DNA from: an uncultured virus (IMG/VR IMGVR_UViG_3300044490_000560)
Lineage: Duplodnaviria > Heunggongvirae > Uroviricota > Caudoviricetes
Virus record (IMG/VR): IMGVR_UViG_3300044490_000560
Reading direction: 5' to 3' (one strand)
DNA length: 23,826 bases
Below the pieces are notes generated by a model. The model was given only the letters and a program-made list of their open reading frames with translations. It had not been told where the DNA came from and made no database searches. The first letter of the stretch is position 1, and each line of letters starts with the position of its first letter. The position numbers and the translations under genes are program-made. Positions 1 to 23,826 of this stretch are shown piece by piece.

Positions 1-2387
1 AGGGCATCCGTCGACGGCGTCGTCTGCCCCACGCTACGACTCGCGGCCACCAGCGACCGGTACCGCGCCGACAACCGCTGGATCTCCGCCTGCGTCCGCG
101 CCCGGAACGCTCCGATCTGGGCGTTCGACGTCTCAGCCGCCATGCGGGCCTCGTGCATCTTATCGACCTTGTACATTTGCACGGCAGCCTGGTTGTCCGC
201 CTCGTGCATTTGCACGGCAGCCTTGGTCTGATCGGCGGCATCCCGCAACTTCTGCTGCTCGGCGGCCTGCGCCTGGGCCTGCGCCTCGCGCTGCCGTTCC
301 GCCGTCTGCACCATCATGGTCAAGGCCTGCGCCACCGGCCGCAAGCTCCGCAGGGACGCCAGCGCCTGCTTGGCCTCCTGTTCCTTGCCGATCTGCCGGC
401 CGCCGGCCTCGATGTGGGTCTGGACGTGCTCCGAGACCAGCTGGAACGTCTTGAACATTGTCTCCGGATCCGGCACGTTGCCGCTCTCGACAGCATCCTT
501 GATCTGCGTCAACAGCTGCGCGTGAACCGGCACGTGCGACCAGTGCAACTGGTCGTAGCCGACGAGCGTCGCGGAGCCTTCCATCATGTCGTTGTTCTCG
601 ATCACCGCATGCGAAGCCGCGTCCGTGGGCATCTGATCACGCCCGATCACCGGCCGGTACCGCAACGCCGCCGCGGCGCCCGCGCGGGCCCGGATATAGT
701 CGTGCGTGGCGTGCACCCGCCCCATTTCATCCAGGTTGCCACCGAGCTCCAGCACGTTGGCCAGGATCCCCGCCTTGACCTCCGCGCCGCCATTCACCAA
801 GTCGCGGCACATATACACCGTGAAGAGCTCGGGGATCTGCTGCAAGTGCTTCTTCGTCACCCCACGGCGCTCACAACGCCGCAGGAACTCCGTCACGCCC
901 GGGTACCGGGCCTGCGTCTCCGGCGGCTGATCCAACACCAACGCCAGGAACCGGCGGAAACATTCACGAAACAGCGCATCCATGACAGTTGAGCGCAAAA
1001 CAAACAGGGCCTGTTCGGCTTTTGCGCCGGCCGACGCCTCGAGCTGCACCTGCTCTTTCGTCTTGCGATCCGCGCCGGCGTACACCCGCTCCGCCACGGC
1101 CGACACGCCGCTGGCCCCGAGCGCGTTGTTCGTCGCCGTGCGACTGATCATCTCGTTCACGGCCGCCAGCTGCTGGAAGTCGGGGTCCACGCGCGCCGAC
1201 ACCGGCTTCACGCCGCCCGTGAAGAGCGTGTACCGACCCTGCTCCACGATCGTGTTCTTCAGGCTCTCGCCCACCGTCGGGCCTTCCAGCCGCACCGACG
1301 CCGCGCTCGCCACCGCATCCATGAGCCGACAGAAGTTCCGGTTGCGCAGATCCTCGAACGGCATCAGCTTCGAGGCCACGCCGCGCAACCCGCGCGCGTG
1401 CCGCTCCGTCACCGAGTAGGGTAGCCACATCACGCACTGGTCCATGGAGTCGTACGCCTGGGGCCGCAGAAACAGGAACTCCACGGGCGTCCCCTTCGCC
1501 GGCACCATGTAGTGCGACACCTTCTGCGGGGCCGCCACTTCCCGGACAAAGGCGTTGATCACCGTGACCTTCTCGAACTGCCGCGTCTCGTACGCGCGGT
1601 TCTGCCGCGCCAACGCCAGGCGCGCCTCTTCGACCGAGGTCTCGGTCGAATTCCCCGCCTGCGACTCCGGCGACTCCCTGGACAGGAAGATGTCCGTCAG
1701 CAACTGCCGCACCGCCGACAGGTTCCAGCCGGCCGCCGCCGCGGCGTCCGGATAGTCCAGCAGCCCTACCAGATAGGCCGCCGGCAGCGGGGTCTCCACG
1801 AAGATCAGCTCGTTGTCCACGCTGAGGGCCGGCGCGTCGGACGGGAACTTCACCTGCCCGCGCTCCAACGCCACCAACTGGAAGTCCGTCGCATCACGCC
1901 AGGTAACCGGGCCGAGCCCGTACAGCTCCGCCTCCCGCACCATCATGGCGACCGCAGGCAGGAAACTCCGCCCTTCGCGCAGCACCGTCGAGAACTCTTC
2001 GGCGGTCACACTGCCGATCTTGTCCGCATCCGGGCCGGCCAACGCCTCTTCCACCGACCGCAGCTCGATCAGATTCGTCGTGTCCAGCGCCATGTCATTG
2101 ACACGCCCCGCCCGGGCATCCACCTGCCCGGCCAAACCACCCAGGTTCACGTTGGCGCCGGTCTTGTTCCCAGCCGCCTCCAATTTTGCCGGGTCAAAAG
2201 GCCGGAACAGGTCATACATGCGCCGAATTCGAGCCCGACGTGGAGCATCGCCCGAGTCGTCCTGCTGCTGGCAGGTCTTGAACACTTCCAGCACCGCCGC
2301 GGCTGAACTGAACCGGCGAGTGCACGGAGTCCCGTCCGGCATCAACGTCCGGAACGGATTCGGCGGAGCTTTAACTGGCTGTGCCAT
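1..2387 (-). CDS. Probable phage portal (head-tail connector) protein, at least 795 aa, 3' end beyond the window edge
   Basis: Not in the ORF track because it has no stop in the window. ATG at 2387 follows an AGGAG RBS. Manual translation stays open from MAQPVKAPPNPFRTLMPDG to QTTPSTDA. Late DQLHWSHVPVH (D-x-x-H-x-x-H-x-x-x-H) motif and Q/A/E-rich helical C-terminus resemble P22-type environmental portals; same strand as the terminase. CDS is confident, function is inferred. Confidence 0.65.
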   Translation of the reverse strand, partial: MAQPVKAPPNPFRTLMPDGTPCTRRFSSAAAVLEVFKTCQQQDDSGDAPRRARIRRMYDLFRPFDPAKLEAAGNKTGANVNLGGLAGQVDARAGRVNDMALDTTNLIELRSVEEALAGPDADKIGSVTAEEFSTVLREGRSFLPAVAMMVREAELYGLGPVTWRDATDFQLVALERGQVKFPSDAPALSVDNELIFVETPLPAAYLVGLLDYPDAAAAAGWNLSAVRQLLTDIFLSRESPESQAGNSTETSVEEARLALARQNRAYETRQFEKVTVINAFVREVAAPQKVSHYMVPAKGTPVEFLFLRPQAYDSMDQCVMWLPYSVTERHARGLRGVASKLMPFEDLRNRNFCRLMDAVASAASVRLEGPTVGESLKNTIVEQGRYTLFTGGVKPVSARVDPDFQQLAAVNEMISRTATNNALGASGVSAVAERVYAGADRKTKEQVQLEASAGAKAEQALFVLRSTVMDALFRECFRRFLALVLDQPPETQARYPGVTEFLRRCERRGVTKKHLQQIPELFTVYMCRDLVNGGAEVKAGILANVLELGGNLDEMGRVHATHDYIRARAGAAAALRYRPVIGRDQMPTDAASHAVIENNDMMEGSATLVGYDQLHWSHVPVHAQLLTQIKDAVESGNVPDPETMFKTFQLVSEHVQTHIEAGGRQIGKEQEAKQALASLRSLRPVAQALTMMVQTAERQREAQAQAQAAEQQKLRDAADQTKAAVQMHEADNQAAVQMYKVDKMHEARMAAETSNAQIGAFRARTQAEIQRLSARYRSLVAASRSVGQTTPSTDA

Positions 2388-2946
2388 CGGTTGTCTCCTG
2401 TACTCGCCAACAGTTCGCCGGGTACGCCGCCCCTTCCTGCAGCGGCTGTCCTGTCACGGTCGCCAAAGCGGCGGACAAGACCGCTTCTTCGCCGCACACC
2501 CCCGTCGCCCGGTCCGCGGGGAGCCGGCCTCGTCTTCCCCGAAAGCCTGCGTACACCCAGTCCAGCAGCCCCGTGCAGTCCAGGCAGAACCCACGAGTGG
2601 TGTGCGATGGACATGATACGCAGATTTCCATCCGTTTTTCAATCTTATCCGCCGGCACGCAGGCCAGGCTGAACATCCTGCTCGTCTTCGCCCGGACAAC
2701 CTGGATGCTGTAGGCCTTGACCGTCGACGGCTGCGTACAGAACCCGTCCGGCAGGAACGGGCACATGTACTCCATCACATACGAGAAGCCGTCCCCGACC
2801 GTCGCCAAGCCCTGCCGGGCCCGAACTTCTCGCACCTTCTGGCAGATCCCCATCATGGTTCGATCGGTCACGACAGCGTCGCCCAGCCGGTACTCGTAGT
2901 ACCCGCAGGGCGGCGTCGCGTGGCGCGTTCGAAACCGGAGTCTCAT
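2371..2946 (-). CDS. Cys-rich hypothetical phage protein (191 aa, MRLRFRTRHATPPCGYYEY...)
   Basis: 3' part of track ORF 2371..3480. ATG at 2946 overlaps the upstream stop (ATGA). Contains CVSC, CLDC and CW motifs and overlaps the portal start. Confidence 0.75.
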   Translation of the reverse strand: MRLRFRTRHATPPCGYYEYRLGDAVVTDRTMMGICQKVREVRARQGLATVGDGFSYVMEYMCPFLPDGFCTQPSTVKAYSIQVVRAKTSRMFSLACVPADKIEKRMEICVSCPSHTTRGFCLDCTGLLDWVYAGFRGRRGRLPADRATGVCGEEAVLSAALATVTGQPLQEGAAYPANCWRVQETTDGTAS

Positions 2947-3449
2947 TTCCGACCCCACGGAACGATCTGCTCCACCAGCTGCTCGGCCTCCGCCTCCGTT
3001 ACGGCCGGCGTCGGCGTCTCCCGGTCCACCCGCTCGATCCGGGCGGCCAGCACACGCACGGCATGCGGCGCCGTCGACGGCACCACCCCGTGCCGCATCA
3101 GCATGCGGCGTGCGAACTCCACCGGGTCCGCGACCGGGCCGCCGGGCGAAAACCCGCCAACCAAGTGGTACCCCATCGACGTCTTCTCGACCCGCATCTT
3201 GACCGCCGTGTAGGGGCACACCAGCTCCGCCCCGTCCTTGGCAGCGCCGCGAATGCCGTCCCGAGTGCCCGCCATGGCGAACAGCTCTTCCGGCGTTCCG
3301 ACGAAGTCCAGAGGGTCCCAGGCGTCGGGCGAAAAGTACAACGGCGCGCGATTGGCGCTCGACACCACGCGCACCGTCACCGGCTTGCCCGTATAGGCGC
3401 ACCGCAGGTTTTTCAGAAACGACTGACTGGCAGGTACGTTCAGCGACAT
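2943..3449 (-). CDS. Hypothetical protein (168 aa, MSLNVPASQSFLKNLRCAYTG...)
   Basis: ATG at 3449 with GGGAG RBS; internal repeated motif CAYTG/CPYTA; ATGA-coupled to the next gene. Confidence 0.8.
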   Translation of the reverse strand: MSLNVPASQSFLKNLRCAYTGKPVTVRVVSSANRAPLYFSPDAWDPLDFVGTPEELFAMAGTRDGIRGAAKDGAELVCPYTAVKMRVEKTSMGYHLVGGFSPGGPVADPVEFARRMLMRHGVVPSTAPHAVRVLAARIERVDRETPTPAVTEAEAEQLVEQIVPWGRK

Positions 3450-3461
3450 GGTCTTTTCTCC
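3436..3461. repeat. Copy 1 of a 26-bp direct repeat (RBS plus first codons MSLNV); copy 2 at 4103-4128
   Basis: acgttcagcgacatggtcttttctcc versus acgttcagcgacatggtcgtttctcc, one mismatch. Confidence 0.9.
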
Positions 3462-3492
3462 CTTTCGAACAGCGGGGCAAGACAACCCGGCG

Positions 3493-3984
3493 TCACTGCA
3501 ACGGCGTGTACGCCGGCGCCGTCCAGGTTCCCGTGTACGGTACGACGATCGTTCCGCCACCGTTGGTCAGGGTCAGCTGCGCCCGGATGTCCGTATCCAC
3601 CAGCGTGTTCGCGTCGGTCTCCCAGTAGTACAGGTTGGAGTACGTGGGGTTCGTGACGATCAGCGCCGAGGCCGAGGGTACCTGCGCGAGGCACCAGAAC
3701 ATGCCGTTCGACGCGTTCTGCACGGTAATTTCCGTGGTCGTGTTCGTCCGTCCGTTCCCGACACGGATGTGCCCGTAGACGCCCGTGAGATCCTGCGTAC
3801 TGGTCGCCCCCGTCTTGGCGTAACAGTTCGTGAACAGGATCGTCCCCCCGCACGGGATGCGGCCGGGGAGCGTGGCGTTCGTGCCGTCGCGGTAGAACGT
3901 CTGCGAGATGGTTGACGGCTCCAGCCCCGCCCACGCGGCGGAACTAGCCAGAGCGAGTAGACAGATGCAGATGAGCTTTTTCAT
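3493..3984 (-). CDS. Secreted-type hypothetical protein with Sec signal peptide (163 aa)
   Basis: GAGGAG RBS before ATG 3984; N-terminus MKKLICICLLALASSAAWA-G; T/N-rich mature part. The track's longer in-frame start at 4116 is an alternative. Confidence 0.8.
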   Translation of the reverse strand: MKKLICICLLALASSAAWAGLEPSTISQTFYRDGTNATLPGRIPCGGTILFTNCYAKTGATSTQDLTGVYGHIRVGNGRTNTTTEITVQNASNGMFWCLAQVPSASALIVTNPTYSNLYYWETDANTLVDTDIRAQLTLTNGGGTIVVPYTGTWTAPAYTPLQ

Positions 3985-4051
3985 GAGCACTCCTCGTTTG
4001 GATTGTGGTTGTAGTTGTGATCGGAGATTCGCAGAATGGACTGCCGGGACA

Positions 4052-4081
4052 ATCGTACCACAGCCGGCGCGGCTCGTACAA
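4052..4081 (-). promoter_or_regulatory. Putative sigma70-type promoter with extended -10
   Basis: Minus strand TTGTAC-N18-TACGAT, with TGTGG immediately before the -10, upstream of the 3984 start. Confidence 0.5.
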
Positions 4082-4102
4082 TGACAAGCGTCGTTGGCCG
4101 GG

Positions 4103-4128
4103 ACGTTCAGCGACATGGTCGTTTCTCC
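4103..4128. repeat. Copy 2 of the 26-bp RBS/start-codon direct repeat
   Basis: Matches 3436-3461 at 25 of 26 positions; lies directly after the stop of the 4128..6032 gene. Confidence 0.9.
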
Positions 4129-6032
4129 TACGGGTCAAGCAGCCCGTCAAACAGCAGGTTCGTACACGAGTTGGCTTTCCATCGCAACACCGGAATCACA
4201 TAACCGCCGGGTTCGTACAGAGCTTCGTCCTCAACCCCATACCCGTGCCCAAGCGACATAAACCACCCCACGTTCGAGTAGGTCATCGAGCTCTGTTTCG
4301 GTGGCAACTGCCAGTTCCCAACCACGACAGCGCTCGTCACCACCCCGACCCCACCGGCCGGCACGGTCTGCGAATCGATCAGTCGCCACCGGTTCGTCTC
4401 GTATCCCGTAGAGGCCGCGTCAAACACTTCGCACGGCTCAACCCGTACGTACCACTCCACCCGCTTCTCGTTCTGCGTCCAAGTCGGATGGGTCTGGTAA
4501 TTGGCGGCACACAGTTCGGCGTTCAGCTGCAACAGGTAACCGCCTCGCGGATCGTATGTGTACAACGATGGCCGCACCCACCCACGCGGCGCTTGGCCCA
4601 CGTCGTTAGTCTTCGCCTGGTCGGTTTGCCTCGCCGCCACTTTGGCCGCCAGATTGGCGTACGCTCCGTCTAGCGCCGACGCCCGCCACTCCGGCGTGTC
4701 CGTCGCCGACCACAACGATCCGGTCGCAGAGAACCACAAGCACAGATTCGTGCAGAGGCGCGAAAAGTGCCGCACATCCCGCATTCGCGCCATCACGGCC
4801 CAATAAAGCGCTAGGTCGTTTGTTGTAATTGCAGGTTTGTTGGAAGCCACCGAGGCCAGGATCTTGGCCTGGTAGTTTGTCCACCACGGCTGATCGCCGA
4901 CCCGATTTGTGATCACCGTCCTCGTGGTCTCCCACGCATTCGAAGACCACGCATACCCATCGTAATCGGCGTCCAGCGCACATGGGTCCAAGTACGTGGG
5001 AGAGTTCTCCGGCCCCCAACTGAAGAACATGCTCCCTCCACCCGTCTGGCGTCGCCCCGCCCCTGACGCGTACAAAACCCCATCGACCCCCAATGCCTGC
5101 CGGTAACTGAGCAGATAGTTTCCCGCAAAATATCCATCACCCCACGGCCCGTGCAAATAGGCCCAGCGGATCGCGGACCCGACCGTGTTGGTCCGCGTCA
5201 CCAAGTCCATCTGTTTGTACGAACGAACACGCGACACGCCGGAAGCAGGATACGTTACGGCACTCCACACCGGACCCGATGTCTTAGACGTCCACTGAAC
5301 TATAGAGCCCCATTCGTCGGTGTAATGCAATGTCCACTGCTCGCCCGCGATCCGCTCTTCCCAGGGGCCAGCGGACGCAACGATCACCGAATAAACCCGC
5401 TGGTTCAATCCCGTCGAATACGTCGCCAGGCTCAACGAATGCCTTTCGGGAGTCCGCAACCACCACGACGGTGACGACGCACCAGACGGCCCGCTATCCA
5501 CCACCACACATACCCCGTCGTCCAGCGCATTCGTACTTGCCGCGTTCACGTTCGTGTAAATGTCCATCGCGCCGCCGACAAAAGAATCCGACCAGCGGTA
5601 CGGATCCGGCCAGTCACTATACGCCCCCCATCGCCCCCACGATCCATACACGCGCTCCTTAAACGCGTACGATCCGTTCCAATCCGCCAAAAAAGAGTTC
5701 AAGCCCGACAGCGTAAACGTCTGCCAACCGCCCCAAGTCAAGTCCGTTAACGGAATGTGCCGCTCCCAGACGTCGTAAGTCGTCACGATCGGATCTAGAT
5801 CGGCGGTCCAATCCGGCTCGTACGTTCCGGAGTTCAGGATGAACGGCCGAATCCCCGGCCCCATCTCTTCACTGTACAGCTGGCCGAACCGCTCCCGGGC
5901 GCCGTCCACCAACTCCGCCACATCCACGGCAAACACGGCGCCGTGGGTGCGGTTGTAGAAATACACCGTCGCGCCGGTGCCTGACAGCAGCGTCGCCAGA
6001 ACAGTCACCCGCTTCCAAAGCCCCCAGCTCAT
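4128..6032 (-). CDS. Large W/Y/T-rich hypothetical protein (634 aa) with hydrophobic N-terminus; possible virion or surface protein
   Basis: 3' part of track ORF 4128..6614. ATG 6032 is ATGA-coupled to the upstream gene. N-terminus MSWGLWKRVTVLATLLSGTGA is signal- or anchor-like. Confidence 0.75.
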   Translation of the reverse strand: MSWGLWKRVTVLATLLSGTGATVYFYNRTHGAVFAVDVAELVDGARERFGQLYSEEMGPGIRPFILNSGTYEPDWTADLDPIVTTYDVWERHIPLTDLTWGGWQTFTLSGLNSFLADWNGSYAFKERVYGSWGRWGAYSDWPDPYRWSDSFVGGAMDIYTNVNAASTNALDDGVCVVVDSGPSGASSPSWWLRTPERHSLSLATYSTGLNQRVYSVIVASAGPWEERIAGEQWTLHYTDEWGSIVQWTSKTSGPVWSAVTYPASGVSRVRSYKQMDLVTRTNTVGSAIRWAYLHGPWGDGYFAGNYLLSYRQALGVDGVLYASGAGRRQTGGGSMFFSWGPENSPTYLDPCALDADYDGYAWSSNAWETTRTVITNRVGDQPWWTNYQAKILASVASNKPAITTNDLALYWAVMARMRDVRHFSRLCTNLCLWFSATGSLWSATDTPEWRASALDGAYANLAAKVAARQTDQAKTNDVGQAPRGWVRPSLYTYDPRGGYLLQLNAELCAANYQTHPTWTQNEKRVEWYVRVEPCEVFDAASTGYETNRWRLIDSQTVPAGGVGVVTSAVVVGNWQLPPKQSSMTYSNVGWFMSLGHGYGVEDEALYEPGGYVIPVLRWKANSCTNLLFDGLLDP

Positions 6033-6562
6033 GACGGCGGCTCCCGCGCTACCGAAAAGAGGCCCCCGCCCCACGTCCCGGTCAGGTTGTGTCGCACGTA
6101 CTGCACGACGTTTTCCGCTGGCATGGCGAAGAAATAGAGCCAGGTACGCCAGTACCCGTCTTCCCACTTCGGCTCGTCCGCCTGCGGCCCGATCACCGAC
6201 AACGCACGAGCGTCCAGATTGTACTCGAGACCGACGTAACTCGCGTCGGCTTCGATCGTCAGCGTCGTTTCCGCGGTCGTCAGAAGCAGATCGGGGCCCG
6301 CCAAGAACCGTCCTGCCGCGATCGTCACGTCCATCCCATCGATCGAGATCAGCCCCCACGGGTGGTCCGACCCCCAGGGAAACGTACGCCGCATCAAGCC
6401 GTGGTCCTGGCCCCGCAGCCCGCCAGGATGCCACTGCGCTCCCGCCCCCGCGGCGTCCACTGCCCGTAACGCTGACAGCGCCGATTCCCAACGGGCCCGC
6501 TCGGCTGCCACGGCCTGCTGAACCGCCTGCTGCACGTACCGTCTGACGGTTGCGTCGTCCAT
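6029..6562 (-). CDS. Hypothetical protein (177 aa), possibly structural
   Basis: ATG 6562 sits 2 nt after the upstream stop (GTG 6580 is an alternative); fills the gap between coupled genes. Confidence 0.75.
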   Translation of the reverse strand: MDDATVRRYVQQAVQQAVAAERARWESALSALRAVDAAGAGAQWHPGGLRGQDHGLMRRTFPWGSDHPWGLISIDGMDVTIAAGRFLAGPDLLLTTAETTLTIEADASYVGLEYNLDARALSVIGPQADEPKWEDGYWRTWLYFFAMPAENVVQYVRHNLTGTWGGGLFSVAREPPS

Positions 6563-6564
6563 GC

Positions 6565-9078
6565 CTACGAGTTCCCCCACGGCCGTCGCGGCGCAATAAA
6601 CAGGTCGGTCGCACCGGCTGGTGCCGTCAGCATGTCATTTGGGTTCAACGTCCCGTCATCCTGAATGTACACTTTCCATTGCTTGACCTGAACGACCCGC
6701 ACGATGTGGTACGCTTCAGACTCGAACTGCCGGGTCAACTGGCTGTTGAACCCGTCATACCCACCCTCGTACATCTGTTCGCCAGTCCGCAGCCCGAACC
6801 CGCGCGCCGTGCGGTAGTACACCAGATTCCGCGTGAACCAACGCTGCCGGTTCGACGCCCCTTGCGGGTCGGATACGACTGCGGAATCAACAACCGCCAG
6901 GCGATCCGACGCGTCCGCCCAGGCCGCGGAAATCGTGCCCACCTGCGCAGGGGTGGCCGTAATCTCACCGTCCAACAGCCCGTTCCGATTCAACCGGACG
7001 CTCAGCTCGTTCGTGTTATCCGGATCCAAAGCGTTGAGCAAAACCTGCAAGCCGCCCAACGTCTGGTTATAGAAGATCGTCCGCGTCACCGTGCGCCCGC
7101 GGCTCGTGATCGTCACAACGTGGGTCGCCGCGACTGGTGTTTCCGTCGTGGTCGTCACCTCCAGCAGATTCCCGTTCGTCTTCCGGCCGGCCTTCGTCAC
7201 CAAAACGCCCGCCTCCGAGAGCGAAGCCACAAGCGGCGTTCCGACTGGCTGTCCCGCATCGACCTGTACGGCCCGCGACCCCAGAGCCGTCACTTCGTTC
7301 TCAAGCGTCGCAGCTGAAACAGCTTGTTCCTCAACGGTCCGGGTCGTCACGTCCAGCAACCCACCGTCCGTCTTCTGACCGACCTTAGTGACGACCACAC
7401 CGCCAGTGGCCGCAGGGACCGCCAGGCTCGTATTGGCGGGCTGGTTGCGATCGAGCACAGTCGTCTCAACCTGAAAGATCGTCTTCGCGCCGGACTTCTG
7501 TGCCTCTAACACGGACCGCTCCGTCACAGTCCGTGTCGTCACGTCCATCAGACCGCCGTCCGTCTTTTGGCCTGTCTTCGTGATGATCACGCCACCCGAG
7601 GCGACCTGCGGCGACACGTCCACCGGCGCCTGCCCGCGGTCCAATACGGTCGATTCGACGTGAAAGATCGTACCTGTCCCGGACCTCTGCGCCTCCAAAA
7701 CGGGTTGCTCCGTCACGGTCTTGGTCGTCACGTCCAGCAAACCGCCGTCAGTCTTTTGCCCGGCCTTAGTGACGACCGCGCCGCCAGAAGCCGCCGGTAC
7801 CGTCAAGTCCGTATTCGCCGGCTGACCACGATCCGTCACAACCGATTCAATCTGAAACACCGTCTTTGTGCCGGACTTCTGCGCCTCCAAGACGTTCTGC
7901 TCCGTCGTGGTCTTGGTCGTCACATCCAGCAAGCCGCCGTCGGTCTTTTGCCCAGCCTTGGCGACGACTACGCCACCCGTAGCCGCCGGCACCGTCAGAC
8001 TTGTGTTCGCAGGCTGGTGGCGATCCACCACGGCTTCTTCGGTCTGAAAGATCGTCTTCGTGCCGGACTTCTGCGCCTCCGAAACGGCTTGCTCCGTCGT
8101 GACGGTCTTGGAGGTCGTGTACCGGCCGCGCCCGCTCTGCGCGTTGATGATCGCCTCGTGCACCCCGCCGGAGGCCGCCACGGGGGCCGGGAGGGCCGCC
8201 ACCTGCCCGCGGTTCTGATGCGTCTCCGCGGCGATAAACAGCGTCCGCTCTTTCCGCACTTCCGCGTCCGACACCGCCTTCTCGGTCACCTTCTGCTGAG
8301 CCAGGTCGTGCGTGCAATCCTCGTTCATCCGCTTCCGCTGCGTCACTTCCACCCCAGCGGAAACCCCGACTGCCCAGGTCGTCACCGCATTGCCGAGATG
8401 GTCTGTCCCGTCCGGCCGGATCCGGGTGATGTCCAGCTCCTGGGTCGTCTCAAACGTCGTATTGGCCTGGGTGACTTCGCCCGTCGTCTGCGTCTTGGAC
8501 ACCGTGGTCGTCACGTAGTACGTGTACAACGCCGTCTCAGGATCGCGCGACAGACCGCCGATCCGCACCGTTGTGCCGGCCACCAACGCCGGCAGTTCCT
8601 CCACGGTCGGCGAATCCCACACGTACCGAATCGTCACCTGGGCCGCGCACGTGTCCTCAACCACCCCCTCTTCGGAGTCCACGGCGTCTGATAGCTGCCA
8701 GAAGACCGTAAACGTCCCATCCCCGGCCCGATGACCGGCTGGGGTAGAAGTGTCGCGCGCCCACCACGCGGCCCGGTGATACCACGTACCAGGAATACGC
8801 GCTCCGTTAGCCACCACGGACGAGATCGGCGACGAGTCCGCCAGCGCCTGAATGACCTCACGGAGAGCGTGCGCCGGACACCCGTGCGCGAAGAGCCGCA
8901 TCGACGCCGCGTGAAGCGTCCCCGGAATCGGATCCTCGCCCTCCTCCGGCACTTCCTCGGACGGAATCACCTTCCCGCCACGCAGGAACAGCATTTTCCA
9001 TGCGGCGCCGGTAATGAAAGCCGCGGCGGCGGTTTGCCGGGCTTCATCGGCCAAGATGTCCGGTGTTCCTGCGGGCAT
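6565..9078 (-). CDS. Thr/Val-rich 837-aa protein with tandem 63-64-aa repeats; possible tail or virion structural protein
   Basis: GGGAG RBS; repeated unit EQxVxEAQKSGTKTIFQ...GGVVVTKAGQKTDGGLLDVTTKT; immediately downstream of the terminase. Confidence 0.8.
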   Translation of the reverse strand: MPAGTPDILADEARQTAAAAFITGAAWKMLFLRGGKVIPSEEVPEEGEDPIPGTLHAASMRLFAHGCPAHALREVIQALADSSPISSVVANGARIPGTWYHRAAWWARDTSTPAGHRAGDGTFTVFWQLSDAVDSEEGVVEDTCAAQVTIRYVWDSPTVEELPALVAGTTVRIGGLSRDPETALYTYYVTTTVSKTQTTGEVTQANTTFETTQELDITRIRPDGTDHLGNAVTTWAVGVSAGVEVTQRKRMNEDCTHDLAQQKVTEKAVSDAEVRKERTLFIAAETHQNRGQVAALPAPVAASGGVHEAIINAQSGRGRYTTSKTVTTEQAVSEAQKSGTKTIFQTEEAVVDRHQPANTSLTVPAATGGVVVAKAGQKTDGGLLDVTTKTTTEQNVLEAQKSGTKTVFQIESVVTDRGQPANTDLTVPAASGGAVVTKAGQKTDGGLLDVTTKTVTEQPVLEAQRSGTGTIFHVESTVLDRGQAPVDVSPQVASGGVIITKTGQKTDGGLMDVTTRTVTERSVLEAQKSGAKTIFQVETTVLDRNQPANTSLAVPAATGGVVVTKVGQKTDGGLLDVTTRTVEEQAVSAATLENEVTALGSRAVQVDAGQPVGTPLVASLSEAGVLVTKAGRKTNGNLLEVTTTTETPVAATHVVTITSRGRTVTRTIFYNQTLGGLQVLLNALDPDNTNELSVRLNRNGLLDGEITATPAQVGTISAAWADASDRLAVVDSAVVSDPQGASNRQRWFTRNLVYYRTARGFGLRTGEQMYEGGYDGFNSQLTRQFESEAYHIVRVVQVKQWKVYIQDDGTLNPNDMLTAPAGATDLFIAPRRPWGNS
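7141..8283 (-). repeat. Intragenic tandem repeat, six units of 189-192 bp (four well conserved at 7330-8094)
   Basis: Unit starts on the minus strand at 8283, 8094, 7902, 7710, 7521 and 7329. Confidence 0.9.
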
Positions 9079-9096
9079 AGAACTTCTCCCATCCGT

Positions 9097-9126
9097 ACGG
9101 TATCACACCACGGCCCGTCCGGTCAA
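9097..9126 (-). promoter_or_regulatory. Putative sigma70-type promoter with extended -10
   Basis: Minus strand TTGACC-N18-TACCGT with TGA before the -10; the -35 overlaps the terminase stop codon. Confidence 0.5.
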
Positions 9127-10949
9127 TCCGGCTCCGCACCCGGCTCATCCCCTTCGAGCGAGTCCAGCATGTACTCCGGCTCGGGAAGCGCCGGCCCCGG
9201 CGGCATGCCGGACGTCTGGTGCACCGTCGGCGCCACGGACTCCAGGACCGGCGCCGGGATCGATCCGTACGGCAGGATCCCCAGCCGCTCTTTCACCGCC
9301 AGAGCAGCCAGCGCACACGCATCCGTCAGGTTGGGGCTCCCCTTGAACCGGGCGATAAAAGGCTCTTTCGCCTCCAGCCGAAGCGGGGTCATCGGGTCCG
9401 TCGAAGTACCGCGCACCATGTACCGGCGCTGCACCAAGGCGTCCACCGCCCGCTGCGGCAGCCCGCGCACCATGCCGGCCCGGCAGAACTCCGCCAGCAC
9501 GAACCACGCTTCCGTCCCGCGATCCTTGACCCGCTGGCAGGCCGGCGTCGTGTCCAACGCCCGCAGCGGCACGTCCGACGCCCGATTGCTCGAGTTGATG
9601 TGCCCGCACCCCGGCCCCACGTAAATGTCGAGCGCGTCCGCCAACCCCTGGTTCCCGGAGCTGTCCACGTACATCAACCGCAACGCCGGCCCGCCATCCG
9701 CGTTGAGCCGCGCAATGACGCCATCCCGCAGCTGCTGGGTCACGGTCACCGAGGCCTTCAACGACAGGGGCAACTGCGTCACCCGGCCGGTGAAGTTCAG
9801 CAGCGGCCGCCCGTCCTGGAGGATCACTTCGCAGCCGGCGTAGATCGCCTCGTCGCCCGTCTCGGACCACGCGGGGTCCACCCCGACCGTCAGGCCGTAC
9901 CGGCTGCGCTCCCCCTGCATGGGGTCGTCCGGGGGCAGCGTCACCTTGTTGGCCGTCGCCACCAGCGGATCCAGGACCGTCGGCACCGTCCCCAGCGCCG
10001 GCCGCGGGAACCCGCGGATCATCTTGAAGAAGCGCGGGTGCGTTTCGTCACCCTGGCAAAGCTGCAACGCATCGTCGATTGCCGCCTTGGACATCAGGAA
10101 GTGCCACTCCTCCTGCATGTCCGGCCGCGCCAGCACAGGGGACTTCAGCCCGTCGAAATGCCGCACGAAATGCCCCGTCGCGGACGTCCACGACCCCGTC
10201 TCCACGGTGACCGTCACCCCCTTGGGCGGGTGGTAGAACACCGAGTTCGGCGACTCCCAGGGCTCCGGGTTCGCCGCCGTCACGCACTTGAAGCCGCGCG
10301 TGCCGATCCGGATGTTCGTGATGGTCGTCTTGAGGGCCTCCATGTCGCGCACCAGGCCCAGCTCGTCAATGAACAGATAGACCCACGGCACGTGCAGACC
10401 TTGAATGCGGCCCTCGTCCAGCGCGCGGCCCTGGATGGAGGCGCGCACGGACATCGTGGCCGCCTGCTCGAGATCCCGCTCGTTGACGATCGCGTAGGCG
10501 TTGTTCAACACCTTCCCCGGGATCGGCACGCCGGCCCGATTGTTCTTGACCTCCGTGAACAGCTGCACCATCGGCGCCCAGGCGCGGGTCTGCAGGTCCT
10601 TCAAGGTCGCCGAGCCGACCACCACGGCCGTATCGAACGGGTCGCACAGCCACATCGCCAGCCCGCAGGCCGACATGATGTGCGACTTGCCGCTCGAGCC
10701 GCAGCCGATCATGTCGTACATGTCGTGCAGGACGAAGTCGTGCACCATCGTCTGCGCCCACGGGGTCCAGCGAATGCTGGGGCAGAGCTCGCGCAGGGCC
10801 TCCTCCAGGCAGTCGCCCGGCGTGCTGGTGGCCCTCAGCCCATCCCGCTCGAGCAGCTTCCACTTCTTGGAGATCGTGATCGCCGCGAACGTGCGCGAGA
10901 ACTCGACCGGCCAGTCCAGGCCGAAATGCGTGACGTACGTCGCGGCCAC
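9123..10949 (-). CDS. terL: Phage terminase large subunit (608 aa)
   Basis: Walker A GCGSSGKS, Walker B YLFIDE, motif III AANP, RNase H-like nuclease VGVDPA and YVDSSG, C-terminal SPNLTDA (SPD-x-x-DA type). GTG start with GAGG RBS. Confidence 0.9.
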   Translation of the reverse strand: MAATYVTHFGLDWPVEFSRTFAAITISKKWKLLERDGLRATSTPGDCLEEALRELCPSIRWTPWAQTMVHDFVLHDMYDMIGCGSSGKSHIMSACGLAMWLCDPFDTAVVVGSATLKDLQTRAWAPMVQLFTEVKNNRAGVPIPGKVLNNAYAIVNERDLEQAATMSVRASIQGRALDEGRIQGLHVPWVYLFIDELGLVRDMEALKTTITNIRIGTRGFKCVTAANPEPWESPNSVFYHPPKGVTVTVETGSWTSATGHFVRHFDGLKSPVLARPDMQEEWHFLMSKAAIDDALQLCQGDETHPRFFKMIRGFPRPALGTVPTVLDPLVATANKVTLPPDDPMQGERSRYGLTVGVDPAWSETGDEAIYAGCEVILQDGRPLLNFTGRVTQLPLSLKASVTVTQQLRDGVIARLNADGGPALRLMYVDSSGNQGLADALDIYVGPGCGHINSSNRASDVPLRALDTTPACQRVKDRGTEAWFVLAEFCRAGMVRGLPQRAVDALVQRRYMVRGTSTDPMTPLRLEAKEPFIARFKGSPNLTDACALAALAVKERLGILPYGSIPAPVLESVAPTVHQTSGMPPGPALPEPEYMLDSLEGDEPGAEPD

Positions 10950-10952
10950 GGC

Positions 10953-11231
10953 CTACACCTCGACCGCGGCGGGGATCTCGTCCGCGTCGAGAAACACCAG
11001 CCGCTCCTTGTTCACGACGACTTCCCGGTCGGGAAACGGCGGCACCAGGACGCGGTCGCCGGCGTTCAGCTCCCCGGTGTACCCGGCCGGCAAGGCCTTC
11101 ACGATGCCGATCCGCAACGCTGAACGGTCGACGCGGCCGCGCAGAAACAGGCCGTGGATCTGCTCCACGGGCGGCGGAATCAGCACCAGGATCCGCCCCA
11201 TCACGGGACGGATGTTGACATCAGCGGTCAT
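10953..11231 (-). CDS. groES: GroES/Cpn10-like co-chaperonin (92 aa)
   Basis: MTADVNIRPVMGRILV...GLFL...GIVKAL...LNAGDRVLV...EVVVNKERLVFLDADEIPAAVE follows the GroES pattern (NIRPLxDRVxV...GIVL...GxVxAV...VKxGDxV...ExxxxxESDILAIVE). ATG 11231 is ATGA-coupled. Confidence 0.8.
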   Translation of the reverse strand: MTADVNIRPVMGRILVLIPPPVEQIHGLFLRGRVDRSALRIGIVKALPAGYTGELNAGDRVLVPPFPDREVVVNKERLVFLDADEIPAAVEV

Positions 11232-12400
11232 TGCGCCTTCTTCCTGGCATTCAGCGAGAAGTGCCCGCGGTAACCGGCCTCCGGCGACCAGAGGAATGCC
11301 TCGCTGGCGCGCCAGTTCAGCACGAACCCGTTGTCGAAGTGCCACTTGTCGGCGGCTGTCAGGCACGGCAACGACCGCACCCGCACGCCCATCTCCTCGT
11401 TAAGCGGCATGCTGTCCCAGACCGTCGCGCGGTGGATGTGCCCGACGTGCCATTCGTGCCACGTCGTCGCCGCCCAGTCGTGGGGCCGTTCGCCGGCCAT
11501 CAGCGCGCCCAGCCGTTCCGGTTTCAGGCCCTTGCTGGCCAGGTGCGTCAGGCCCAGCAGCACCTTCCCGCACCGCCAGTACTTGCGGCTGATCGGGTCG
11601 GCGTCGATCCGGAGGTTCGGGTGGTTGCGGAAGGCCAGGCGCATCGCCACGGCCAGATAGTAGTTGATGTCGCGGTCATGGTTGCCGGGCACGAACACCA
11701 GATCCACCGGCGCCACGGCCAGCAGCCGCTCGATGCCGCGGACCAGGGCGTAAGCGCCGACCTCGAAGATCTTGGCCGACCGGCCGTCCACGTCCAGTGG
11801 ATTCTCGGCGGTCGGCGTCGTGTTGCGCGCGTCGTTCACGTGGAAGAAGTCGTTCCCGATCGGAAGCAGCCAGCGCGTCACCCCGAACGGCGCCAACCAC
11901 GCCATGTGGTCCTCGAACGCGTGATCGTAGAACTGCTCGGCGATCCGCAGGTCGTAATCGTCCAGCGTCTCGCGGCGCCAGGACAGCTTGCCGAAGTGGT
12001 GGTCGTACAGCGCCAGCTCCACCACGTGCGGATCCTGGCAATGCCGGCGCGGCGCGGCCGGGAACTTCCGCGGCGAGAACTTCCGCAGGCGCTGCTCGAA
12101 CAGGTCGAACGCGTCCGAGATCGCCTCCGGCACCCGACGGCGCACCGTCACGGCCCAGACGTTGTTACGCACCTGCACCGGCTGCGAATGCCCGCGGCCC
12201 CGCTTGATGTTCAGCGTCATGTGCCACGAACCGGTCCGGACCTTCGTCACTTCCCAGATCGTGCGGTCCACGCCGGCCAGCCGCAGCGCCTCGTCGATCG
12301 TGATGGGGGTGGGAGAGACGACCCGGACCTCGCCGTTCTCCTGATTGAACGTCGCGTCCAACGCCATCTTAGGGGCTGCCAGATCCGTCAGCGTCGTCAT
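11228..12400 (-). CDS. Calcineurin-like metallophosphoesterase (390 aa), phage type
   Basis: Motifs D-H-H-F-G, GNDFFH, PGNHD, LTH and GHIH in canonical order; ATG 12400 with GGAG RBS. Confidence 0.88.
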   Translation of the reverse strand: MTTLTDLAAPKMALDATFNQENGEVRVVSPTPITIDEALRLAGVDRTIWEVTKVRTGSWHMTLNIKRGRGHSQPVQVRNNVWAVTVRRRVPEAISDAFDLFEQRLRKFSPRKFPAAPRRHCQDPHVVELALYDHHFGKLSWRRETLDDYDLRIAEQFYDHAFEDHMAWLAPFGVTRWLLPIGNDFFHVNDARNTTPTAENPLDVDGRSAKIFEVGAYALVRGIERLLAVAPVDLVFVPGNHDRDINYYLAVAMRLAFRNHPNLRIDADPISRKYWRCGKVLLGLTHLASKGLKPERLGALMAGERPHDWAATTWHEWHVGHIHRATVWDSMPLNEEMGVRVRSLPCLTAADKWHFDNGFVLNWRASEAFLWSPEAGYRGHFSLNARKKAQ

Positions 12401-12402
12401 GC

Positions 12403-12711
12403 CTATCTCCGTTCCTTGTACCGACAGGTCGGGTACTGCTTCAAGTACGCCGCGATCGTCCGCGAGCTGCCGTACACCAGCCGCCCGGCGCCCGCAAGAT
12501 CCCACGCCCGGCGGGAAACCAGCTCCGGTTCGCTCCGCGCGTGCGAGAACGCCGACATGCCGAGCTGAGCCATTGCGGCTGCTTCCCGGCTCGTCCACAG
12601 CGTCCCGAACTCCGTCGCATCCAGCTTCGCAATCAGCCGCGTCACCGCGATCGGCACCCGCCGGTTGGCGTTGACCACCAGCCTCGGACTTCCACCGAAC
12701 TTGAACACCAT
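12403..12711 (-). CDS. Hypothetical basic protein (102 aa), possibly DNA-binding
   Basis: AAGGA RBS; ends 2 nt before the phosphoesterase start; TSREAAAMAQLG is weakly HTH-like. Confidence 0.7.
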   Translation of the reverse strand: MVFKFGGSPRLVVNANRRVPIAVTRLIAKLDATEFGTLWTSREAAAMAQLGMSAFSHARSEPELVSRRAWDLAGAGRLVYGSSRTIAAYLKQYPTCRYKERR

Positions 12712-12746
12712 CGTGTCTTCCTTTCGCCGCCTCTACCCATCGAAAC

Positions 12747-12770
12747 GCCGGCCCGGAGGCGCGGGCCGGC
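12747..12770 (-). terminator. GC-rich hairpin, possible weak terminator
   Basis: GCCGGCCCG-GAGGCG-CGGGCCGGC, a 9-bp stem right after the 12774 stop; only GTTTC follows on the minus strand. Confidence 0.4.
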
Positions 12771-12773
12771 CCC

Positions 12774-13328
12774 TTACGGATTGATCGACACCCGGCCAAG
12801 CCGGTTCGATACCACGGAGATGACCTGCGCGATGTCACGCTCCAGCGCCGCGCGCTCCTGGCGGGCCAGGTACTGGTTGGCCAGCAACAGCGTCACCACG
12901 CCAAGCACGGCGCCGACCACCAGCACCGCCTGCCAAGAGTAGAACTTCAACCATCCGGCGGCCAGCACGGGCCGGGTAGACTCCGCCGAGGCTACCAGCT
13001 GCGCCGCGACGGCCGGCGCTTCGGCTGCGGCGCCGACGTGCGCCAGGGCCCCCAGCTCATGCCGATCGTAGGCCTGCCGCACCGGGCAACTCCGCGCCAT
13101 CTGCTCCACCAGATGCGCGTGCCGGGCCGGCTCGTTCAGCTTCTCCCGCATGAGGAAGAAGGTTAACGACCCGGTCAGTTCGCGCAGGTCCTGAATCGGA
13201 TCCTCCGATCCGTTGGTCGCCTTCTCGGCAGCCGTCAGCACCGAATGCACCATGTCGTGATCGGGCTTGGTGACGTCCACCACTTTCAGCAGCCCGGCGA
13301 TCTGCTCGTGCGACGGAACGGAGGGCAT
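12774..13328 (-). CDS. Membrane protein with one C-terminal TM helix (184 aa); holin or antiholin candidate
   Basis: AGGAG RBS before ATG 13328 (MPSVPSHEQ...); TM segment WQAVLVVGAVLGVVTLLLA; adjacent to the NlpC/P60 gene. Confidence 0.7.
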   Translation of the reverse strand: MPSVPSHEQIAGLLKVVDVTKPDHDMVHSVLTAAEKATNGSEDPIQDLRELTGSLTFFLMREKLNEPARHAHLVEQMARSCPVRQAYDRHELGALAHVGAAAEAPAVAAQLVASAESTRPVLAAGWLKFYSWQAVLVVGAVLGVVTLLLANQYLARQERAALERDIAQVISVVSNRLGRVSINP

Positions 13329-13338
13329 GCGAGATCTC

Positions 13339-14013
13339 CTACCCGGGGCGGATCGGCTGCTGTCCGGCGACCATACGCTCGACCAGCACCCGCCCACTCT
13401 CAGGCGTGACCGCATCATACGCCTTATGAACCCCATCCCGCAAGTCGCAAATGACCACAGGCGCATTTTCATCATCCCCGCCGCCCAAGGCCCGCGCCAT
13501 CAACTCGGAGCAGGTCACGGCGTTTGGTGAATACTTGACCGGGCGGCCCCACAACTCGAAGGCCGCCTGCTGCAACAGCTGCCACGTCCCGTACGTCTTG
13601 AAACCGACGCACGAGTCGAGGTAGTCGACCACCCGCTGCGTGTCGAGATCGTTGTACGCGAAGAACACGGGCTCCAGCGGCTGCACCCAGAGACGCGACG
13701 CCCCCTGCTCGGCGACGAACAAGGAGAACCGCAACATGGCGACACGGCGCATGACCGTGTTCTTGTCGATGTCAGCCTCCCAGACGCAAGCGCCCTCCAC
13801 ACCGTTGCGCACCCACTGCAGGCCCACGCCCACGTGACTGCAGCGGGCCATCTTGAACCGGCGCGCCAGCCAGGTCTCCCCCGGCTTGGGCGGCGCGTCC
13901 CGGCCCGTCAGGAACCGGATCGGCCCGCTCCACCAGGCCCGGCTGGTCATGGAGAAGACGAACAGGCGCGGCTGGCCGTCTTCCAGCGGTGGCAGAAAGT
14001 CACGCAGCGTCAT
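13339..14013 (-). CDS. Permuted papain-like NlpC/P60 (YiiX/YebB-type) cysteine hydrolase (224 aa)
   Basis: His before Cys: SHVGV...VWEA...Y...CSELMARAL...VTP, the signature order of the permuted family. Confidence 0.75.
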   Translation of the reverse strand: MTLRDFLPPLEDGQPRLFVFSMTSRAWWSGPIRFLTGRDAPPKPGETWLARRFKMARCSHVGVGLQWVRNGVEGACVWEADIDKNTVMRRVAMLRFSLFVAEQGASRLWVQPLEPVFFAYNDLDTQRVVDYLDSCVGFKTYGTWQLLQQAAFELWGRPVKYSPNAVTCSELMARALGGGDDENAPVVICDLRDGVHKAYDAVTPESGRVLVERMVAGQQPIRPG

Positions 14014-14023
14014 CGGTCACCCC

Positions 14024-14224
14024 CTACTTGAACGGAATCGTCGCCGTCGTCGCGGGACTCGCCCCGCCTTCGACGGTCAGCTCCACATTGGTCGCCGCCC
14101 CAGTGGCGACGAACCGCGAACTGAACAGGACCAACGACGCGACACTGTTAGGTGCCCGCGCCTGAATACAACCGCCCAGAAGCAGGGTCACGAAGAAGCC
14201 GAGCACCACGTAGCCTGTACTCAC
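14024..14224 (-). CDS. Small lipoprotein (66 aa)
   Basis: GTG start overlapping the upstream stop (GTGA); hydrophobic stretch ending in lipobox LLGG-C. Confidence 0.7.
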   Translation of the reverse strand: MSTGYVVLGFFVTLLLGGCIQARAPNSVASLVLFSSRFVATGAATNVELTVEGGASPATTATIPFK

Positions 14225-14340
14225 GGATTTCTCCCGTGGCGCCAGTCGTCGACCGCGATCCAGACCGCGATCCCGACACCCAGCGCGACCACGACCACTA
14301 TCGCCACCGCGGTCAGACCGTTGCCGATCGCTTCATTCAT
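14221..14340 (-). CDS. Small single-TM protein (39 aa), absent from the ORF track
   Basis: AAAGGA RBS; MNEAIGNGLTAVAIVVVVALGVGIAVWIAVDDWRHGRNP*; exactly fills the gap and couples to the lipoprotein. Confidence 0.75.
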   Translation of the reverse strand: MNEAIGNGLTAVAIVVVVALGVGIAVWIAVDDWRHGRNP

Positions 14341-14364
14341 GGCGATCCTTTCCGCCGCGGCTTA

Positions 14365-14799
14365 CTACCTTCGGCCGGTCACTTCGGCCACGAGCCGGGC
14401 CCGCGCCCGGCGCACCATCAGCGTATGCAGCGCGTTGAAGTAGTTCGTCGTCACCGACGCGCTCACCCCGGCCTCGACCGCAGCATCGAGCAGGTCGGCC
14501 TGCGAAATGTGGATGGGGCGCAGCTCACGCTCCCGACGATTGCTGAGCGCGGTCACCTGCACCGTCCAGACCCTGTTGCTCACGCCGTACGACAGCCCGT
14601 CGCAGCGAATGCTGTCGAACACAGTGATGTTGGTCACGACCCGGTCCTGGAACGTGAACACGCGCTCCCAACGCACGGGGTTGATCGCGGAGTTGGTGGG
14701 GACCGTGACGTAGCGGTTCCCCTGCGCGGAGGCGCCGAAGGCGCACAGCCCCAGCGCGACAACCAGCGCACACTTGATCGGCAGTCTGTTCCGGATCAT
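14365..14799 (-). CDS. Secreted-type hypothetical protein (144 aa)
   Basis: Signal peptide MIRNRLPIKCALVVALGLCAFGASA-Q; AGGT RBS. Confidence 0.75.
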   Translation of the reverse strand: MIRNRLPIKCALVVALGLCAFGASAQGNRYVTVPTNSAINPVRWERVFTFQDRVVTNITVFDSIRCDGLSYGVSNRVWTVQVTALSNRRERELRPIHISQADLLDAAVEAGVSASVTTNYFNALHTLMVRRARARLVAEVTGRR

Positions 14800-14806
14800 C
14801 TGGCAC

Positions 14807-16360
14807 CTACTTTCCGCGCAGGCTCACGCCGCGCAATTCACACGGTTCCGTCCCAGGGTACGTCACACGCAGCACGAGCGACGTCCCGGCCGTCGCGCTC
14901 GTGGCGGCGGCCCAGTAGCGCCGGGCGAAGGGATTGCCGGAACTCCCGCCCGTCGCCTGCGTCCACGTCGCCCCGTTGTCCACCGACACCCAGTTCGTGA
15001 GGCCGCTCAACGCATTCGTCGACTGCAGCCAGTAGCAGGCGACCACGTTGGAGACACCGAAGGCCGTGTAGTAGGGGGCGCTGCGGTACGTCCAGTTGGT
15101 TCCATCGCCCCGCAAGCCCACCGGACTCGTCGCCCAGTTCGCCGTTTCGAGCGTCCACGTTCCGCCATGCAGGCCCAACGTGTCGGCGACCGTCAGACCC
15201 GCCCCCTCATTCATCGCCCAATGACCCATCACGCCAGTCCACAGCGGATCCTGCGCGTCGTACGGCCGGCCGCGCCCGCCGCCGTACAGGTTCTGAATGT
15301 CCTTGGCCGTCAAGGCGCGGCGCCACATCGCCACATCATCCACTTCGCCGCCCATCACGTTGGCCAGATCGTCAGTGCGACCGATGATCCACTTCTGAAT
15401 CACGGAAACCGATGGGTTTCTCGCGCGATCCCGCGTAGAATTCACGGAGGCCAACCCGATACGCCGACCGTCGAAGTAGTAGTCCAATGAGAATGTGGCA
15501 CGGCAGAACACATACGCGCAATGATGCCAAGTCTCGCCACCATCCAGCCCCCACATCTCAGCACCGCCCTGCGTTGTCCCGCCGTTCAGATAGTACATCG
15601 CCTGATTCCCATCCAGCCCGTGCAGCATGGGCATCAGCCCAGGCCCCCAGTCGCCGAAAATCACTCCGCCGGTATCGCCTGCATTCTCCCGGCTGGCGGA
15701 ACTGGCCAACGGACACCCGTAGGTCAAGCCGATGTGCGCAGCCGGAACTCGCAACCAAAACGACACGGTACACTCTTCGTTGGTGAGGTCAAGCAGCGTG
15801 TCGGTGTATGGAATGTCGATCGAATGGGTCCCCAACCCGTCGAAGGCCGCACACGACCCAATCGCGTTGGTGTAGTTCACCATGCCGAACCGGCCGCAGT
15901 ACACAAGCCCCGTCGTGCCGGACGCATCCACGATCGAATCTTCAACGCCGGCGTCGATCCAGCCGTCCGGGAGTTTCAGCACAGGCTCAGACACCGTGCG
16001 CCAGAACTGCTCAGCCTCCGTCATGGAGGCGACGACAAACGGCGTCGTGGCCTGCACGGCGGCCTTCCATTCGGCGCGCCACACGGTACCACTGGAGCCA
16101 AGCTCCGATGTACCCTCCGCGCGCCAGACCGCGCCGCTTCCACCGAGGGTGGAGCCGACGAGGTTCGTGACGTAGTCGTACGTGGGACGCCCCAGGATGC
16201 CGTTGATCACCCACTTGAGCGCGGCGAAACCGTGCGGATCCGCCGTCGTCCAGACCTTGGCGCTCTTCGGGGCATACGGCAGATCGGCGGGCGGATCCGC
16301 CCGCCCGACCGCCGAAAGGCCCAGAACACCCATCACCATCGCTGCCATGATCCGCTTCAT
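14807..16360 (-). CDS. Signal-peptide protein with LamG/concanavalin A-like jelly-roll domain (517 aa); candidate adhesin or receptor-binding protein
   Basis: GGAGGAG RBS; TVSFWLR...WHHCAYVF...YFDG...IIG...GEVDDVAMWRRALTAKDIQNLY...GHWAMNEG is the LamG_3 pattern. Confidence 0.85.
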   Translation of the reverse strand: MKRIMAAMVMGVLGLSAVGRADPPADLPYAPKSAKVWTTADPHGFAALKWVINGILGRPTYDYVTNLVGSTLGGSGAVWRAEGTSELGSSGTVWRAEWKAAVQATTPFVVASMTEAEQFWRTVSEPVLKLPDGWIDAGVEDSIVDASGTTGLVYCGRFGMVNYTNAIGSCAAFDGLGTHSIDIPYTDTLLDLTNEECTVSFWLRVPAAHIGLTYGCPLASSASRENAGDTGGVIFGDWGPGLMPMLHGLDGNQAMYYLNGGTTQGGAEMWGLDGGETWHHCAYVFCRATFSLDYYFDGRRIGLASVNSTRDRARNPSVSVIQKWIIGRTDDLANVMGGEVDDVAMWRRALTAKDIQNLYGGGRGRPYDAQDPLWTGVMGHWAMNEGAGLTVADTLGLHGGTWTLETANWATSPVGLRGDGTNWTYRSAPYYTAFGVSNVVACYWLQSTNALSGLTNWVSVDNGATWTQATGGSSGNPFARRYWAAATSATAGTSLVLRVTYPGTEPCELRGVSLRGK

Positions 16361-16374
16361 TGTCTCTCCTCCGT

Positions 16375-17403
16375 TTACGGTGTGGACGGTACAGGAAGCC
16401 CATACGCCTGGTAATGAAGATCCGACGACACCAGGTCGATCGCCCCGCCGGTATCCGCCGCGTCATTGCCCAGTCTCGACAGTCTCCACCGCAGCACGCT
16501 GGAAAAGGTCTTGCCCGTGCCTGAAAGCCCCTCAGCCGGAATCGTCACGATCCTGTGCCGGAACTGCGTGCCGACCAGGTCGACGTTGGTGACGGTGACG
16601 GACGTGCTCGCGGGGAAGACGCCGCCGATATTCGCCCACGAATAAACGAACTGCCAGACCGATGTGTTCGGCCCGGCCGTATGGTTCTGCTTGTGGAAGT
16701 GCGGATAGACGACCGTGTTGGACACCCACGCATGCGGCAACTGCCACTCCGACCCCGCCACGGTCGTGCCATCGGCGGAAAAGCGCAGCGCGATCTGGTC
16801 GCTTGACGGCCCCGAGTCGATCTCGAACGATGCGGCAGCCGGTTGGCCGGGCAGGTTCATGCCGCTCGGGGTGATCCGCAGATCCTCCCAGCGATTGGAC
16901 GAAGAGACGTTGCCGTTGTCGCCGATCACGATCGAGCTCAGCCCCACAGTATCGTTCGTCCACGATTTCGGCAGCCGCGCCTCCGCGTTCGTATAGGCGT
17001 TCGTCGCGCCGGCCTGCCATTCCGCACGCCACACGGTACCACTGGAGCCGAGCTCCGAGGTACCCTCCGCACGCCACACGGTACCACTGGAGCCGAGCTC
17101 CGAGGTACCCTCCGCACGCCACACGGTACCACTGGCGCCGAGCTCCGCGGTCCCTTCGGCGCGCCACACGGCGCCGCTCGCGCCGAGGGCGGACGCATTG
17201 AGGTTGGAGGCCGCGGCATACGTGGGCCGACCCAGGATCCCGTTGATCACCCACTTGAGGGCCGCGAAGCCATGAGGGTCCGCCGCCGTCCAGACCTTGG
17301 CGCTCTTCGGGGCAAACGGCAGATCGGCGGGCGGATCCGCCCGCCCGCCCGCCGCGAGACTCAGCACGCCCGCCAACACTGATAACCTCCATGCGTTCTT
17401 CAT
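16375..17403 (-). CDS. Signal-peptide protein (342 aa) sharing its N-terminal module with the LamG protein
   Basis: MKNAWRLSVLAGVLSLAAGGRA-DPPADLPFAPKSAKVW...; 15-aa repeats; different beta-rich C-terminal domain. Confidence 0.82.
   Translation of the reverse strand: MKNAWRLSVLAGVLSLAAGGRADPPADLPFAPKSAKVWTAADPHGFAALKWVINGILGRPTYAAASNLNASALGASGAVWRAEGTAELGASGTVWRAEGTSELGSSGTVWRAEGTSELGSSGTVWRAEWQAGATNAYTNAEARLPKSWTNDTVGLSSIVIGDNGNVSSSNRWEDLRITPSGMNLPGQPAAASFEIDSGPSSDQIALRFSADGTTVAGSEWQLPHAWVSNTVVYPHFHKQNHTAGPNTSVWQFVYSWANIGGVFPASTSVTVTNVDLVGTQFRHRIVTIPAEGLSGTGKTFSSVLRWRLSRLGNDAADTGGAIDLVSSDLHYQAYGLPVPSTP
17021..17188 (-). repeat. 45-bp tandem repeat (~3.7 copies) encoding LGSSGTVWRAEGTSE
   Basis: Units start at 17021, 17066, 17111 and 17156 (first two identical). 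About two copies occur in the paralog at ~16071-16148. Confidence 0.92.
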
Positions 17404-17446
17404 GAAAAGGCCTCTTCGACCCATCCCGAAGCGACGTAACGGCGGT

Positions 17447-17476
17447 ACTCTACCACGTCCGGGGCCGCGCCGTCAA
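17447..17476 (-). promoter_or_regulatory. Putative sigma70-type promoter with extended -10
   Basis: Minus strand TTGACG-N18-TAGAGT with TGG before the -10; the -35 overlaps the upstream stop codon. Confidence 0.6.
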
Positions 17477-17706
17477 CGCCCCTTTCGCCCGCGGCCCACC
17501 GGGACGGGGTCGCCGTCCGCGGCCGTCAGATCATCCTCGCTGAACACGGGCCGGCCCGTCGCGGTAAGCAGCGGGTAGTGCCGCAGGCACGCCGCGGCCT
17601 CCCGGCGGATCACCTTGGCGGCCCGGGGCCTGGCGGGGGTCATGAGAAGCCGCAGGAACTCCCGGGTGCGCAACAGCGCCTGGAACTGCTCGTAACGCAG
17701 GCTCAT
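17473..17706 (-). CDS. BPSL0761-family-like small protein (77 aa)
   Basis: MSLRYEQFQALLRTREFLRLL...IRREAAACLRHYP matches my recollection of the family pattern (E-x-x-x-A-x-x-x-T-R-E-F-L...IRRxAxxxLRHYP); AAGGAG RBS. Confidence 0.7.
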   Translation of the reverse strand: MSLRYEQFQALLRTREFLRLLMTPARPRAAKVIRREAAACLRHYPLLTATGRPVFSEDDLTAADGDPVPVGRGRKGR

Positions 17707-17709
17707 GAG

Positions 17710-18207
17710 TCACTCCTTTTTGTAGAAACCGGCCGCGCGCACCGCGGCGTTGATGCCGCCGGCCACGTTCCCGGCAGGGTAGCACACTTTCTCCTCGTCC
17801 ATGTCGAAAATCTTCGCGAACGGGCCACCGCCGCCCAGGCGCCGGGCGTAACAGAACCCGGCGTGGGCGGCCTCGTGCATCAGAATCGTGGCCCACAGGC
17901 GCGTGCGGACCAATCCGATCACGCAGAAGTACCGCCGATCGACGTACAGACGCTCCCGGCCGGTCGTCGGGTCGCTGCGAAAGATGGACAGGGCGTTCGC
18001 AGCACCCAGACAGTCATGCCCCAAGGCAACCTTCGACACCCGCGCCCGCCAGAACCGGCGCAGCGACTGCTTCGAGTCAAAGACCAGGAGCTTCGCACGC
18101 AGGCGCCCGCGACGCGAAGCCCGGATGTCACGCTCCAGGAGGACTCCCTTGCCGCCCCAAACGCGCGGCAGGGCCTTCGGCAACACACGGACCTGGTAGC
18201 GCTTCAT
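17710..18207 (-). CDS. HExxH zincin-like protein (165 aa)
   Basis: TILMHEAAHAG followed by DEEKVCY; ATG 18207 is ATGA-coupled. Confidence 0.7.
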   Translation of the reverse strand: MKRYQVRVLPKALPRVWGGKGVLLERDIRASRRGRLRAKLLVFDSKQSLRRFWRARVSKVALGHDCLGAANALSIFRSDPTTGRERLYVDRRYFCVIGLVRTRLWATILMHEAAHAGFCYARRLGGGGPFAKIFDMDEEKVCYPAGNVAGGINAAVRAAGFYKKE

Positions 18208-18608
18208 CCCGGGACCGCCAGACGCTTGCCGCATTCCGGGCAGAACGTGATTCTCGGCGCCCCGCCGATCCCGCACAGCCGCCAGACATTTCCCGTCAGC
18301 GGCGTCGGCGGGAACAGGACCCCGTCCCAGTGACGGCCGTCACACGTGTCGGGCTCGGCCAGCGGTTTGATAGCCGCGGCGGCCGGCAGGTGAGTCTCCG
18401 ACACCGCCACCCACACGTCCGGGATCCCCAGAAACGAGCTGCGCATACGCTGGGCGAGAATGCGACGTTCTTCGTCGATCGGCGACTTCTGCCCGACAAA
18501 CCAGCACAGATCGTTGGTCTTTTGATACCCGCAGCCGTCCGGACATTCGGCGAGAATGTCGTTAACGGTCAGAGGCTGATTGGCGGCATATACTGCACAA
18601 GTTGGCAT
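18204..18608 (-). CDS. Hypothetical protein with C-terminal ITFCPECGKRL zinc-ribbon motif (134 aa)
   Basis: AAAGGAG RBS before ATG 18608. Confidence 0.75.
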   Translation of the reverse strand: MPTCAVYAANQPLTVNDILAECPDGCGYQKTNDLCWFVGQKSPIDEERRILAQRMRSSFLGIPDVWVAVSETHLPAAAAIKPLAEPDTCDGRHWDGVLFPPTPLTGNVWRLCGIGGAPRITFCPECGKRLAVPG

Positions 18609-18637
18609 AGGTGCTCCTTTCGGGCTGTTGCCTTTTG

Positions 18638-18904
18638 TTAATGCCCTGCGCCGGCGCCTCCGGCGGGTCCGACACTCGTCAGGCCCGTATCGTATGGCTG
18701 GAGAAGCTCCCAAAACCGGTGTACCTCCCCCTCGTCCAGCTGAATCCGCATCACGATATGCGTCGGCTGACTGAGCCCGTCAACGCTGGAGGAGAGAACC
18801 CGGGCCTGGGTCTGACAGATCGCGTCCAGGAGCGCGAAGCTGGAGGCTTTCGTGAGCCGCCACGGGGTCTGTTCACCGATCGAGAGGACTACTGCGGTAG
18901 ACAT
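18638..18904 (-). CDS. Hypothetical protein (88 aa)
   Basis: AAAGG RBS; tiles with neighbouring minus-strand genes. Confidence 0.65.
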   Translation of the reverse strand: MSTAVVLSIGEQTPWRLTKASSFALLDAICQTQARVLSSSVDGLSQPTHIVMRIQLDEGEVHRFWELLQPYDTGLTSVGPAGGAGAGH

Positions 18905-18948
18905 TGCCTGCCTTTCTGTGTATCAGCCGTTACTCGGCCGCTCGGCAA

Positions 18949-19233
18949 TCATACGTACCCCATCTTCTCCAGGATGGCCAGAGCGACGCGCAGCTCTCCG
19001 TGAGAGATGTTGTCTTGAATACCCCGCCCAAAAGCAAAAGTGTCGCTGCACTCAACATCGGAGTACTGATCTCGGATCGTCCGCGCCTTCCTGACGAAGT
19101 CCAACAGGAGGGGCGACAGCTTGGTGACTGGAACCTCGGCCGGTTGGGCGGCGGCAGACGCGGGCGTCGAATCGCGACGGCGGGCCAGAATCTCGATCCG
19201 GTCCAAGATGACGTTCAGTTCATTCGGCTTCAT
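18949..19233 (-). CDS. Hypothetical protein (94 aa), first gene of the leftward arm
   Basis: Purine-rich RBS (GAAAGGAAAGAAAGGG) before ATG 19233, just downstream of a promoter-like site. Confidence 0.75.
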   Translation of the reverse strand: MKPNELNVILDRIEILARRRDSTPASAAAQPAEVPVTKLSPLLLDFVRKARTIRDQYSDVECSDTFAFGRGIQDNISHGELRVALAILEKMGYV

Positions 19234-19262
19234 GTGAGACCCTTTCTTTCCTTTCACCGCGC

Positions 19263-19291
19263 ATAGTACCACGCCGGCCCGCCCCGCGCAA
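19263..19291 (-). promoter_or_regulatory. Putative sigma70-type leftward promoter
   Basis: Minus strand TTGCGC-N17-TACTAT with TGG extended -10 and an A-rich stretch upstream. Confidence 0.65.
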
Positions 19292-19442
19292 CGACTATTT
19301 TCGGGCGAAGAGGGGGGGGGCCCGCCGGCCCGGCTCTTTAATCTTAGACGCCTGGTATCGTTGGCAAAGCCGGTGAAAAGTCTGCACGAAACGTACTTTC
19401 AGGAAAAAGGGTTCCTACTCTCTCTCGTCGTGACCCGAACAG

Positions 19443-19531
19443 CCCCACCCGCCCACCACGTATCGAGAAGAGAAAACACAGCCTTCTGCACACAACAACG
19501 TGTGTACAACAACTCACAGAGGAGACAGTCC
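19443..19531 (+). repeat. Cassette leader element, partial copy 0 (lacks the first hairpin)
   Basis: C-rich tract, gaaaacacagccttctgcacacaacaacgtgtgtacaacaa, then RBS; nearly identical to the 3' part of copy 1. Confidence 0.9.
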
Positions 19532-19999
19532 ATGAAGGACATGCTGTGCATCAACGCTGAGCAGTGTGGTGACGACGTGGTCATCGTGCATGATGGCGAC
19601 GTGCAGATCACTCTCATGAATGGCCAAAGCGTGACGCTCTTGGCCATCCACTGCACGGGAACGCTGCGGCTCCGCGCGATCCCCGGCCCCCACGACGCCC
19701 TCATCAACGTCCACGTGGAGGTTCAGTGCGGCGCACTGGTCCTAGAGAACAGCGTCTGGCTCGAAGTCTGGTCGCTCACCCTCCATTCGCCAATCCCGCC
19801 AGATTGGCGCGTCGAGATGGAGCGCATTCAGCAGGCCGGAGATGCGGCGGTGTTCATCCACCCGCCCGCCCCGCAGCAGCGCATCATGGTCGAGGACGCG
19901 CTCGTGCTGTCGCCCTGGCCGGTGCAGCTGCCGCCCAAGCCGTCCGATCCGTGCCCCGCTGTTCCGGAAGAGCGCGTGAACGACGCCGCGCCGTTCTGA
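19532..19999 (+). CDS. Cassette gene A, hypothetical protein (155 aa, MKDMLCINAEQCGDD...)
   Basis: GAGGAG RBS; paralog of gene B; ends NDAAPF. Confidence 0.85.
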   Translation: MKDMLCINAEQCGDDVVIVHDGDVQITLMNGQSVTLLAIHCTGTLRLRAIPGPHDALINVHVEVQCGALVLENSVWLEVWSLTLHSPIPPDWRVEMERIQQAGDAAVFIHPPAPQQRIMVEDALVLSPWPVQLPPKPSDPCPAVPEERVNDAAPF

Positions 20000-20015
20000 T
20001 CCACACATCCCATGC

Positions 20016-20154
20016 GCAGCCACGTCCGCAAGGGCGTGGCTGCCTTCGGCCTTTGACCTGACGAACCCCGCCCACCCACCACGTTTGGAAAAGGGAAAAC
20101 ACAGCCTTTTGCACACAACAACGTGTGTACAACAACTCACAGAGGAGACAGTCC
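20016..20154 (+). repeat. Cassette leader element, full copy 1 (139 bp)
   Basis: Hairpin GCAGCCACGTCC-GCAA-GGGCGTGGCTGC at 20016-20043, C-rich tract, AAACACA-N5-TTGC, hairpin TGCACAC-AACAAC-GTGTGTA, RBS. Confidence 0.95.
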
Positions 20155-20949
20155 ATGAAGGACATGCTGTGCATCAACGCTGAGCAGTGTGGTGACGACG
20201 TGGTCATCATCCATGATGGCGACGTGGAGATCAACCTCAGCACCGGGGCCACCCTGGTTCTCAAGGCCATCGTGTGCACAGGCACACTGCGGTTCCGCTC
20301 CCGCCACAGCGCGGAAGACAGCTACCTCGACGTGCTTCGCGACGTCACGTGCTACGCACTGGAGATGAGCGACAGCTCCCCGATGGCGATCAGCATCGGT
20401 GGGTCGCTCTGTCTGCACACTGCACTCCCGCGTGATTGGCGCGCCGATCCGTGTCGCTGTGAAGAGAGCGGTGATGCGGCGATGTTCATCACGCCGCCCA
20501 CGCCGCAGCAGCACATCCTGGTCGAGGGCACACTCACGCTGTCGCCCTGGGCGGTGCAGTTGCCTGCGCAGCTCGCGGGCCAACCTTGCCCGCACTGCTG
20601 CGCCCCGATCCAGGGCGACGGCATCTACACGCCGTTCCACTGCCCGCTCGTTCCTGTGCCGGATGGCGCGGCTGCTGACGCCGTCGTGCTCAACAGCTCC
20701 GAACGGTCGAGCGTGCAGGTTCGGCTCACTGGCAGCGGCTTCGTCTTCGAGTTCATCAAGCCGAACGGTGAGATCGCCGTATGCGTCTCGCTCGCCACGG
20801 TCCTGAACGGGCCGTCTCTCGCGATGATCGAGTCGCCGGATGCCATGCGCGATCTGTCGCAGGCTCTCACCGCCTGGTGCGCCCAAGCCGCCCACGAGGC
20901 GCAGCACACGAACCGCCAGTCGAACGACGCAGAGGAACTGCCGTTCTGA
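20155..20949 (+). CDS. Cassette gene B, hypothetical protein (264 aa): gene A-like domain, CPHC module, unique C-terminus
   Basis: GAGGAG RBS; first 18 codons identical to gene A; ends NDAEELPF. Confidence 0.85.
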   Translation: MKDMLCINAEQCGDDVVIIHDGDVEINLSTGATLVLKAIVCTGTLRFRSRHSAEDSYLDVLRDVTCYALEMSDSSPMAISIGGSLCLHTALPRDWRADPCRCEESGDAAMFITPPTPQQHILVEGTLTLSPWAVQLPAQLAGQPCPHCCAPIQGDGIYTPFHCPLVPVPDGAAADAVVLNSSERSSVQVRLTGSGFVFEFIKPNGEIAVCVSLATVLNGPSLAMIESPDAMRDLSQALTAWCAQAAHEAQHTNRQSNDAEELPF

Positions 20950-20957
20950 TCCCACGT

Positions 20958-21094
20958 GCAGCCACGTCCGCAAGGACGTGGCTGCCTTCAGCCTTTGACC
21001 TGACGAACCCCGCCCACCCACCACGTTTGGAGAAGGGAAAACACAGCCTTTTGCACACAACAACGTGTGTACAACAAGGAGAGGAGTCTGTCCT
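20958..21094 (+). repeat. Cassette leader element, full copy 2 (137 bp)
   Basis: Same element; near-identity with copy 3 continues into the coding sequence to 21180. Confidence 0.95.
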
Positions 21095-21589
21095 ATGAGT
21101 ACCAGTCTTGACAGCTGTCCGCACTGTGGTGGACACCTGATCGGTGATGGTCACACCGACGTCGTGCACTGCGAGAACGTGACGCCGTGCGGTAACGAGA
21201 AACCGGATGCGGCGCCGCTCGTCAAAGCCGTCCACCATACGCGGTGCTACACCTGCTTGCGATGGCACACCTGCCCGCCCTGCCTGCGCGGCACGCCGCA
21301 CGACGAGGATCCCGATCAGCCCCACTGCTATCGGGACATCCCGGCCGCGGCCCTGCCGAGCGCCTACCCGTGGTCGCCGAAACCGGATGCCAACCCCATC
21401 GCACCGCGCTCCTGCGAGGAGTGCAACCAGCGCCGGCAGGGGTGCAAGTGGCGTGGTGGGTTCATCAACGGAGTGCTCGTTCCGCCACCGCCGGAGAGCC
21501 TCTCATGCTTCCTCTGCGCCGAACGGGAGCAGTGCTTCTGCGCCGACGATCCGTACAACACGGACGGCGATTGCCTCGCCAGCAAGTAG
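21095..21589 (+). CDS. Cassette gene C, multi-CxxC (probable zinc-binding) protein (164 aa)
   Basis: GAGGAG RBS; MSTSLDSCPHCGGHLIGDGHTDVVHCENV; further CYTC, CPPC, CEEC and CFLC motifs. Confidence 0.85.
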   Translation: MSTSLDSCPHCGGHLIGDGHTDVVHCENVTPCGNEKPDAAPLVKAVHHTRCYTCLRWHTCPPCLRGTPHDEDPDQPHCYRDIPAAALPSAYPWSPKPDANPIAPRSCEECNQRRQGCKWRGGFINGVLVPPPPESLSCFLCAEREQCFCADDPYNTDGDCLASK

Positions 21590-21611
21590 GGCGTCAGCGC
21601 GTAAGGCCTCA

Positions 21612-21748
21612 GCAGCCACGTCCGCAAGGGCGTGGCTGCCTTCAGCCTTTGACCTGACGAACCCCGCCCACCCACCACGTTTGGAGAAGGGAAAACACAG
21701 CCTTTTGCACACAACAACGTGTGCACAACAAGGAGAGGAGTCTGTCCT
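21612..21748 (+). repeat. Cassette leader element, full copy 3 (137 bp)
   Basis: Two mismatches to copy 2 across the 223 bp compared (20958-21180 versus 21612-21834). Confidence 0.95.
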
Positions 21749-22432
21749 ATGAGTACCAGTCTTGACAGCTGTCCGCACTGTGGTGGACACCTGATCGGTG
21801 ATGGTCACACCGACGTCGTGCACTGCGAGAACGTAGAGCCACGCGGTGACGAGGAGCCGTATGCGGCGCCGCTCGTCAAGCCCGAGCACCACTCCCCGTG
21901 CTACTCGTGCTCCGAGCGGCCCGAGCCGCGCGGTACGCTTCCGATCTCGGCGCCCGCCGGGTCAGTCACACCCGCGCCCAAGCCCGAAGCGATTGAGCGT
22001 GAGCTGCACCGCCTCTTCGGCGTGTCCAGGCTTCAGGCCATCGCAGAAGGCTTCTGCGTGGATTGTCTGCAGCCGGCTGTGCGGTTCGCTGACGGTCTGT
22101 CGGTGCAAGAGTATGCCATCTCCGGGCTGTGCCAAGCGTGCCAGGACGCGGTCTTCTCGGAGTGCGCTTGCTGCGAGCACGCCGTTGAGCGGGAACTCCC
22201 ACTCGCCGAAGGCGCCGTGCCGTGCACACGCTGCGGCGAATGCTGTCGCGTGGCCTCCTGCGGGCATGCCCCGTACGACGAAGTCGCGAAGCGCTGCTCG
22301 GCGCTCGTTACCCTGGGCAGCGGGAGCACACGTTGCGCTCTCTACTCCCAGATCCTGCAGAAGCCGCCGATCGCCTGGCACATGTCGCCAGCCTTCGGGG
22401 CTGGGTGCTGCCGGCGCGCGGCACGTACGTAA
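21749..22432 (+). CDS. Cassette gene D, multi-module Cys-rich protein (227 aa)
   Basis: Same N-terminus as gene C; middle CVDC...EYAISGLCQACQD module; C-terminal CTRCGECC...C...C (CxxCxxCC/YkgJ-like) module. Confidence 0.85.
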   Translation: MSTSLDSCPHCGGHLIGDGHTDVVHCENVEPRGDEEPYAAPLVKPEHHSPCYSCSERPEPRGTLPISAPAGSVTPAPKPEAIERELHRLFGVSRLQAIAEGFCVDCLQPAVRFADGLSVQEYAISGLCQACQDAVFSECACCEHAVERELPLAEGAVPCTRCGECCRVASCGHAPYDEVAKRCSALVTLGSGSTRCALYSQILQKPPIAWHMSPAFGAGCCRRAART

Positions 22433-22448
22433 CTCACGTAACTCACGC

Positions 22449-22481
22449 GCAGCCACGTCCGCAAGGGCGTGGCTGCTTTTT
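22449..22481 (+). terminator. Intrinsic terminator; fourth copy of the GCAA hairpin
   Basis: GCAGCCACGTCC-GCAA-GGGCGTGGCTGC directly followed by TTTTT, 16 nt after the gene D stop. Confidence 0.8.
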
Positions 22482-22584
22482 CAGAGCCCGGACCGGACGC
22501 GCCCCATCCCAGCCCACCCACTGCCCGTCACATCACCACTGCCCGTTCATACCGTCTCGCCGTGCCCGCGCCACCCATGAGCAA

Positions 22585-22618
22585 AAACACACCCTCTTGC
22601 ACCGCCCGATGCGGTGCA
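22585..22618 (+). promoter_or_regulatory. Diverged leader motif: AAACACA-N5-TTGC plus hairpin
   Basis: AAACACA-CCCTC-TTGC, then stem TGCACCGC-CCGAT-GCGGTGCA, upstream of the 22699 gene. Confidence 0.55.
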
Positions 22619-22698
22619 CGGCGGCGTTCGGCGCGCAGACGCGTGCCAGACGTTACGACCGGCCGCAATTCGCGGCTGCGCCGTTGAGGAGTACTCCG

Positions 22699-23418
22699 AT
22701 GAATGCGAACCGTGTGACGTTCCTGCAGACGGCCGTGCTGACGAATCTGTTCGTCGAGCTGTTGCCCCGTAAGGTGTGGCGGCAGCTGGCGGCGGAGAAG
22801 AAGGCGCCGCGCATGTTCTACAGCGTCAAGGGCGATCTGATCGCTGGCGATCAGGTGGTCCATGCCGAGCTGGAGCTCAACGCGCTCGATCCCAAGGGCG
22901 CGCTGCAGGCCATCGGCATCGAGCGCCCCTCACTGCGCGACGGCAAGGTGCTGCACGTGCTGCCCACCGACGCCCGTTCCCACGCCATCGTGCTGGCGGT
23001 GGAGACGGTGACGGGGGCGGACGGCCAGCCCGAGATCCGCACGAAGGTGGATGCCAAGGGGCTTCCCGTGCCGATCGAAGCCGTGGCGCTGCCGGCCGAT
23101 GCCGTGAACGATCAGGGCGACGTGGTGCCGTGGAGCATCGCGCACTGCTGCAAGTACCGCGTGAGCATCGACGGCTCGAAGGCGCTGCAGCTCACGGACG
23201 TGCAGCTGTCCTACGCCGATGCGTTCACGAGCAGCGGCCACCCGTGCGCGAGCGTCGTGCCCAAGGGCGTCGCCGTCGTGGATGCCCCGGCGCGCATCGG
23301 TGCCAGCGGCGGTCCGGCGAACTTCTTCGCCCTGATCGGCGCGTCGGGCGGCTACCAGGCGGCGGCGCGCCGCACCGCGGCCGCGGCCCCGGCGACGATG
23401 GAGTCGTCTCCGGCGTGA
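22699..23418 (+). CDS. Hypothetical protein (239 aa, MNANRVTFLQTAVL...)
   Basis: GAGGAG RBS; strongly GC3-biased codons; beta-rich body with Ala-rich tail; no family recognised. Confidence 0.85.
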   Translation: MNANRVTFLQTAVLTNLFVELLPRKVWRQLAAEKKAPRMFYSVKGDLIAGDQVVHAELELNALDPKGALQAIGIERPSLRDGKVLHVLPTDARSHAIVLAVETVTGADGQPEIRTKVDAKGLPVPIEAVALPADAVNDQGDVVPWSIAHCCKYRVSIDGSKALQLTDVQLSYADAFTSSGHPCASVVPKGVAVVDAPARIGASGGPANFFALIGASGGYQAAARRTAAAAPATMESSPA

Positions 23419-23431
23419 TCGCACCAGTCGT

Positions 23432-23516
23432 CCCGCGCCCGCCCCCGGGGCGCGGGGTGGCGTCCGGTTCGAAACACATCCGTTTGCTCCGGCCACGCCC
23501 GCCCCGGCGTGGCCGG
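23432..23516 (+). other. Two GC-rich hairpins with similar C-rich loops
   Basis: CCCGCGCCC-GCCCCCG-GGGCGCGGG (23432-23456) and CCGGCCACGCC-CGCCCC-GGCGTGGCCGG (23489-23516); no U-tracts. Confidence 0.6.
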
Positions 23517-23826
23517 GGCCAATTCTAGGGGCGACCCGGGCGAGCGCCTGACACCATGGGAGCAACGCTACGACGCTCCCAGCGACCACAGCGCCCAAGA
23601 AACACAGCCTCTTGCCACGCCAGGCGAACAACCAGTAAATCGGAACGCCGACGCGTGTAGACCCCCGAGCCGCGCGCCCTGTCGACAGGGCCACCATAAG
23701 CGACTCAGCTACGTCACCCGCCCTGACACGACCGCCAAGGCCCTTGCTGGGACCGCGGGATCGACTGGACATCGTCACGTCGTGACGAAGAACTGACGAA
23801 GCAGGGGGCCCCGCCACGTGAGGAAA

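Follow-up and report, generated by a model that had tools for sequence, protein, structure and literature searches.

Described phage polymerases and their promoters

The closest described system is Thermus phage P23-45, for which, according to its account, motifs were assigned by ChIP and transcription start site mapping (10.1101/2022.12.01.518664). The P23-45 protein gp96 harbours a two-barrel polymerase hidden within more than 5,000 residues and recognisable only by DxDGD, a short conserved motif marks numerous early starts towards the left end, and the genome has a long terminal repeat (2,735 bp) and a repeated terminator motif (10.1101/2022.12.01.518664). The phage studied here presents likely counterparts of each, the position of its end being deduced from depth, and the catalytic segments of gp96 and of its own giant protein align by eye and by profile. 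In contrast, gp96 is described as the tail tape measure with an N-terminal polymerase, the P23-45 pre-early promoters are AT-rich, and a second, non-virion polymerase is present (10.1101/2022.12.01.518664). Here the predicted catalytic loop lies at 47-52% of the length of an unrelated protein, no second polymerase was found, and the motif differs in sequence and reaches into replication genes.

Phage phi14:2, which is crAss-like, offers a similar arrangement, as gp66 is a single-chain two-barrel enzyme encoded by a giant gene beside the structural module, on the strand opposite to the early genes, and the middle genes use host sigma70-type promoters, as do the relatives described below; it differs in its DFDID motif and its length of 2,180 aa, and no motif common to its early transcripts was found (10.1101/2020.03.07.982082). 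No significant profile match of gp66 to the giant protein was obtained. The PeSL cassettes of T4-type phages are a further parallel, in that promoter and stem-loop recur together beside small, dispensable early genes and are apt to be shuffled, although PeSL promoters are described as sigma70-like and host-read (PMC2839356). The late promoter of the AR9 non-virion RNA polymerase, A-11 ACA-N6-TA/G+1, shares with the present motif, counted from its G as +1, A-10, C-9, A-8, T-1 (9/13 sites) and G+1 in the same register; the present motif has C rather than A at -11, a longer block (to -14) and an early rather than late setting, while the AR9 enzyme consists of several subunits, one of them sigma-like, and requires uracil DNA (PMC7598289). 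This likeness is probably convergence. Coliphage N4 injects a giant virion RNA polymerase with a T7-type fold, whose promoter forms a hairpin upstream of +1 in the template. A giant injected polymerase, here predicted, and promoters near the first-entering end would be common to both phages, whereas the stems described here start at +1 and the predicted polymerase is of the two-barrel kind.

A 15-base signal on the early strand

The window, a stretch of 23,826 nt, is the end of the 85.7-kb genome of an uncultured lake phage (G000). A pattern scan of the window for AAACACA-N5-YTGC revealed seven matches, all on the + strand and exactly where the first-pass annotation had placed them, against 0.52 expected (shuffles: mean 0.52, largest 3). 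None was found before 19474, even with one mismatch allowed, in agreement with the claimed co-orientation and with no copy having been noticed in the left 19 kb. Genome-wide, AAACACA occurs 15 times, each time in the early/replication arm and on its + strand, with 0/0/0 in the other three compartments (expected 1-2.6 per strand), and it is the top-ranked 7-mer for strand and region restriction (P 1.7e-10); the scatter at background on both strands that the annotation had named as a counter-indication is not seen. Twelve of the 15 copies are intergenic and three lie inside genes. A scan of viral contigs gave five single matches, which were treated as chance, the three records checked having one match each.

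The first-pass annotation had described a bipartite motif with a free 5-nt spacer. The copies are real, but the spacer is not free: its positions 2-3 are CC in 7/7 window copies, and offset 9 is C and offset 14 is G in 15/15 AAACACA copies (invariant part AAACACA-nn-C-nnnn-G), while YTGC is relaxed in 6/8 copies outside the window. The full signal is thus AAACACAnnCnnnnG, 15 bases, and not two half-sites. In a held-out test, the six AAACACA sites failing the YTGC pattern all keep C9 and G14 (P ~1e-6). Copies 1-4 belong to duplicated cassettes (repeat families D2, D3 and D9), leaving approximately four independent contexts in the window; copies 5, 6 and 7 do have the different flanks attributed to them.

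The invariant G (offset 14) is the likely transcription start: it is the point from which stems extend, and as few as 17 nt can separate it from a start codon. As had been claimed, six of the seven window copies enter a hairpin, whose stem of 6-14 bp begins with either the T or the G of TGC; at 23600 the stem is of 3-4 bp only. Stems of at least 6 bp at G occur at 4/13 unique sites (P 0.006) and 3/12 independent sites (P 0.03), and most copies outside the window have none. The distance from G to the start codon is 17 nt at C1:22236 and 22 nt at C1:14817, too short to accommodate a -10 box downstream. A reading of YTGC as the -35 box was rejected, as the start would fall past the start codon at both sites.

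The motif copies lead promoter-gene-hairpin cassettes (Table 1) directly inside a step to approximately twice the contig depth, observed in six runs (run X7 was too sparse and was left out). This doubled-depth block is likely a long terminal repeat. In run X4 alone a diverged relative is present in which joints pass over cassettes, the letters between them being mostly unknown.

Table 1. Features of the early arm and the giant gene (window positions unless a contig is given)
Feature	Position	Strand	Remarks
Sigma70-like extended -10 site, TTGCGC-17-TGgTACTAT	19263..19291	-	divergent, faces leftward genes; consensus match only
Region at ~2x depth of upstream flank	19450..23826	.	probable long terminal repeat, runs past window end
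Motif copy 1	19474..19489	+	predicted +1 G 19488; first + arm element, just inside depth step
Predicted 5'-terminal hairpin, 6 bp	19488..19505	+	repeated at 20111-20128, 21053-21070, 21707-21724
Cassette gene 1, 155 aa	19532..19999	+	SD AGAGGAG; no family match
Terminator-like 12-bp hairpin	20016..20043	+	end of cassette 1; weak U tail
Motif copy 2	20097..20112	+	predicted +1 G 20111
Cassette gene 2, 264 aa	20155..20949	+	paralogous to gene 1 at the N-terminus; no family match
Terminator-like hairpin	20958..20985	+	end of cassette 2
Motif copy 3	21039..21054	+	predicted +1 G 21053
Cassette gene 3, 164 aa	21095..21589	+	Cys-rich
Terminator-like hairpin	21612..21639	+	end of cassette 3
Motif copy 4	21693..21708	+	predicted +1 G 21707
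Cassette gene 4, 227 aa	21749..22432	+	Cys-rich; start common to gene 3; phrog_19722 (unknown function)
Terminator-like hairpin, T5 tail	22449..22476	+	end of cassette 4
Motif copy 5	22585..22600	+	predicted +1 G 22599; independent flanks
Predicted 5'-terminal hairpin, 8 bp	22598..22618	+	from T before +1
Cassette gene 5, 239 aa	22699..23418	+	no family match
Motif copy 6	23472..23487	+	predicted +1 G 23486; independent flanks; SD-bearing ORF lacking within 340 nt
Predicted 5'-terminal hairpin, 14 bp	23486..23519	+
Motif copy 7	23600..23615	+	predicted +1 G 23614; independent flanks; weak stem only
Giant protein, 5,856 aa	G000:C1:34155-51725	-	candidate two-barrel RNA polymerase mid-protein

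Candidate polymerase and relatives

The giant protein carries the two-barrel polymerase catalytic motifs R-x-P and G-x-D-x-D-x-D, the loop reading DRDGD with an unusual Arg. A two-block profile was built from the sequences of P23-45 gp64/gp96, TSP4 and phi14:2 gp66; in a six-frame genome search both blocks rank first in this protein, in order and 71 aa apart, with a score of 39.3 against 14.5 for the next best and a maximum of 26.2 in 200 shuffles. The DxDxD loop and the R-x-P ahead of it, which mark DPBB-A of two-barrel polymerases, are kept in G000 and 12/12 homologues; two of these have DxDWD and do no better than shuffles in the two-block test. Residues R2692, P2694, G2765, D2767, D2769 and D2771 are among the 51 invariant of 490 ungapped columns (six sequences, 27-33% identity), and 7/7 relatives encode an orthologue of 6.2-7.4k aa with R-x-P-S and G-x-D-x-D-G-D (the 52-kb G281 was counted for the protein only; the 29-kb G279 was left out). 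As candidates for the two catalytic lysines of a second barrel, a conserved K/G near 2277-2279 and invariant K2325 and K2339 were observed, with no profile match to known DPBB-B.

Pfam, PHROG and PDB families gave no support for the polymerase (scans including RdRP and Rpb1_2: 0 in the genome), and a PDB sequence search returned nothing relevant. A plain HMM reached no better than E 3.1, hhalign falls on the catalytic loop but with E 0.009-0.12, and BLASTP against gp64 gave a best E of 0.89, whole-domain similarity being absent. The nearest named ESM cluster is PF05183 RdRP at 0.76, a lead only, and a 1,101-aa piece found only unnamed viral clusters under 0.8. For the double-psi beta-barrel fold expected of such enzymes, both AlphaFold models are of too low confidence to be informative (pLDDT 35 and 38), with no Foldseek match. 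No tape measure family match was identified in the giant protein, which, judging from the position of its gene, is probably virion-borne. The search of the remaining genome proposed in the first-pass annotation yielded a candidate polymerase, but no sigma factor or polymerase family was detected. No T7-like polymerase emerged by Pfam/PHROG among the 77 ORFs, and T7-type motifs are absent from the giant protein.

No deposited phage matching the polymerase region or the putative capsid protein was found; 178 environmental proteins match the latter. The comparison with relatives that the annotation had recommended gave a divided answer: the AAACACA-type motif is present in 0/8, while G283 has a signal of its own, five copies of TTTATTT(T/C)ATCCTnnnYTGC in unrelated flanks (22-38% identity), with none on the other strand. 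These copies precede the first SD-bearing + genes and share the N5-YTGC end with G000. De novo motif search revealed a comparable cluster in only this one of six near-complete relatives, all of which encode the giant-protein orthologue. Relative G276 has, besides, three tandem look-alike copies, and loose ATC/ACA-N5-YTGC patterns are unenriched in relatives other than G283 and these tandem copies.

Reading of the signal

In our view AAACACAnnCnnnnG is likely an early promoter of compact size, -14 to +1, and the enzyme that reads it is probably the two-barrel RNA polymerase predicted in the middle of the giant protein. Among the options left by the first-pass annotation, a phage-specific promoter gains from the strand and region restriction, the location before SD-bearing genes and the candidate phage polymerase. 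The giant protein would be packed in the particle and enter with the DNA, the cassette-bearing end, a probable terminal repeat, entering first. The polymerase may then bind the A/C-rich block at -14 to -8, melt the pyrimidine-rich stretch and start at the invariant G; a hairpin formed from +1 would protect the RNA 5' end, and the downstream hairpin would terminate or stabilise each short transcript. Weaker copies further along may drive replication genes, for which six relatives have textbook sigma70 promoters, and leftward genes would probably be left to the host enzyme; on the - strand, no common word for a late promoter was found.

Any promoter would agree with the positional evidence, and the same G could be the start for host RNA polymerase acting with an alternative sigma of the host, or with a small phage sigma or activator that escaped recognition, which we regard as rather unlikely. 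For this reading, an unusual host sigma is conceivable (among the homologues of the putative capsid protein, one takes its name from a Planctomycetes MAG), many small + arm ORFs without family match leave room for a phage factor, and the CAC..N5..TTGC layout resembles sigma54. The sigma54 consensus is GG-N10-GC and that of sigma70 is TTGACA-17-TATAAT. The annotation had judged that the motif fits neither, and this stands: no copy contains GG, no Sigma54_DBD match is present in the genome and no sigma Pfam match among its 77 ORFs, and no sigma70-type site occurs on the + strand of window positions 17000-23826. The + arm of the genome has only three poor sigma70-type matches, while canonical TTGAC..TATAAT-type sites occur in 6/6 near-complete relatives. 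Moreover, no conserved column was observed within 12 nt upstream of -14, copy 1 must fire before any phage protein exists, and a host sigma would leave the candidate phage polymerase without a promoter. The pattern is at background (493 vs 520 control, 130 Mb) in 61 genomes from the order of a MAG with a giant-protein homologue, an order that need not be the host's. Seven pattern matches in MAG G004 sit in ordinary bacterial contigs and were set aside; G004 has no capsid, terminase or polymerase-region match and is thus a weak host proxy.

It appears improbable that the motif acts in RNA, whether for antitermination or for processing of a long early transcript, with a cut immediately ahead of G that gives hairpin-protected mRNAs. 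Strict co-orientation, stems beginning at G in 6/7 window copies and the weak or absent U tail of cassette hairpins 1-3 agree with such a site, but no other + strand promoter lies upstream of copy 1, most copies outside the window are stemless at G, and the T5 terminator lies before copy 5. A role apart from initiation, be it as operator, stoperator, recombination site or DNA-entry site, is hardly better placed; the cluster near the probable genome end, the three intragenic copies and the cassette-skipping joints of run X4 could speak for it. The motif is non-palindromic, strictly co-oriented and of fixed geometry relative to the likely +1 G and to SD-start codons, is missing from the late arm and replaces the sigma70 promoters of relatives, and 100-300-nt repeats that lack the motif account for the cassette shuffling; these options of the annotation fit worse than an early promoter.

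The strategy of a hidden virion polymerase with early promoters is already known from P23-45. The way in which single-chain two-barrel phage polymerases recognise their promoters is a largely open field; literature searches found no paper on this phage family or motif. One genome supplies both a clear-cut consensus of 15 bases, with its predicted +1, and a candidate domain of defined limits, so that the pair can be tested cell-free without culture. If the pairing is true, a new phage polymerase family gains a testable promoter. More tentatively, we can envisage a new, sigma-free class of virion two-barrel RNA polymerases in the middle of 5.4-7.4k-residue proteins of a widespread uncultured phage family, with promoters of fixed geometry (a 7-mer ending at -8, five bases, a YT|GC start) in which the 7-mer varies from enzyme to enzyme (AAACACA in G000, TTTTATC in G283), the enzyme having taken replication genes over from the host in the present phage. 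Were this fixed-geometry reading true, the family would hold a natural set of orthogonal polymerase-promoter pairs.

Distribution of the motif along the genome

A pattern scan of the window recovered the seven AAACACA-N5-YTGC sites of the first-pass annotation, all on the + strand (0.52 expected), and also bore out their setting: copies 1-4 lie within duplicated units, copies 5-7 have unrelated flanks, and six of the seven enter directly a stem of 6-14 bp whose first base is the T or G of TGC. The 85,826-base record (end overlap 127 bases) comprises - strand structural genes, including a terminase match (phrog_2, E 2e-5) and portal and capsid genes labelled by position and conservation rather than family matches, and a + arm of small early genes, helicase, exonuclease and DNA polymerase A, which starts at window 19.4 kb and wraps via the record start. 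AAACACA, the genome's most asymmetric 7-mer, occurs 15 times, always on the + strand of this 38-kb early/replication arm, and neither on the opposite strand nor in the 47-kb late arm (Markov expectation 1-2.6 per strand), rather than being scattered over both strands at background frequency. The motif sites are real as a feature. Of the bipartite definition, YTGC is relaxed: six of the 15 sites fail it yet keep a C at offset 9 and a G at offset 14 (held-out test, ~1e-6), which are present in 15/15 sites (13/13 unique contexts), giving AAACACA-nn-C-nnnn-G.

Positions of the features in the window or on the phage contig (C1), except where a relative is named
Feature	Position	Strand
Window	C1:62001-85826	
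Motif copies 1-7	window 19474, 20097, 21039, 21693, 22585, 23472, 23600	+
Other AAACACA sites	C1:1224, 5490, 10233, 14817, 16890, 18861, 22236, 24515	+
C-rich tracts (CCCCGCCCACCCACCAC)	window 19444, 20067, 21009, 21663	
First two early proteins	window 19532-19999, 20155-20949	
Region of copies 6 and 7	window 23472-23826	
Extended -10 site, leftward	window 19291-19263	
837-aa protein	window 6565-9078	
Cpn10-like protein	window 10953-11366	
LamG protein	window 14807-16360	
Protein with the same N-terminus	window 16375-17424	
Diverged relative, run X4	window 18698-22448	
Joints, run X4	window 19617 to 20251, 20295 to 22448, 20565 to 22444	
AT-rich non-coding stretch	C1:about 750-1250	
Primase	C1:12167-14704	-
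Site facing primase	C1:about 14745-14770	
Hairpin at last motif copy	C1:24529-24566	
Giant protein	C1:34155-51725	-
Interrupted terminase match	G278:C1:82991-85921	

Predicted start point, cassettes and probable genome end

Twelve of the 15 sites are intergenic, and two of the three within genes lie near gene ends. At 12 sites a start codon with a Shine-Dalgarno-type (SD) site follows the G by 17-123 nt; with gaps of 17 and 22 nt, a transcription start much past the G has no room, and YTGC cannot serve as a -35 box. Stems of at least 6 bp begin at the G in 4/13 unique sites (background 5.9%; P 0.006, or 0.03 with the duplicated pair counted once). From the sequence, the G is the predicted +1. 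At the last motif copy a long near-perfect hairpin begins at or just past the G. Copies 1-5 each precede one SD-bearing gene, while copies 6 and 7, with no SD-bearing ORF within 200 nt, may drive small RNAs.

An identical 12-bp hairpin closes four cassette genes, with a T5 tail only at the fourth. A C-rich tract, whose template strand is rich in G-runs, precedes each of copies 1-4 by about 30 nt; these tracts are not independent because they sit in the duplicated units. The paralogous first early proteins gave no family matches and have acidic tails closing in Pro-Phe (..NDAAPF, ..DAEELPF). The C-terminal tip of bacterial SSB resembles such tails, and the two proteins are possibly mimics of it. 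The primase lies on the - strand within the + arm; a sigma70-like site seen by eye faces it, back to back with motif copy 14817. Elsewhere, the window encodes an 837-aa protein with five internal repeats of 64 residues, a Cpn10-like protein, and a LamG protein sharing its N-terminus with another.

Contig depth, which is not copy number, rises about twofold between window 19.4 and 19.55 kb in 6/6 well-covered lake-water runs, which may stem from one campaign (X1, 8.1 to 14.5-19.1; X2, 38 to 70-89; X3, 8-10 to 19.5-29.6; X4, 34-41 to 66-77; X5, 24-32 to 48-67; X6, 12-16 to 28-36). The rise persists to the window end in X3-X6, and mean depth is lower on long contigs extending several kb further (X1, 9.4; X2, 41.1). 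Because the depth ratio is constant across a fivefold depth range, a ~5-kb terminal repeat fits better than a second phage. The step is possibly a pac site; under terminal repeat or pac site alike, copy 1 would lie near the first-entering end. In X4, a diverged relative (depth 8-14) has joints skipping cassettes, hinting, from one run at 85% likeness, at cassette loss or shuffling. In the AT-rich stretch near the record start, a G/AT-rich core lies between AAAAAGTCCGTTTG and the complement of that sequence, which form an inverted repeat; the stretch may be an origin or the terminal repeat's right end.

Candidate polymerase in the giant protein

The check for a polymerase, sigma factor or regulator proposed in the first-pass annotation gave no family match (sigma and polymerase families were found neither among 77 ORFs nor by genome-level searches) and yielded instead candidate catalytic motifs in a 5,856-aa ORF, which contains one DxDGD. 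The known two-barrel polymerases made of a single chain (P23-45 gp64 and gp96, TSP4 and phi14:2 gp66) have in common R-x-P followed 38-39 residues on by TGxDxDxD. With a two-block profile made solely from these, the top-ranked match to each block across the six-frame genome falls in the giant protein, the two being 71 residues apart (score 39.3 vs next 14.5; maximum of 200 shuffles 26.2). Five homologues, collected independently of the motif, retain the R, P, G and all three Asp, which belong to the 51 columns (of 490) that are invariant; in the two-block test three homologues exceed their own shuffles, and the two with DxDWD do not. A plain HMM, divided by the insertion, gave no significant match (E 3.1), the best hhalign match is weakly the catalytic loop, an ESM feature search gives PF05183 (0.76) as a lead only, and structure prediction of the region gave no usable fold. 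The basis for the assignment is therefore the conservation of the motifs, as was at first the case for P23-45 gp96 (10.1101/2022.12.01.518664).

Relatives and known systems

Eight relative records were found with an alignment of distant capsid homologues; the seven fetched are syntenic over their available extent, each with a 6.2-7.4k-aa orthologue carrying R-x-P-S and G-x-D-x-D-G-D. The motif occurs in 0/8. Relative G283, which has the most divergent catalytic segment among those fetched, carries five TTTATTT(T/C)ATCCTnnnYTGC copies in 2.5 kb with unrelated flanks, four preceding its first + genes. Aligned in register, this signal and the motif have A-10, five variable bases and YT|GC in common, and most stems at the G in G283 are short (4, 7, 4, 2, 3 bp). 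Ahead of the first + gene of G276, ATC-N5-CTGC stands three times in tandem (one event), and simple searches of G277, G278, G280 and G282 found nothing comparable to the motif cluster. About 1 kb, which may be an intron or an intein, interrupts the G278 terminase match.

Six near-complete relatives each have at least three near-consensus sigma70 sites in the + arm. In the present phage only three poor matches occur there, and that module carries motif copies instead. Strong sigma70-type promoters (TTGACnCC...TG.TATAAT/TACAAT) are common to the replication modules of G276, G277, G280, G282 and G283. The phage retains a leftward-facing sigma70-like extended -10 site, suggesting an ordinary host sigma. 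Across 61 bacterial genomes, whose order is a weak host proxy only, matches to the motif pattern stay at background level (493 vs 520 control).

Strand and arm restriction, SD-bearing genes downstream and the candidate polymerase make it very probable that the motif is a promoter; that it is a phage-specific one, as originally suggested, read by a polymerase in the giant protein, is likely, with less assurance. Motif distribution, consensus, cassette anatomy and conserved catalytic-type motifs are observed; on the proposed reading, the giant protein would be packaged and then injected, would recognise the motif on a genome with a probable terminal repeat at its end, and would initiate at the G. 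The system would then work in the manner of the P23-45 virion polymerase. There, however, the polymerase is N-terminal on the tape measure, while here the domain is mid-protein and no second polymerase like that of P23-45 was found, and the phage is thus not a P23-45-type member. The AR9 late promoter (PMC7598289) matches the motif register at -10 to -8 and -1/+1, probably through convergence, and PeSLs have a similar cassette layout (PMC2839356). The strategy is already known; its putative form in this phage would be new.
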